The notes under the pieces were generated by a model that worked only from the letters and a program-made list of their open reading frames with translations, was not told the DNA's origin and searched no databases. A DNA stretch of 63,286 nucleotides, the filler included. It is 7 parts of 7 records of this genome, joined end to end, with 100 filler letters (N's around TTAATTAATTAA, not from the genome) between each part and the next. Parts side by side here need not be neighbours in the genome. Positions count along the whole stretch, not along the records: positions 1 to 7,087 come from SRR31156797_28094; 6 more parts are not named here. One strand, written 5' to 3'. Each line of letters begins with the position of its first letter. Position 1 is the first letter of the stretch. The position numbers and the translations under genes were made by a program. Below are positions 1 to 63,286 of this stretch, one piece after another.

Positions 1-1780
1 CATATCTGTCAGCTCTTGACTCATATTCTACCTTTGTAACTGGTCCCATTGCACGGTAAGGAGGAATGTCTTCAGGTCTTTCACTCTTTCCAAGCATAAG
101 CCCCATAACTCTTTGAAGATTGTAAACTCTTGCAGACATCTCAAGCATCTTTTCTTCGTTAAGCTCGATTCCTGTCATGCCTTCGTAAAATTTCCAGTAA
201 TTATAAACGTGATCCGGAACTTTTGCAGCCTGCTGTGGTTTGTTTTTGATAGCATTATCTGCAGGAACAACATCATTCCAGACAAGTTTACAAAGTCCAA
301 GAAGACCAAACCATGTTCTAAAAAGCGGGAAGTAGTAAAGTGCTTCAGCTTTATCGTCAAATGTTGGAAGCTGGTTGTTGACCATGTCCATGAAGATAAG
401 CCAGGCTTCATCATGCTGAGGTCCTTTCATAGCAAGTGTGTATCCACCCTGCTGAGCAAGAGATTCTTTTGAAACATATTCAGAATACTCAAGTCCTTTG
501 ACTTCCATTCCGATATCCTGCATGAAATCGGCCATTTCTGGTTTCATCTTGGACCATTTTTCCTTCATCTTTCTGATTCCCTGACCAACTTCAACACCGA
601 AACCTTCTCCTCGAGCCATCTGGTGGAGAACTTCAAGTGAATCCATAGCAGCACCGAAAGGAAGCTCAAGACCGCCTGTGTATTCCTTGTCAATAATTCC
701 GTGCTCATAACATTCCATTACAAATGCCATTCCTGTTGCATAAGAAATAGTATCAATACCGTAAGTGTCACAGTAAAAATTGTATTCAGCAGTAAAATCA
801 CCGTCAAAACACCCCATATTGGCTGCACCTGCAGCTGTTTCATATTCAGGACCGTCAACACAAACCTTATCACCTTTGTAAGGTCCGGTTTTCAGTGTAA
901 AATGATCAATAGTTTTAGCACATGACATTGAACAGCCATGCCAGCAACCATCAGACTGACCTTGTGTAAAATACTTTTCTTTAAGCATCTTTGAATCGAT
1001 CTTCCAGGTGTCCTTGTGAGAACCGAACTGATAGTTCATTACAGGAAGGAGGTCGTATGCATCCATAACATCAACGATGTTTGCAGTTCCGACATCTCTC
1101 ATTCTACACTGTGACTGATCAAGATTTGCCATTTCAGCATTAACTTTCATTCCGTGTTTTCTGATCGTCTCAGGATTAACAGGATGATTGAGCTCGTCCA
1201 TAACCTGAATTGCACCGGTTGGACATACAAAAGAACAGCTTGTGCAGCCTACACAGTGAGGATCAGAATAGCCAAAAGGCATTGTGATATGTCTTTTAAA
1301 ACCACGTCCTGCAAAATCAATGATACGTTCCTGAATGAATTCATTACAGGCTCTCACACATTTTCCACAGAGGATACATGCTTTTGGGTTATCATCAGTA
1401 AGTTCACTCTTATATTTCTCAGAATCAGTTGCACCACAAAGTCTTGCAACATCCTGAATTGCTTTAACTTTAGGCCATCTTCCAAGATACATCTCAGCAA
1501 GATTCTTTCTGTGCTGCTTAACTTTTGAAGCATCAGTTTTAACAACTATTTCGCTTCTTATTGGAAAATTACAGCTTGTAACAAGTTTAGTTTTTCCGCG
1601 CTCTTCGATCTCTACCATACAAAGCCTGCATGTTCCGTTAGGTGTCAGATCTTTATGGTTACAAAGAGTTGGAACAACAAAACCTGCGTCCATTATCGCT
1701 TTAAGAAGAAAAGTGTCTTTAAGAACTGTGATCTTCTTCCCATTGATAGTAATTTCTATTTTCTTATTTTCAGACATCAT
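1..1780 (-). CDS. Fusion of a HydA/NuoG-like N-terminal Fe-S module ([2Fe-2S] + 2x[4Fe-4S]) with the C-terminal domains of a tungsten aldehyde:ferredoxin oxidoreductase (AFOR_C); 3' partial
   Basis: Missing from the ORF track because it runs off the window without a stop. My translation of the minus strand from ATG 1780/1777 (GGAGG at 1785-1789) is open for about 593 codons: MSENKKIEITINGKK..VPTLCNH..GTCRLCMVE..VTSC ([2Fe-2S]), CILCGKCVRAC and CVGCTSCSFVCP (ferredoxin), then AOR motifs GCWHGCSMSC, GPEYET, CDTYGIDTIS, GLLGLCKL. Confidence 0.9.
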   Translation of the reverse strand, partial: MMSENKKIEITINGKKITVLKDTFLLKAIMDAGFVVPTLCNHKDLTPNGTCRLCMVEIEERGKTKLVTSCNFPIRSEIVVKTDASKVKQHRKNLAEMYLGRWPKVKAIQDVARLCGATDSEKYKSELTDDNPKACILCGKCVRACNEFIQERIIDFAGRGFKRHITMPFGYSDPHCVGCTSCSFVCPTGAIQVMDELNHPVNPETIRKHGMKVNAEMANLDQSQCRMRDVGTANIVDVMDAYDLLPVMNYQFGSHKDTWKIDSKMLKEKYFTQGQSDGCWHGCSMSCAKTIDHFTLKTGPYKGDKVCVDGPEYETAAGAANMGCFDGDFTAEYNFYCDTYGIDTISYATGMAFVMECYEHGIIDKEYTGGLELPFGAAMDSLEVLHQMARGEGFGVEVGQGIRKMKEKWSKMKPEMADFMQDIGMEVKGLEYSEYVSKESLAQQGGYTLAMKGPQHDEAWLIFMDMVNNQLPTFDDKAEALYYFPLFRTWFGLLGLCKLVWNDVVPADNAIKNKPQQAAKVPDHVYNYWKFYEGMTGIELNEEKMLEMSARVYNLQRVMGLMLGKSERPEDIPPYRAMGPVTKVEYESRADRY

Positions 1781-3657
1781 TTCACCTCCACTGCATCAAA
1801 TTTACAGGTTTCAAGACAGATGCCGCATTTAATACATTTTGACGCATCTATCACATGCATTCCCTTTGCTTCTCCGCTGATACAGTTTTCAGGGCATTTC
1901 TTAGCACAGGCTGTACAACCGATACATTTGTCGTTGATTGAATATGTGATAAGTTCTTTACATATTCCTGCACGACATTTCTTATCTTTTATATGCTCTT
2001 CATACTCATCTCTAAAATAGCGGATCGTACTAAGAACAGGGTTAGGAGCACTTGTTCCCAGACCACAGAGACTGCCGTCCATAACTGTTGCGCTGATATC
2101 TTCAAGTCTTTCGATATCACCCTCTTTTCCCTGACCGTTGCAAATTCCATCAAGAATGTTCTTCATAGCAAAAAGACCTTCTCTGCATGGAGTACATTTT
2201 CCACAACTTTCATCAACGAGGAAGTTAATGAAATATCTTGCAACATCAACCATACAAGTGTGATCGTCCATAACGATAAGTCCACCGGAACCCATCATTG
2301 ATCCTGCTTCAGAAAGACTGTCAAAATCAACAGGCATATCAAGAAGCTTTGCCGGAACACATCCACCACTTGGACCGCCACTTTGAACTGCTTTAAACGT
2401 TCTGCCGTTTGGCACTCCGCCACCAACCTCTTCAATGATCTCGCGAAGAGTAATTCCCATAGGAACTTCAACGAGTCCTGTATTTCTGATATCACCAACA
2501 AGTGAGAAAACTTTTGTTCCACTTGATCCGCCCCATGGATTATCTGTTACATCACCAGTTCCAATCGATGCGAACCATTTAGAACCCTTTGTTATGATCG
2601 GAGGAATGTTCGCCCATGTTTCAACGTTATTAAGAACTGTAGGTTTATTTCTAAAACCGAATTCAACACTTCTTACATATTTTGCTCTAGGTTCACCGAC
2701 TCTTCCTTCCATTGAAGCCATAAGTGCTGAACTTTCACCACAGACAAACGCTCCTGCACCTCTGTGAACTGTGATATCAAAAGAGAAATCTGTTCCGAGG
2801 ATCTTTTCACCGAGAAGTCCGTACTCGCGAGCCTGTTCAAGAGCTTTTTCAAGTCTGACAAGTGCAAGAGGATATTCTTTTCTAAGATAGATAAAGCCTT
2901 CTTTTGCGCCAAGTGTATGTGCACCGATGATCATTCCTTCGATAACTGAATGAGGATCAGTTTCAATTATTGAACGATCCATATATGCGCCCGGATCACC
3001 TTCATCTGCATTACAGACTACTGAGATCTCTTCATTCTTTTTATTCTTTATCTCATATCCTGATTTCCATTTAACACCGGCAGGAAAACCTCCGCCGCCA
3101 CGGCCTCTGATACCACTTGCAATAACATCTTTGATAACTTTTTCGCTATCATTCTGCTCGATCACGTTCTTTAAAGCTTTGTAACCGTCTCTTGCAATAT
3201 AGTGATCAATGTTTTCAGGATCGATAAGTCCTTTGTTTCTAAGAGCGATCAGTTCCTGTTTTGAGAAAAAACCGATATCTTCCATCTTTTCGTTCTTTGC
3301 GCCTGTAACAGGATCCGTGTGAAGAAGTCTTTCAACAACGTTTCCACCAAGAAGATGTTCTTTAACGATCTCTTCAGGATCTTTTTCATCAAGTTTCTGA
3401 TAGAAAATTCCTGCTGGCTGAATAACAGCGATAGGACCGACAGCACAAAAACCGTTACAACCGGTTGCAACAGCGATCCAATCTTTTTCAAGACCGTGTT
3501 TTTTAAGAGCTGCATCAAAAAGCTCTTTAATTGTAAAACCGCCTGATGAAACGCAGCCTGTACCTGTACAAACCATTATCATTCCTTTATAACCGGCTTG
3601 TTTTTCACGTTCTTTTCCGGCAATAAGTTCAATATCTTTCATTCCAATTTTTGTCAT
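1777..3657 (-). CDS. nuoF: HydB/NuoF-like NADH- and FMN-binding flavoprotein subunit (BfuB type) with N-terminal thioredoxin-like [2Fe-2S] and C-terminal 2x[4Fe-4S] domains
   Basis: RGRGGGGFPAG, CNADEGDPGAYMDR, GAGAFVCGESSAL, GGPSGG, ESCGKCTPCREG..LCGLG, C-terminal CIGCTACAKKCP and CIKCGICLETC. A homologue of nuoF, not necessarily part of complex I. Confidence 0.93.
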   Translation of the reverse strand: MTKIGMKDIELIAGKEREKQAGYKGMIMVCTGTGCVSSGGFTIKELFDAALKKHGLEKDWIAVATGCNGFCAVGPIAVIQPAGIFYQKLDEKDPEEIVKEHLLGGNVVERLLHTDPVTGAKNEKMEDIGFFSKQELIALRNKGLIDPENIDHYIARDGYKALKNVIEQNDSEKVIKDVIASGIRGRGGGGFPAGVKWKSGYEIKNKKNEEISVVCNADEGDPGAYMDRSIIETDPHSVIEGMIIGAHTLGAKEGFIYLRKEYPLALVRLEKALEQAREYGLLGEKILGTDFSFDITVHRGAGAFVCGESSALMASMEGRVGEPRAKYVRSVEFGFRNKPTVLNNVETWANIPPIITKGSKWFASIGTGDVTDNPWGGSSGTKVFSLVGDIRNTGLVEVPMGITLREIIEEVGGGVPNGRTFKAVQSGGPSGGCVPAKLLDMPVDFDSLSEAGSMMGSGGLIVMDDHTCMVDVARYFINFLVDESCGKCTPCREGLFAMKNILDGICNGQGKEGDIERLEDISATVMDGSLCGLGTSAPNPVLSTIRYFRDEYEEHIKDKKCRAGICKELITYSINDKCIGCTACAKKCPENCISGEAKGMHVIDASKCIKCGICLETCKFDAVEVK

Positions 3658-3658
3658 T

Positions 3659-4933
3659 TCAGCCCTCCTTTGAATTAGTGATCAGCTTATCAAGATCACC
3701 AACTTTCACATTTCCATGCACCTTTTCACCAATCTTAATAACCGGAGCTATACTGCATGCACCAAGACAGGCAACTGCTTCCAGTGTAAACTTGCCATCC
3801 TTTGTTGTTTCTCCGGCTTTCACACCGAGGATCCTTTCAAAGTTACTCAGGATGTTTGCCGCGCCTTTAACGTGACAGGCAGTTCCCATACAGATCTGGA
3901 TTGTCTTTTCACCCTTTTTCTCAAGGCTGAAAGTCTTATAAAAAGTCGCAATATGAAAAAGATAGGCTCTTGGAGTTCCAGTCTTTTCCTGAATAATATC
4001 AATAGCATTTTCAGGGATGCAGCGATACTGTTCCTGAATGTCCTGAAGCATTTCAATAACAAACTCAGGATTGTTTTCCCATTTGTCACAGATAGTTGCT
4101 ATTTTTCCTGTGCAGTCACAACTAGGAAGAGTTTTTGGAGTAACAAACTTAGCAACTTTGCTTTCTTCAACAGTCCACGCCGGGCTGATACCTTTACTCT
4201 TTATTACGAGAGCTTTAATTTTCTTATTTCTAAGAACTGTTCCGATTCCGCCTCTTCCTGCCTGTTTAAGTCTTGCAACTCTTCTTCTCCAGTCATAGAA
4301 AGAGAAATTAAGAACACCCATTCTTGTATGCTCCGCACCTTCACCAGCTGAAACAACAGCGATGTTTCTTTTGTCGATCTCATTGTCGGCATACATTTCT
4401 GTAAGCTCTTCAGCAAGAATATGGCTGTTAGTTGTTTCAAGAGGAGCTTCCATTATGGAGATCTTGTTTTTGGATGCATCAATAAGAACGATGACATCTT
4501 TTTCTGACTTTCCGATCAGAGTAAGAGCATCGAAACCTGCAAACTTAAGGAAAGGACCAAAGTATCCACCAACGTTACTGTCCATCATTCCATCTGTCAT
4601 TGGAGAAACTGCTGTAACCAGAGTTTTTCCTGATCCGGGGAACGAAGTTGTTCCACCAAGAGGACCACTTGACATACAAATTGGATTTTCAGGGCTGTCC
4701 CATTTGGTGTTCTCATTAATTTCCAAAAAGGTAAGCCACATATCAAAACCTTTTCCACCAGTCCAGAGCTGTTTCATCTGTTCTGACACAGGCCTTGTTA
4801 TGATCTCTCCAGTTGAAACATCAATTCTGAGAGTTCTGTCTGCGTAACCTTTTTTAAGTTCTTTAGGTTCAAAATCGAACTCGGAAATAATGCGGTGTGC
4901 ATTCCGCATTTCCTCGATACGGGGATCTGTCAT
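3659..4933 (-). CDS. Fusion of the aldehyde:ferredoxin oxidoreductase N-terminal domain (AFOR_N) with a HydC/NuoE-like [2Fe-2S] domain
   Basis: First about 250 residues: GGKG, ENPICMSSGPL, SPMT..DSNVGGYFGPFLKFAGFDAL, AGRGGIGTVLRNKKIKALV. C-terminal part: ATFYKTF, ICMGTACHVKG, VACLGACSIAP. ATG 4933 with GAGG upstream is preferred to GTG 4945. Confidence 0.9.
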   Translation of the reverse strand: MTDPRIEEMRNAHRIISEFDFEPKELKKGYADRTLRIDVSTGEIITRPVSEQMKQLWTGGKGFDMWLTFLEINENTKWDSPENPICMSSGPLGGTTSFPGSGKTLVTAVSPMTDGMMDSNVGGYFGPFLKFAGFDALTLIGKSEKDVIVLIDASKNKISIMEAPLETTNSHILAEELTEMYADNEIDKRNIAVVSAGEGAEHTRMGVLNFSFYDWRRRVARLKQAGRGGIGTVLRNKKIKALVIKSKGISPAWTVEESKVAKFVTPKTLPSCDCTGKIATICDKWENNPEFVIEMLQDIQEQYRCIPENAIDIIQEKTGTPRAYLFHIATFYKTFSLEKKGEKTIQICMGTACHVKGAANILSNFERILGVKAGETTKDGKFTLEAVACLGACSIAPVIKIGEKVHGNVKVGDLDKLITNSKEG

Positions 4934-5162
4934 AGTTAACCTCACTCGTCAATTATTTAGAAAATACAAACACTTATATAAAAAGCACTCTTCCTTTCCA
5001 AACACGGGAGGCAACAGCTTTTCAACTGAAACCCAGGTCTTTTTCCATAGTCGAAACCTTAGGAAAAAAGACTCGGAATCTTCTCGCGGGAACACTTTAT
5101 ATAATTAGGCGGTGTTTGTAAATAGTTTAGGTTAAAAAATTATCTAGGAATCAATTTATTTG

Positions 5163-6299
5163 TCACTGTTCTTTTCTCAATATCCACAAACCGAAAAACT
5201 TATCTGAAATGTAATATCTTCCACCGCTGTCTTTATCCAACACATCATTTTCTAGGAGTTTTTTCACGGTTCTCTGAATTGTAGAAGCAGGCGGAAGCTG
5301 ATATTTCTTAATAAATTCTGTGGAATAGACTACTGAAGTGTACTTTTCTTTTGCTATAGACAAAATGAGTTTTTTCTCGTTAACAGTAAAATTTTCCCAC
5401 TCGCTTAGAAAAGCGTGTGATTCTCTCTGCATAAGAATTTCCAACGCCTCGTCCACAGTTGATATTTCCGCCAGATTCTCATCAGCAATTTCAAAACAGA
5501 CACTGCACATCATTTGGGTGTAAAAAGGATGTCCATCTGTTCTGGAAAAAATATATTCGACACACTCAGAAGAAATTGTCTTTCCAACACTTTTAAACTT
5601 TTCCTGAACAAATGGAACCCAATGGTCAAGTGCAATGTAACTTATAGGATAGTGAGCAGCACTTCTATAGAGCGGGCTTGATTTATCCATGAACATTTCC
5701 CGAATCATATGCTTCCTGCTTCCGCAGAAAATATAGGAGATATCTTCATGATGTTGAATAACACTTCTTAAGATTCTTTCAGAACGATCACTTTCAAACG
5801 ACCTTATCTGAGGAAACTCATCAAAAATTATTACCAGCTGCTTTTGAGGATATATTTCGGCGATCTTTTCAGGAATTGAAAGAACTTCTTCCAAAACGGT
5901 ATTTTGAAGTGACGCAGGTATAGCTCCAAATGAAATTGTAGGATTGCCCTCACTGTCAACTGTAATAGAAGGTGAAATTGAACCAAAAAATTCCTTGGCG
6001 AAGTTAAAGATCTTTTCCTTTTTAGTTTCGTAGGCTTTTGCATAAGCATTGGCACAGACCGTAATGAAATCTTTTTCCGAAATGCATTTCCAGATGTCAA
6101 TATAGACCGGAATGAAATCATCCTCATCAAGACTTGATATCAGCTTTTTCAGAAGAGATGTTTTCCCGAGCCTCCTTTCGCCGAAAATGAAAAGCTTTCT
6201 CGAACTCTCAACAGCCTTTTTAAGATCGTAAAGCTCCTGAACTCTGTTACAGAACGAATCACCCGTTACAGCCACCCCGAAAGAAAACGGATTTCGCAT
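5163..6299 (-). CDS. AAA+ ATPase (archaeal-ATPase-like) with probable C-terminal winged helix
   Basis: MRNPFSFG start with GGAGG; Walker A GERRLGKTS, Walker B IIFDEFPQ, FCGS, GHPFYTQ, C-terminal DKFFGLW. Confidence 0.85.
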   Translation of the reverse strand: MRNPFSFGVAVTGDSFCNRVQELYDLKKAVESSRKLFIFGERRLGKTSLLKKLISSLDEDDFIPVYIDIWKCISEKDFITVCANAYAKAYETKKEKIFNFAKEFFGSISPSITVDSEGNPTISFGAIPASLQNTVLEEVLSIPEKIAEIYPQKQLVIIFDEFPQIRSFESDRSERILRSVIQHHEDISYIFCGSRKHMIREMFMDKSSPLYRSAAHYPISYIALDHWVPFVQEKFKSVGKTISSECVEYIFSRTDGHPFYTQMMCSVCFEIADENLAEISTVDEALEILMQRESHAFLSEWENFTVNEKKLILSIAKEKYTSVVYSTEFIKKYQLPPASTIQRTVKKLLENDVLDKDSGGRYYISDKFFGLWILRKEQ

Positions 6300-6499
6300 A
6301 AAAACCTCCATAAAAAACTTATTACGCAAAAACAATAATAATTTTTTAGTTAAATTTGTCAATAATTTCAAGATAATCTCTTTTATAAAACAAATTACGC
6401 AAATTGCGTTACGCAAAAGTGGTAATTTGCTAGACATTCGCAAACCCAAACATTGATAAGATACTTTTAATTAAAAACTTTTTCCAGAAAGTTAGGGGA

Positions 6500-7087
6500 T
6501 CAGTAAACTACTGCAGAATTCTTTTGGGGTTTCTTTTTCTTCTTCTCGTCTTCTTTTACGGTCTCTTTTGATCTTTTCGGTGGTTTCACCTTTCTTCTTC
6601 CGTTATAGTTCTTGTTTCCATGATGTTTTTTGTTTCTATACTTTTTCGGTTTTATCCCGACATTTTCATCGATCGCACCATTACAGTTGTTATCTCTTCT
6701 GTCAAAGATCTCAGCTGCTCCGGGATTAACACTGAAGTTATCATCGTTACAGTCTCCAAGTATCTCAGCTCTATAAAGTCCATCGGGTTTACACAGACAT
6801 TTGCTAGTTTTCTGATATCCGAAACCATCACCATCTTTATCATAATAAAATGGTCTGCAATCTTTAAGGTTTTCACCTTCATCAATTTGTCCATTGCAGT
6901 TGTCATCAACTGTGTTACAGATCTCACGCGCATTCTGATGAACATTTTTGTTGTGATCATCGCAGTCCCCGAGTTCAAGAGCAGCATAGATCCCTTTTGA
7001 AACACAGAGACATTTGAATTCTGCAACCCCGACACCATCTCCATCCATATCTTTGTAATATCTGTTGCAGCCTTGCGAATCTTCTGG
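6500..7087 (-). CDS. Protein with Cys/Asp putative metal-binding repeats (MopE-related type), 5' partial, Lys-rich C-terminal tail
   Basis: Two repeats of GDC(D/N)D..(V)xPxAxEI(C/F)..DxNCNGxIDE preceded by YxDxDGDG; cut by the contig end. Confidence 0.75.
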   Translation of the reverse strand, partial: PEDSQGCNRYYKDMDGDGVGVAEFKCLCVSKGIYAALELGDCDDHNKNVHQNAREICNTVDDNCNGQIDEGENLKDCRPFYYDKDGDGFGYQKTSKCLCKPDGLYRAEILGDCNDDNFSVNPGAAEIFDRRDNNCNGAIDENVGIKPKKYRNKKHHGNKNYNGRRKVKPPKRSKETVKEDEKKKKKPQKNSAVVY

Positions 7088-7187
7088 NNNNNNNNNNNNN
7101 NNNNNNNNNNNNNNNNNNNNNNNNNNNNNNNTTAATTAATTAANNNNNNNNNNNNNNNNNNNNNNNNNNNNNNNNNNNNNNNNNNNN
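7088..7187. other. Artificial contig linker (N-run with TTAATTAATTAA)
   Basis: 100-nt spacer with stops in all six frames; the same structure occurs six times in the window. Confidence 0.97.
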
Positions 7188-7350
7188 CGAGGATAACAAC
7201 ATCCTCATTGTTTTCTTCCAGGTGTTTAAGGGCCTCTTCTCCGCTCATAGCCGTCGAAACTATAAAATCACGCACTTCGAGCCTTTGAGAAAGAGTATCC
7301 ACAAAATCCTTTTCGTCATCCACAAGGAGGATTTTGGCGCGATCATTCAT
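7188..7350 (-). CDS. Response regulator receiver protein, 3' partial
   Basis: MNDRAKILLVDDEKDF..DVVIL; GGAG RBS; truncated at the linker. Confidence 0.85.
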
Positions 7351-7430
7351 ATTTGGTTCTCCTTCCCGGATATTAATCCGCAAGAAGACGACTGGGACAT
7401 TAATGTCGTTTAAATTATTGACAAAAACAG

Positions 7431-8279
7431 TTAACTATTCTCGTCGTCCATTATTTTGCGAGCTGTATCGAATTCTCCGGCTTCAGCGAAAGCCGCAGCC
7501 GTCATTGACGATTCAACCTTGTTTTTAAAAGCCTTTTTCAAGACATCAACCAATGTGTCCAGATCAACCGGTTTCTGCAAGTATGCATAGGCGCCAAGCT
7601 TCTTGGCCTGAACCTCATCTTTTTCATCGCCATGCCCGGTTAGAATAACAACCTGAACCTGGGGGTATTTCTTTTTTACTCTTCTGAGGACTTCCATGCC
7701 GTCTATTCCGGGCATGCGTAAATCCAGGACCATAACATCAGGCACTTCATCGGAAACAAGCTGCAGGGCCTGTTCACCGTCAAAGGCCAAATCGGAATTG
7801 AGTTCTCTAAGCTGCAAGCGCTCCGACAGACTTTTTACAAATTCCTCTTCATCGTCAACCAACAAAACCTTAAACTTTTCCATGATTTTCCTCCTTTTTC
7901 CGCGGGCTTTTTTCCTTTTGTTCTTCCAGGCTGCTCCTACTTGAGACAATAACTGTTGCACATCCACAGGTATTAGAAGGTCGTCAAAGGCCCCTAATTT
8001 CATTCCCTGTATCGCTAACGCGATTTGCTTTGAGCTTGTCAACAAGATAATTTCAGCATCTGAGTGAACATCCTTAATTGACTGAAGCAAAGACAAAGCG
8101 TCACTTTTCAGACTTCTAAGATCCAGTAGCGCTATGTCTATTTTATTCGAAAGAATTATGTGTCGTGCGTCTTCCTGATCCTCGGCTTCGTACAGACAAT
8201 ACCCTTCCTGATCGAGTATGGAGGATATATTCCTCCGGGTCAAGTAATCTCCGTCGACTATCAGAACATTCGGCTTCAT
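7431..8279 (-). CDS. Tandem receiver-domain protein (degenerate REC + canonical REC); an internal start at 7883 gives a single-REC protein
   Basis: First REC: VLIVDGD..LLDL..LLTS..LLIP. Second REC: VLLVDDEEE..VLDLRMPGIDG..LTGHG..QKPVD. AGGAGG lies directly upstream of the in-frame ATG at 7883. Confidence 0.8.
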   Translation of the reverse strand: MKPNVLIVDGDYLTRRNISSILDQEGYCLYEAEDQEDARHIILSNKIDIALLDLRSLKSDALSLLQSIKDVHSDAEIILLTSSKQIALAIQGMKLGAFDDLLIPVDVQQLLSQVGAAWKNKRKKARGKRRKIMEKFKVLLVDDEEEFVKSLSERLQLRELNSDLAFDGEQALQLVSDEVPDVMVLDLRMPGIDGMEVLRRVKKKYPQVQVVILTGHGDEKDEVQAKKLGAYAYLQKPVDLDTLVDVLKKAFKNKVESSMTAAAFAEAGEFDTARKIMDDENS

Positions 8280-8356
8280 CTTAACAGCCCGCCAGGACGC
8301 ACAAAAGAAAACGTCGCTTCAATCAAACACCCGCTTCAGGCGTCAAACCAATAAAT

Positions 8357-8677
8357 TCAGGCAGCCTGGGCAAGCCCGAATCTGAAGTTTACTCCGTCCA
8401 GACCAACAGCGGCGGCAAAATCGCCGACAATGGCCGTGCTGTCTTTTTTAATCCTGATTACTGTTTGGGCTTGCCTGTCATCCACAAATTCCCGGGCGGT
8501 TTCATGGCAATTTGCTTCGGCAAAGGCAACGGCCGCATTCATGTTGGCGAACCAGTTGCGGGATGATTTTTTCGAGGGCTTTTCGCCGATAATGTTCAAA
8601 GCTGTATCATGTTCTCCTGCTTCGGCAAAGGCGGCGGCAGAGAAGATTCGGCTTATTCTGCTTGCTATCGCGCTCAT
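8357..8677 (-). CDS. Hypothetical protein with two AxAFAEAxxxxTA motifs
   Basis: ATG 8677 with AGGAG at 8684-8688, downstream of a sigma-54 promoter; motifs AAAFAEAGEHDTA and AVAFAEANCHETA. Confidence 0.8.
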   Translation of the reverse strand: MSAIASRISRIFSAAAFAEAGEHDTALNIIGEKPSKKSSRNWFANMNAAVAFAEANCHETAREFVDDRQAQTVIRIKKDSTAIVGDFAAAVGLDGVNFRFGLAQAA

Positions 8678-8715
8678 ATTCGTCTCCTTTTCTTCACCAT
8701 TTTGCGTGTTCAAGG

Positions 8716-8732
8716 AGCAAGGAGCGTGCCAA
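8716..8732 (-). promoter_or_regulatory. Sigma-54 (-24/-12) promoter
   Basis: Minus strand reads TTGGCACGCTCCTTGCT, matching TGGCAC-N5-TTGC with exact GG-N10-GC spacing; a sigma-54 activator is encoded in the same cluster. Confidence 0.85.
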
Positions 8733-8792
8733 TGCCATTTTACCTATTATTTAAGGAGCTTATCATTTACAGGGATAAATATTGAACCATTA

Positions 8793-8832
8793 TGAAACAT
8801 TTCGTTTCGCCGCTATGTTTTAATTTGTTTCA
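8793..8832. promoter_or_regulatory. Candidate upstream activator sites for the sigma-54 promoter
   Basis: Imperfect palindromes TGAAACATTTCGTTTCG and TGTTTTAATTTGTTTCA about 60-100 nt upstream of the -24 element, across an AT-rich spacer. Confidence 0.4.
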
Positions 8833-8852
8833 TTATGAACCGCCGAGCGCGG

Positions 8853-9488
8853 CTAATTAAAAGTGATGCTAAAACCGGATCCGGACGCCCGGGCGGCCGC
8901 ATCAACGTTGACATCCAGGTGGCGGGCCAGGTCGACGGCAATATCGGCGTCTTTTGGATAATCCGCCTGTTCATCTGCCGGTTCCGCCATAATTTCAACC
9001 GTTTTTTGGTTTTCGGTTTTGGCGGCGTGAAGGACTATTTCGCCTCCTTCCCGGGACCGGCCTAGCAATTCATCTATCAGGTTTGAAAGCAGCATAATCA
9101 GGCTGAAGGGATCGGAGTTCACGGACAGAGCCGGATCGACGTCGTCACTGATTCGCAAACCGATTTTTTTCAGGCGGGCAAAGCGGTTGTTAAGGCTTAC
9201 CGCTTCTTCGAGAATTTCTTTTAAAATCACTGATGTTACGGGTGCGTCCATGCTATGGGCGAATTTATTCAGGTGACGGTTAATCTCCATGCCGCGATTA
9301 GTCTGATCCTTTATCCTGGAAAGAGTCATGCTGAATTTATCTTTGTGTTCAAACTCGCCGTCCCGTTTCATGGCCATGATATCTTCCAGTAATCCGCCTG
9401 ATTCACGGATAATAGCCAGGACGTTGTTCATTTCATGAGTGATACCGGCTGTTATTTTGCCCATGAAGGCGATGCCTTTTCTTTCCAC
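8853..9488 (-). CDS. Sensor-less histidine kinase-like protein (HisKA with degenerate HATPase domain)
   Basis: H-box ITHEMNNVLAII and an N-box remnant LLSNLID; no DxGxG or GxGLG boxes. Confidence 0.8.
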   Translation of the reverse strand: MERKGIAFMGKITAGITHEMNNVLAIIRESGGLLEDIMAMKRDGEFEHKDKFSMTLSRIKDQTNRGMEINRHLNKFAHSMDAPVTSVILKEILEEAVSLNNRFARLKKIGLRISDDVDPALSVNSDPFSLIMLLSNLIDELLGRSREGGEIVLHAAKTENQKTVEIMAEPADEQADYPKDADIAVDLARHLDVNVDAAARASGSGFSITFN

Positions 9489-9621
9489 TTACAGTTCCTC
9501 TCAGATTCACGCCCATTAGGGGAATTGGGTTGAGACCCTTGTCAGGCCGCCGGGAAGTCCTTTAGGCGCCTTTTCCTGCTGCGTCCCGCAAGATATCATT
9601 TATTCCAGGCCGCCTTGAGTC

Positions 9622-10011
9622 CTAATCTTTATTTTCTCGGCCGCCTCCGGTTAGCGACTCTTTCATTTTGCTTATAAGTTCTTCTATTTGAATCGGCTTC
9701 ATCATAAAATCAAATGCGCCCAGGCGCATGCCTTCGATGCCTTCCTCGGTGGAGCCTCTACCGGTCAATAAAATCACCTGTATCTGCGGATAATCCCTTT
9801 TTATGAGCTTCAAAACGTCCAGGCCGCCCATGCCCGGCATCATCACATCAAGGACGACAACTTCTGGCGGACTTTCCTCTATGATCGCCAGGGCTTCCCG
9901 GCCGTCCGTCACGGCGTCGGCCTGGATGCCCCGCATACGCAGCCTTTCAGCAAGCGTCCCGACAAATTCCTCTTCATCATCAATCAATAAGGCCTTCCAT
10001 TCTCCCGTCAT
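9622..10011 (-). CDS. Single-domain response regulator
   Basis: LLIDDEEE, VLDVMMPGMGG, LLTGRG, MKPI. Confidence 0.92.
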   Translation of the reverse strand: MTGEWKALLIDDEEEFVGTLAERLRMRGIQADAVTDGREALAIIEESPPEVVVLDVMMPGMGGLDVLKLIKRDYPQIQVILLTGRGSTEEGIEGMRLGAFDFMMKPIQIEELISKMKESLTGGGRENKD

Positions 10012-11744
10012 CAGCGTTCCATACCCTCTCTGGCCTTTTTGGGTAAAAAGACCGTGAATTTTGTACCCTGCCCCTCTTTACTTTGTACTTCTATGCTGCC
10101 TCCCAAACGTTTAACGATGCCGTAAGTAATTGAAAGGCCGAGCCCGGTTCCGTAAGATTTTTTAGTAGTAAAAAAAGGTTCAAAAATATGTTTTTTAGTT
10201 TTCTCGGACATCCCCATGCCGTTGTCCCTTATGGAAACGGCCACCATGTCTATATCCGGTTCCCAGGAAGTGATATTCACGGTCCCGCCGTTTTCGACGG
10301 CGGAAAAAGCATTATTGATTATATTAAGGAACACCTGCTGCAACTGGCCCTGGTCCGAAGCAATTTTGGGCAGGCTTTCGTCCATTTCCAGAACAAGTTT
10401 GATGTTTCTGTGCAGGGCCTCCTTTTCAAGGAATCCTAAAACTTCCTTTATGACCGCGTTTAAGTCCATTATTTCCACGGCCACATCCATGCGCCTGGCA
10501 AAGCCCAGCAGCCTGTGGGTAATCGCCCGGCAACGGTCCACGGACCCGATGATCGAAGCGGCCAGGGAATTCAATTTTTCACCCTGCGGCAGATCGGGAG
10601 TAAACTCAATCAAGTCCTTCATCAAGCCCGCTTTTTCATTGATTATGGCCAGAGGATTATTAATTTCGTGGGCTACGCCCGCTGCCAGGCGGCCGATAGA
10701 GGCCAGCTTGTTGGTATATTGCATTTCATGAAACAGGACTTTTCGTTTTTGATCCGATTCCTGCATTCTGCGAACCATAACTCCTGTCACCCTGAATATC
10801 ACGGCAATAATAAGAATTATGCTTGCCGCCAGAAATAGGAGTATATCGCCCTTGAGGCTGTACCAGGATTTAAGCGTTTCAGTCCTGGGCTTGATGACAA
10901 CCAGGATGTAGGCCGGAGATACAAAATAGGAATAGCCCATTAATATTTCCTTGCCCTGTGGATCCGTGGTTTCAATAACCGTGGGTTCGTAGCTGGTGGG
11001 AGGCAGTTCCATGGGGAAGGTTTCCAGGACGTCGCCGTAAAATTTTGACGACGTCTGGAATACGCCGCTGCGGTTCAATACAAAGGCGTCTCCCGACGGG
11101 CCCATTCCCATGGAAGCTATCAGTTGGTCGAATTTAGCCGTATCAATAGTGGCCCTGAGTATCCAGAACGTCCCGGGAAGTTCCATGCCCTGGTACACGG
11201 CCATGACCAGGTGAGGGAATTTGCGATACCCTAAAAAGACATCGCTGACGTAAGTTCCCCTGACCCTGACTTCCTGAAACCAGGCCTGCTCGGTGTATCT
11301 CTTGCCTTGAAGTTCATAGGGGCCGACATAGCTGACCTGGACTCCGTCGGAATTAATCAGCCCCAAGTCGACGAATCCGCCGAATTCGGCCCGCATTATT
11401 TCGAATATTTTGTTCAGTTTTTCCTGGTCGGACAGTTCGTTATAAGAATAGGAGGATGCTATGAATTTAACCGCGGAAAATCTTTCGGTAATAAAAAGCT
11501 CAAAAGAGTGCTTGGTCTTGTTTATCATGCCCCTGATCGGCTGGACCACTTCTTCCTGTATGGCTTTCTGGTACTGGTAGTGATTTATAAAAGCCATCAG
11601 GATCAGGGGAATGACCGTAACCACGATCATTGAAATCAACATATTCCGTTTCAGGTAAACATAACGCTTGGAATCGTCATGTTCCGGCGGCAATAAAGGC
11701 TGGTCCGGCGCCCCGCCTGGATTATCTTCCACGTTCCTCATCAT
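10011..11744 (-). CDS. Membrane sensor histidine kinase (Cache-type extracytoplasmic domain, NtrB-like core)
   Basis: Two TM helices; GVAHEINNPL, QVFLNIINNA, DNGMG, FEPFFTTK, GTGLGL. Confidence 0.93.
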   Translation of the reverse strand: MMRNVEDNPGGAPDQPLLPPEHDDSKRYVYLKRNMLISMIVVTVIPLILMAFINHYQYQKAIQEEVVQPIRGMINKTKHSFELFITERFSAVKFIASSYSYNELSDQEKLNKIFEIMRAEFGGFVDLGLINSDGVQVSYVGPYELQGKRYTEQAWFQEVRVRGTYVSDVFLGYRKFPHLVMAVYQGMELPGTFWILRATIDTAKFDQLIASMGMGPSGDAFVLNRSGVFQTSSKFYGDVLETFPMELPPTSYEPTVIETTDPQGKEILMGYSYFVSPAYILVVIKPRTETLKSWYSLKGDILLFLAASIILIIAVIFRVTGVMVRRMQESDQKRKVLFHEMQYTNKLASIGRLAAGVAHEINNPLAIINEKAGLMKDLIEFTPDLPQGEKLNSLAASIIGSVDRCRAITHRLLGFARRMDVAVEIMDLNAVIKEVLGFLEKEALHRNIKLVLEMDESLPKIASDQGQLQQVFLNIINNAFSAVENGGTVNITSWEPDIDMVAVSIRDNGMGMSEKTKKHIFEPFFTTKKSYGTGLGLSITYGIVKRLGGSIEVQSKEGQGTKFTVFLPKKAREGMER

Positions 11745-11756
11745 TATACTTGTCCT

Positions 11757-12107
11757 CTAAGGCATATCGAACAAAATAGCGCCCGGCTCCAAGCCGCCGG
11801 CATTCAGTTTGTTCAACGCCCTTTGCCAAGGGCCGACGACCGAATCGAACACTTTAACCTTTTTCCAGGTAAGATATTGATAAAACTCATCTTCAATACC
11901 GCCGCAAACAACAATGCTCACGTTCTCGGTAAGTATCAGGTGGCACAGTTCCTCCGCGGAAGCCTGCGGCAGAACCATCGTTCTTTGCGTCACTTCAGAA
12001 TCGCCCTTTACCATGATCGCCATCACAACTTCCGTTGTCAGGTCGAACCTGGACGAGACGTCGTTGTCCTGGATGGTTATAAGGATTTTATTTCGGTCTT
12101 CAATCAT
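11757..12107 (-). CDS. NifB/NifX-like (dinitrogenase FeMo-cofactor family) small protein
   Basis: VSSRFD..VVCGGIE..VKVFDSVVG pattern typical of this fold; 116 aa. Confidence 0.65.
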   Translation of the reverse strand: MIEDRNKILITIQDNDVSSRFDLTTEVVMAIMVKGDSEVTQRTMVLPQASAEELCHLILTENVSIVVCGGIEDEFYQYLTWKKVKVFDSVVGPWQRALNKLNAGGLEPGAILFDMP

Positions 12108-12141
12108 ATGAATAATCGCCGGGCGTCATGAAACAACGCCG

Positions 12142-13596
12142 TTAGTCCAAACCGTAATTCTTCATTTTTCTCCAAAGAGTGCTTCTTCCCCAGCCGAGTA
12201 TTTCAGCCGCCCGGCCTCTTTTGCCTCGGGCTTTAACCAGAGCGTCCACAATCATATCCTTTTCAATGGCCGTCCAATTAACTTCTTCAGCTTTGGGGAT
12301 CTTATCAAGGGCCGACGCAGTGTAATCGGCCGCCTGACCCTTTGTCTCACTATCATCTTCCGGGGCTTGCAAGAGATACACGGGCAAATGATCCTGGGAA
12401 ATGGTTTCTCCCTGGCAGATATTGGCCGCATATTCCACTATGTTTCTCAACTCCCTGACATTGCCGGGATAGGGGTACCCGGTCAGGACCCGGCGGGCCT
12501 CATCGGATACGCCGGTAATCTTTTTCTTGAAACGCCCCGAGTATAATTTGAGGAAATAGTCCATCAGAAGTTCAACGTCCTTGCCCCTCTCCCGGAGAGG
12601 CGGAAGCTGCACCCTGACAACATTGAGCCGGAACAACAGGTCTTCCCTGAACCTGCCTTCTTTAACCATTTGTTCCAAATTGCGGTGTGTGGCCGCCACT
12701 ACGCGGACATCCACGTGATAACCCTTGGCCGTGCCAAGCGGGTAGACAATTTTATCGTCAAGAAAGGTCAGCAGTTTTACCTGCAGCGACAGGGGAAGGT
12801 CTCCGATTTCAGTTAAAAAGAGAGTCCCGCCCTTGGCCAGCCTGATTCTTCCGGGCTTATCCGCGACCGCTCCGGTAAAAGCGCCTTTTTTATGGCCAAA
12901 CATCTCGGACTCGAGAAGAGTCTCGGGCAGGGCGCCGCAATTAACCTTGATAAAAGGCCCGCGATTGCGCTCGGAAGCTTCATGGATGGCTTCCGCGACC
13001 ATGTCCTTGCCCGTTCCTGTTTCTCCGGTAATGAGCACGGATGAATCCGTCTGCCCAAACACGGGGATTATTTTGAAAAGTTCGTCCATTTTTGGGCTTC
13101 GGCCCAGTAGGCCTCCAAAAGCAATTTCATCCGTGGGCAGGCTGTCCATCTGATTGAAACGGCGAATATCTTCAACTGTTTCCATGTATCCGACGGTGTC
13201 GCCGTTTATGTCTTTCAGGGGCGTGGCCGTGGTGCGTATCGGGATTCTGCTTCTCGCTCTGTTGATAATGTCTCCGGAAACAGTAACCGGGGCGCCTTCG
13301 GCGTCGGCTTCCAAAACCGGGCAGTTATGGGTGCAGAAATTTGTTCTCAAGATATAACGGCAGGGAATCAGTCGGATTTCGTCGCGATTAAAGCCGGTCA
13401 GAGCTTCAAGTTGCTGGTTTACGGCCAGAATCCTTCTATCCCTGTCCAGGATGATCACGCCGGCGGGCAGTTCGTCAATAAGAGCGGAAAGGCTTACGGG
13501 CGTGGGAAAAAGTCCCATGACCTTTCCGATATCAAACCGGTCCAAAACGGAATTATCATCCCGATCCCGGACCTGAAGTTTATCGGAAGAAGCCAT
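12142..13596 (-). CDS. PAS-domain sigma-54-dependent transcriptional activator (Fis-type HTH)
   Basis: PAS N-terminus, GETGTGKD, GAFTGA, FREDLLFRL, PGNVREL, C-terminal RSTLWRKMK. Confidence 0.93.
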   Translation of the reverse strand: MASSDKLQVRDRDDNSVLDRFDIGKVMGLFPTPVSLSALIDELPAGVIILDRDRRILAVNQQLEALTGFNRDEIRLIPCRYILRTNFCTHNCPVLEADAEGAPVTVSGDIINRARSRIPIRTTATPLKDINGDTVGYMETVEDIRRFNQMDSLPTDEIAFGGLLGRSPKMDELFKIIPVFGQTDSSVLITGETGTGKDMVAEAIHEASERNRGPFIKVNCGALPETLLESEMFGHKKGAFTGAVADKPGRIRLAKGGTLFLTEIGDLPLSLQVKLLTFLDDKIVYPLGTAKGYHVDVRVVAATHRNLEQMVKEGRFREDLLFRLNVVRVQLPPLRERGKDVELLMDYFLKLYSGRFKKKITGVSDEARRVLTGYPYPGNVRELRNIVEYAANICQGETISQDHLPVYLLQAPEDDSETKGQAADYTASALDKIPKAEEVNWTAIEKDMIVDALVKARGKRGRAAEILGWGRSTLWRKMKNYGLD

Positions 13597-14168
13597 TAAT
13601 TAATGATATCTTTCGGTTTCTCGGTTCCGTAAAAGTCTGACTGAAACGCGCCCGGCGCCGCCTTTATCGCCTGTTTCATCGCGTTTGCACTATTATCAAT
13701 CCCGGCGATCCCGCTCGGTTTTGTAATGTATGTCGACCGCCGGCCGCGCCGTTTGCTTGAAGATCTGTTCGCCGGCGCGAAATCGACATGCCGAAGAATC
13801 TATCATGATGTAACGGAAAGGGTCAACGCACAAATACAATTTAGAACATTCCCTACTTACTTATTGATTCTAAATGATTCGCTTTGATTCAATTTATATG
13901 GACACCCATCTTTACAGATAATCTCTTCATCCTGAACCTCTCCGGACACCCATATTTATTAAATTAATTTCACCCGGGAAAACCTGGCATAACCAAGCCG
14001 CCACAAAAGCAGTTCTCCATATCACTTTGTTATCTTTACCAAATGGCCATTTCCATTCCAACTGAGGCAAGGCTTAAGGCGACGATGGTTTCAAAATCGG
14101 ACGCCTGCCTATATATTTTGGTTTATGTCCGGAAAAAACAATGAATCACAGTTAAGCGGGGAGTTGTC

Positions 14169-15811
14169 ATGAAGATTTTTAACTTATGGCGGGGACTGAT
14201 TCCCCTGGTGATAATCCTTATAACGACGCCGGCAACAAGGGCGGCCTATGCGGAGCTTAAGGAATTTGATCTGACAATCGCATACAAAACGGTGAACTAC
14301 ACCGGCAAATCTGTAAAAGCGATGTCCATTAATGGTGGAATTCCCGGGCCGGTTTTGGAATTGACGGAAGGCGACAGGGTTCGGATCAGGGTGCACAACG
14401 AAATGGATGTTGAGACGTCCGTGCACTGGCACGGCTTGCTGCTGCCCAACCGCGAAGACGGCGTACCCTATTTGACGACTCCGCCGATCAGGCCTGACAA
14501 GACATATGTTTACCAGTTTCCTATCAAGCAGGCCGGGACATACTGGTATCATTCCCATACCGGCCTTCAGGAACAGAGGGGCGTTTACGGGGGCATTGTT
14601 ATCCATCCGAAAAACAAGCTGGTTAAAGCCGACCGGGAATATGTTCTTGTGCTTTCGGACTGGACCGACGAGGACCCGGATGAAGTTATGCGCACGCTTA
14701 AAAGAGGCAGCGAATACTATGCCTTGAAAAAAGGATCCGTGCAGAGCATTGCCGGGGCGATCAAGGCGGGCAAACTGGCTAGCGTAATGAAACGGTCCTG
14801 GAGCCGCATGCCTCCCATGGATATATCGGATGTGGGTTACGACGCCTTTTTGGTTAACGGGGCGCCCGAAACTTCTTTCAAGGCCAGGCCGGGGGAGACG
14901 ATTCGTTTGAGAATCATCAATGCCGCGGCTTCGACGTATTTCTACCTCCAATTCGCCGGCGGTCCCATGCAGCTCATATCCGCGGACGGGCTTGATGTCA
15001 GGCCGGTCCCGCAACACCGCTTTTTGATTGCCATTGCAGAGACTTATGATGTTTTGATAAGCGTTCCCCATGACGGCGCTTTTGAATTCAGGGCCACGGC
15101 CCAGGATGGATCCGGCCATGCCTCCGCGTATTTCGGCGCCGGCCGCAAGGTAAAAGCGCCCGACGTTCCCAAACCGAATTTATACATGATGCATTCCGGG
15201 CATGACATGGCTTCAATGAAACCTGAGGGCGAGGATCAAGGACAGGACGGCCATAAGATGCATCCGGTTATGAATGACAAGGACAAGGTGGAGCCTATGC
15301 AAACAGGGGCCGCCAACAACGAAATGAAACCGCACGCGATGTCTGAAAACGGGAGCATGCCCGGTATGAAGCACAAGGCATCAGAGCCGTCATCCGGTAT
15401 GCGGATGGAAAATGAGGCGGCCCCGCATGACCCATCGCACAAAATGGATGATCGCCCTCTAGCCCCTTACGACATGCTGCAGGCCCCGACGCCGACAAAT
15501 CTTCCACACGGCCGGCCCTGGAAAACCATAAACCTGAAAGTCACCGGAGACATGGAAAGGTATGTCTGGTCCTTTAATGGCAAGACGCTTCTTGAAGCCG
15601 ACATGATACGAATAGAACGCGGGCATAACATCCGCATTGTGTTTGACAATGAGACCATGATGCACCACCCCATTCATCTTCACGGGCATTTCTTTCGCGT
15701 GGTGAACCGTCACGGCGCCCATTCGCCTTTAAAACATACTGTTGACGTCCCGCCGCTTGGGAAGCAGGTGATTGAATTTCATGGCAGCGAAGACAAGGAC
15801 TGGTTTATGCA
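14169..15811 (+). CDS. Multicopper oxidase (CopA/PcoA-like), 3' partial
   Basis: Signal peptide; HWHG, WYHSH, HPIHLHGH, WFM(H) at the contig end; His/Met-rich linker. Confidence 0.9.
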
Positions 15812-15911
15812 NNNNNNNNNNNNNNNNNNNNNNNNNNNNNNNNNNNNNNNNNNNNTTAATTAATTAANNNNNNNNNNNNNNNNNNNNNNNNNNNNNNNNN
15901 NNNNNNNNNNN
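15812..15911. other. Artificial contig linker
   Basis: N-run with TTAATTAATTAA. Confidence 0.97.
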
Positions 15912-16478
15912 GATGTCCACGGCGCAGTCCGGCGGATTCCAGCGGTGGGTACTGTAATTGTCCGAGGCCCACTTGATGTCATAGCTTGTGAAATTGTCTG
16001 TTGATGGATTGCTTTGGGGGGTGAAGAGATGCATCTTGCCCTTGTAGGCGATGTCGTATCCGGATTTTTCAGCCAGCTTGAAGATATTGGTAATGTCGTT
16101 GCGCAGGGGAGGGTTGGGCGGAACCTGTGTTACTCCATGCACGCTGGGGTATACTCCGGTTAGGAAACTGGCTCGGCTGGGCGAACAGGCGGATGCGGCT
16201 ATGAAATTGTTGCTGAAAGTGACACCTTTTTTTTGCAAGCGGGCCATGCTGGGCATGTTTTCTTCCAGCCATCCGGCGGGCCAGTGCTGCTCCTGCCGTT
16301 GCTGGTCAGTGATGATCAGCAGGATGTTGGGCCGCTTCGTTCCGTTTCTTTTGAGTGGGGGCTCTATGGCTGCGGATTTTGCCTTTGCTGTTGAATTTCC
16401 CAGCACACCGGAGGCCACAGCCCCTGCTGTTAATGCTAAACCGCCTTTCAGGAATTCACGCCTTGTTTTATCTTTCAT
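15912..16478 (-). CDS. Tat-exported Cys-type sulfatase, 3' partial
   Basis: TRREFLK Tat signal, PNILLIITDQQR, CSPSR formylglycine motif, GKMH; ATG 16478 with GGAGG. Confidence 0.88.
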
Positions 16479-16547
16479 TGCCTTCCCTCCTTTCCAGATA
16501 ATTAAAACCACTATACGTGAAAATGACGGCTAGGGATATGTTTATAC

Positions 16548-17798
16548 TTATCTACCGCAGCACCTTTTGAATTTCTTGCCGCTTCCACATAGGCAAGGCC
16601 GGTTTCTTCCGGGGGTGCTATTGGAAATATCTTCTGTGTTTCTGCTTTTCGCTTGCATGGCAGAATATTGTTTTTTCCACTCTCGGGCTAACTGGCGAAA
16701 TCTCTTGTCTGAATATTCGAAGAATCTTTTATAGGCCGGACAAAGGTGGGTTAGACTCTTGTTACCATGTCCCGTGAGTCGGTCCTTTGGGCATCCTCCT
16801 CGACATAGGGCAAGCCAGCGACAATTCATGCATTTTGCTGGCAGGTTCGCCTTCCTGCACCCGAAAGCATATTGCTTTCCGGAATTCAGCATGTCCTTTA
16901 GGTTAGAATTTCCTATATTTCCGAGACACCACTCTGGCTGGACAAAGAAGTCGCAGGAAAAGATATCTCCGTTATACTCAACCACCACATAGTTTCCGCA
17001 TTCACCCAGCAGGGTACATTCAGGAGCAGGGTTCTCCATGTATAAATGAAACAAAGAGTCAAACATGCGCACGGAAGTAGTTGGCTTGAGACCTGAAAAA
17101 TCATTCATCCAGAGATCAAAAATGCGACAGAGGAAGGATCCGTATTCTTCAGCAGGAACTGAAAAAGGCAATAGCCGTGAAGGGGCGGTCTTATCCATTT
17201 CCACGCAGGGGATGAACTGCATGTGGGATAACCCCAGTTTTTTGTGAAATTGATATATCTCGTCTGGAAAGCGAACAGTGTAGTCGTTTACGACAATGAG
17301 AGCGTTTACAGCCAGATCAGCGGCAAGCATCTTCTCGGCATTGGCTATGACTTTTTGCCAAGTGCCGTTTCCGCTGCGGCTTCGGCGGTAATGGTCGTGG
17401 ATGTGTTCCGGCCCATCCAATGACAAGCCCACGAGCCAGTTGTATGATTTCAGGAAGTGAATCCAATTGTTGTCAATGAGCAGACCGTTGGTCTGGAGGC
17501 CATTTCCCACCATCTGCCCGCGACCGAAGTGTTGCTGTAAATTAACGCATTTTTGGTAAAATTCCAGCCCCATCAACGTGGGTTCTCCGCCTTGCCAGAT
17601 GAAATTAATTTGATTTTCAGATTGCTCCATAGCCTGACGGATCAGTTCTTCTTGTACATCCCCGGACATGCGATGTTTCGGGCTATCCTTAAATAGTTTG
17701 TCTTTTTTCAGATAGAAACAATAGGTGCAGGCCATGTTGCAGTCTGGTCCTGCCGGTTTGATTAGAATGGTTTGCAGTGGTTTACGCATCCTTTTCAA
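16548..17798 (-). CDS. Anaerobic sulfatase maturase (radical SAM/SPASM) with C-terminal SEC-C motif
   Basis: KPAGPDCNMACTYCFY, WQGGEP, SPASM cysteines, PGRNRPCLCGSGKKFKRCC; start could be ATG 17789. Confidence 0.92.
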   Translation of the reverse strand: MKRMRKPLQTILIKPAGPDCNMACTYCFYLKKDKLFKDSPKHRMSGDVQEELIRQAMEQSENQINFIWQGGEPTLMGLEFYQKCVNLQQHFGRGQMVGNGLQTNGLLIDNNWIHFLKSYNWLVGLSLDGPEHIHDHYRRSRSGNGTWQKVIANAEKMLAADLAVNALIVVNDYTVRFPDEIYQFHKKLGLSHMQFIPCVEMDKTAPSRLLPFSVPAEEYGSFLCRIFDLWMNDFSGLKPTTSVRMFDSLFHLYMENPAPECTLLGECGNYVVVEYNGDIFSCDFFVQPEWCLGNIGNSNLKDMLNSGKQYAFGCRKANLPAKCMNCRWLALCRGGCPKDRLTGHGNKSLTHLCPAYKRFFEYSDKRFRQLAREWKKQYSAMQAKSRNTEDISNSTPGRNRPCLCGSGKKFKRCCGR

Positions 17799-17828
17799 TT
17801 AGCATCTGTGCATGATTATGTCTGCATT

Positions 17829-17863
17829 AAAAAAGCTCAGGATACGAACTTCGCATCCTGAGC
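17829..17863 (-). terminator. Rho-independent terminator after the thioesterase gene
   Basis: Minus strand GCTCAGGATGCGAAGTTCGTATCCTGAGC followed by TTTTTT. Confidence 0.8.
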
Positions 17864-17893
17864 CTTTAATATCTATATCTATATTTGAGCAGT

Positions 17894-18619
17894 CTATTCC
17901 ACTTTCAAAGCAAAAGCAGCTTTACCTTCGGTTTCATTAAGACCGATCAACTCATAACCTTCCTCGTCACAATCACAATCCATCAATTTAATGGAATTAC
18001 CTTCAAAGACTTCGGAAAGGAAGGCAATGCGGATTGAACTCACCTTGTTCTGATCGAACCCCAGAGGGCGCAGTCCGTCAAATGACCAGCGCAGGTATTC
18101 GGTATTGTTGACGTGTCCATTGGCATCAAGGGAGCTGTAGCCCACATTCAGGGCGCGGAGTTCCTTTTCAGGTGTACCGGGACGCAGTCTTTTCATTGTG
18201 TCCGGGAAAACGCAGCGGTCTTGAGCATGCAGGTTTAACTTTTGATCTATGGCAATCGGTCTGCGGGTTTCCGAGTCCAGCACCATCCATTCTGAAGAAG
18301 CACGGATGATTTCGCGTCCGTCTTCATCACAACCGGAGAAGTCGCGGAAGGCACGCAGTTTTTTGGCTCCCCGTGACCATGTGGTCAACGCAAAAGTTTT
18401 TTCGCGCACCGGCAGTTCTGTAATCTCAATACGCATTGAAGTCAGTACCCAGAAACAGCCCAGCTTCGCCATATCTTCGATGCCGAAGCCGAGTGAGTCA
18501 GCATGGGCGGTGGCTGCTTCCTGCAACCTGCACATGAGCCAATGGCAGTGCATGCGGTCATCCGGTCCCGTCTCGTATGCCGGGACCGTGTTGCTGATCA
18601 AAAGTGAGCTGTTGTTCAT
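17894..18619 (-). CDS. Acyl-ACP thioesterase (double hot-dog fold)
   Basis: LQEAATAHA, WVLTSMRIEI, LDANGHVNNTEYLRW. The real start is ATG 18619, just after the shc stop; the longer ORF overlaps shc. Confidence 0.88.
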   Translation of the reverse strand: MNNSSLLISNTVPAYETGPDDRMHCHWLMCRLQEAATAHADSLGFGIEDMAKLGCFWVLTSMRIEITELPVREKTFALTTWSRGAKKLRAFRDFSGCDEDGREIIRASSEWMVLDSETRRPIAIDQKLNLHAQDRCVFPDTMKRLRPGTPEKELRALNVGYSSLDANGHVNNTEYLRWSFDGLRPLGFDQNKVSSIRIAFLSEVFEGNSIKLMDCDCDEEGYELIGLNETEGKAAFALKVE

Positions 18620-18624
18620 TTTTA

Positions 18625-20742
18625 TTACCACTTCCTGCCAAGGTCGAGCGGAGAGTTGCGGCGCATCATGATCTGCTTGGTGTCTTCGTCTGCGGAAAAG
18701 CGCTGGTACACGCCCAGTGCCCACATGGGGAAATACTGGGAGTAACCGTGGTAACGCAGGTAGAATACGCGAGGGAATCCGGTTCCGGTAAACAGGGTTT
18801 CGTCCCAGCTGCCGTCTTCCTTCTGGGTGTCCAGCAGGTAGCGGACACCGCGGCTGACAGCCTTGGAGTGTACCCGTCCGGCAGCCATGAGTCCAAGCAG
18901 CGCCCATGAGGTCTGTGAGGCTGTGGAGTCGCCCAGTCCGGCGTAGTTTTTGTCGTTGTAGCTCAGGCAGGATTCGCCCCAGCCGCCGTCTTTGTTCTGG
19001 TGGTTTTCAAACCATTCAACTGCTTTGCTGACGTAAGAGGAGTTCATGTCCTCACCAGCCTGACGCAGGCCGCAAAGTACGGACCATGTTCCATAAATAT
19101 AGTTAACGCCCCAGCGGCCAAACCATGAGCCGTCGTCTTCCTGTTCCTTTTTCAGGAAATCGATACCGTCCTTGATGGGGCGGAAGCTCTTGTCGTAGCC
19201 GATTACGCCAAGCAACTCGATGACACGTGCGGTCAGGTCCGAGGTAGGCGGATCGAGCAGCGCACCGTGGTCCGCAAAGGGAATGTCGTTCAGGTACTCG
19301 GCGCAGTTGTCGATGTCGAATGCTGCCCAGCCGCCGTTGGAGGACTGCATGCCGATGAGCCAGTTTACGCCCTTGACGAAGTTTTCGCGGTGTTCAGGCT
19401 GATCCAGAACCCCGGCACGGCACATGGCCATGAGCACCATGGCGGTGTCATCAAGGTCCGGGTAGAAGGTGTTTTCGAACTGGAAAGCCCAGCCGCCGCC
19501 CTCGAGTTTGGGTGCTTTGGAAATCCAATCACCACGGAAGAAAATCTGCTGATCCCAAAGCCAGTTCAGAGCTTGTTGAGTGCTCTTACTGTCATGATTT
19601 TCTCCAGCTTCCATCATGGCCGAAAGGGTCAGGCAGGTATCCCAGATAGGGGAGTTGCAGGGCTGGCACATGGCCTGCTCAAGGTTCTCCGCGCTGCCAT
19701 GGTTGGGGGAAATATCCAGTTCCGGTGCAGCAGAAAGCTCAGCCCCACCTGTGATTACAGTGTGTTCCCATGGTGATTTTTCCGGTACGTGGAATTTATC
19801 AACCATAAGATCGTCCACAGACTGCATACCCCGGGCAAAATCCGGGTCTGATTCATCATATCCGAGCAGGCTCAGGGCCATGACAGCATTGGCCATTGCC
19901 GGGAAAATTGCACCGATGCCGCCGCGTCCAGCCATGTGTTCGCGGGTCCAATTTTCCGCATAGTTCAGTGCCTTCTTATTGATGGACTTGGGCACCAGAT
20001 GAATGGTCCGTTTGAGTATACGGTCCAGCAGGATGAAAAGGTTTTTGCGCCAGCCTTTGTCGCGGAACTTATCTACATGGATATGTTCTTCTGCAGGCTT
20101 GCAGAAAAGTTCGGGCACTGCTTCTTCAGGACGCAAACGGCAGACCGGCTGCTTGGCATAGATGATCAGCAGCGGATAGATGACTGAGCGGGACCAGTAG
20201 GAAACCTTATCCAGATGGAAAAAGAACCATTTGGGCAGCAGCACGATTTCAATAGGCATTGCCGGGGGGCAGTGCCAAGGAATCTGGCCGAAGGTGGCAA
20301 GGCAGATACGGGTGAAGACGTTTGCAGTCTCAGCGCCGCCCTTGGCAAGGATGATCTGGCGTGCGCGAACCATGTGTTCTGCGTCCTTGTTGTCACCAAG
20401 CATCTTGAGGGCCATGTATGCCTTTACGGATGCGCTAATATTGATGGGGCCGTCGTCGTCATGCAGGGGCCAGCCGCCATCGGGCATCTGTTTGGAGCGG
20501 ATGTAGTTGCCAAGTCTTTCAGCAAGGCCTTTATCCATTTTGCGGCCCAGAAATCTGTTGAACATGATGTATTCGGAAGGGATGGTCACATCCGCTTCAA
20601 GGGCGAAAACCCAGTATCCTTCGGGGGATTGTAGGGAGCGGAACCTTTTCATTACCCGGTTTAGGGCATCCTTAGGCTGCAGCAGTGAGACAACGTGATT
20701 TTTGGCCTTTTTATTCAGTTTCATGGCGCTTTTTTTGTTCAT
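18625..20742 (-). CDS. shc: Squalene-hopene cyclase
   Basis: Catalytic DLDDTA (DxDD), several QxxDGxW repeats, WFGRWGVNYIYGT, TGTGFPRVFYLRY. Confidence 0.95.
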   Translation of the reverse strand: MNKKSAMKLNKKAKNHVVSLLQPKDALNRVMKRFRSLQSPEGYWVFALEADVTIPSEYIMFNRFLGRKMDKGLAERLGNYIRSKQMPDGGWPLHDDDGPINISASVKAYMALKMLGDNKDAEHMVRARQIILAKGGAETANVFTRICLATFGQIPWHCPPAMPIEIVLLPKWFFFHLDKVSYWSRSVIYPLLIIYAKQPVCRLRPEEAVPELFCKPAEEHIHVDKFRDKGWRKNLFILLDRILKRTIHLVPKSINKKALNYAENWTREHMAGRGGIGAIFPAMANAVMALSLLGYDESDPDFARGMQSVDDLMVDKFHVPEKSPWEHTVITGGAELSAAPELDISPNHGSAENLEQAMCQPCNSPIWDTCLTLSAMMEAGENHDSKSTQQALNWLWDQQIFFRGDWISKAPKLEGGGWAFQFENTFYPDLDDTAMVLMAMCRAGVLDQPEHRENFVKGVNWLIGMQSSNGGWAAFDIDNCAEYLNDIPFADHGALLDPPTSDLTARVIELLGVIGYDKSFRPIKDGIDFLKKEQEDDGSWFGRWGVNYIYGTWSVLCGLRQAGEDMNSSYVSKAVEWFENHQNKDGGWGESCLSYNDKNYAGLGDSTASQTSWALLGLMAAGRVHSKAVSRGVRYLLDTQKEDGSWDETLFTGTGFPRVFYLRYHGYSQYFPMWALGVYQRFSADEDTKQIMMRRNSPLDLGRKW

Positions 20743-20814
20743 GTTGAAGTTCCTTGTATAAACGGATTATTTTATCCGACCCGTGCGAAAAAAAGATTTG
20801 TTCGATTATAGTAA

Positions 20815-21423
20815 TCAGCCGATGGCGTCAACAGCGGAGTCTATTACCTGCGCTTTTAACCTGTCCAGTGGACCCCACTCAAAAGTAGGGTAGGTGATCA
20901 AAAGGGAAGTAAGTCCGTGGGTGGCTGCCACTACCGAGTTTGCGGTAACCAGAATATCTTCATTGGATGCGTCGGCCGGCAGGCAGTCCTTAACACATTT
21001 ATTAATGCGGTTGTACATGGTCTTGCCCAGCGGATTATCCTGAAAATGTGAGTTGTGGTCCTTCCAGAGGTCGCTTTCCATCATGAAGCCAACCCTGTAG
21101 GCATTGGGGTTCTCAAGGCCCATATCCACAAGAGTGTAGAGTATATCTTTCAGAGCTTCACGCGGGGGAGGCGTGGTCGCTATTATGCGATTGATACGGT
21201 GCAGGAAGTCCCGGTAAGTCTCTTCGGTCAGGCAGAGGAAGAGTTCTTTTTTATCCTTAAAATGATGATAGATGGTAGTTGGCGAATAGCCGATAGTGGT
21301 AGCCAGCTTACGCATGGAAACCTGCGCGTACCCGTGCTCGGCAAAGAGCTTGCGGGCGGCATCCAATATCAGCATACGCAAGGGCTGCTGCGGCGCATCC
21401 AATGTTTTTGAAGTAGTATTCAT
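20815..21423 (-). CDS. TetR/AcrR family transcriptional regulator
   Basis: ILDAARKLFAEHGY..SMRKLA..YSPTTIYHHFKDK HTH; ATG 21423 with AGGAG. Confidence 0.9.
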   Translation of the reverse strand: MNTTSKTLDAPQQPLRMLILDAARKLFAEHGYAQVSMRKLATTIGYSPTTIYHHFKDKKELFLCLTEETYRDFLHRINRIIATTPPPREALKDILYTLVDMGLENPNAYRVGFMMESDLWKDHNSHFQDNPLGKTMYNRINKCVKDCLPADASNEDILVTANSVVAATHGLTSLLITYPTFEWGPLDRLKAQVIDSAVDAIG

Positions 21424-21438
21424 CGTTGATTCTCCTGC

Positions 21439-21455
21439 GCTTAACAGTGTTAAGC
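21439..21455. promoter_or_regulatory. Candidate TetR operator
   Basis: Perfect 8-1-8 palindrome GCTTAACA-G-TGTTAAGC between a TTGACA (minus strand, 21487-21492) and the tetR RBS. Confidence 0.65.
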
Positions 21456-21592
21456 TGAGAAGCGTTCTGGCATGAATGTATGCGCCTGTCAACAAAATGT
21501 GATCGTGATTATAAATTTTTCGCAGGGAATTGTGAAACGGGGTGTTTTAATCAGATTGTATGGAAAAATAAGGATAAAGGTGAAAAAAGGAC

Positions 21593-21621
21593 TTGCAATC
21601 GAAAACCGCTTTGGATATTAA
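21593..21621 (+). promoter_or_regulatory. Sigma-70 promoter for the tRNA
   Basis: TTGCAA-N17-TATTAA upstream of the tRNA. Confidence 0.5.
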
Positions 21622-21677
21622 TTCTCGCCTCGGACGGAGAAATGCGCTAAAATTCTCCAGCCGTTTCCATATAAAGT

Positions 21678-21724
21678 GGCCCCGTAGCTCAGTCGGATAG
21701 AGCACAGGATTCCTAATCCTGGTG
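21678..21724 (+). tRNA. tRNA-Arg (anticodon CCT), 3' truncated by the contig end
   Basis: GGCCCCG-TAGCTCAGTCGGATAGAGC D-arm; anticodon arm CAGGA-TTCCTAA-TCCTG. Confidence 0.9.
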
Positions 21725-21824
21725 NNNNNNNNNNNNNNNNNNNNNNNNNNNNNNNNNNNNNNNNNNNNTTAATTAATTAANNNNNNNNNNNNNNNNNNNN
21801 NNNNNNNNNNNNNNNNNNNNNNNN
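21725..21824. other. Artificial contig linker
   Basis: N-run with TTAATTAATTAA. Confidence 0.97.
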
Positions 21825-23027
21825 GTACAGAAAATGGGGATTGATCTGGGACTGGAGGATCCGGAACTCCAGGTCTGATTTTTTCTTCTGCTCATCCAGA
21901 GTTTTTTCCATCAGCTCCGAAATCCTGTGAACCATATGGTTGAAAGAACTGGCCAGTTCCCCTATCTCGTCATCTCCCCCGATCCTGGCCTGGACATTCA
22001 GATTTCCGGTCTGAACCTTTTTAATGGTGTCGTTCAGCTCAACAATGGGGGTGGTTATGGAAACCGACAGATAGTAGGAAATCAGAAAGGAAATGACGAT
22101 GAAGAAGATCCAGAGAACTACGGCCAGCTGGGTCAGTTGCCTTACGGCGGTATAGATTCGATCCTTGGAGATGATCCTGATCATGGTCCAGTCGCTATGG
22201 GCGATCCTGTTGGACAGCATAATGCTTTCCTTTCCGAAGACCTTGCCGTCAATGGAGCTGTCGTGTTCGAGGAGGTCGGGATACTCTCTCACCACATGCT
22301 CAAGGGAGGTATTGAAGGGGAAGGTGAAGATCGTATCCCCCTCCTTGTTGATCACCAGGGTCTTTTCTTCATCCTGCTGCAGGGATGAGAAGCTGAAAAG
22401 CTCCCTCAGATAGGTGTAGTTCAGATCAATGACGATCATGCCGAGCCCCAGATCCTCGGGGTATTGGAATATGGGCCTGATAAAAGAGATCACGTTCAAG
22501 TCGAAAAAAGGCAGGTAATTGATAATGGGTTCGCCGTTGATGTACTCCTTCCTCTTCTTCTGTTTCCTGATGAACTCTCCGAAGCGGGCTTCCACGGCGT
22601 TCTGATCGGTATTCCAATATCCGGAGAAGAACTCGCCGTCGCTTCCCAGGATGTATATGTTATCGATATACTCATGGACGCTGATGATGCTTCTCAGCAT
22701 ATTGTCGATTTCGTTCTTCTGAAAGAAATAGTGCTCTTCCTCGGGAGACTCGATCGATCTCAAACCGTCCAGAAGGGATTGATTGGTGGCCAGCAGAGAC
22801 GCCGTGTTGCTAGTCATATTCAAGAGGAATTCTATGCTCTGCTTGGCTTCGTTTGTGCTGTTGACCGCATGGTCCCTCAGAGAGTTCACATAGTTCTTGA
22901 AGAAAACGTTCTCAATAAGAAAAAAAGCCGTAAAGGTAAATGTGAGCGTAAAGATGAGAAAGTAAGTGAAAATCCTTTTCTGCAGGCTTTTCTTTTTTTT
23001 GAACAGACTGAATACCGATTCTTTCAA
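21825..23027 (-). CDS. YesM/LytS-type sensor histidine kinase (Cache + HAMP), 3' partial
   Basis: Two TM helices, HAMP DEIGELASSFN, H-box LQSQINPHFLY. Confidence 0.9.
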
Positions 23028-23034
23028 TGTCTTT

Positions 23035-24627
23035 TCATCTTTCTCTGTAATGTTTGTTCCGATAGTCTTTGCAGGTTTCGCCGGTGACCTCTTTGAAGAC
23101 CTTGCTGAAGTAATAGGGGCTGTCGAAACCGACCCTGTCCGCTATCTCATATATCTTCAGATTCGTTCCGGCCAGCATCTCCCGGGCGTGATCTATGCGC
23201 GTATTGGTCAGGTAATGGCTGAAATTCTCACCCAGCTCCTGCTTAAACAAAAAGCTGAGATAGCTCCTGCTCACGCTTGCGTTCTGCGCCAGGTTACTGA
23301 GGGAGATGTTCTGATTGTAATGGGAGTTGATGTAGGCGATGGATTTTTTGATGATATAGGAGTTTTCAACCGAATGCTCGTCCGAAGGGGAGTTCAGGAG
23401 CGTATTAAACACATTCACGATGTGCATTTTCACCGCCTCTATATCGTAGAGGCTGTAAAAATGATCCTTCTTCAATCCCGATTCGCCGAAGAGGCCGGCT
23501 GGCACGGTCAGGTGGTTGTCAGAAAGATAGGACTGGGCCAGGTCAATGAAATGATCGTAGTTCTCTTTGAGATAGTCGAAGTCCTTCAACCGCGCGGCTT
23601 CTCCGCAAATCATATCGATGTACCGCCCCAGCTCATCGTAGCGGGAGCTCTTCAGAAACCCTTCGACCCGGTTCCAGTCCACCTGCACCTTCTCCGATAC
23701 GGGACGAGAGCCAGTCTCACGGTACTGAGAGATATGGTTCCCTTCGAAAAAAGCCCTCTTTCCCGCCTCGTAGGCCTGCCGGTAGAGATCACGGCATCCG
23801 CTTATATCCGAAACGGGCCTGCTGATTCCGATCAGGAGATAGTAATTCAGAAACTTCTTCAGGTTGATCTTCAGAAGGTTCATGAAGTGGGTGATCCGCT
23901 CCCCCAAGCCGTCGGGGTGGTCCGCGGGATCAAAGTTGAAGAGGTAAAGGATCTGATTCTTATGAACCCGGCGAACGACAGGAAAAGGATTCTCCGAAAG
24001 GACCTGCCGGGACACCTCGTCAATGATCTGTTTCTGCTTGTCATCGAGCTGGTCATTATCATTGATATTCAGATTGATGGAGATCAGGGCCAGCTGAAAA
24101 CCCTTGAAACGGAAATGCCTGCTGATCCGGGCATAGCCCCCGGAGCCGGGAGAGAGATCGACGGAACTGTTGAACAATAGATCGGCATACAGGCCGTCAA
24201 CATCATCATCCGCCGGGACCGGGTCGGGATAGCTCCGGGCGGAGGGCGAATGGGGAAGGTGTTTCTCCGCGAGCTTCAGCACGTTCAGAAGGCGCTCCGA
24301 GGTCAGATTCGATTTTACGATATAATCGCGGACCCCCAGGGTAACCGCTTCGCGGGCATAATGAAAGTCCTCGTAATGGGTGAGTATGATAGACTGGATG
24401 CGGGGATTCCGGGTTCTCAGATACCGGATCAGTTCCAGGCCGTTCTGGCCGGGCATATTGATATCCGTCAGAAGGATATCCGGAAAGTGTTTCTCGAAAA
24501 GCTCTATCGCTTCCTTGGCATTCTTAGCCTCTCCCACAAGAGTGTAACCGTGTTTTTCCCAGTCCAGAGTCGACTTCAGCCCGATACGGACAAGAAGCTC
24601 ATCATCCACAATGAGTATTTTAATCAA
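23035..24627 (-). CDS. YesN-type response regulator (REC + AraC HTH)
   Basis: ILIVDDE, LLTDINMP; C-terminal YLSFLFKQELG..IYEIADRVGFDSPYYFSKVFK. TTG 24627 with GAGGA is preferred to ATG 24660. Confidence 0.9.
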   Translation of the reverse strand: MIKILIVDDELLVRIGLKSTLDWEKHGYTLVGEAKNAKEAIELFEKHFPDILLTDINMPGQNGLELIRYLRTRNPRIQSIILTHYEDFHYAREAVTLGVRDYIVKSNLTSERLLNVLKLAEKHLPHSPSARSYPDPVPADDDVDGLYADLLFNSSVDLSPGSGGYARISRHFRFKGFQLALISINLNINDNDQLDDKQKQIIDEVSRQVLSENPFPVVRRVHKNQILYLFNFDPADHPDGLGERITHFMNLLKINLKKFLNYYLLIGISRPVSDISGCRDLYRQAYEAGKRAFFEGNHISQYRETGSRPVSEKVQVDWNRVEGFLKSSRYDELGRYIDMICGEAARLKDFDYLKENYDHFIDLAQSYLSDNHLTVPAGLFGESGLKKDHFYSLYDIEAVKMHIVNVFNTLLNSPSDEHSVENSYIIKKSIAYINSHYNQNISLSNLAQNASVSRSYLSFLFKQELGENFSHYLTNTRIDHAREMLAGTNLKIYEIADRVGFDSPYYFSKVFKEVTGETCKDYRNKHYRER

Positions 24628-24737
24628 ATCAGTTTTCCTCAATGTTTGTATGCCGTACAAAACATGACAATTTTACCATTGAAAACAGGATCCCTCAACG
24701 GAATCCTGTTATTACCTTTGTGTGCAACGAATAGCGT

Positions 24738-25382
24738 CTACCCGATCATCTTCTTTATGGTCTGTCCCATGCTCTCTATAATGAGGAAGCAGGAGACCGA
24801 GCCGGCGTCCAGGACGCCCCGGGACCGCTCTCCCAGCCGGGCGGAACGTCCGATTTTCGCCACCATGTCCTTTGTGGACTCCATGCCGGCCCGGGCGGCA
24901 TCGGTCATCTCGTCCAGACAAACGGCAAAGGGCTTGCCCTGTTCCACAGCCCTTTTCAGGGCGTTCACGCCGGGAATCATGGCATCCATCATGGTTTTGT
25001 CGCCCTGACTGGCCGACCCGATGGAGCGGACCGCTTCCAGAGCCTCCTGGAAGGAGGCGAGGTACGCTTCCTTATCCACATCGTCCCTGCCGCCGCAGCC
25101 CTCTCCCAGCTCCATGAAGACGCTGCCGTAGATGGGCCCCATAGAGCCGCCGATCTCCGAAAGGAGCACATCCCCCAGCAGGTTCATGGCCTCCGAGTAG
25201 CTCATCCGGCTTCCTTCGAGCCTCTGGCCTGTGAGGGCAAAACCCTTTTGCATATTGATGCCGTGATCGCCGTCGCCGATCTGTCCGTCCACCTCCGTCA
25301 GATAATCCACATTCGACTTGATGCATTCCACCAGGTCGCTGACGATCCGCATGCCTTCGCTGTTTTTAAAAGTATCCGCCAT
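24738..25382 (-). CDS. dhaL: Dihydroxyacetone/erythrulose kinase subunit L
   Basis: DGQIGDGDHGINM, GGSMGPIYG, GDKTMMDA, GRSARLGERS. Confidence 0.9.
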   Translation of the reverse strand: MADTFKNSEGMRIVSDLVECIKSNVDYLTEVDGQIGDGDHGINMQKGFALTGQRLEGSRMSYSEAMNLLGDVLLSEIGGSMGPIYGSVFMELGEGCGGRDDVDKEAYLASFQEALEAVRSIGSASQGDKTMMDAMIPGVNALKRAVEQGKPFAVCLDEMTDAARAGMESTKDMVAKIGRSARLGERSRGVLDAGSVSCFLIIESMGQTIKKMIG

Positions 25383-25406
25383 CTTCGCTGCCTCCTCCGG
25401 TCCTTT

Positions 25407-26411
25407 CTACTGAGCGAACTGCTTCAGACCCATCGTATCGATTTCCAGATCCATAAGGGTCTTCAGCTCTTCATCCAGCTTCATGACCGTAATGGAAGCG
25501 CCCATCATATCGAGGGAGGTAAAGAGGTTGCCCACATAGGAGCGGTAAACGGAGATGCCCTTTTCCATAAGGATCTCTTCCACCCTGTTATACAGAATGT
25601 ACTGTTCCATAACCGGGGTGGCCCCCAGACCGGAGAGGAGAACGACCACCTCATTCCCTTTTTCGAAGGGGAGATCGGGAAGGATCACATCCATCATGGC
25701 CTGAGCGATCTCATCGGCCGTTTTCAGATCCTCCACCTTGATACCGGGCTCGCCGTGGTGGCCTATCCCCACCTCCATCTTTCCCTCTTCGATACTGAAG
25801 TTGGGATGTCCCACGGCCGGGATGGTACAGGAAGTCAGGCCGATTCCCACGCTGCGTGTGTTGTCTATGGCCTTTTGCGCGGAGGCGATCACCTCATCCA
25901 GAGAGCCCCCCAGGGTAGCCCTGGCGGAACCGGCTTTCCACATCAGGATCTCCCCCGCCACGCCGCGCCTTTTCTCCCGTTCCGTCCCGGGAGCGGACGC
26001 GGCGTCGTCATTGGCGACGACGGTTTTAACGTTTATGCCCTCTTTCTTTGCCATCCGGATGGCCATCTTCACATTCATATTGTCTCCGGCGTAGTTGCCG
26101 TACAGACAGGCCACCCCTTCGCCCGAATCCGCCTCTTTCATGGCATGGTAGAAGGCCTTGGCGGTAGGAGACGCGAATACCTCGCCGACGGCAACGGCAT
26201 CGACCATGTTCTTCCCCACATAGCCCACGAACGCCGGCTTATGGCCGGAGCCTCCGCCGGTGACGATTCCGACCTTGCCCGCCTGGGGCGCCTCCTTGTA
26301 TTTGATAACCCTTTCATGCTCTGTCGGGCTGACGAGGTCCCTATGATTCTTCAGAAATCCCTTCAGCATATCCTCTACCACCTGATTGGGATCATTGACT
26401 ATCCTCTGCAT
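25407..26411 (-). CDS. dhaK: Dihydroxyacetone/erythrulose kinase subunit K
   Basis: GGGSGHKPAF, GEVFASP, NYAGD, GIGHHGEPG, SGLGATP. Confidence 0.92.
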   Translation of the reverse strand: MQRIVNDPNQVVEDMLKGFLKNHRDLVSPTEHERVIKYKEAPQAGKVGIVTGGGSGHKPAFVGYVGKNMVDAVAVGEVFASPTAKAFYHAMKEADSGEGVACLYGNYAGDNMNVKMAIRMAKKEGINVKTVVANDDAASAPGTEREKRRGVAGEILMWKAGSARATLGGSLDEVIASAQKAIDNTRSVGIGLTSCTIPAVGHPNFSIEEGKMEVGIGHHGEPGIKVEDLKTADEIAQAMMDVILPDLPFEKGNEVVVLLSGLGATPVMEQYILYNRVEEILMEKGISVYRSYVGNLFTSLDMMGASITVMKLDEELKTLMDLEIDTMGLKQFAQ

Positions 26412-26445
26412 CTTGTCCTCCTCTTATTCGCTCTTATCGATTTTT

Positions 26446-26895
26446 CTATTTGTGCAGTTCCCGTTCCCAGGACATGATCTTATCCACCTTGGGAGCGGAG
26501 CCGCCTCCCTGGAATTCCGATTCCAGCCAGATATCGACCAGATTCTTTGCCAGCTCCAGTCCGATGACCCGGGCTCCCATGGTCATAATCTGGGCGTTGT
26601 TGCTTTTTCTGGCCCTCTGAGCCGAAAAGGAGTCATGACAGGTGGCCGCCCGGATTCCGGGGACCTTGTTGGCGGCTATGGCCATACCGATGCCGGTACC
26701 GCACATCAGGATCCCCCTTTCGTATTCGCCGTCCGCAACGGCGCAGCCCACGGCAACGGCCGTATCCGGATAGAGCACCGGATTCAGATCATAGACTCCG
26801 AAATCCTTAACCGTATGGCCCAGGCTCTCCAGGTATTCCCTGATCGTATTCTTCATATCGAAGGCGGCCTCATCACTGCCCACTGCAATTCTCAT
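26446..26895 (-). CDS. rpiB: RpiB/LacAB-family sugar-phosphate isomerase (possibly erythrulose-4-phosphate isomerase)
   Basis: MRIAVGSD, CGTGIGMAIAANKVPGIRA, ARKSNNAQ; true start ATG 26895. Confidence 0.9.
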   Translation of the reverse strand: MRIAVGSDEAAFDMKNTIREYLESLGHTVKDFGVYDLNPVLYPDTAVAVGCAVADGEYERGILMCGTGIGMAIAANKVPGIRAATCHDSFSAQRARKSNNAQIMTMGARVIGLELAKNLVDIWLESEFQGGGSAPKVDKIMSWERELHK

Positions 26896-26920
26896 GTTCT
26901 TTCCCCTTTCGTCTTTTCGT

Positions 26921-27895
26921 TCAAACCGGAATACTGAGGGCCGTGTTTCGCGCGAAGTCCTGCAGATGATCCCAGTCGATGATGCCCGCGTCCGATCCCA
27001 GGCCCGAGATGACGAGGGCTCCGCAGGCGCTGCCCATCTCGGCGCTTTCCTCCAGGGATCTCCCTTCCGAAAGGGATTTGATAAATCCCGCGCAGAAGGA
27101 GTCGCCGCAACCGGTCGAATCGACAACGGTGGTCTCAAAACAGGGGATGTGGATCTCCTTGAGAGCCCCCTCCTCCAGCCAGGCGATGAAGGTCCCGTTT
27201 GCGCCGTTCTTAAAGACCGTATGGCCGCAGCCCTTCTCCAGGTAGTACATGTGGATGTCCTCCCTCTTCGTTAGGCCGCACATCATCTCAGCCTCCTCCA
27301 GGCCGGGCATAAAGTAATCCACAAAGGGCAGGCTGGGCTCCAATATGGCTTTGAAGTCCATGCCGTCCATGGCGATCAGATCAAAGGTGGTCACCACTCC
27401 ATGGTTTCTGGCGAACTCCAGGATCTGCCGCGTCGGCTCACCGTCAAGCGCCGGCATAAGGCCCGTACCTCCGAAGTGGAGGTAATCGGCGTCGACGATC
27501 TTCTCCAGATCCACATCCTCCAGGGAATACAGGGCGTTGGCCCCGGGAACATGGAGGGCGGGCCGGTCGCCGTTGGGACGGATCAGAAGCATGGACATGG
27601 AGGTCTGGGCTTCTGATTTCCTTACCAGCCCGGAGGTATCGATCCCGTAGGATCCCATCGTATTGATAACGAAGTCGCCGATCTTGTCGCTTCCTACGGC
27701 TCCCAACGCGTAAACATCCAGTCCCAGTTTCGCCATATCCACACTGGCTCCCGCGGCGGTTCCCGCAACAGTCATCCTGGTCTCATCCAGAATGGCCAGA
27801 TTCTGTCCTTCGGGAATACCCGATACGGGTCTTCCCAGGACATCACAGATATGAAGGCCAAGGCTCACGACTTTTGTTCTTCCCGCTACGCTCAT
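26921..27895 (-). CDS. PfkB-family carbohydrate kinase
   Basis: AGTAAG, GAVGSDKIG, VVDSTGCGDSF signature. Confidence 0.9.
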   Translation of the reverse strand: MSVAGRTKVVSLGLHICDVLGRPVSGIPEGQNLAILDETRMTVAGTAAGASVDMAKLGLDVYALGAVGSDKIGDFVINTMGSYGIDTSGLVRKSEAQTSMSMLLIRPNGDRPALHVPGANALYSLEDVDLEKIVDADYLHFGGTGLMPALDGEPTRQILEFARNHGVVTTFDLIAMDGMDFKAILEPSLPFVDYFMPGLEEAEMMCGLTKREDIHMYYLEKGCGHTVFKNGANGTFIAWLEEGALKEIHIPCFETTVVDSTGCGDSFCAGFIKSLSEGRSLEESAEMGSACGALVISGLGSDAGIIDWDHLQDFARNTALSIPV

Positions 27896-27987
27896 CTGCT
27901 CCTGCCTTTCTTCCCTTTGATGATGCCGGGGACTTCCCCGGCATATTAATTAATTCGATTGTCATTCGGACCGATGCCGGTTTCCGG

Positions 27988-29064
27988 CTACGGAACCAGC
28001 ACCACCTTCAAAGACCCCTCGCCCTTACCGGCCAGTTCGAAGGCCTTCTTGTACTCCTCCAGAGGAAGGGTATGGGTCACAACGCCCTGGGTGGGGAGCT
28101 TCCCGTTTCCGATCCACTCGGTTACAGGTTCATAGCAAAAGGGGCTCAGATGGGCGCCGAAGAGGTCCAGTTCTTTCGTATCGCTGATAATGCTCCAGTC
28201 CACCTTCGTCAGATCGCCGAATACGGAGAACTCCACAAAGGTTCCCATCTTCCGGATGGCCTCCAGCCCCTGCTGGACGCTGGAGGGATGCCCGGTGGCC
28301 TCAATGTAAACATCGCAGCCGTAGCCTTCGGTCATCTCGCGGATCTTCGTTATCACATCTTCCCTGGAGGGATTCATAACCACATCGGCACCGAATTTCC
28401 TGGCCAGCTCCAGTCGATCGTCTTTCATGTCCAGCACGATCAGGCACTTAGGATTTTTCAACTTGATGGCGCCCACCATTCCCAGTCCCAGGGTACCGGC
28501 GCCGGAAAGGACGACCACGTCTTCATTGCCGATGTTTCCCCGGTCGACCGCATGCTTGGAACAGGCATAGGGCTCTATCAGGATGGCGTCTTCCATGGGA
28601 ATGTCCTTGGGGACCTTGTAATTCAGGGCTTCCTTGGGGAACTTCATGTACTCGGCCATACCGCCATTTACATTGTTCTGGAATCCGTAAACATCATGCT
28701 TTTCGCACATCCAGTGGCGGCCGGTCTTACAGAACTTACACTCCCAGCAGGGAACGATCTGCTCGGAGATCACCCTGTCGCCGATCCGGAAATCACCTTT
28801 GACATTCTTGCCCATCTCTACGATCTCACCCAGGAATTCATGCCCCGGGATAACGGGTCCCTTGATATAGGGGGGAGTTCCGTCTCCGCCCCAGAAACGG
28901 GAGGCTCCGTGCTCGGCCTTCACATCCCCCGCGCAGACACCGCAGGCCTCTACTTTTATGACGATCTCACCCTCGCCCGCTCTGGGAACGGGCACCTCTT
29001 CCAGGCGGTAGTCCCTGGGAGCGTGGGCTACGACGGCCTTCATTGTTTTCGGTAAATCACTCAT
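27988..29064 (-). CDS. Zn-dependent polyol dehydrogenase resembling erythritol/L-threitol dehydrogenase (EltD-like)
   Basis: CAGDVK, RFWGG, PGHEF, EQIVPCWECKFC..C, VDWSIISDTKELD; these segments match EltD-type enzymes as I recall them. Confidence 0.85.
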   Translation of the reverse strand: MSDLPKTMKAVVAHAPRDYRLEEVPVPRAGEGEIVIKVEACGVCAGDVKAEHGASRFWGGDGTPPYIKGPVIPGHEFLGEIVEMGKNVKGDFRIGDRVISEQIVPCWECKFCKTGRHWMCEKHDVYGFQNNVNGGMAEYMKFPKEALNYKVPKDIPMEDAILIEPYACSKHAVDRGNIGNEDVVVLSGAGTLGLGMVGAIKLKNPKCLIVLDMKDDRLELARKFGADVVMNPSREDVITKIREMTEGYGCDVYIEATGHPSSVQQGLEAIRKMGTFVEFSVFGDLTKVDWSIISDTKELDLFGAHLSPFCYEPVTEWIGNGKLPTQGVVTHTLPLEEYKKAFELAGKGEGSLKVVLVP

Positions 29065-29089
29065 ACTATTCTCTCCTCATTATTTTGTT

Positions 29090-30202
29090 TCAAGGTCTGA
29101 TTTTATCTCCGGTATGGAGATCGAAAAGGTGGGTCTTCTCAGAGAGGAACTCCAGCTTGATCGTATCCCCGGGACGATAGAAGATTTTCTCGGTCGTGAT
29201 CAGTGTCAGATACTCTTCGCCCACGCGGAAATGGAGACGGCGCTCTTCCCCCAATCCCTCGAATACGGCGACCTCCACATCCGATCCCCTGCTCTCTTTA
29301 CTGCCGATCAGGACGTCGGTGGGACGGACCCCCAGACGGACCTTCATACCGTCATGAAGAACCTTGTTGTATCGCTCGGGAACGGGAACCGTCAGAATCT
29401 CGTCGGCAAAGACGAAAAGGAAATCGTTTCCCGCCTGCCTGATCGTTACGGTCAGCAGATTCATGGGAGGCTCGCCGATGAATCCGGCGACAAACTCATT
29501 GGCCGGGTCATCATAGATCTCCAGGGGCGTTCCGAACTGCTGCAGGACGCCGTCCTTCATAATCGCCATTCTGTCCGACAGGGACATGGCTTCCAGCTGG
29601 TCGTGGGTAACGATGATGGTCGTGCAGTTGATCTGCTTGTGAAGGCGCTTGATCTCGTCCCTCAATACCTGGCGCATCTTGCCGTCCAGATGGGAGAGGG
29701 GTTCATCGAGGAGCAGAAGCTTGGGCTCCCGGACGATGGCCCGTGCGATGTTGACTCTCTGCTTCTGCCCGCCGCTCAGACTGACCGGCTTCTCTTTCAA
29801 CAGATCATCCACCTTCAGAAGGGGGGCGATCTGGTTCACCCGTTCGGAAATGGTCGCCTCGGGCACCTTCTTGGCCCTCAGATTGAAGGCGATGTTGTCG
29901 TAAACATTCAAAGGGGGATAGAGGGCGTAATCCTCGAAGGCCAGGCCGATATGCCTGTCTTTGGGCTCCAGCTTGTTCAGTCTGGTATCGCCGATATAGA
30001 TATCGCCCCTGGTAATATCCTCCAGACCGGCGATCATTCTCAAGGTAGTGGTTTTCCCGCAGCCCGAAGGCCCCAGGATCCCGATGAACTCCCCTTCCCT
30101 GCAACGCAGTGACAGGTCATTGACGGCATAGTCGTTCACGACCTTGGACTTCTTTTTGTTTTCATAGCGCTTGAACAGCTTTTCAAGAATAAGGTCAGGC
30201 AT
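29090..30202 (-). CDS. Sugar ABC transporter ATP-binding protein (MalK-like)
   Basis: GPSGCGKTT, LSGGQKQR, LLLDEP, VTHDQ, TOBE tail. Confidence 0.92.
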   Translation of the reverse strand: MPDLILEKLFKRYENKKKSKVVNDYAVNDLSLRCREGEFIGILGPSGCGKTTTLRMIAGLEDITRGDIYIGDTRLNKLEPKDRHIGLAFEDYALYPPLNVYDNIAFNLRAKKVPEATISERVNQIAPLLKVDDLLKEKPVSLSGGQKQRVNIARAIVREPKLLLLDEPLSHLDGKMRQVLRDEIKRLHKQINCTTIIVTHDQLEAMSLSDRMAIMKDGVLQQFGTPLEIYDDPANEFVAGFIGEPPMNLLTVTIRQAGNDFLFVFADEILTVPVPERYNKVLHDGMKVRLGVRPTDVLIGSKESRGSDVEVAVFEGLGEERRLHFRVGEEYLTLITTEKIFYRPGDTIKLEFLSEKTHLFDLHTGDKIRP

Positions 30203-31340
30203 GAGTCCCCTCCTTTACAAGTTTCTCCTGATTGTGTCTGATCAGAAAGTTTTCACTCTCCCCGTCGAAGAAGATGATGTCGGTGAAATCAAGGTCGACA
30301 TAGATTTCGGCGTCCATCTCCACGTCGTAGTTATTGGAAACGATGATGCGGATTTTCTGCCCCCCCAGGTCGGCGGTCAGGATGGACCTGTTGCCGATGG
30401 GTTCCAGAACATACACGGAACCCTTTATGGATTTATCATCCCTCCGTGCCTTGCTGCAGTGGACGTCGTTGCCCCGGACTCCCAGGTTTACATTTTCAAT
30501 GGAGTTTCTTCTAAAAAAATCAGCCACATCCTCCGGCAGCTCATACAGATGGTTCTGACGGGCCAGCTTGACCCTGACAGAACTTTCGTCGCGGATGATT
30601 TCAGCGGGGATGATATTGATCTCCGGCTCGCCCATCAGTCCTGCGACGAACTGGTTGCAGGGGGTGTAAAAGAGCTCTTCCCCCGTACCGATCTGAACGA
30701 TCCGGCCATCGTTGATGATGGCGATCCGGTCTCCCAGGCTCAGGGCCTCCATATAGTCATGGGTCACATAGATGGTCGTCGTGTCAAAGGAAGCCTGCAT
30801 CTCCTTGAGCTCGGCGCGCATAAAGTGGCGCAGCTTGGCATCCAGATGGGCCAGCGGCTCGTCCATAAGGAAGACGTTCGGTTTCCGTACCAGGCAGCGC
30901 CCCAGGGCCACGCGCTGTCTCTGTCCATTGCTGAGCTGGGAGGGAAGACGATCCCAGAGCTGGTCAATCTTCATCTTTCTGGTGATATCCAGAATCGCGT
31001 CGTGGATGTACTTTTCATCCTCCCTGTAGAGGGAACTCCGCATGGGAGAAGCGATGTTGTCGTATACGGACAGATGCGGATAAAGGGCGTAGTTTTCGAA
31101 TACCATGGAGACATTCCGGTTGGCGGGAGGAACGACGTTCACGATATCGTCATTGATCTTCACCAGCCCCTCATCGGGAAACTCCAGGCCGGCTATCATC
31201 TTCAGGGTCGTCGTCTTGCCCGCCCCCGCGGGGCCGAAGAGCACCAGAAACTCTTTGTCTTTCACCGTCAGGTCCACTTCGCTGAGGGCCTCATTTCCGT
31301 GATAAGATTTCGTCAAGTTATTCAATTCAATTTGAGCCAT
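30195..31340 (-). CDS. Sugar ABC transporter ATP-binding protein (second ATPase)
   Basis: GPAGAGKTT, LSNGQRQR, FLMDEP, VTHDY. Confidence 0.92.
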   Translation of the reverse strand: MAQIELNNLTKSYHGNEALSEVDLTVKDKEFLVLFGPAGAGKTTTLKMIAGLEFPDEGLVKINDDIVNVVPPANRNVSMVFENYALYPHLSVYDNIASPMRSSLYREDEKYIHDAILDITRKMKIDQLWDRLPSQLSNGQRQRVALGRCLVRKPNVFLMDEPLAHLDAKLRHFMRAELKEMQASFDTTTIYVTHDYMEALSLGDRIAIINDGRIVQIGTGEELFYTPCNQFVAGLMGEPEINIIPAEIIRDESSVRVKLARQNHLYELPEDVADFFRRNSIENVNLGVRGNDVHCSKARRDDKSIKGSVYVLEPIGNRSILTADLGGQKIRIIVSNNYDVEMDAEIYVDLDFTDIIFFDGESENFLIRHNQEKLVKEGTHA

Positions 31341-31355
31341 CGATCATTCTCCTCA

Positions 31356-32183
31356 TTAACCTTTGACGGCGCCGAAGCTGAGGCCCCGGACAAGATGCTT
31401 CTGTATCAGAAGCGCCAGCACGACCTCGGGAAGGGCCGCGACCGTTGCGGCAACGGCCATCTGACCGTAATGCACCGTATCGGATGCAATGTACTTCAGG
31501 GATGCCACAGTCACGGTCTCAACGTTGAAACTGGTCAGCAGCAGAGGGAAGGTGAAACTGTTCCAGGCGAAGATAAACGCCAGCAGAGCTGAGGAAACCA
31601 GCCCCGGCTTGATCAGGGGAAGCAGCATCTTATAGAAGATCTCCCACCATCTGTATCCGTCCAGGCGGGCCGCCTGCTCGATCTCGACGGAGATGTCTTC
31701 AAAGTATCCCCGGACGACCCACACCAGCAGGGGCATGGTGATCAGCTGGTACACCCAGATCAGTCCCAGATAGGAGTCATAGATTCCCAGCTTCTGATAG
31801 ATCATGAACAGGGGCAGGATAACCAGGATCTCCGGCGCGAACTTGAAGGAAAGAATGGTAAACGCCAGGTCTTCCTTCTTCTTGAAATCAAAGCGCGCCA
31901 GGGCGTACGCCGCGGGGACGCCGGCCAGAACGGAAACGATAACGGCGCCGGCGCTGACAATGATATTGTCCAGGAAGGCGCTGAAGTAGTTCGTTTCAAA
32001 CAGAACGGCTCTGTAGTTTTCAAAGGTAGGATGAAAGATGAAAGTCGTGTTAAATACCTCCGCGTCACTCTTGAAGGTAATCAGAACCATCCAGAAGATG
32101 GGAAAGAGGGCGAAAAGAGCCCACAGGGCAAGCAGGAAATTGCGAACTACCTTGCCCGTGTATTGCAGTCGTTCAGTTGTCAT
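31356..32183 (-). CDS. Carbohydrate ABC transporter permease (MalG-like)
   Basis: Six TM segments, EQAARLDG EAA loop. Confidence 0.92.
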   Translation of the reverse strand: MTTERLQYTGKVVRNFLLALWALFALFPIFWMVLITFKSDAEVFNTTFIFHPTFENYRAVLFETNYFSAFLDNIIVSAGAVIVSVLAGVPAAYALARFDFKKKEDLAFTILSFKFAPEILVILPLFMIYQKLGIYDSYLGLIWVYQLITMPLLVWVVRGYFEDISVEIEQAARLDGYRWWEIFYKMLLPLIKPGLVSSALLAFIFAWNSFTFPLLLTSFNVETVTVASLKYIASDTVHYGQMAVAATVAALPEVVLALLIQKHLVRGLSFGAVKG

Positions 32184-32194
32184 GGATGTCTCCT

Positions 32195-33103
32195 TTACTC
32201 AATCTCGCCGGAGGCTTTCTTCTGGGTCAGCAGATAGTCGCCGACCAGTTTCTTACTGATGAAGTAGATGATCACCCACAGCACCAGCACGAAGGGGAGA
32301 GACTCTCCGAACTTCAGGAAGGCGAATCCCTTGTTGTATCCCGACAGGGACAGATTCATCAGCGTGTTCCCCGGCCCGCCCTTGGTGAGAGCGAATATGA
32401 TAGCGAACTCCTGCAACGCCGCCATCAGCCTGAAGATCAGGGCGATATACATAAAGGGCTTCAGCATGGGAAGGGTCAGAGTCTTGAAGGTGAACCAGGC
32501 CGAACCGCCGTCGACGCGGGCCGCTTCGAAGGGCGACTTGGGCAGGGATTGAATGCCCGCCGACACCAGAACGATGACGAAGGGGGCGTATACCCAGGTA
32601 TCGATCATGGCCGCTGTGAAAAGGGCCGTATGGGACGAGGCCGCCCAGGGGAAGCCGTAGAGGCCGAAGAGGTTCAGAAATTTCTCCAGGATACCTACCG
32701 ATGTGTTCGTCATCAGCTGCCAGATCAGCGTGGCGATAACCGGAGCTATCATCAGGGGAAAAATCAGGACGACCTTCAGAATCCTGGTGAACCAGTTCTC
32801 CCTGTTCAGAAGAAGGGCGACCCCGAGCCCCAAAAGCATCTGGGGAATCGTCGTTGCCGCAGCATATTTAAACGTAACCAGCAGGGCATGCCAGAAATCG
32901 ACACTGGTCAGCATGTATTTCCAGTTTCTCAGTCCGATAAACTTCCAGGTGGGGTTCCTGAAAGAGTAGTTCGTCATGGAATAAAAGACGGCGCTTGCAA
33001 ACGGGTACAGAATACCGATCGTGATAAGAAGACAGGGCGCCATGATAAAATAGGGACGTGCTTTCACGGTCCAATGCACCTTCGTCAAGCTGGTATTCGT
33101 CAT
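32195..33103 (-). CDS. Carbohydrate ABC transporter permease (MalF-like)
   Basis: TM segments, FEAARVDG EAA loop, TKGGPG. Confidence 0.92.
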   Translation of the reverse strand: MTNTSLTKVHWTVKARPYFIMAPCLLITIGILYPFASAVFYSMTNYSFRNPTWKFIGLRNWKYMLTSVDFWHALLVTFKYAAATTIPQMLLGLGVALLLNRENWFTRILKVVLIFPLMIAPVIATLIWQLMTNTSVGILEKFLNLFGLYGFPWAASSHTALFTAAMIDTWVYAPFVIVLVSAGIQSLPKSPFEAARVDGGSAWFTFKTLTLPMLKPFMYIALIFRLMAALQEFAIIFALTKGGPGNTLMNLSLSGYNKGFAFLKFGESLPFVLVLWVIIYFISKKLVGDYLLTQKKASGEIE

Positions 33104-33142
33104 CTCTGTCTTCCCAGCCTTAAGGCTATTTTCGCTAATAAT

Positions 33143-33242
33143 NNNNNNNNNNNNNNNNNNNNNNNNNNNNNNNNNNNNNNNNNNNNTTAATTAATTAANN
33201 NNNNNNNNNNNNNNNNNNNNNNNNNNNNNNNNNNNNNNNNNN
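33143..33242. other. Artificial contig linker
   Basis: N-run with TTAATTAATTAA. Confidence 0.97.
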
Positions 33243-34280
33243 TTCCATTTCACGATAAACATCAATCTCATATCCTGTTAACTGACTAGCCAGTTTAATG
33301 TTCAGTCCGCCTTTTCCAATAGCTAAACTTACTTCTTCAGGACGCAGATAAACCTGGGCTCTTTTATCCTCTTCAAATACTTTGATGCTGTTAATCTTAG
33401 CAGGATTCAACGCACGCTGAATAAACAACTGTACATTGGCTGTATAATTAATCACATCAATATTTTCGTTTCTTAACTCACGAACAATTCCATGAATTCT
33501 AGATCCTTTCATACCAACACAAGCTCCTACCGGATCGATTCTTTCATCGTAAGATTCAACCGCTACTTTCGCTCTTTCTCCAGGTACACGAACAATCTTT
33601 TTAATAGTAATTAAACCATCAAAAATTTCAGGAACCTCTAACTCAAATAATCTTTCCAAGAAAACCGGAGAAGTTCTTGAAACAATAATCAATGGATTGT
33701 TATTTCTAATCTCCACTTTAACTACTGCAGCTCTCAGGTTATCTCCTTTACGGAAAAAGTCAGATGGAATTTGTTCTGCTTTTGGTAAAATCAGTTCATT
33801 ACCTTCATCATCCTGAATAAGAATTTCTCTTTTCCAGATTTGATATACTTCACCGGTAATAATTTCACCAATTCTATCTTTATATTTATGATAAATATTA
33901 TCTTTCTCTAATTCCAGAATACGTGCAGAAAGATTCTGACGTAAACTTAAAATAGCTCGACGTCCAAAATCAAGAAAACGAACTTCATCAGTAACTTCTT
34001 CTCCTACCTCATAATCCTCATCTATTTTTTTAGCATCACTCAATGAAATCTGCAGGTTATCATCCTCTAACTCATCATCCTCTACAATTTCACGGTTACG
34101 CCAAATCTCAAAGTCCCCTTTGTCGGTGTTAATAATAACATCGAAATTTTCGTCTGTTCCGAAACGTTTAATTAAAACGCTTCTAAAAGAGTCTTCGAGC
34201 ACTCTTATCATCGTTGCTCTATCAATGCTCTTTAGCTCTTTAAACTCCGAAAAAGTATCAATTAAATTAATGTTTTCCAT
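33243..34280 (-). CDS. nusA: Transcription termination/antitermination factor NusA, 3' partial
   Basis: LFELEVPEIFDG, DPVGACVGMKGSRI, LAIGKGGLNIKLA. Confidence 0.96.
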
Positions 34281-34301
34281 GACTTTATATTTGCCGGCTC
34301 G

Positions 34302-34766
34302 TTAAAACGAAACTATTACTTTTACCGATTTAACCTCGTCGAACTTAAAACTATGATTAAATACTTTCAATTCCTTTTTTTTCTTTCCCTCGATTTTAAC
34401 CTTTTTTTCCTCCTTCACTTCAAAAGATTCATCGTTTACTGCAACTAACTCACCTTTAAATGGCACTGCATCAAATGGTACAATTTCTACTTCTCTACCA
34501 ATGTTTTTACGGTATTGATTTACCACTTTTAAAGCCTGTCCTAAACCCGGTGTTGAAACTTCAAGCTCAAAATCTTCTTCTTCCCTGTCAAACGAAGATT
34601 CAATTAAGCGACTTATCTGAATACAGTAATCGATCCCTATCCCATTCATGCTATCAATCAGTACAACAATTTTATTGGTGGTAGATACTTTTACCTCCAC
34701 AACAAAACAGTCATCTGCTTTTACTTTTTCTTCTATTATATCCAGTACCTTTTGCTTACTAATCAT
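34302..34766 (-). CDS. rimP: Ribosome maturation factor RimP
   Basis: IDYCIQISR, FELEVSTPG, QYRKNIGR; lies upstream of nusA; start ATG 34766. Confidence 0.93.
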   Translation of the reverse strand: MISKQKVLDIIEEKVKADDCFVVEVKVSTTNKIVVLIDSMNGIGIDYCIQISRLIESSFDREEEDFELEVSTPGLGQALKVVNQYRKNIGREVEIVPFDAVPFKGELVAVNDESFEVKEEKKVKIEGKKKKELKVFNHSFKFDEVKSVKVIVSF

Positions 34767-34777
34767 CGCTTTATAGT

Positions 34778-34806
34778 AATAAAATAGGGGACATCTGCCC
34801 CCTATC
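34778..34806 (-). promoter_or_regulatory. rimP leader hairpin (terminator-like)
   Basis: Minus strand ATAGGGGGC-AGAT-GTCCCCTAT followed by TTTATT, between a Bacteroidota -7 promoter (TATCTTTG, 34833-34840) and the rimP start. Confidence 0.6.
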
Positions 34807-34998
34807 ATAAAGATATTTAGTTAAAACCGCTGCAAAGATAACTATAATGCTTTTAATATGCAAGGTTAAAAATGGCACCTTTCAATCACTATTCTATGTA
34901 TGATTTTATCTTTTTCGGAAATACCAAGCAGCATTCCTTATCATTTCTAGCTTAAAGTTCTATATTGCAACTTGTAAATTAATATGACATTGTAAAAA

Positions 34999-36264
34999 GT
35001 GAAGAGAGATTACGTTTTTAATAAACTTAAAATTATTAATGATCCGGTTTATGGCTTTGTAAAAATTCCATTCGACCTTATCTATGATTTACTGCAGCAT
35101 AGATACTTTCAAAGATTAAGGGGAATTAAACAATTGGGCTTGACCTCGATGGTTTATCCGGGAGCCATGCATAACCGTTTTCAACACGCTGTTGGAGCCA
35201 TGCACCTAATGTCGTCTGCAGTGGCTGTATTACAATCCAAAGGAATTGAAATTACCGAAGAAGAATCTCAAGCTGTTCATATTGCCATTTTATTGCATGA
35301 TATAGGACATGGTCCATTTTCTCATGTATTGGAACACACCGTAGTAGAAGGAATTTCTCATGAAGAAATTTCCGTATTGTTTATGGAAAAGCTGAATCTT
35401 GAATTTGATGGTCAACTGAATTTAGCTATTGAGATTTTTAAAAATAATTACCCTAAAAAATTTCTTCATCAGCTAGTCAGCAGTCAGCTGGATATGGATC
35501 GCCTGGATTATTTGCGTAGAGACAGTTTTTTTACCGGAGTAACAGAAGGCGTTATTGGTTCCGACAGGATTATTAAGATGCTTCATGTATACAACGATCA
35601 GTTGGTAGTAGAATCCAAAGGTATCTACTCCATCGAAAAATTTTTAATCGCACGAAGGCTGATGTACTGGCAGGTGTACCTTCATAAAACGGCTATTGTT
35701 GCAGAAAAGATGCTGGTAAATGTACTTAATCGGGCTAAGTACTTAAAGAATCAGGGAGTAGATATTTTTGCAACACCGAACTTGCTTTATTTCCTGTCGA
35801 ACAATGCCAATTTAGATGATTTTAAAAACGATGATTCTGTTTTAGAGAAGTTCTCTACACTGGATGATGGAGATATTATGTCGGCTATTAAAGTCTGGAC
35901 TTCGCATGATGATTTTGTTTTATCAACCCTGGCCAAATCGATAATCAATCGCGACTTGCTTCATATTGTATTGCAAAAAGACAACTTTGATAAGCAAAAA
36001 ATTAAGAAGATTAAAACTAAGGTAAGCGAAGAATTAGAACTTCACAAAAAGGATATTGCCTATTTTGTAAGTACAGATACCATTGAAAACCACGCATACA
36101 GCTTAACCGATGAGAAAATAAACATCCTTTTTTCAGGAGGAGTGCTCGAAGACGTATCTAAAGCTTCCGATATTCTAAACCTATCTGTACTGAGTAAAAA
36201 TGTAAAGAAGAATGTATTAATCTACCCTAAATCCATTCATAAATGGGTAAGTGAACTGAACTAG
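34999..36264 (+). CDS. HD-domain phosphohydrolase (SAMHD1/dNTPase-like)
   Basis: FQRLRGIKQLG, HNRFQHAVG, LLHDIGHGPFSH, LDMDRLDYLRRD. Confidence 0.92.
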   Translation: MKRDYVFNKLKIINDPVYGFVKIPFDLIYDLLQHRYFQRLRGIKQLGLTSMVYPGAMHNRFQHAVGAMHLMSSAVAVLQSKGIEITEEESQAVHIAILLHDIGHGPFSHVLEHTVVEGISHEEISVLFMEKLNLEFDGQLNLAIEIFKNNYPKKFLHQLVSSQLDMDRLDYLRRDSFFTGVTEGVIGSDRIIKMLHVYNDQLVVESKGIYSIEKFLIARRLMYWQVYLHKTAIVAEKMLVNVLNRAKYLKNQGVDIFATPNLLYFLSNNANLDDFKNDDSVLEKFSTLDDGDIMSAIKVWTSHDDFVLSTLAKSIINRDLLHIVLQKDNFDKQKIKKIKTKVSEELELHKKDIAYFVSTDTIENHAYSLTDEKINILFSGGVLEDVSKASDILNLSVLSKNVKKNVLIYPKSIHKWVSELN

Positions 36265-36357
36265 CTTCATCATTGTAATTACAAGTATATTATACAGTTG
36301 TAAATAAACTCAAAAAAATCACTTCATGTTTAATAGGATGAATGAGGATAATATTAT

Positions 36358-36365
36358 TAGATTTG
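36358..36365 (+). promoter_or_regulatory. Bacteroidota -7 promoter element upstream of lpxD
   Basis: TAGATTTG matches TAnnTTTG. Confidence 0.55.
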
Positions 36366-36381
36366 CACCAAATTTTTCAAA

Positions 36382-37419
36382 ATGGAATTCTCGGCGAAAC
36401 AAATTGCAGAATTAATCAATGGGGATATTGTTGGTAATCCCGAAACAACAATTAATAATGTTTCAAAAATTGAAGATGGTCAACCTAATACCATCACATT
36501 TTTATCTAATCCAAAGTACACCAACTACATATATGACACCAAAGCTTCAATTGTCATTGTAAACAAAACATTTGTACCGGAAAAAGAAGTAAGTGCTACT
36601 ATGATTAAAGTAGACGATGCTTATGTTTCTGTAGCTAAACTTATGCAAATGTACAATGATATGAAGCCTCGTAAAACAGGAATTGAACAACCCTCTTTTA
36701 TTTCCGAATCAGCTTCATTGGGTGAATTTCCATATATAGGCGCATTTGCCTACGTAGGCGATAATGCTAAAATCGGAAACAATGTGAGCATTTACCCAAA
36801 TACTTATATTGGAGATAATGTGAGCATTGGTGACAATTGCATTATTTATGCTGGAGTTAAAATTTATAACGATTGTGTTATAGGTAACAATTGCATCCTA
36901 CATGCAGGCTGTGTTGTTGGATCGGATGGTTTTGGGTTTGCTCCTGGAGAAAACGGCGAATACACTAAAATCCCACAAATGGGTAATGTGGTTTTAGAAG
37001 ACAATGTTGAAGTTGGAGCTAATACCACACTGGATCGTGCCACTATGGGGTCAACAATCCTTAAAAGAGGTGTTAAGCTGGATAACCTGGTACAAATTGC
37101 ACACAATGCTGAAATTGGTGACAATACAGTTATCGCTGCTGTTTCTGGTATTGCCGGCTCTACGGTTATTGGTAAAAACTGTATGTTCGGTGGACACACC
37201 GGAGTTATTGGCCACCTAAAAGTTGCCGATGGTGTTAAAATGGGTGCTTACACCGGAATCGCAGGTAATATTAAAGAAGAGGGCGTTACTTTACGAGGTA
37301 CACCAGCTTTCGACGCAGGAAAATATGCACGCTCCTGGGTTATCGTTAAAAGACTACCTGAACTGGCAAAAGAGGTACAGGAGTTAAAGAAAGAAATTAA
37401 AACTTTAAAAGGAGAATAA
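36382..37419 (+). CDS. lpxD: UDP-3-O-(3-hydroxyacyl)glucosamine N-acyltransferase
   Basis: [16 protein letters not shown], hexapeptide repeats, [11 protein letters not shown]. Confidence 0.95.
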
Positions 37420-37452
37420 CTACCCATTCTTTATTGAGTAGAAAATTTTGAC

Positions 37453-38853
37453 ATGGTAGAAAAACAAAATACACTGGCAGATAAAGCAATTCTGAAAGGT
37501 ACAGGATTGCATACCGGAGCGATGGTTAATTTAGTTTTAAACCCTGCTCCTGAAAATCACGGATATAAGTTTAAAAGAACAGATCTTGAAGGGCAACCCG
37601 TAATTGACGCTTATGCAGAAAACGTTACTTACACCCAAAGAGGTACTGTATTACAAAAGAAAGAAGCTTCTGTTAGTACTATCGAGCACTGTTTGGCAGC
37701 ACTAAGAGGTTTAGGTGTTGACAATTGCTTAATTGAAGTAGATGGCCCAGAAGTACCCATTCTTGACGGAAGCGCAAAATACTTTATCGATGCCATTAAA
37801 AAGGTTGGCATTACCGAACAAGAGGCAGACCGAAAGTACTTTGTGGTTAAAGAAAAAATGGTTTTCGAAGACAAGGAAAAAGGCATTAAAATAGTTGCCT
37901 TACCTGATGATTCTTTTAGCGTGGATACCATGATTTCTTTTAAAAACTCTATTTTATTAGGCAGCCAATATGCTACGCTTGAAAAAATTGAGGACTTTGA
38001 AAAAGAAGTAAGTGCATGCCGTACTTTTGTGTTTCTACATGAGGTGGAAATGCTTATGGAGCACAACCTAATTAAAGGTGGTGACCTGGAAAATGCCATT
38101 GTTATTATTGATAGAGAAGTATCACAGGAAGAACTGGATCGTTTGGCTGATTTATTTCATCAACCAAGAGTTGCAGTTAAACCAATGGGAATTTTAAATA
38201 ACCTCGAGTTAGTTCATCACAATGAGCCTGCTCGTCATAAATTGCTTGATGTCGTTGGAGATCTTTGTTTGGCAGGACTTCCTATTAAAGGAAAAATCAT
38301 TGCTACTCGCCCTGGACACCAATCCAATGTGGAGTTTGCTAAAATGATTCGTACCGAAATCAAAAAGAGAGCAAACAAACCTGAAGTTCCGGAATATGAT
38401 CCTTGCAAAGAGCCAATTTGCGATATCAATAAAATCCGAAGCATGCTTCCTCATCGTTATCCTTTCTTGTTGGTTGATAAAATCATCGATTTAAAGGAGA
38501 ACTATGTGGTGGGAATTAAAAACATCACTTTAAACGAGCCATTTTTTCAGGGGCATTTCCCAACAGAACCTGTAATGCCAGGAGTTTTATTGGTAGAAGC
38601 TATGGCTCAGTGCGGAGGCATCTTTGTTTTAAACCAGGTAGAAGATCCGGAAAACTACTCTACTTATTTTATGAAATTAGACAATATTAAATTCCGTAAA
38701 AAAGTAGTTCCTGGTGATACTGTTATTTTCAAGCTGGATTTAATTACGCCAATTCGACGCGGTGTAGCCAATATGAAAGGGACTGCTTTTGTAGGAGATG
38801 CCGTGGTAGCAGAAGGCGAATTTATGGCCAATGTATCTAAAACAAAACAATAG
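37453..38853 (+). CDS. lpxC: Bifunctional LpxC/FabZ (Bacteroidota fusion)
   Basis: GTGLHTG, TIEHCLAA, RHKLLDVVGD (LpxC); LPHRYPFLLVD, FFQGHFP..MPGVL (FabZ). Confidence 0.95.
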   Translation: MVEKQNTLADKAILKGTGLHTGAMVNLVLNPAPENHGYKFKRTDLEGQPVIDAYAENVTYTQRGTVLQKKEASVSTIEHCLAALRGLGVDNCLIEVDGPEVPILDGSAKYFIDAIKKVGITEQEADRKYFVVKEKMVFEDKEKGIKIVALPDDSFSVDTMISFKNSILLGSQYATLEKIEDFEKEVSACRTFVFLHEVEMLMEHNLIKGGDLENAIVIIDREVSQEELDRLADLFHQPRVAVKPMGILNNLELVHHNEPARHKLLDVVGDLCLAGLPIKGKIIATRPGHQSNVEFAKMIRTEIKKRANKPEVPEYDPCKEPICDINKIRSMLPHRYPFLLVDKIIDLKENYVVGIKNITLNEPFFQGHFPTEPVMPGVLLVEAMAQCGGIFVLNQVEDPENYSTYFMKLDNIKFRKKVVPGDTVIFKLDLITPIRRGVANMKGTAFVGDAVVAEGEFMANVSKTKQ

Positions 38854-39108
38854 TATAGTTGATTTGATATCATAAAATGTACTGTTTATACCTATTATAG
38901 GCCGGTTCATTAAGATATAAAGAGGTTTAGCTACTTATTATTTTTTTAATTAAGATAGTTAGACTATTTTCGCAGCGGAAAAATTTAACGCATATTCAGA
39001 AAGACATCTGATAATAAAAGCCTGTAAATGAGCAGCAACATAGATATTGAAGAGACGATAAAGGCTGAAACAAAGTCAAATCAGAGAGAGAAAAGTAAAT
39101 CAGAATAC

Positions 39109-39900
39109 ATGAAACAACCATTAGCATATATTCATCCGGAAGCTAAAATAGCCCCGAATGTTGTAATTGAACCTTTTGTTACCATCGATAAAAATGTAGT
39201 TATTGAAGAAGGTACAACCATTGGTTCAAATGTTACCATCCTTGAAGGAGCACGTATTGGTAAAAATTGTAAAATATTTCCAGGAGCTGTTATTTCAGCT
39301 ATTCCTCAGGATTTAAAATTTGCGGGTGAAGATTCTTTAGCCATCATTGGTGATAATACAACTATTAGAGAATGTGTTACCGTAAACAGAGGAACTGCTG
39401 CAAAAGGTAAAACAGTAGTCGGAAACAACTGTTTACTGATGGCTTATGTACATATTGCTCATGATACCATTGTGGGTAATAATGTAATCATTGGTAATTC
39501 AACACAACTTGCGGGTGAAGTTATCATTGATGATTTTGCTATTTTAAGCGCTCTGTGTGCTGTGCATCAGTTTGTTCACCTAGGTTCGCACGTTATGATT
39601 CAAGGAGGAGCCTTATTAACGAAAGATGTTCCGCCATTTATTAAAGTTAGAAATGTGTCTACTTCATTTAGTGGAATTAACTCCATTGGTTTAAGACGCA
39701 GAAACTACACCAACGAACAAATTACAGGGATTCAGGATATTTATAGAGTGCTTTACCAAAGTGGCTTAAATAACTCTGATGCCATCGATAAAATAGAAGC
39801 TGAATTACCTGCTTCGAAAGAGCGTGATGAAATTGTTTTATTCATCAAGAACTCTCAACGAGGAATTGTAAAAGGTTATTCATCCTCATCTGATCGATAG
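39109..39900 (+). CDS. lpxA: Acyl-ACP--UDP-N-acetylglucosamine O-acyltransferase
   Basis: MKQPLAYIHPEAKI, PQDLKF, IRECVTVNRGT, HIAHD, VHQF; an upstream in-frame ATG at 39028 is also possible. Confidence 0.95.
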   Translation: MKQPLAYIHPEAKIAPNVVIEPFVTIDKNVVIEEGTTIGSNVTILEGARIGKNCKIFPGAVISAIPQDLKFAGEDSLAIIGDNTTIRECVTVNRGTAAKGKTVVGNNCLLMAYVHIAHDTIVGNNVIIGNSTQLAGEVIIDDFAILSALCAVHQFVHLGSHVMIQGGALLTKDVPPFIKVRNVSTSFSGINSIGLRRRNYTNEQITGIQDIYRVLYQSGLNNSDAIDKIEAELPASKERDEIVLFIKNSQRGIVKGYSSSSDR

Positions 39901-39926
39901 ATATTACAAGACTTTTAAAATATTCG

Positions 39927-39959
39927 AAGCCGGAAAATTAATTTTTTTCGGCTTTTTTT
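39927..39959 (+). terminator. Rho-independent terminator after lpxA
   Basis: AAGCCGGAAAA..TTTTTCGGCTTTTTTT. Confidence 0.75.
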
Positions 39960-40021
39960 ATGGAATCATACAAACAAAGGCATCCTTCATACAGAATACA
40001 AACTTTTAAAAATATTTTGTC

Positions 40022-41926
40022 ATGAAAACCTTGTTAATCACCTTTAGTTTATGCTGCTTATTTTTAGGCACGCAAGCTACCAAACTTATAACCGGAACTG
40101 TTTATGATAATACAAATCAACCATTAATTGGGGCATGTATTACGGAGAAAGGTCGAACAAACGGAACTATTTCCGATGTTAATGGGAATTTCTCGATTAC
40201 AGTAAAAGATGAAAATGCTATACTGGTAATTACATTTATTGGTTATAAAGCCGAAGAAATTAATGTAAAAGGTAAGTCCGATGTTAAGATTGTACTTCAG
40301 GCAGAAACATTAGCATTAGAAGAAGTAGCAGTAACAGATCACCTTCAAGGAAGAGTGGTAGGAGTTCAAAAAAAAATAGCTAGAAAAGAAAAGAGAGCTC
40401 TGATCAGAGGTTGCGTCACGCTATCTAGTCCGCAAGCTTATTACTGCCCTCCCTCACCAATCATCCAAAACAATGAACATTATGCCAATATCAATGAAAA
40501 TAAGTTTTTAAGTCCTCAACAAGAACCACTTTCTACTTTCTCGGTGGATGTAGACCGTGCTTCTTATGCCAATATCCGTCGTTTTTTAAACCAGGGTACG
40601 CTTCCTCCTTCAGATGCGGTTCGAATTGAGGAAATGATCAACTATTTTAACTACGAATATGCAGAACCTGAAGATGAACACCCTTTTGCTATCCATCATG
40701 AAGTGGCCACTTGCCCTTGGAATAAGACACATTATTTAATGAAAGTTGCCCTTCAGGGAAAGAGAATTGAAAAAGATAACCTACCTCCATCTAACCTGGT
40801 TTTCTTATTGGATGTTTCCGGCTCTATGAATAATACTAATAAACTGCCTTTATTAAAGTCAGCCTTAAAAATGCTGGTCAACGAATTGAGAGAGGAAGAC
40901 AGAGTATCTATCGTAGTATATGCAGGAGCAGCAGGCGTTGTATTAGAACCCACATCCGGTAAAAACAAAAGCAAAATAGTGGCAGCTTTGGATAACCTTT
41001 CGGCAGGAGGTTCAACGGCTGGTGGTGCCGGACTAAAACTAGCCTACCAATTGGCTGAAGAAAACTTAATGAAAGAAGGAAACAACCGTATTATTCTGGC
41101 CACCGATGGCGATTTTAATGTTGGAGTAAGCAGTAATGATGAAATGGAAAAATTGATTACTGCTAAACGAGATAAAGGGATTTTTATAACAGTTGCCGGT
41201 TTTGGAATGGGTAATTATAAGGATAGCAAAATGGAAATTATTGCAGATAAAGGAAACGGCAATTACTTTTATATTGATAATATTCAGGAGGCCAGAAAAG
41301 CCATGGTGGAAGAATTTGGTGGAACATTATACACCATTGCCAAGGATGTTAAATTTCAATTGGAGTTTAATCCAATGCATGTGGCCGGTTATAGACTGAT
41401 TGGTTATGAAAATCGTTTGCTGGCTAATGAGGATTTTAATAATGATACCAAAGATGCCGGTGAAATTGGAGCAGGACACACGGTAACTGCATTATATGAA
41501 ATCATACCTGTTGGTGCAGAAGATAAGAGTAATTACCTCCCCGGAGTTGACCCTTTAAAATATCAAAGTAATCAGAAGCAAGAGCAGAAACCATCTGTTA
41601 ATAAAATATTCTCAGATGAATTACTGACACTCAAACTACGTTATAAAAAACCGGATTCATCCAAAAGTACTTTGCTGGTACAAGTAGTAAAAAATAAAGT
41701 AAGCCACTATAAAAATGCATCTAACGACTTTAAATTTGCCGCTTCAGTTGCCGCATGGGGAATGAAGTTAAGACAATCTCCATTTATTAATACTGTAAAT
41801 TATAATTCTATTATTCAATGGGCTAAAGATTCTAAAGATAGAGACGATGAAGGTTATAGAGCTGAAATGATTCGCTTAATGGAATCGGCCAAAGTACTGG
41901 ATAATTCTTTGACTTTAATGGAGTAG
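40022..41926 (+). CDS. Exported vWA-domain protein (YfbK-like) with N-terminal carboxypeptidase-regulatory-like domain
   Basis: Signal peptide; GTISDVNGNF; STFSVDVDRASY; MIDAS DVSGS; ATDGDFNVG; YRLIGYENR. Confidence 0.9.
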   Translation: MKTLLITFSLCCLFLGTQATKLITGTVYDNTNQPLIGACITEKGRTNGTISDVNGNFSITVKDENAILVITFIGYKAEEINVKGKSDVKIVLQAETLALEEVAVTDHLQGRVVGVQKKIARKEKRALIRGCVTLSSPQAYYCPPSPIIQNNEHYANINENKFLSPQQEPLSTFSVDVDRASYANIRRFLNQGTLPPSDAVRIEEMINYFNYEYAEPEDEHPFAIHHEVATCPWNKTHYLMKVALQGKRIEKDNLPPSNLVFLLDVSGSMNNTNKLPLLKSALKMLVNELREEDRVSIVVYAGAAGVVLEPTSGKNKSKIVAALDNLSAGGSTAGGAGLKLAYQLAEENLMKEGNNRIILATDGDFNVGVSSNDEMEKLITAKRDKGIFITVAGFGMGNYKDSKMEIIADKGNGNYFYIDNIQEARKAMVEEFGGTLYTIAKDVKFQLEFNPMHVAGYRLIGYENRLLANEDFNNDTKDAGEIGAGHTVTALYEIIPVGAEDKSNYLPGVDPLKYQSNQKQEQKPSVNKIFSDELLTLKLRYKKPDSSKSTLLVQVVKNKVSHYKNASNDFKFAASVAAWGMKLRQSPFINTVNYNSIIQWAKDSKDRDDEGYRAEMIRLMESAKVLDNSLTLME

Positions 41927-41976
41927 ACCTAAATTGGCCCTTCATATTTTATGAAGTCAGCATTATATAAAAAAGA

Positions 41977-42011
41977 AAACCTTTCTCGAAATGATGTTTC
42001 GAGAAAGGTTT
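41977..42011. terminator. Probable bidirectional terminator between convergent genes
   Basis: AAACCTTTCTCGAAA-TGATG-TTTCGAGAAAGGTTT, perfect 15-bp stem. Confidence 0.7.
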
Positions 42012-42120
42012 AAGTGGTATTAGTAATTGCATCTTAAAACGATGCTATACGGAAAACAACTAGTCCCACCTTATTCATGTTAAACCCTTATGATATATAA
42101 ACTTTAATCAATTCATCCTT

Positions 42121-44790
42121 TTATCGTATCACGATTTTCGCATATTGCTTAGTTCCATTTGTAATGATCAGTACAGTATACAAACCAGCTCCGCCTATTT
42201 GCGATTTTTCGATCAACATCTCATTCTGCAGGGTGTTTTCGTACACCACTTCCCCCACCAGGTTATAAATGGTGACCAATGCATCCTCGCCGGCACTTGT
42301 TTCAATATGCAATTGATCGGTAACCGGGTTCGGATAGCACTGGAAAGTTGTATTCGCATCTACCTGAGCTATACCTACAGAATTTTCGTGTGTATATACC
42401 GACCACTCCAGTATACCTTGTGCTTTTTCGTATCCAATAAAATTTAAACGTATTTTATCAGTGGTAACCGGTTCAAATATCTTGGTGTTATACATGTCAA
42501 AGGCAATGCAATTATCTGCCTTAGCACAATCGGTTCCCGGAATTTTAACAAAGGCATTTGTATTTTCATCCCAGTATTCCAGATAGTAATTATCCGGCAG
42601 TGTAATACCGGCATTATCATCCCACCAGTACACATCGCTCGACCCAATCATATAGCTTTGATGAAAATCGTACTGCACCCAGTTCCAAACACCTACTGAT
42701 CCGCCATTATTCCAGTTTCCGAAAGCTCCAGCCCCTTTATCAGCGGAACTGATCGGATCGTACAAATCGTAAATACTATTCAGGTTCTCCCAGGAGGAAA
42801 CGTGGTTTGTACTGGCAAAATCACCAAGATCTTCATTAATTATAATTAAGGAATCCGGAATTACTTTGGGTTCTCGGGCTGACAACCAAACCTGCATCTC
42901 CGAACCTCCCCTGTTCGCCCATAAGAAATAAGGAATGAGCGTCATCTGTTTGGCAGCATTCTGTGTTGTTTTAATGGTTTGTGCATGGATTGTATAGATG
43001 GAAGAAAATAAACTTTCATCCAGCTGACTGGTCAATTTCTGCTCTTTTGGATAAATCTGCGTTAACACTTCTCCTCCATTATCCACTCCTTCGGCACAAT
43101 ACACCAAAGGACCACGTTGAATAGCAATTCTATCCACATCTTCCGTGATGTTTTCATTGGCTTTAAGCGTACGTGGCGTCATTTCCAATTGGAGACTTAC
43201 AACATCTCCCGGAGACCAGGTTCTTCTTATAATGGCATAACCTTTTTCGACGGTATAACTTTGTTCCTGTCCATTCAGTAACAAATGTACTTCAGGTGTT
43301 TTACTATCTGAGAACGTGTAAATATCGGTTGGTACAGGTTCGTTTTGTGCCCATCCTGGTACTCTGACAAAGAGGGCGAATTCCTGATTAGCTTTAGGAT
43401 TTAATGTAATATCAATATTTCCGTTCCATGGGTAGTCCGTTTCCTGACTTATTTCTATGGAGTCATTATCAAACGCTATATGTGCATTGTTTTTCATAAA
43501 AAGATTGACATATAGCGAATCGGAAGTACTGGCATATACATATCCGGGTACCGAAGGTATCAATCGGGTTACATTAGGGGGACAACAAGCACATCCAAAC
43601 CATACACTTCGTTGTTCACTACCTGTGGATAAAAGACGGTTCGGATAGAAAAAACGATCGCCGGATACTGAAACGCCTGATATCAAGGCATTGTATAAAG
43701 TACGTTCCAGAACATCGATATATTTGGCATCACCATGAAGTAAAAATAAACGCTGATTCAGATAAACATTACCTATAGAAGCACAAGTTTCGCAATACGC
43801 ACTGCTGTTGGGTAAATTGTATGCTCCGTTAAAACCTTCGTTTCCTCCGGATGCACCAATTCCTCCGGTAACATAAAGTTTGGTGCTTACAATATCGTCC
43901 CAAATATGATCAATGGCGTTGATATAACTATGGTCTCTGGTTAAGGCAGCAACATCGGCCATACCGGCATACATATAAACGGCTCTAACCGCGTGACCCA
44001 CCGCTTCACTTTGATCAATCACTTTGGCATGTGCCTGACAATATTCTTCACCATTTGGCCCACGTACATCCAAAAAGAATTTAGCTAAATCAAGGTATCT
44101 GATATCACCTGTTGCCCGATACAAACGTGCCAATCCTGTTTCTACTATCTGATGCCCCGGATATCTTTGTAGTTGACCTATATTCCAGCCAAAATCATCC
44201 ACAATTAAATCGGCTGCTTTTTTAGCAATATTTAAAAGATTCTCTTTACCGGTTGACTCATAATAGGCCACAGACGCTTCGAACAGATGCCCCAGGTTAT
44301 ATAATTCGTGACTTAAATCTTCCACATATTGCCATCGGGTTCCAATCCAGCTGTGGGAATTATCACCCTGAATACTTCGGATAGTATATAAATAGCCATC
44401 CTCCTCCTGCGCCATACCAATGATGGTAATTACAGAATCAATATATTCTTCCAGCTCTTCATCAGGAAAATATTTTAAAGAGTAGGCTGAACCTTCGATA
44501 AGTTTATAAATATCTGAATCATCAAAGGGGTATTCACTCTGGAAGCTGGAACCAGCCACTACACCTGCAGCAATTTTAAAGTTCTCCAGCCTATTAACCG
44601 ATTGTGTAAACCCATGCGGAATGGTCACATCGTGGTTTGTTTGAATTTTAGGAGCCCAAAATTCATCATTTACTTCCACTGAAGTAAAAGGTATTGGTTT
44701 TATAGGGTAGTAAGATTGACCTTGTAGATTAAAATGTAGAGCAACTATAAAGAGTATGCTGTAAATACATTTAGTAGTTAAAAATTTCAT
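42121..44790 (-). CDS. GH127 (beta-L-arabinofuranosidase-like) glycoside hydrolase with a C-terminal T9SS sorting domain
   Basis: Signal peptide; FDDSDIYK, HELYNLGH, GHAVRA, YCETCASIG, CACCPPN; C-terminal YPNP..IYNLVG..GLYTV..KIVIR. Confidence 0.88.
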   Translation of the reverse strand: MKFLTTKCIYSILFIVALHFNLQGQSYYPIKPIPFTSVEVNDEFWAPKIQTNHDVTIPHGFTQSVNRLENFKIAAGVVAGSSFQSEYPFDDSDIYKLIEGSAYSLKYFPDEELEEYIDSVITIIGMAQEEDGYLYTIRSIQGDNSHSWIGTRWQYVEDLSHELYNLGHLFEASVAYYESTGKENLLNIAKKAADLIVDDFGWNIGQLQRYPGHQIVETGLARLYRATGDIRYLDLAKFFLDVRGPNGEEYCQAHAKVIDQSEAVGHAVRAVYMYAGMADVAALTRDHSYINAIDHIWDDIVSTKLYVTGGIGASGGNEGFNGAYNLPNSSAYCETCASIGNVYLNQRLFLLHGDAKYIDVLERTLYNALISGVSVSGDRFFYPNRLLSTGSEQRSVWFGCACCPPNVTRLIPSVPGYVYASTSDSLYVNLFMKNNAHIAFDNDSIEISQETDYPWNGNIDITLNPKANQEFALFVRVPGWAQNEPVPTDIYTFSDSKTPEVHLLLNGQEQSYTVEKGYAIIRRTWSPGDVVSLQLEMTPRTLKANENITEDVDRIAIQRGPLVYCAEGVDNGGEVLTQIYPKEQKLTSQLDESLFSSIYTIHAQTIKTTQNAAKQMTLIPYFLWANRGGSEMQVWLSAREPKVIPDSLIIINEDLGDFASTNHVSSWENLNSIYDLYDPISSADKGAGAFGNWNNGGSVGVWNWVQYDFHQSYMIGSSDVYWWDDNAGITLPDNYYLEYWDENTNAFVKIPGTDCAKADNCIAFDMYNTKIFEPVTTDKIRLNFIGYEKAQGILEWSVYTHENSVGIAQVDANTTFQCYPNPVTDQLHIETSAGEDALVTIYNLVGEVVYENTLQNEMLIEKSQIGGAGLYTVLIITNGTKQYAKIVIR

Positions 44791-45404
44791 GGTTATGTAT
44801 TTTAGGATAAACTGACACCACGAACCTAGTCTAAATGTGCACTTTCCATTGTCACATATGTTGAATTAATACAACTATATGGTTTATTATTCATAAAACG
44901 ATGGATTTAATAATTTATGTGCGATGTTGAGTATAAATAAAACATAGCACAACTCACATTTTCATCAAAAACACCTCATATTGAGCACTAATCCCTCTAT
45001 AAAAATCCAAACCCAAACCACTTTAAAACACTACATATGTGACACTTAAACTTTGTCACACTTTTGTCACGCCTAAAAATTCGACTTTTTGAACCTTTTT
45101 GTTTTACTTTATTATGCTTTAGGAAAACTAATACTTAACACTAACATTATTAACCCAATTAATTAAACCTTAAACAATGAATTTACTTCCTTTTTTTCCT
45201 AATGGAATCTCCTGTAAAATCATTCATACTTACTATAGAAACAGCTTTTTAGAACTCGAATATTTTGAAGTAGAGTAGAAATATTCACGGGGCTAAAAAA
45301 GACACTTTGCCTCGTTGCCGAAGAAGGTGTCCTTATGAACTATTTTTAATAATCAGATAAAATTGCACAGATATTATTTATCCCAAATCTAAAAAACAGA
45401 CCTT

Positions 45405-46163
45405 ATGACACAGCTAAAAAACCTGATCATTATCGCAATACTTATCGCCTTATTCGCCTGCACCGAGAAAAAAAACAATATCATTGGTGGCGATACCTTT
45501 TATGCCTTCGAAAATCAGCCCAGCAGCTTTACCTTATTAAAAAACCAATACAGGGTTGATGTTGGTGAACAGACCGGAGAAAGTAAGTTCGACGGCACTT
45601 ATGTAATTTATGATGCCACAGAGGATGCTGTACCATTCTCAGATCTTATTCTACATATGGAAACATCCGGTTTTTCGATGGAGATGACGCTTGACCCTGA
45701 CTTTACCCTGGAAGATTATATAGGCGAAGCGGATACCGAGATGGAAAAACAACTCGACACCTATTATAATAAACTAAAATCAGGCTCTTTGAAATCCTCT
45801 ACCCTACCTGCCACTAACCTGGTAACCATTCAGTACCGTACCGAAGAATTAACAGCCTTTAAAATATCCAGCGATCAAGCTCTATTTGGCATTCAAGCCG
45901 GAGAGTCTTTAAACGATTATATCGAATTATTTAACGGCAGCTTGATGTTCGACTACTCTAAACAACTTATTGGTCCAATAGATGCAGGAACTTCCGTGGC
46001 CAATTGGATGAGTTATCGTCCATTGATAGGTGCAGAAATGCAATTCCGCTTTAAGCAGTCTCCTGATGAATTACCCTTATCCGCCAGGTTTATGATAGAA
46101 ATGGAACTGGATAATCAGCAAGTGTTAAGAGATACCAGCGATATTGTTGAGCTATTTTTTTAG
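45405..46163 (+). CDS. Hypothetical lipoprotein
   Basis: Lipobox LFAC after a hydrophobic stretch; 252 aa; no family recognised. Confidence 0.75.
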   Translation: MTQLKNLIIIAILIALFACTEKKNNIIGGDTFYAFENQPSSFTLLKNQYRVDVGEQTGESKFDGTYVIYDATEDAVPFSDLILHMETSGFSMEMTLDPDFTLEDYIGEADTEMEKQLDTYYNKLKSGSLKSSTLPATNLVTIQYRTEELTAFKISSDQALFGIQAGESLNDYIELFNGSLMFDYSKQLIGPIDAGTSVANWMSYRPLIGAEMQFRFKQSPDELPLSARFMIEMELDNQQVLRDTSDIVELFF

Positions 46164-46287
46164 ATAAGAGATAAGAGACTTTATACTTTATACTTTCGTC
46201 TTTATACTAATAGTAATTCGCCCCTGCCTCCCCAGGCCTTCTCATTAAAATCATTTATTAACCGCCCATTGGGCTAAAATCTCAATT

Positions 46288-47001
46288 ATGAGCAAAAGAA
46301 AAATTGACGTTTGGCTGTACGACAGTCATTTAACAGAAGACCCTAACGATAGTTTTGGTCGTGTTCGATCGGCAGGAACCATTACTAACAAAGAAATTGC
46401 CGAACTCATTAAAAAAGAAGGCACCGAATACCAACTCGAGGCCATTATTGAAATTCTGAATCGTTCTGATCGTATTTGTCGCGAAGCTCTCAGCGAAGGC
46501 TATGCTATTAACACTGACTTTGTAAACGCCCGCCTGGGGATTACCGGTACTTTTACCGAAGAAAAATTTAATCCTTCCGAACACAGCGTAAGCGTCCATA
46601 TGCAACCTACCTCGCTGGTACGTAACGAGATTAAAACCGTGCCTGTGCAAATTATGGGTAAGGCCAATACCGGTCCGGTTATTTCGCGTGTAACAGATAG
46701 CTTTACCGGTGAAGTAAATGCTACCATTACGCCAAATAATGCCCTTACCGTAAGTGGTGATAAAATTCAGGTAGCCGGCGATCACGAAAGCGTAGGCGTG
46801 TTTTTTATTAGCCTGGCTGATGGCAGTCGCACCAAGGTAAGCCAAATCATCAGCAACAAAAACAAAGAGCTGATTCTGATGATACCTGCCCTTGCCTCTG
46901 GCGACTACGAACTGGAATTGGTAACGCAGCATAATAGTTCGAGAGATCTTTTAAGAGATCCAAGATCTGAAAAACTGGATTCGATTCTTACAGTTCTTTA
47001 A
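46288..47001 (+). CDS. HU-like DNA-binding domain protein with C-terminal Ig-like DUF4469 domain
   Basis: VWLYDSHLTEDPND N-terminus; LTVSGDKIQVAG..VGVFF..ELILMIPAL..YELELVTQ C-terminus, typical of this Bacteroidota family. Confidence 0.8.
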   Translation: MSKRKIDVWLYDSHLTEDPNDSFGRVRSAGTITNKEIAELIKKEGTEYQLEAIIEILNRSDRICREALSEGYAINTDFVNARLGITGTFTEEKFNPSEHSVSVHMQPTSLVRNEIKTVPVQIMGKANTGPVISRVTDSFTGEVNATITPNNALTVSGDKIQVAGDHESVGVFFISLADGSRTKVSQIISNKNKELILMIPALASGDYELELVTQHNSSRDLLRDPRSEKLDSILTVL

Positions 47002-47015
47002 TTTTTTTTAATTGA

Positions 47016-47046
47016 CAATCTTCCTGATTTATCTTCGGGAAGATTG
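47016..47046. terminator. Hairpin directly after the DUF4469 gene
   Basis: CAATCTTCCTGA-TTTATCT-TCGGGAAGATTG, 12-bp stem with one G-U pair; no U-tract on the plus strand. Confidence 0.5.
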
Positions 47047-47194
47047 CTCCATAGTAAGGGGGAAAAATTTCCTATAGTAAATGGGAAGAATCTCCCATAG
47101 TAAGGAAAAAAATCTCCCATAGTAAATAGGAATTTTGTCCCATAGTAAGGGGACTAATCTCCCATAGTAAATGGGAAATATTTCCCGTAGTAAA
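47047..47194. repeat. Tandem array of seven 22-23-bp palindromic units (core CCCATAGTAA)
   Basis: Invariant TAGTAA at 47052, 47075, 47098, 47120, 47143, 47165 and 47188, flanked by TCCC and GGGA-like arms. Confidence 0.9.
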
Positions 47195-47387
47195 AACAAC
47201 CTCTTTATAAAAGAAAATAAGCATAGCTCCCTTTGCTAAAGTGATACGGAAATGCATATTTTTTATCATAAAAATATACAATAGGTAAGTTTATTATGTA
47301 TATTCGCTTGCATATATTGTAGCGATAAATGTCATAGTGTATATTGTGATGTTAACTGCATTCTAAAAAAAATAACATATCTGAACT

Positions 47388-48612
47388 ATGAAAAAAATCA
47401 GCCTTCATACCTTTAAATATACACTTAGAGATATTCACACAAACACTGAAAATAGAAAGTTCTGTTTTGTTATGGGTGCAGGTGCTAGTTACAAAAGTGG
47501 CATACCCACAGGCGGACAATTAGCCCATAAATGGTTTGATGAAATAAATGACAGATATCCTGCCGAAGAATTGAAGCAATGGATAAAGGATGTAAAAATA
47601 AATAAAAAAGACCTCGCAGCCCATTATGGTTCCATTTATCGAAAACGGTTTGAAAATGATAAAACTTCTGGGTATGAATTTTTAGTTCAAGCCATGCGTA
47701 CAGCAAATCCTACCTTTGGTCATATTGTACTTGCTCAAGTATTAACTAAAGCACCAGGGAATTGCGTTCTTACAACAAACTTTGACAGCTTAATTGAATC
47801 TGCAATTTATCAATATACAGATAAAACACCTCTGGTTTGTGGCCATGAATCCTTAAGTGGTTACGCCAGGCCATCGAAAATTCACCCATTAATTGTTAAA
47901 ATTCATCGTGACCTTTTGTTATCACCCAAGAGTGATCCCGATGAAATAAATGAACTTGACGAAGGATGGAAAGAACCTTTGGATAATATATTCAGTAGCC
48001 ATATACCCATTGTAATTGGCTATGGTGGCAATGATGGCAGTCTGATGGCATATTTTGAAAAAATGAATAAACCAAGTAATTTTTTTGGTGTGGACATAAA
48101 GGCACTCCACCTTCGAAGCGAATTGAAAAACTAGTACAGCAGATGGACGGAAGCTATGTTGAAATTGATGGATTTGACGAAATGATGCAGGAATTATTAT
48201 GGGTATTTGATAAAATAAAACCAATAAAAGAAGAGTTAGATGGTATAACAAAGAGCAGAATAGAGGCTATGAACACACAATTGAATGAGATTAACATTCA
48301 AGCTGAAAAGGTTGATTCTAATAAAACTGAAAGTAAGAAAGAGCTTTCTGCATACGAATATTACACTATGGCAGAAAAGGAACCTGATTTTGAAAAACGA
48401 AAAAGCATATATATCGAAGCCTTAGACAAATTCCCTAAAACTTCATGGCTTTTAGGTTCCTTTGCCTATTTTTTGCATTTTATTAAAAAAGACTATTCTA
48501 ATTTAGAGGAATATTATCTCAAAGCCATATCTACTGAACCTGAACATGCAGCCTTAAATGGAAATTATGCCACCTTTTTGACGGACATAAAAAAGGATTA
48601 TGAGAATGCTGA
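47388..48612 (+). pseudogene. SIR2-like domain + TPR protein interrupted by a frameshift at a T7 run (48080-48086); 3' partial
   Basis: ORF 47388-48134 has GAGAS, TTNFD, KIH and IGYGGND. Adding one T gives NFFWCGHKGTPPSKRIEKLVQQ-MDGSYVEIDGFDE, joining the TPR ORF that starts at 48143. Could be a sequencing error or slippage rather than a true pseudogene. Confidence 0.75.
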
Positions 48613-48712
48613 NNNNNNNNNNNNNNNNNNNNNNNNNNNNNNNNNNNNNNNNNNNNTTAATTAATTAANNNNNNNNNNNNNNNNNNNNNNNNNNNNNNNN
48701 NNNNNNNNNNNN
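48613..48712. other. Artificial contig linker
   Basis: N-run with TTAATTAATTAA. Confidence 0.97.
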
Positions 48713-48744
48713 AATGTGCCAAGATTTATAACATTCATTATACT

Positions 48745-49425
48745 TTACCAAACAAAATTTATAAAACTTTCAAGAGTATTTTTATCGCGAATTGTGATTT
48801 GGTTTTTATTCATCTCAATAATACCTTGTTCTTTGAACTCAGATAAAGTTACCGAAAGAGTGCTTCGTGAACAACACAAATATTTTGCAAAAGCTGTAAG
48901 TGATTGTATATTTTTGATTTTAGCTCCGTTGAAAACAGCTCCCTCTTCCATAATGGCAAATCTTATAAGAGTACTGGCTAATTTACCTTTAAAGTCATTA
49001 AAGGTATTATCAGCTAGTTTTAGCATAAGTATCCGGAATTTTCGTGTAATACTATGGATAAGATATCTATAAAGTTTAGGATTTTTTGAAATCTCATTTT
49101 CCAGTAGTTCTGGATTAATAATTGAAATTTTAGTATTTTTGTTCATAACTTGGGTTAATTGACAGGCTTTTGCTCCTTCGAAATAATCCATCTCTCCGAA
49201 GATAGTCCCTGGAGGTAACATAAATAGTGAAAGAGATTTTCCGTCCTCACTGATTAATTCCTGTGCAACCATTCCATCAAGAACTATATAGATGTTATTA
49301 GTTGTTTCGGAGTTGATAATAGCTCCTTTAGAGTAGCTCTTTTGAAAGCCTTTAGGTGCTAATTCATTCAAAAAATAGTTAACCATATCACCTTGTAACT
49401 TACCGTCAAATAATTTTTCCAGCAT
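48745..49425 (-). CDS. Crp/Fnr family transcriptional regulator
   Basis: cNMP-like domain IYIVLDG..PGTIFGEM; HTH CSRSTLSVTLSEFKEQGII. Confidence 0.88.
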   Translation of the reverse strand: MLEKLFDGKLQGDMVNYFLNELAPKGFQKSYSKGAIINSETTNNIYIVLDGMVAQELISEDGKSLSLFMLPPGTIFGEMDYFEGAKACQLTQVMNKNTKISIINPELLENEISKNPKLYRYLIHSITRKFRILMLKLADNTFNDFKGKLASTLIRFAIMEEGAVFNGAKIKNIQSLTAFAKYLCCSRSTLSVTLSEFKEQGIIEMNKNQITIRDKNTLESFINFVW

Positions 49426-49492
49426 TGTAGCCTCCTATAGGCAAACAAACCACTATTTGCCCTCTTATTTCAATCATAGATACACTAAACAA

Positions 49493-49912
49493 CTATATGA
49501 TTTCAACTAACTTTTCTTTTAATTCTTTCCATTTACCGATAGGTATATAATTAGAGTTTTTGTTATTCAGGAGTTTTTTGTTGTAGATATATGTATCAGC
49601 ACATACTTTCTCTCCATTTTCAAAATAGATACAGATATTTGATCTTATGTATTCACTATTCTCCGTATTGTTTTTATCAAAATTTTCTAAGTGATCAATT
49701 TTTTTAATCTGCTTATCAAATTCAGCAAGTTCATAAACTTCACCATAAATTATATCATTTCCTTCAATCATAGCAGGATAATTTTCATTGATTAAATGAA
49801 ACATTTTTCCATATGTAATAGCTTTTCGTTTAGAAAGAAATTTTCCTTTTATTAATTTATGGTTTCGTCCTTTTTCTTTTAGGGTTCCATATACAAATAA
49901 TAAATTTTCCAT
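49493..49912 (-). CDS. Gamma-glutamylcyclotransferase family protein
   Basis: LFVYGTLK, YPAM, GEVYE, IDHLE, YIR. Confidence 0.88.
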   Translation of the reverse strand: MENLLFVYGTLKEKGRNHKLIKGKFLSKRKAITYGKMFHLINENYPAMIEGNDIIYGEVYELAEFDKQIKKIDHLENFDKNNTENSEYIRSNICIYFENGEKVCADTYIYNKKLLNNKNSNYIPIGKWKELKEKLVEII

Positions 49913-49913
49913 C

Positions 49914-50555
49914 TTAATGCGTTTTCCCTGCTGTTAATTTGATGTCTTCATCAACTGTAGCAGAGGTTTCAACGATGATTCTTAATGCTTCTGAGATTAC
50001 CTCCAGAGACATACTTGCTTGATTAGCTTTGTCAGTTACCTGCTCAGGTAGAAACGGCACATGTATAAAACCACCTTTAATATTTGGGAATTTTTTATTA
50101 ATTAAGTATAAAACACCATATAAAATATTATTACATACAAATGTTCCGGCTGTATTTGATACAGAAGCAGGGATATTATTTGCTTTTAACTCCTTAACAA
50201 TTGATTTGATTGGTAAGTTAGAGAAATATGCATTCTCTCCATCTGATTTAATTGCAGTATCAATAGGCTGATTATTTTTATTATCAGGGATTCTTGCATC
50301 GTTAATATTTATTCCTACACGTTCAATAGTTATATCCGGTCTTCCTCCGGCCTGTCCTGTGCATATAACAATATCAGGATTAAGCTCTTGTATAGTTTCA
50401 TCAACAGTATCGATACACTCACCAAATACTGTAGGAATTTCTCTTTTTATTAGTTCAATATTATTATTCTCTAATTTTACTTTCTTAACGGCTTCATATG
50501 ATGGGTTAATTTTAGCTCCTCCAAATGGATCAAAACCAAAAAGTAAGACTCTCAT
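49914..50555 (-). CDS. pcp: Pyroglutamyl-peptidase I
   Basis: GFDPFGG..NPS; catalytic triad in IERVG, AGTFVCN and GFIHVP. Confidence 0.95.
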   Translation of the reverse strand: MRVLLFGFDPFGGAKINPSYEAVKKVKLENNNIELIKREIPTVFGECIDTVDETIQELNPDIVICTGQAGGRPDITIERVGININDARIPDNKNNQPIDTAIKSDGENAYFSNLPIKSIVKELKANNIPASVSNTAGTFVCNNILYGVLYLINKKFPNIKGGFIHVPFLPEQVTDKANQASMSLEVISEALRIIVETSATVDEDIKLTAGKTH

Positions 50556-50657
50556 AAATACTCCTCCTTGTCTATTTTTTTAAGTCAAAAAGATTTATTT
50601 TAACTTTGTAAAAAAATATCTATCAAATTTCTCTTTGTTTTTATATTATTTATTTTT

Positions 50658-51575
50658 TTAAAATGCCAGTATGTACATTAGAAAAATATGTGTAATTAAT
50701 AAAGCTATTGCAAACGGTGCCTGAGATATAATTACTCTATTTTCATTTTTAGTATTTAATATTGCTGCAGGAACAATATTGAAATTTGCAGCCATAGGTG
50801 TAAGCAGAGTTCCGCAATAACCTGCTGTCAGAGCCAGTGCTCCTGCTACAGCCGGATTAGCTCCTTGAGAATAAACAAATGGCATTCCGATACCTGTCGT
50901 GATTACAGCAAAAGCAGCAAATGCATTTCCCATAATCATTGTAAATAATGCCATACCAAGACAGTAAGCAGTAATACCGGCGATAATATTCCCTTCAGGA
51001 ATAACTCCACCAATTGAATCAGAGATGATTTGTCCAACTCCGGCTTTATTAAATAATGCTCCAAGAGCAGTTAATAACTGAGGTAAAATAGCTGATGCAC
51101 CAACACCAAGAAGTAATCTGGCACCTTCATGATGAATATTTTTTGGATTTGATTTTGTCATAGCCATACCGATAACAAGAGATATAAAAGCACCAATTCC
51201 AAGCCCTACTAAACTTCCAAGACTTTTTACGTATTGCGCAATTGCAAATGCAGTAATCCCTATTGTTACGGCAGGTAAAAAGATCTTGTTTCCCAGTCTT
51301 TCAGCATCAATTTTTCTTTCACTCTCTTTTGCAGTCTCCATTGATCCGTTTGCTACTCTGTTTAGTGCAGCAATGAATCCAATTACTAAAATAAGAATAC
51401 CGACAACATATCCGGGGATATATTTTCCAAAAATAAACATTCCTCCAAATAAGCCCCAAAATGCAGCTGTCTCTTTTGGATACGGATGTTTTTCATCTTT
51501 TAAAGCAGCAACCGCTGCTGATATAGCAACTAAACCTGTTAAAATATACATTATTTCTAAAAGAATAGCTTTCAT
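50658..51575 (-). CDS. DUF979 family membrane protein (putative 5-oxoproline transporter subunit)
   Basis: Multi-TM; LPQLL, MALFTMIMGNAFAAF, GYCGTLLTPMAANFNIVP. Confidence 0.88.
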   Translation of the reverse strand: MKAILLEIMYILTGLVAISAAVAALKDEKHPYPKETAAFWGLFGGMFIFGKYIPGYVVGILILVIGFIAALNRVANGSMETAKESERKIDAERLGNKIFLPAVTIGITAFAIAQYVKSLGSLVGLGIGAFISLVIGMAMTKSNPKNIHHEGARLLLGVGASAILPQLLTALGALFNKAGVGQIISDSIGGVIPEGNIIAGITAYCLGMALFTMIMGNAFAAFAVITTGIGMPFVYSQGANPAVAGALALTAGYCGTLLTPMAANFNIVPAAILNTKNENRVIISQAPFAIALLITHIFLMYILAF

Positions 51576-51578
51576 AAA

Positions 51579-52268
51579 TTACTTCGCCTCCTCAGATAAC
51601 TGTTTACGCTTTAATCTTTTGTTTAATTTCATATCTAAAAGCATATATTGAATAGTTGAGTATAGAAATGCAGCAATTGCAATCGGAAATGATGCTTTTG
51701 CAACTTCTAAAGGAACTATCTGTATACCTAAGCTATCTAATGTTCCTACTATTAAAAGAACCCCTCCGGCTGCCGGAAATACATTTTGTCCGAAAAAGTT
51801 TCCATAGTTTTCTGAAGCTGCGGAATGTCCTTTCATTATATCTTCCGATAATTCGTCGACCTCTTCATAGTTTTTTTCTGCAGCACCTCTAACCATAGGT
51901 TGAACCAGTGGTCTGATAAACTGAACATGTCCACCTAATCTTAGTGAAAGCATAGCTGCAATCTCTCTTATAAAAGTATATATTGTTAAAACTCTTCCAG
52001 GTGTTACAGATTTGATAGATTTAATAAGTGTAGTAGATCTTTCTCTAAGCCCGTGTCTTTCCAAAATACCTATTACAGGTAAAGTGATAAAGAAAATAGT
52101 CATATATCTTGTTTTGATAAATGTAGTACCTAATATATCCAAAACTGTGATAAAATCGATCCCACTAACCAAACCTGTGACTATTCCCGCTGCCAGAACA
52201 ACTGCAATTGGATTATATTTTCTAATAAATCCAATTAAAATAATTAAAATACCAATTAACTTAATCAT
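51579..52268 (-). CDS. DUF969 family membrane protein (putative 5-oxoproline transporter subunit)
   Basis: LPVIGILERHGLRE, LGGHVQFIRPL, ENYGNFFGQN. Confidence 0.88.
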   Translation of the reverse strand: MIKLIGILIILIGFIRKYNPIAVVLAAGIVTGLVSGIDFITVLDILGTTFIKTRYMTIFFITLPVIGILERHGLRERSTTLIKSIKSVTPGRVLTIYTFIREIAAMLSLRLGGHVQFIRPLVQPMVRGAAEKNYEEVDELSEDIMKGHSAASENYGNFFGQNVFPAAGGVLLIVGTLDSLGIQIVPLEVAKASFPIAIAAFLYSTIQYMLLDMKLNKRLKRKQLSEEAK

Positions 52269-52566
52269 TGTCGACCTCCTATTAGTTTTATATATGATAT
52301 TTTATGATAGAATTAATTAATCGAATGTACTCTAGCGAACGTTTTAAGTGTTTTTTTATATAAAATTAAAAAAAATGCTCAAAATCAGATCGAAATATCT
52401 TTATTTAGATCAAATAATATAAAGTGAGTGAAAAAAATAAAAGTAAAGTTTGTATGAATATTTGTTGTACAACACAAAATTGACTAAAATTAATAATTTA
52501 TTTTGAAATTTTATAAAATTTTAAGATTTAATACCGAAATATAATTACATAATAAACGATGTTATA

Positions 52567-52595
52567 TTGAAAAAAAGATATGAATATGGTATAAT
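52567..52595 (+). promoter_or_regulatory. Sigma-70 promoter of yajC
   Basis: TTGAAA-N17-TATAAT with an extended TGn; GGAGG RBS follows. Confidence 0.75.
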
Positions 52596-52627
52596 TTTAG
52601 TCAGAAAAAACTGGAGGTATATAACTT

Positions 52628-52936
52628 ATGCTAAATGAATTTGTTGCTTATGGTGCAGAAGGCGGAGCTGGAGCAGCTGGATTAATAACTATGCTGCCGA
52701 TGATAGCTATCTGGGGAGTTGTAATCTACTTTATGATGATCAGACCTCAGAGAAAAAAGGCAAAAGTCCATAAGGAGATGCTTGATTCTATTAAAACAGG
52801 AGATCAATGTGTAACTGTTGGAGGAATCATGGGAGAAGTTGTATCTATTAGTGACGAAACTGTAGTTTTAAGGGTAGATAAAGGTGTTAGAATTACTTTC
52901 AAAAGGACATCAGTTACAGGAGTTAACAAGAAATAG
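52628..52936 (+). CDS. yajC: Preprotein translocase subunit YajC
   Basis: One TM, YFMMIRPQRKK, GDQCVTVGGIMG. Confidence 0.93.
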   Translation: MLNEFVAYGAEGGAGAAGLITMLPMIAIWGVVIYFMMIRPQRKKAKVHKEMLDSIKTGDQCVTVGGIMGEVVSISDETVVLRVDKGVRITFKRTSVTGVNKK

Positions 52937-52947
52937 ATAACTTGAAT

Positions 52948-52980
52948 GGCGGACTAAAATTAAATTTAGTCTGCTTTTTT
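52948..52980 (+). terminator. Rho-independent terminator after yajC
   Basis: GCGGACTAAA-ATTAAA-TTTAGTCTGC followed by TTTTTT. Confidence 0.75.
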
Positions 52981-53032
52981 AAAGTTACAGTTATAAATAT
53001 CTTTTGAGTTAAAGTTTTTAAGGAGAAATAAA

Positions 53033-54061
53033 ATGAAAAAAATAATATTGGGACTTATGTTAATTTTGTCAAGTATCAGTTTAGCCGGTATTTCTAATAT
53101 AAAAAATATGAGATTTAACAATGCTCCTGCGCAGTTGGTCTTAGATATAGATGGTTCTACAATGCCAAAGTATAGTGTTAATTACGACGAAGGTAGTAGA
53201 TTAATGTTTGTTGAGTTTGAAAACTCAAAAGTAGCTTCGAAAATTTCGAGTCAGCTAAACAAAAGTGATGGATTTGTTGAAAAAGTAGAGTATATGGAGA
53301 TAGCAGCCGGACTGGTAGGTTTCTTCATTACTTTAGAGGATGATGTACAGTACAAAGTAAGTACAAGAAATAATCCTATGCGATTTGTATTAGATTTCAA
53401 AAAACAGGGTAGTGATAAACCTATAATAGTAATTGATCCCGGACATGGCGGAAAAGATCCTGGTGCTGTAAACGGTAAATATTATGAAAAAAACTTAGTT
53501 CTTCAAGTATCAAAAATTTTAAAAGAGAAATTAAAAAAAGATTTTACAATTATACTGACAAGATCAAATGATACTTTTATCTCACTAGGAGGAAGAAGCA
53601 GAGTCGCAAATAAAAATAATGCTGATCTTTTAGTTAGTGTTCATGCTAATGCAAGCCCCAGTAAATCAGCTACAGGTTTTGAAATATTCTATTACTCAAA
53701 GAAGCAGAGTGAATATGCAAAAAAACTGGCAGCCTATGAAAATAGTGTTGATAAAAAATTCGGAATAAAAGAGAGTCAAACAGAGATGATAGTTAACGAT
53801 ATATTTTATAGACAAAATCAGGAGAGGTCAGCGTATCTGGCTAAACAGATTTTGGAAACTTATCCAAATAAATTAGGAATGAAAGATAGAGGGAGCCATG
53901 GAGGTAATTTAGCTGTTCTGAGAGGATCTCAATGCCCGTCGATTCTTATTGAAATTGGATTTATAAGTAATAACTCTGAAGCAGCGAAAATGTTCCAGAG
54001 AAGTAATCAGAATAAAATGGCAGATTCTATTGCAAAATCAATCAGGGCATATTTTAAATAA
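53033..54061 (+). CDS. N-acetylmuramoyl-L-alanine amidase (Amidase_3 with AMIN-like N-terminus)
   Basis: Signal peptide; IDPGHGGKDPGA, EKNL, SVHANA, LIEIGF. Confidence 0.92.
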   Translation: MKKIILGLMLILSSISLAGISNIKNMRFNNAPAQLVLDIDGSTMPKYSVNYDEGSRLMFVEFENSKVASKISSQLNKSDGFVEKVEYMEIAAGLVGFFITLEDDVQYKVSTRNNPMRFVLDFKKQGSDKPIIVIDPGHGGKDPGAVNGKYYEKNLVLQVSKILKEKLKKDFTIILTRSNDTFISLGGRSRVANKNNADLLVSVHANASPSKSATGFEIFYYSKKQSEYAKKLAAYENSVDKKFGIKESQTEMIVNDIFYRQNQERSAYLAKQILETYPNKLGMKDRGSHGGNLAVLRGSQCPSILIEIGFISNNSEAAKMFQRSNQNKMADSIAKSIRAYFK

Positions 54062-54091
54062 AATTTCGTTTGAAATCTTAGGCGGTGTAAT

Positions 54092-54688
54092 GTGAGAAAA
54101 CATATAATAATTTTAGCTCTTATAGGAATATTTGTCTTATTTACAGGACTTGAATATAAAAAGTATGTTGTAGATTTTGATTATACTAAAACAAAGTCTG
54201 TATATACTCCGGAGGAAAAAGAAAAAAACTTCGAATATGAGACTATAGAAATATTTGTCCCTGTACTTACAATGGATAAATTAGAGAAAAAAAGAGTTAA
54301 AATTCTGAAAACACAGGATAAAAACAAAAAAATTAGATTAATTTACAATAAAATAGTTGAAAATTCTAAAGAATTAGACGATAGTATAAATGAGGAGTCT
54401 AAAAATACAACTGAGGTTTCTGAAGTAAAAGAAGCTTTGTTTTTTAATAAAATTAAGCTTTTAGACGTTTTTTTAAGAGATGACAAGGTTTATTTGAATT
54501 TTGATTCAAAACTTAGAAACAGTATAGTTTCGCAAAAACAAGAACTTCTTATTATATACTCTTTAGTCAACAGTGTTACAACGGTTAGAGGAATTGATAA
54601 AGTTAGAATTTTGATTAATAATAAAAGTGTTAAAACTCTTAAGTTTTATAATATTTCTGATTTTTTTGAGAGAGATACATCGATTTAA
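54092..54688 (+). CDS. GerMN-domain membrane protein
   Basis: N-terminal TM; VYLNF..ELLIIYSLVNSVT..VRILIN; follows the amidase. Confidence 0.8.
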   Translation: MRKHIIILALIGIFVLFTGLEYKKYVVDFDYTKTKSVYTPEEKEKNFEYETIEIFVPVLTMDKLEKKRVKILKTQDKNKKIRLIYNKIVENSKELDDSINEESKNTTEVSEVKEALFFNKIKLLDVFLRDDKVYLNFDSKLRNSIVSQKQELLIIYSLVNSVTTVRGIDKVRILINNKSVKTLKFYNISDFFERDTSI

Positions 54689-54699
54689 AGGAGAAAACT

Positions 54700-56049
54700 A
54701 TGTTATTAACATTAGCGCTATTAATATTAGCAACATTTATATTCTTAGTTTATTTAATGATTTTTTATGGTAGGCAGGCTATTTTTGGTGACGCCATGAG
54801 ATTTTATAAACAAGGTGAAACAGAAAAAGCCATTAAAAGTTTAAAAAGCTATAAAGCAGCAAGACCTTCAGATATTAGAGCAAAAAAAGTTTTGGGGAAA
54901 ATCTATTATGACCAAGATAATTTTGTTGATTCTTTGAAAGAGTTTATTAGTATAACTCTTAGTAGAAAGGCAAATCCGGACGAGAAGGCTGAAGCTTATG
55001 CAATGATAGCAAAAATCTACATGGAACAAAAAGAGTTTCCTAGAGCAACAGAATCAGTAATTGCAGGTTTAAAGGCAAATCCTAAAAGTCCGTCTCTTTA
55101 TTGTTACTTAGGGCAGATTTATGCATTAATGGGTAAAGAAAAAAAAGCTATCAGAGTATTTAACGAGTCATTAAAAATAGATAGAACTCATATTCAGACA
55201 AGATTGGAACTGGCAAAACTACATATAGCATTAAAGAATAGATTTAAGGCCAGATTTCAATTTAGGAAAATACTTGAGATTAATCCAAATAATGATGAAG
55301 CCAGATTTGAACTTGCTAGACTTCTACATGAAGAGGGAGAAGTTGACGAAGCTGCTGAAATCATGGAACAATTAAGAAATATAAACGGAAGAGAAAGAGA
55401 ATACTATACTGCACTTTACGAATATCATAAGGAACAGGGAAATATCGAAAGAGTTGAATTTTTGATAGGAAAAATGCTTGAACTTGCGGAGGTATTCCCG
55501 GATCTTATTGCAATTCTTAAATATGATAAAGGGATGATATTAGAAGGCAAAGGTGATTTAGAAGGAGCCTATGAAGTATATAAAGAAGTAAAGGATATTA
55601 ATCCGAGATATATGGATATAGAAAACCGACTTCAAAATCTGACAAAGACCTTATACCCTGATGAATATAAGAAAATGTTAGAGGGAATTGATTATAACGA
55701 ACTTAATCCATATCAGCTTTCTCAGGTATTTGAAACTATAATTGAGAGATTAGGATTAAAAATTACTTATGAAATTGAATCAAAAGCTGATAAATTTGCA
55801 GCTATGGCATCAGATCAAATGAATCCAAAAGATAAATTCTTAGTTCAGCTTATGGTTATGCCGAGAGCTACGAATGTAAGGGATCTTCAAATCTTCTTAA
55901 CACAATTTGAGGATTATAAAGCAACAAATGGTATATTTATTACTACAAATACATATAATGATCAAGCGGTTACATATGCTGAAAGTGTTCATAACCTTGA
56001 AATACTTGATAAAGTCCATATGTACGACCTTGTTGGGGAAGTTACCTGA
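54700..56049 (+). CDS. Membrane-anchored TPR protein with C-terminal Mrr-like restriction-endonuclease fold
   Basis: N-terminal TM, multiple TPRs, C-terminal FETIIERLG..FLVQ..GIFITTNTYNDQAVTYA..LEILD. Confidence 0.75.
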   Translation: MLLTLALLILATFIFLVYLMIFYGRQAIFGDAMRFYKQGETEKAIKSLKSYKAARPSDIRAKKVLGKIYYDQDNFVDSLKEFISITLSRKANPDEKAEAYAMIAKIYMEQKEFPRATESVIAGLKANPKSPSLYCYLGQIYALMGKEKKAIRVFNESLKIDRTHIQTRLELAKLHIALKNRFKARFQFRKILEINPNNDEARFELARLLHEEGEVDEAAEIMEQLRNINGREREYYTALYEYHKEQGNIERVEFLIGKMLELAEVFPDLIAILKYDKGMILEGKGDLEGAYEVYKEVKDINPRYMDIENRLQNLTKTLYPDEYKKMLEGIDYNELNPYQLSQVFETIIERLGLKITYEIESKADKFAAMASDQMNPKDKFLVQLMVMPRATNVRDLQIFLTQFEDYKATNGIFITTNTYNDQAVTYAESVHNLEILDKVHMYDLVGEVT

Positions 56050-56052
56050 TTT

Positions 56053-56096
56053 AAACCGCCTCTCGAAAATATTGCTTTCGAGAGGCGGTTTTTCTT
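56053..56096 (+). terminator. Rho-independent terminator
   Basis: AAACCGCCTCTCGAAA..TTTCGAGAGGCGGTTTTTCTT. Confidence 0.85.
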
Positions 56097-56184
56097 CGTT
56101 TTCAGTATAAAATATGATATTATAAGCTTGAGATGCTGATAAAATTTACTCTAAAAGAAATATTAGTAATAAAGGAGTTTATGT

Positions 56185-56766
56185 ATGTCTAAACATGAAG
56201 AAGTAATATCTGAAATGAAAAAGAAGTTGAAACATTTAATCAGTGAAAAGAGATATAAGCATAGTTTAGGAGTAGCGGAGACAGCTGTTGAACTGGCAAA
56301 GCATTATAGAGTTGACGTAAAAAAAGCTGAAATAGCAGGTTTGATTCATGATATATCCAAGCATTTTACAGTTGATGAAATGAAAAATTTTGTTAGAAAA
56401 AATCAATTGATTGATGAGAATAGCTCTGATGTGGTACTTCACGGTTTAGCAGGGGCAATTTATTCAAGAAATATATTTAATATAGGTGATGCGGATATAC
56501 TCAATGCAATAAGATATCATACTATAGGCAGAAGAGGTATGAGTGATCTGGAAAAGATAATTTATATAGCTGATGCTATTGAACCGGGAAGAGATTATCC
56601 CGGTGTTAAGAAATTACGAAAAGAGGCTTTTAAGAATCTGGATAGCGCAATGCTAATAGAAGCAAATAAAAAGTTAATTATGCTTATAGAGAAAAATAGA
56701 ACAATTCATTTGAGCACAGTAGAAATGAGAAACTGGCTTAATGAAAAAGTAAAAAAACAGAAATAA
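56185..56766 (+). CDS. yqeK: Bis(5'-nucleosyl)-tetraphosphatase YqeK (HD domain)
   Basis: KRYKHSLGVA, LIHDISK, LHG, IRYHTIG, IYIADAIEPGR. Confidence 0.9.
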   Translation: MSKHEEVISEMKKKLKHLISEKRYKHSLGVAETAVELAKHYRVDVKKAEIAGLIHDISKHFTVDEMKNFVRKNQLIDENSSDVVLHGLAGAIYSRNIFNIGDADILNAIRYHTIGRRGMSDLEKIIYIADAIEPGRDYPGVKKLRKEAFKNLDSAMLIEANKKLIMLIEKNRTIHLSTVEMRNWLNEKVKKQK

Positions 56767-56835
56767 ATTTTATTTTTTTATCTGATAACAAAAGATAGAT
56801 TATGATATATAAATTCTAATTAGTTTCTGGTACAG

Positions 56836-56935
56836 NNNNNNNNNNNNNNNNNNNNNNNNNNNNNNNNNNNNNNNNNNNNTTAATTAATTAANNNNNNNNN
56901 NNNNNNNNNNNNNNNNNNNNNNNNNNNNNNNNNNN
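56836..56935. other. Artificial contig linker
   Basis: N-run with TTAATTAATTAA. Confidence 0.97.
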
Positions 56936-57963
56936 AAAACGGCGCTGGGAATAACCGAATAGTCAATGGTTTTTTGATTGCCGGTGATAATATTTACAGC
57001 CGCCGTCTTGCCCTGCTCGTCCGCCACAGTGGCCAGCATGGGGCCGGACGCAGCACAATCTCCCACCGCATACACTGCGGGATTGGACACACTTTGCAAA
57101 AACGCATTTACCACAACTCCCCGGGCCTCTGTCTTTACAGCGCCATGGCCCCCTTTCAATGCAGTCAGATTGGGCAGGCGACCTGTTGCCTCAACAATCA
57201 GGTCGGTTTCATATGATGCACCGGTGGCCCCTTTGAGCAGGAGTCCGGAAGTATATTTTTCAACCGATACAGGCGTTTCGTTTAACACAATATCAATCCC
57301 CTCGGCCTGGCTGGCCCGGACAATTGTTTGGACAATATCCCGGTCAAAGGCCTTTAACGGCCGCCGGGACCGGTGCACAATGGTGACCTGGCGACAGCCT
57401 GCCCGGATGGCCACATGGGCAAATTCAAATGAGATATATCCGCCACCGATAAACACCATACGTTCCGGCAGATGGGCAAGATCCAGAAAGGCGTCACTGT
57501 CTATGACATGCTCAGCACCCGATATCGGTGAGCGCCGGGGGACGGCACCGGCTGCCAGAATAATGTATGGGGCCGAAAGAGTGTCTGAATTGACCCGGAT
57601 CGCATTGGGTCCGGTCATGACGGCCCGGCCCGAAAAAGTGGCCACCCCCCTTTTTTTCCAGGTTTTGACCTCTGCCTCTGAACGGCCGTCGAGAAACCGA
57701 TTTTTAAGCATCTGCAGGGCCTGCCAGTCTGTGCGTGCAGTTCGATCAATGCCCTGGCCCAGCAGGTGGCGGCTCATGGCGATGGCCTCGGCATTGGAAA
57801 CCAGATATTTCTTGGGCTGGCATCCACGGAGCGCACATGTTCCCCCAAAGGGTTGCTCATCAATCATGGCGATGCTGAATCCATGGTTGATTAATCCATC
57901 CGCCGCATAATATGCAGAGGTTCCCGATCCCAGGACAATCGCATCAAATCTTTGTTCGGTCAT
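56936..57963 (-). CDS. Pyridine nucleotide-disulfide oxidoreductase (glutathione reductase-like), 3' partial
   Basis: VLGSGTS, redox motif GGTCALRGCQPKK, IGGGYISFEFA, YAVGD. Confidence 0.88.
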
Positions 57964-58161
57964 TTCGCCACCATGTTTGAAAAAATGAATTCAGTGTAAA
58001 ATTTAAGCCTACCTTATTTTTTCCAGAAGTCAAAGGGTTGAAACTTGAAATGCCTGTCTTAGCTTTTCAGGTATCGCGCATTGATTTCCAGGCAAAGGGC
58101 AGGGAATCGCTTGAAGCGCATAAAAAATCAACTGACTTGTCCTGGGCCAAAAGGAATTGAT

Positions 58162-59067
58162 ATGACGACACTTTCCAAAAACGGCCTGGTTGATTTATCT
58201 CTTGACATCAACTATAAAAAAACGGCATCCGTCACTCGGACCGGTATTTTGCAGACCACCTCAATTGCTGGCGGGACATTTTTCCGGGCAGCCCCCTTGA
58301 AATCCTCTTTGAGAGGGATATAGACCGGACCATAACCGTTTATGCAAAGCCCATTGACCTTGCCTTATCCGGTCCTGGGATGCAGACCCGGACCACCGGC
58401 CGGCCATGGGATTTTTCTTCGGACGGATTCTTCGACAAAAGGGATCCGGGGCCTGATTCAAATTTCTATGCAAGGAACAGATTCGTTCACCATATTGACA
58501 GCCGGGCCCGGCTGGAACTGACGGACATATACCGGATGGTTGTTCATCCGAAAGACAAGGTCCTGGACCTCATGGCCGGTTGGCAATCCCATATTCCTGA
58601 TGATCCGGGTCCTGGTTATATTCATGGTGTCGGGCTTAATGTCAACGAGCTTATCAGCAATCCGGCGATTTCCGCACATACGGTGCAGGATCTGAACACC
58701 ACCTCCTGCCTGGCATTTAATGACCATGAATATGATGGTGTCGTCTGCTCATTGTCTGTCGAATACCTGACAAATCCCATGGCCGTTTTCAAAAAGGTGA
58801 CACGGATTTTAAAACCCGGGGGGGACATTTGCCGTCACCTTTTCAAACCGATGGTTTGCTGAAAAAACCATAGGGATCTGGAAAAATCTTCATGATTTTG
58901 AACAGATGGGTCTGGTAACGGAATACTTTATCGAATCCGGCGGGTATGACAGAATTTCAACGATCTCGTCCAGAGGATATCCCAGGCCCCATGACGACCG
59001 TTATTTCCCGCAATCAAGTCAATCAGACCCACTTCATGCCGTGATCGGCCAAACCCAAACCCCATAA
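58162..59067 (+). pseudogene. Class I SAM-dependent methyltransferase, twice frameshifted
   Basis: ATG 58162 with AAGGA. A shift at A7 (58216-58222) enters the frame GIRHSDRYF..NCWRDIFP..VLDLMAGWQSH..CSLSVEYL..LKPGG. A shift at G7 (58818-58824) continues TFSNRWF..DPLHAVIG to TAA 59067. Confidence 0.75.
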
Positions 59068-59149
59068 GAATGCCGGATGAGGTATCAGGGGATTTGAGAT
59101 CCCCCCCATTCAACTTGGCTTTTCAGCCGGGGTCAACAAGCGGAGGCGT

Positions 59150-59584
59150 TTGCAATTTACCATGAAAAACAAAAAATTATACTTTAAAATCTATGGCGCT
59201 GCATTGGGCATATTTTTTGTGCTCGATATGATTTGGATCGGTTTTTTTGCCAATCGCTTTTACCGCAGCCGTTTGGATTACCTTCTGGCAGAATCGCCCG
59301 ATTTAATTGCTGCCGTCATTTTCTACCTGATCTTCGTCGGCGGTCTCATCTTTTTTGCTGTCCGCCCGGGGCTTGGGCACGACACATTGCTGCCCGGCAT
59401 CATCAAATCGGCTTTCTACGGACTGATAACATACGGGACCTATGGTCTGACGAATCTCGCCCTGATTGAAAACTGGCCAGTATCCATAACCATTGTGGAC
59501 ATGATCTGGGGAATTGCGGCATCGATCAGTGTCAGAACAATCAGCATCCTCTTTGGAAAACACCTTAAACCTCAGGGTCGCTGA
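59150..59584 (+). CDS. DUF2177 family membrane protein
   Basis: LDMIWIG..FY, FYLIF, YGTYGLTNLA..WP..VDMIWG; start may be ATG 59162. Confidence 0.82.
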   Translation: MQFTMKNKKLYFKIYGAALGIFFVLDMIWIGFFANRFYRSRLDYLLAESPDLIAAVIFYLIFVGGLIFFAVRPGLGHDTLLPGIIKSAFYGLITYGTYGLTNLALIENWPVSITIVDMIWGIAASISVRTISILFGKHLKPQGR

Positions 59585-60945
59585 AGTTTAGCATTTTCAA
59601 GTTGTGTTCGAATCTGATCATGCTGCCGTTCCGAAATTGGATAAAAACGAATGATGAAGATGGCCATAATATTGCAGAGGCATGGCACCAGGGCATAAAG
59701 AATCCTGAGCCAGATCACCGTGGATTCTGATTGTTCTATGTTGGGGTGGTAACCGGCATTTCCCAAAAGAACGAGGCCGATACCGATCCCCATGGCGGCG
59801 GACAGTTTTTTGGCAATTGACCAGAGCCCGATATACCGCCCTTCACGCCGTTTTCCGGTTAGCAGTTGATCATAATCAATGACATCGGCCTGGATTGAAG
59901 ACGGCAGGACCAACCCCGCCCCAAAACCTGTTCCGGAAAAAAACACCAGCACACCATAGGCAAAGGCATCTCCAGGCCCAAGAAAAAAAACACAGCTGAA
60001 AGCACCGGTGTTGATGACCATTGAAAGAATCCAGGCATTCTTTTTCCCAATCTTCCGTGAGACCAGAATCCAAATCGGCAGGCATAAAATACCGGTTAAA
60101 AAATAAATCAATAGAAACCCTTCTGCATTCTGAGACCGGAGCACATACTCAACATAGTAGAGAATCAAGGTGGCCGGCAGATTGCTGCCGAAGGCGCTGA
60201 TGGTGTATCCTGTGATCAATATTAAAAAGGGCCTGTTCTTGAGAACCGTTCCAAATCCCCCGAACAGCGTCTCTTTTTCGTTGCCCTTACATGTTTCCTT
60301 GATTTTGTGAATGCAATAGAAGGAACAGATGATGACCATCGGTGCAAACGCGAATGCCATAATGGAAAACAGCCCTTCGTCAGAAGGAATCTCACCCATT
60401 GCTTTCATTGCTCCGTCGATCAATAGGGGCGTTGCGGCGGCCAGAAGCGTGCCGGCAATTAAAAATCCGTCCCTGAATGCGAAAAGGGATGTCCTTTCAT
60501 GGTAGTCCGGGGTCAATTCCGGGCCAAGTGACTCATAGGGAATTGTTATCAGGGTCCAGAAAAAAAACAAGGCAAACAGCCAGAAACCAAAATAAAAACT
60601 CAGTTGGCTTCCCGACAGAACCGGGGGCCTGAACAAAAAAAGAATAGATACACCAAGGCCCAGCCCCCCCGCTGCTATGTATGGCATGCGCCTGCCAAAG
60701 CGGCTTGAGGTTTTATCGGACCAATAACCGATTAGGGGATCTGTCACGGCATCAAAAATTCTTACAGCCATGAGCAGGCCCCCTATTGTTGTCATGCTCA
60801 GACCAAGGGTATCCGTATAAAATTTGGGCATAAAAACATATACGGGAATACCGATAACAGCCAGGGGCAGGGCCGGAAGTGCATAGGCAAACTTATCTGC
60901 AAGTGATAGCCGAGCCTTATTGATCCCGTCGTTTTTGGCGTTCAT
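59572..60945 (-). CDS. MFS transporter (GPH/MelB-like)
   Basis: 12 TM; FDAVTDPLIGYWSD, GRRMPY, ELTPDYHERT, ADVIDYD, RREGRY. Confidence 0.9.
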   Translation of the reverse strand: MNAKNDGINKARLSLADKFAYALPALPLAVIGIPVYVFMPKFYTDTLGLSMTTIGGLLMAVRIFDAVTDPLIGYWSDKTSSRFGRRMPYIAAGGLGLGVSILFLFRPPVLSGSQLSFYFGFWLFALFFFWTLITIPYESLGPELTPDYHERTSLFAFRDGFLIAGTLLAAATPLLIDGAMKAMGEIPSDEGLFSIMAFAFAPMVIICSFYCIHKIKETCKGNEKETLFGGFGTVLKNRPFLILITGYTISAFGSNLPATLILYYVEYVLRSQNAEGFLLIYFLTGILCLPIWILVSRKIGKKNAWILSMVINTGAFSCVFFLGPGDAFAYGVLVFFSGTGFGAGLVLPSSIQADVIDYDQLLTGKRREGRYIGLWSIAKKLSAAMGIGIGLVLLGNAGYHPNIEQSESTVIWLRILYALVPCLCNIMAIFIIRFYPISERQHDQIRTQLENAKLQRP

Positions 60946-61520
60946 GTTTTTTCCCCAAGCAGTCTATCCCGGAAATCTTCGTCTATGGGATCATCTCCGA
61001 TCCATATGCCAAACAACACCGCTGCAAATTCGGCCCCCCCGATCACCCCCAGGGGTGTGGTATTATAAATCAATTGGGTCCCCTTTCCGGGAACATACGC
61101 CAGGGCATACCTGTCACCGGGTTCAACGCTTTGATACAGTCTGTTCAATGATGCCAGTTCAGGCGTAATTCTATTGAACACATCACTGGTTACAGATGCC
61201 TTAATCTTTTGACGGGTGGCCTTGGCAAAATCATCAGCCGATATGGAAACACGGTATTCCAATTCAAGATATTTCACTATATTGTCAAGGGCCTGGGATC
61301 CGTCCATGCCTTCAGGCAGATACAGGGCTCCGGCATAAGCCTCCATAAATATCAGATACCTGAGCATGGCAACCCCCGTTAACCGGAGCCCTTTTTCTTC
61401 TATCTCAATGGCATTTCTAAATCGAACGCCCTCTATCATAGTGCTTTTTGCACTCAGATTTCCACCCCCTGAAAGCAACACCCCAATGGCCATTACGATT
61501 ATATGTATCTTCGATTTCAT
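60942..61520 (-). CDS. Chalcone-isomerase-like exported protein
   Basis: Signal peptide; LTGVAM..YAGALYL..V.PGD..FGIWIGDDP..LLG. Confidence 0.82.
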   Translation of the reverse strand: MKSKIHIIVMAIGVLLSGGGNLSAKSTMIEGVRFRNAIEIEEKGLRLTGVAMLRYLIFMEAYAGALYLPEGMDGSQALDNIVKYLELEYRVSISADDFAKATRQKIKASVTSDVFNRITPELASLNRLYQSVEPGDRYALAYVPGKGTQLIYNTTPLGVIGGAEFAAVLFGIWIGDDPIDEDFRDRLLGEKT

Positions 61521-61684
61521 TGGATGACCTTATTTTTGCTTAGTGTTAATCCCTTTTTCTGACCTACACTAAAAACTTAAAACATCAGCCATTGAATTCA
61601 ATGCGGGGGGTAAAAGGGTTTAATGATAGGTTATAACCATCATATATGCTGGAATCGTATCAACGCGCCTGAATTTAAAAACAA

Positions 61685-62569
61685 TCAGGACATGGAAAGC
61701 AGAAAAGAACGAAGGTTGGTCCGGGTATTTTTCAACCCCAGCTTGTCGCGCAGATTTTTCCTATGGAAACTGACCGTTGCCTCTGAAACAAACAGAATAT
61801 CGGCAATCTCTGATGTGGTTTTCCCATCTTTTACCAGTGAAGCGACCTGAATTTCCTGGGGTGTCAGCAGAATGTCCGCATTTTTAATATTCCGGATCAA
61901 AGGAGAAATAACTTCATTCAGATGATCATCAATAATATTGACAAGGGTTCTATCCCTTTCGCCCAGTCCGCTCTCTTTGAGTCTTGTAATATACGGATGG
62001 ATTAAAGTTTTTATATTTGATAAAAAATTTTTCTCCATTGCGGCCTTATCCTCCTCCCTCTGGCGTAACAGGACTTTCAAGGCCGTATTCAATTCATTCA
62101 GACTCTGATTTTTATCTTCAAGCTGCTTTTGATTTTCTTTCAAGGCTTCCTGGGCCAGTTTCAGTTGGGTGATATCTTCATGGGAAATGATGATCCGCGG
62201 GGGAATTTGATCTTCGACCAATATCGCCCGCATGTAAAACCATCTGGGCCCTTCTGGTGAATGACAGGGATAATCGTATAAAAATTCGTCGATTTCCCTG
62301 TTGATGACCTTTCTTATCCCTGAAGACACAGCGTTGGCATCGCCGACACCTTCATCGCCGGCGGATTCACAAACGGCCAGGTAATTCATCTGCCTGAAAT
62401 CAAAGGTTTCGGGCAACCCGTTTGCAAGGGAAAAATTCCGCCATGCCTGGTTGATTTCAAGAATAAAGCCGTTTTCATCAATGATCGCAATGTGTGCAGA
62501 AACGGAATTAAAAACATTGTGAAGCAGGTGGCTGGAAAAAACAGATAAATTGCCTTGATTTTTACCCAT
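61685..62569 (-). CDS. PAS-domain LuxR-family transcriptional regulator
   Basis: PAS (IAIIDENG..YPCHSP..WF), coiled coil, HTH LTPQEIQVA..TVSFHRKNLRDKLG; ATG 62569 with AAGGTG. Confidence 0.88.
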   Translation of the reverse strand: MGKNQGNLSVFSSHLLHNVFNSVSAHIAIIDENGFILEINQAWRNFSLANGLPETFDFRQMNYLAVCESAGDEGVGDANAVSSGIRKVINREIDEFLYDYPCHSPEGPRWFYMRAILVEDQIPPRIIISHEDITQLKLAQEALKENQKQLEDKNQSLNELNTALKVLLRQREEDKAAMEKNFLSNIKTLIHPYITRLKESGLGERDRTLVNIIDDHLNEVISPLIRNIKNADILLTPQEIQVASLVKDGKTTSEIADILFVSEATVSFHRKNLRDKLGLKNTRTNLRSFLLSMS

Positions 62570-62752
62570 GGATTCACCTTCATTCAATAAATGCCATGCT
62601 CTATTTAACCTGAATTTATCATTGCTGCAAACCCCTAAATAAAATCTTAGCCACAGACCCCATAATATCAAAGAATTGATTGCGATTTCAACCATCCTTG
62701 GATATACAGTGAATATCGCCAATTTTCTATTTGAGACATAGAGGTGGCTGTC

Positions 62753-63286
62753 ATGGAATACGACAAAATGAAAAACTTGAATATCGCCGTCATCGGGTCA
62801 GGGATCTCCGGTATCTGCTCAGCATATCTTCTGCAAAACCGGCACAGAGTGACATTGTTTGAAAAAAACGATTATTTCGGCGGCCATACCCATACGGTTC
62901 GGATCCCCGGGGGGCCGGATAAAAACACACCAGTGGATACCGGCTTCATCGTTCTCAATGAACGGACCTATCCCAATTTCATAAAATTTTTGTCCCGGCT
63001 TGGGATTGAAACATGCCCGACCAACATGTCATTTTCATATTATTGTGAAAAAACGGGCCTTAATTATGGCAGCGGGAGTCTGAATGCCTTGTTTGCACAA
63101 CGCTCAAATCTGGTGCGGCCTAAATTTTTGCGATTTGTTTACGAGATGGTACGCTTTCTTCAGGTGCTGAGAAAAGAATACCTTTCAGACCGCCTGGCCG
63201 ATATTCCATTGTATGATTACCTAAATCAAAAAGGGCTTCATCGAGAAGTGGCTGAACAGTTCATCATTCCCATGGCAGCAGCCATA
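62753..63286 (+). CDS. FAD-dependent oxidoreductase (amine-oxidase-like, cfa-cluster type), 3' partial
   Basis: Missing from the ORF track (no stop in the window). My translation: MEYDKMKNLNIAVIGSGISG..VTLFEKNDYFGGHTHTV..VDTGFIVLNERTYPNF..MSFS; GAGG RBS. Confidence 0.88.
   Translation, partial: MEYDKMKNLNIAVIGSGISGICSAYLLQNRHRVTLFEKNDYFGGHTHTVRIPGGPDKNTPVDTGFIVLNERTYPNFIKFLSRLGIETCPTNMSFSYYCEKTGLNYGSGSLNALFAQRSNLVRPKFLRFVYEMVRFLQVLRKEYLSDRLADIPLYDYLNQKGLHREVAEQFIIPMAAAI

Follow-up and report, generated by a model that had tools for sequence, protein, structure and literature searches.

AOR-family W/Mo enzymes and Bfu-type modules both have a central place in the redox metabolism of anaerobes, and the combinations described in the portions of the literature available to us join an intact catalytic subunit to the module through extra ferredoxin-like subunits. 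The closest of these, WorABCSL (Wor-Bfu) from Acetomicrobium mobile (PDB 9mqx), links a pterin enzyme of the AOR family to BfuABC; it oxidises aldehydes and reduces NAD+ and Fd (PMC12318220). Its electrons reach WorA via the polyferredoxin WorS, with three WorSL per WorABC, and its catalytic subunit WorL is one intact chain (PMC12318220, PMC9304861). According to one review, no endergonic step has been demonstrated for WOR1, so that 'bifurcation' is unproven for the nearest known enzyme (PMC12096430). The same review names BamB as the W-bearing catalytic subunit of Bam; in class II benzoyl-CoA reductase, the W-pterin AOR-family subunit BamB-I is likewise intact and is accompanied by NuoEFG/HydABC-like and many further subunits. 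The catalytic chain is also intact in AorABC of Aromatoleum aromaticum (8c0z), where its partners are an FAD subunit and a polyferredoxin, and in the monomeric AOR of P. furiosus (1aor), which has none. HydABC and other BfuABC enzymes (7q4v, 8a6t, 7t2r, 7p5h) have in common a BfuB/BfuC core and a BfuA N-terminal module, and in Types 1-4 of PMC9304861 the third-substrate site is the BfuA C-terminal domain alone, or lies on extra subunits.

Here we analyse a window of 63,286 nucleotides (the whole stretch of DNA under study) in which an earlier note had reported an AOR divided in two around a Bfu-type module. Its accompanying statement that the catalytic subunit stays whole in the tungsten-linked systems described agrees with the sources cited above (PMC12318220, PMC9304861; for BamB, PMC12096430), and we found no published description of a split AOR on a Bfu module in the literature. 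The locus has the BfuB/BfuC core and BfuA N-terminal module of the HydABC group and, like BamB-I, combines an AOR-family part with NuoEFG/HydABC-like parts. Its third-substrate site would be shared by extensions of BfuA and BfuC, and thus fits none of Types 1-4 of PMC9304861.

Gene order and domain content

ORF listing and Pfam place three genes on the minus strand, in the order AFOR_N::BfuC(HydC), BfuB(HydB) and BfuA-N(HydA-N)::AFOR_C, with the following features:

4934..5162, minus strand: upstream intergenic region, probable operon start (three sigma-70-like matches; consensus matches only, weak)
3659..4933, minus strand: gene 1, AFOR_N::BfuC (HydC/NuoE-like) fusion, 424 aa (ORF listing, Pfam)
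4196..4837, minus strand: AOR domain 1 (AFOR_N) with invariant AGRGG, residues 37-250 in 428-aa numbering (Pfam)
4100..4195, minus strand: AFOR_N-BfuC linker with conserved P-x-W, residues about 251-282
3674..4099, minus strand: BfuC/HydC thioredoxin-like [2Fe-2S] domain with four invariant Cys (Pfam)
1777..3657, minus strand: gene 2, BfuB/HydB (NuoF-like), 626 aa (Pfam/NCBIfam)
2..1780, minus strand: gene 3, BfuA-N::AFOR_C fusion, 593 aa present, 3' end beyond the window edge
1190..1780, minus strand: BfuA/HydA N-terminal module with the A1 [2Fe-2S] and two [4Fe-4S] motifs, A2 and A4 (Pfam)
2..1189, minus strand: AOR domains 2 and 3 (AFOR_C), cut by the window edge (Pfam, 8c0z/1aor alignments)

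The genes are translationally coupled: a single nucleotide separates the gene 1 stop from the gene 2 ATG, genes 2 and 3 overlap (ATGA/TGATG), and GGAGG precedes all three starts. This bears out the earlier description of three tightly coupled genes carrying these fusions. An in-frame GTG at 4945 would extend gene 1 to 428 aa, but the ATG at 4933, which coincides with the end coordinate given in that description, is the likely start because a 99% identical protein (P0001) begins there. Upstream, the three sigma-70-like matches compare with a mean of 1.0 in shuffled sequences. Gene 3 is cut by the window edge about 79 aa short of its end, a point on which the earlier note was silent; the near-identical full-length protein P0244 has 672 aa.

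Pfam recovered the domains that had been predicted for the three proteins, namely AFOR_N with 2Fe-2S_thioredx, Complex1_51K, and Fer2_4 with 2x[4Fe-4S] and AFOR_C. In gene 1, AFOR_N (E 2.3e-46) covers profile positions 2-198 of 199, and 2Fe-2S_thioredx (HydC/NuoE) lies at residues 283-424 (E 2.8e-43). Both the AGRGG and BfuC Cys 352, 357, 393 and 397 are invariant in 37/37 gene 1 homologues, and the best solved match of the BfuC part is WorC (9mqx_C, E 5e-42). In the linker, residues 254-265 have a pLDDT below 50 in the AF2 model, while W257 is invariant and P255 nearly so among 37 sequences; a similar …RPRW… tail ends free-standing AFOR_N genes.

Gene 2 contains Complex1_51K, SLBB, NADH_4Fe-4S and a C-terminal 2x[4Fe-4S] domain (Fer4 families at residues 574-624), preceded by a weak N-terminal 2Fe-2S_thioredx match below the Pfam cut-off (24-100, E 3.9e-4). 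It aligns over its full length with HydB 7q4v_B (1.2e-222), 7t2r_B and, third best, WorB 9mqx_B (1.6e-215), and holds the FMN/NADH site, the B1 Cys and the B2-site ligands. Comparison of its translation with Supplementary Figures 9-10 of PMC9304861 reveals every bifurcating-Bfu residue signature listed by Schut et al. 2022 (NADH, FMN, B1, B2), as in WorABCSL. The NADH/FMN motifs have the DEGDPGA(Y/F)MDR and GAGAFVCGE forms, and the B2 ligands are Cys/His/Cys/Cys, given by a His-x5-Cys-x4-Cys stretch and an upstream Cys, as in the Bfu rows of Supplementary Figure 9; in these two figures such NADH, FMN and B2 forms occur in bifurcating homologues only, above the dividing line.

The BfuA part of gene 3 has Fer2_4 at residues 6-83 and a 2x[4Fe-4S] domain at 131-192. 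The twelve Cys of A1, A2 and A4 are invariant in the aligned gene 3 homologues, and no Cys was found at the A3 site in this part of gene 3, so that the short BfuA carries A1, A2 and A4 only, the same as WorA. WorA is its best solved match (9mqx_A, E 1.9e-36 over residues 4-189; 42% identity by Foldseek). AFOR_C follows at residues 211-582 (E 2e-78, profile 4-345 of 385) and is complete in relatives and in P0244.

The two halves beside intact AOR proteins

The closest intact relatives of both halves are single-chain members of the AOR family, uncharacterised and about 720 aa long (718-732 aa; L135:7266-9422 and L109:7203-9401), which, unlike the window's genes, stand alone in their loci with no Bfu module. 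Residues 3-246 of L135 align without gaps to residues 10-253 of gene 1 (52% identity), and residues 249-715 to residues 205-672 of gene 3 of the window's relative L081 (57% identity), so that the two halves abut within two residues, with neither overlap nor loss. The break-point sequences quoted earlier, …KKIKALVIKSKG / LNHPVNPETIRK…, were found in the translations and correspond to L135 residues 246 and 249; the alignment likewise agrees with the earlier proposal that the halves are contiguous on one AOR and cut at the boundary of domains 1 and 2. On 1aor, the AFOR_N of gene 1 aligns with residues 6-206 and the C half with residues 240-494. These alignments support the view that one AOR-family protein has been split exactly at the domain 1/domain 2 boundary, with a C-B-A Bfu module between its halves and fused to them. 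The one-polypeptide catalytic subunit typical of the AOR/WOR family, as in WorL, is absent, and domain 1 and domains 2/3 lie on separate chains.

Among solved structures, the best match is 1aor for the N half and 8c0z for the C half. The split form has in common with both the fold, the [4Fe-4S] ligands, the Glu/His pair and the first pterin motif, but Foldseek similarity to them is low (16-17%), and about a quarter of the aligned positions of the C half are shared with 1aor and 8c0z, as judged by eye rather than computed. WorL is not close (E 1.1e-11 for the C half) and BamB-I is the weakest solved match of that half (E 2.6e-4). The nearest intact subfamily is itself far from all solved AORs (Foldseek 15-21% over the model).

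The cofactor motifs that had been quoted for both halves are all present in the translations. In AFOR_C, the four [4Fe-4S] Cys ligands (Cys288/291/295/494 of 1aor) align and are invariant in 27/27 gene 3 homologues, as are the equivalents of Glu313 and His448 (E312 and H454 in the numbering of homologue L002), which we take to be the active-site residues of AOR, with positions counted in the 1aor/8c0z alignment. Proteins in the AOR/WOR family carry two DxxGL(C/D) pterin-binding motifs. In the first (DxxGxD), the Asp338 equivalent is again invariant in 27/27; in the second (DxxGLC), the position of Asp489 is occupied by Gly in 26 of 27 split forms and by Cys in the remaining one (L088). The cluster spacing is CX3CX3C in all 27 aligned split forms, versus CX2CX3C in P. 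furiosus AOR, and the intact L135 has both the same spacing and the same Gly. Neither this spacing nor the Asp-to-Gly change in the second DxxGLC had been recorded in the earlier note. In the AF2 model of a gene 3 homologue, the stretch that surrounds the His and the fourth Cys (residues 451-519) is poorly defined, which may reflect nothing more than the missing partner and cofactor.

Distribution and history of the split form

The layout is widespread in uncultured anaerobes. The same architecture, which the earlier note had proposed to seek in other genomes, was found: among the matches listed, 120/120 relatives of gene 1 have the PF02730+PF01257 fusion, 120/120 relatives of gene 3 have the same fusion as gene 3, and 120/120 of the longer forms are AFOR_N::C::B. 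The family is abundant, its protein clusters running into the hundreds; the MAGs that contain it bear the labels of at least fifteen lineages and come mostly from sediments and digesters. Public annotation calls its members 'NADH-dependent oxidoreductase subunit E', '(2Fe-2S)-binding protein' or 'aldehyde:ferredoxin oxidoreductase', and because of such generic labels metabolic reconstructions are likely to miscount complex I fragments and AORs.

Among the 88 loci examined, 38 have the split form; 26 of these hold all modules, and always in identical order (26/26). Relatives form a graded series of four genes (free-standing AFOR_N), three genes (as in the window) and two genes (AFOR_N::C::B fused), a clear-cut natural case of a gene being divided and its parts then fused step by step. 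Because AFOR_N is free-standing and followed by a separate HydC gene at 12 loci, the AFOR_N::HydC fusion does not belong to every split form and the halves must associate non-covalently; the fusion may be a later step. At one locus (L110), AFOR_N and BfuA-N::AFOR_C occur with no C or B between them; the split enzyme may be capable of functioning with different partners. Nor is the Bfu module uniform: the BfuB N-terminal [2Fe-2S] domain is missing from two-gene relatives of about 900 aa, and the precomputed Pfam list gives no Fer4 family for forms of about 820 aa.

As to history, the earlier note had proposed that a bfuCBA cassette was inserted at the domain boundary. The invariant gene order at the 26 loci fits such a putative insertion but falls short of establishing it, given the 12 loci with a separate AFOR_N, an AFOR_C tree that is in practice unrooted, and a topology test that neither establishes nor rejects one origin for the split (AU p 0.308).

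A putative split oxidoreductase and its alternatives

In solved AORs, the bis-pterin cofactor is held between domain 1 and domains 2/3. With domain 1 on the N-terminus of BfuC, and domains 2/3 with the [4Fe-4S], Glu and His on the C-terminus of the short BfuA, the catalytic site is predicted to form only when both fusion proteins meet on BfuB. On balance, we favour one soluble complex, probably a two-chain pterin (W or Mo) AOR/WOR oxidoreductase built on a Bfu core and passing substrate electrons to NAD+ and ferredoxin. Electrons would run from the pterin metal via the AOR [4Fe-4S], A4, A2 and A1 to the flavin-FeS core of BfuB/BfuC, and would leave it to NAD+ and ferredoxin by analogy with WorABCSL. 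The substrate would most likely be an aldehyde or a similar low-potential donor, 'aldehyde' being an extrapolation because the subfamily of the AOR part is uncharacterised and distant from the solved AORs.

The window differs from WorABCSL in having no WorS. The three genes abut and leave no room for it between them, the view ending inside gene 3, and no polyferredoxin (WorS) was detected among the flanking proteins of relatives (71/118 scanned, plus further loci). Direct fusion of the AOR halves to BfuC and BfuA would replace this wire and fix a 1:1:1 stoichiometry. What sets this family apart is a cofactor-holding subunit divided between two Bfu subunits, and with its two or three polypeptides the complex would lend itself to studies of how Bfu enzymes are built and how they work.

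That the fusions stem from misassembly, frameshifts or a degenerating operon is a suspicion raised by the window being built of joined pieces (six paired N runs) and by its edge cutting gene 3. The first N run, at 7088, lies outside the operon, an independent contig of run X1 (the probable source run) agrees with the window at every position of 97-5100 (0 differences), and contigs of runs X2 and X3, about 94% identical, run through both junctions with no gap; the misassembly for which the earlier note had advised looking was thus not seen at either junction. As the fusions are also found again, their ligands invariant, in protein clusters that number in the hundreds and span many phyla, we regard an artefact or decay as ruled out for practical purposes. 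A more serious, though still unlikely, alternative is that the same split complex does not bifurcate but is an NAD+-reducing or NADH-using pterin oxidoreductase, in which a NuoEFG-like diaphorase plays a role akin to that of the FAD subunit in AorABC and ferredoxin is not obligatory. NuoEFG-like modules are known in non-bifurcating enzymes too (PMC9304861), the review cited above credits WOR1 with no demonstrated endergonic step (PMC12096430), and the two-gene relatives that have lost the BfuB N-terminal [2Fe-2S], or in shorter forms have no C-terminal Fer4 listed, point the same way. Against this, the DEGDPGA(Y/F)MDR, GAGAFVCGE and Cys/His/Cys/Cys B2 signatures of BfuB are those of the bifurcating forms (PMC9304861, figures cited above), and its C-terminal 2x[4Fe-4S] domain, for which ferredoxin binding has been proposed, is retained.

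Less probable again is a reductive direction, perhaps with a non-aldehyde substrate (cf. BamB, benzoyl-CoA), in which NADH and reduced ferredoxin would jointly power a reduction of low potential at the pterin. The AOR subfamily is uncharacterised, with its cluster motif and second pterin motif altered; Bfu enzymes are reversible (PMC9304861), and Bam-type W enzymes with HydABC-like subunits exist. Nor was a conserved neighbour pointing to aldehyde metabolism found among the 71/118 flanking ORFs scanned, an aldehyde dehydrogenase occurring near one locus only. Against such a direction stand the invariance of the Glu313/His448 equivalents of aldehyde-oxidising AORs, the last place of BamB among the solved matches of the C half, and the mean potential of NADH and reduced ferredoxin, which lies well above that of the acid/aldehyde couple (PMC9304861, Table 1).

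We consider it a long shot that the split serves as functional gating rather than simply shortening the wiring. Domain 1, the floor of the pterin site, would hang on BfuC by the partly conserved linker, and redox- or nucleotide-linked movements of BfuB/BfuC would open and close the catalytic site through it. If true, substrate turnover would be mechanically tied to the bifurcating flavin state, a new way to enforce obligate coupling in flavin-based electron bifurcation, and the two-gene forms would rank as the most compact among the complete Bfu enzymes known.

A ThiF-family gene lies at most 1.1 kb downstream in 7 of the 19 related loci with a called downstream gene (of 22 listed), and a ThiS domain in one further related locus; such genes would fit pterin-cofactor maturation.

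Operon anatomy and the reality of the fusions

The split aldehyde oxidoreductase (AOR) is confirmed in the window. Its two parts, AFOR_N (domain 1) and AFOR_C (domains 2 and 3), lie on different genes of one operon, each fused to a subunit of a Bfu module:

4945 or 4933..3659, minus strand: gene 1, AFOR_N::HydC (ORF listing, Pfam)
3657..1777, minus strand: gene 2, HydB/NuoF-type, 626 aa (ORF listing, Pfam, NCBIfam)
1780..2, minus strand: gene 3, HydA-N::AFOR_C, running off the window (ORF listing, Pfam)

The Pfam content that the earlier note had predicted for the three proteins was found in each of them. Gene 1 carries AFOR_N (residues 37-250, E = 2.3e-46, profile positions 2-198 of 199) and a HydC/NuoE thioredoxin-like [2Fe-2S] domain (residues 283-424, E = 2.8e-43). 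Gene 2 carries Complex1_51K, SLBB, NADH_4Fe-4S and a C-terminal 2x[4Fe-4S] domain, together with a weak N-terminal [2Fe-2S] match (Pfam, NCBIfam), and is matched end to end by solved HydB/BfuB chains (7q4v_B, 1.2e-222; 7t2r_B; 9mqx_B, 1.6e-215). Gene 3 carries Fer2_4, 2x[4Fe-4S] and AFOR_C (residues 211-582, E = 2e-78), whose profile ends at position 345 of 385 because the gene is cut by the window edge; a near-identical protein, P0244, has 672 aa, and about 79 residues of the gene 3 product are therefore absent from the window. Position 4933, previously given as the end coordinate of the system, is the likely start of gene 1, matching the first Met of a 99% identical protein (P0001). The three genes are translationally coupled: the stop of gene 1 and the ATG of gene 2 are 1 base apart, genes 2 and 3 overlap in ATGATG, and GGAGG precedes every start codon in all three.

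A misassembly at the junctions, or a pseudogene, could in principle give the appearance of such fusions. A contig produced by another assembly pipeline from run X1, which is the probable source of the window and hence not an independent sample, shows zero differences over positions 97-5100 and reaches ~2.9 kb past the window start. In addition, short contigs of ~94% identity from two marine-sediment runs are gap-free across the AFOR_N/HydC junction (4007-4412), the gene 1/gene 2 boundary (3318-3676) and the HydA-N/AFOR_C junction (1061-1516). Since these contigs span the junctions and the fusions are kept in the listed relatives, misassembly, which the earlier note had raised against its own reading, is ruled out, and a pseudogene is ruled out by the same conservation and agreement of contigs. 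Conservation of the fusions across relatives argues for their reality more strongly than the contigs do.

Among the matches listed, AFOR_N plus the HydC domain was found in all 120 relatives of gene 1, and Fer2_4 plus AFOR_C in all 120 relatives of gene 3, none of which has AFOR_N (0/120). Longer relatives (120 listed of 536 proteins at E <= 1e-20) are without exception AFOR_N::HydC::HydB fusions of ~1065, 900 or 820 aa, and none has AFOR_C. The fusions, sought in other genomes as had been proposed, recur in all listed relatives of genes 1 and 3, from many lineages of metagenome-assembled genomes (MAGs). By source name, the relatives among the matches listed are all MAGs or 'bacterium', with labels including Cloacimonadota, Elusimicrobia, Sumerlaeota, Spirochaetales, Melioribacteraceae/Ignavibacteria, Calditrichia, Aminicenantes, Krumholzibacteriota, Eisenbacteria, Chloroflexi, Myxococcota, Deltaproteobacteria, Oligoflexales/Bacteriovoracaceae, Chitinispirillia and KSB1, as well as Saccharimonadales and Dojkabacteria bins, which may reflect mis-binning. 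The split-AOR layout is abundant, yet unrecognised in annotation. Five AFOR_N::HydC::HydB fusions (P0235-P0239) have only 815-829 aa, and no Fer4 family is listed for them in precomputed Pfam; the ferredoxin-like C-terminal domain of BfuB, the proposed ferredoxin site, may be missing from them.

Two halves of one AOR on a Bfu module

A metagenome scan with gene 3 returned many loci matching only its AFOR_C part, at ~60% identity; their products are intact AFOR_N+AFOR_C proteins, 718-732 aa in a single chain. In one of them, L135, residues 3-246 align ungapped with residues 10-253 of gene 1 (52% identity), and residues 249-715 with residues 205-672 of the complete gene 3 homologue of locus L081 (57% identity). 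On this intact protein the halves thus meet to within two residues, nothing being lost or duplicated, and they are contiguous on a single AOR as the earlier note had expected.

Compared with the AOR of P. furiosus (1aor), the halves span 6-206 and 240-494, and equivalents of the Cys288/291/295/494 ligands, Glu313, Asp338 and His448, counted along the alignments, were all found and are invariant in 27/27 aligned split-form proteins. Of the cofactor motifs previously described as intact, AGRGG is invariant in 37/37 proteins, and the Cys ligands and the first pterin-motif Asp (Asp338) are invariant in the 27 just mentioned. The Asn93 equivalent of domain 1 is likewise invariant in 37/37, and the positions of Arg76 and Arg182 are occupied by an invariant Lys instead; we take these three positions and AGRGG to have roles in AORs. 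The cluster motif, CX3CX3C, departs from canonical AORs and is common to the split forms and intact L135. In the second DxxGLC motif, Asp is replaced by Gly in 26/27 split forms and by Cys in the remaining one (L088), and Gly is also found in intact L135.

The best solved relatives of the HydC and HydA-N parts are WorC (E = 5e-42) and WorA (E = 1.9e-36) of 9mqx, the Wor-Bfu enzyme WorABCSL of Acetomicrobium mobile. Searched with Foldseek, an AF2 model of the gene 3 homologue of locus L002 (pLDDT 77) gave 9mqx_A as its first match (42% identity) and 9mqx_D, the catalytic subunit WorL, as its second. In the fused BfuA part, Cys ligands are present for A1, A2 and A4 and absent for A3, a site that is likewise without Cys in WorA. 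When gene 2 was set by eye against Supplementary Figures 9 and 10 of Schut et al. 2022 (PMC9304861), it showed DEGDPGAYMDR, GAGAFVCGE, the Cys of B1 and, at the B2 site, the Cys/His/Cys/Cys ligands. In these figures such forms are shown in bifurcating enzymes and are absent from the four non-bifurcating homologues below the line. The nucleotide-site motifs of these figures are intact in the gene 2 of the window.

Free-standing AFOR_N genes exist in related loci, and therefore AOR halves must meet non-covalently. In solved AORs the bis-pterin cofactor is held between domain 1 and domains 2/3 (1aor). Because the cofactor sits between domains and such free genes exist, the three gene products would form one complex, in which the extensions of BfuC and BfuA together make up the catalytic site. 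The AOR [4Fe-4S] would pass electrons to A4, whose last Cys lies only ~12 residues from the start of domain 2; from there the electrons would travel by way of A2, then A1, to the BfuBC core, where NAD+ and ferredoxin would be reduced. Metal, substrate, direction and coupling of the complex are what we infer. For WorABCSL, reduction of NAD+ and ferredoxin was measured (PMC12318220; PMC9304861); even for WOR1, a review states that no endergonic step was demonstrated (PMC12096430). In an AF2 model of gene 1 (pLDDT 79.6) both domains are confident and values fall below 50 at residues 254-265, which fits a tether between them; this stretch has a conserved P-x-W that also occurs at the end of free AFOR_N proteins. 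In the model of the gene 3 homologue from L002, the region that includes the His and the fourth Cys (451-519) has poor definition, which would weakly fit a site needing its partner and cofactor. Overall, sequence evidence supports the anatomy proposed in the earlier note, and the biochemistry and history proposed there are plausible.

The complex of the window shares its module with WorABCSL and would work like Wor-Bfu. WorABCSL is defined by an intact WorL and the polyferredoxin WorS; in the system of the window WorL is not intact, and no WorS was found between its abutting genes or among the scanned flanking proteins of relatives. The Bfu classification has four types, in which, as far as the available part of the source goes, either BfuA alone or additional subunits carry the third-substrate site (PMC9304861); the system of the window fits none of them. 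Wor is entered in Supplementary Table 1 of that paper as 'Wor-BfuABCDE', from Synergistetes and Firmicutes (PMC9304861). We consider the split AOR on a Bfu module a variant of Wor-Bfu, new as far as the literature searched goes. That literature does not describe an AOR that is split or fused; the WOR-clade survey of Schut et al. 2021 (PNAS), said to cover 92 clades, could bear on this novelty. SI Fig. S1 of PMC12318220 could also bear on it, and no split or fused AOR is described in the available parts of PMC9304861, PMC12318220, PMC12096430, PMC7325909, PMC11406978, PMC3971608 and bioRxiv 10.1101/2021.10.08.463351.

Gene layouts and phylogeny

We classed 88 related loci (L001-L008, L081-L160) by phmmer with five domain pieces, obtaining 38 split, 46 intact and 4 ambiguous loci, three of the latter cut by contig ends and the fourth, L120, with its halves in overlapping frames. 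All modules are present in 26/38 split loci, always on one strand and in the order AFOR_N, C, B, A::AFOR_C (26/26). Three grades were observed. In the four-gene grade (12 loci), a free-standing AFOR_N ending in …RPRW… plus a few residues has its own stop, followed by a ribosome-binding site and the start of HydC; the three-gene grade is the layout of the window; in the two-gene grade (4 loci), AFOR_N::C::B are fused, and those of L003 and L004 (902-904 aa) have no HydB N-terminal domain.

Three of the 12 four-gene loci, namely L098, L099 (identical to L098 at this stop) and L108, have free AFOR_N and HydC in one frame, separated by one TGA (L098:5587-5589, L099:920-922, L108:5587-5589) and a short spacer; loss of this TGA would give the fused form seen in the window. 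In L110 (7165-10028), AFOR_N is directly followed by HydA-N::AFOR_C, and no HydC/HydB gene was found between the halves or elsewhere in the 17.7-kb locus, which nests among four-gene forms in the AFOR_C tree. The overlapping AFOR_N and AFOR_C frames of L120 (7168-9329), which groups with intact proteins, may reflect a frameshift or an error of sequencing, or else a split that arose independently and has no Bfu module.

In the AFOR_C tree the fused forms emerged as one clade (SH-aLRT 99), whose sister is one four-gene form, and the two-gene forms branched at at least three places among the three-gene forms. The remaining four-gene forms grouped with intact proteins, so that the free tree has split forms in two places; constraining all split forms to one clade cost 8.2 log-likelihood units and was not rejected (AU p = 0.308). 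The single outgroup, a 623-aa AOR of locus L146 on a branch of 8 changes per column, is too distant to root the tree, which therefore gives no order from intact to split. L146 carries on one contig both this canonical-length AOR (727-2595) and a ~720-aa member of the subfamily (3513-5726), and its two AOR proteins are very distant from each other, as the branch of 8 changes per column indicates.

Genomic neighbourhood and window composition

The operon is preceded in the window by an intergenic stretch with three predicted promoter-like matches and by two upstream genes:

5163-6449, minus strand: ATPase_2/AAA_14 protein, 428 aa
6500-7048, minus strand: 182-aa protein with a Lys-rich tail and two putative metal-binding repeats of MopE type

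Flanks were listed for 22 related loci, and in 19 of them one or more genes were called downstream of the operon. A short ThiF-family gene lies at most 1.1 kb downstream in 7/19 (L004, L007, L081, L083, L089, L090, L117), adjoining the operon in five and being the second gene of the flank in L089 and the third in L083, and the L007 copy exceeds the NCBIfam ThiF cut-offs. In L087, a further locus, a ThiS domain is encoded downstream, and L117 has MoeA upstream. Sulfur-carrier and ThiF-like genes occur alongside AOR genes, where they function in the maturation of the pterin. Among 71 of the 118 listed flanking ORFs, the scan leaving out distant ones and ones scanned earlier, we found neither a substrate-indicating neighbour nor a WorS-type polyferredoxin. 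As candidate common neighbours, the ~352-aa genes adjoining L007 and L135 were discarded as unrelated, as were a 200-aa and a 196-aa gene.

The operon is certainly contiguous only with positions 1-7087, the first N run starting at 7088. Six paired N runs (44 N, 12 bases, 44 N) divide the window:

7088-7187
15812-15911
21725-21824
33143-33242
48613-48712
56836-56935

The window seems to consist of contigs from one bin that were joined, and genes past 7087 therefore need not be linked to the operon; beyond the operon piece, from which N runs set it apart, the rest of the window holds nothing relevant to the split AOR. G+C climbs from ~0.35-0.41 to 0.45-0.52 beyond ~7.5 kb. Other parts encode a SIR2_2-domain protein (47388-48134) and a TPR protein bearing an Mrr_cat restriction-endonuclease domain at its C-terminus (54700-56049), which are possible defence genes. 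LpxC and a FabA/FabZ-like domain are joined in one 466-aa protein (37453-38853) between LpxD and LpxA, and elsewhere the window encodes a GH127 enzyme with a Por_Secre_tail (type IX secretion) and a squalene-hopene cyclase.
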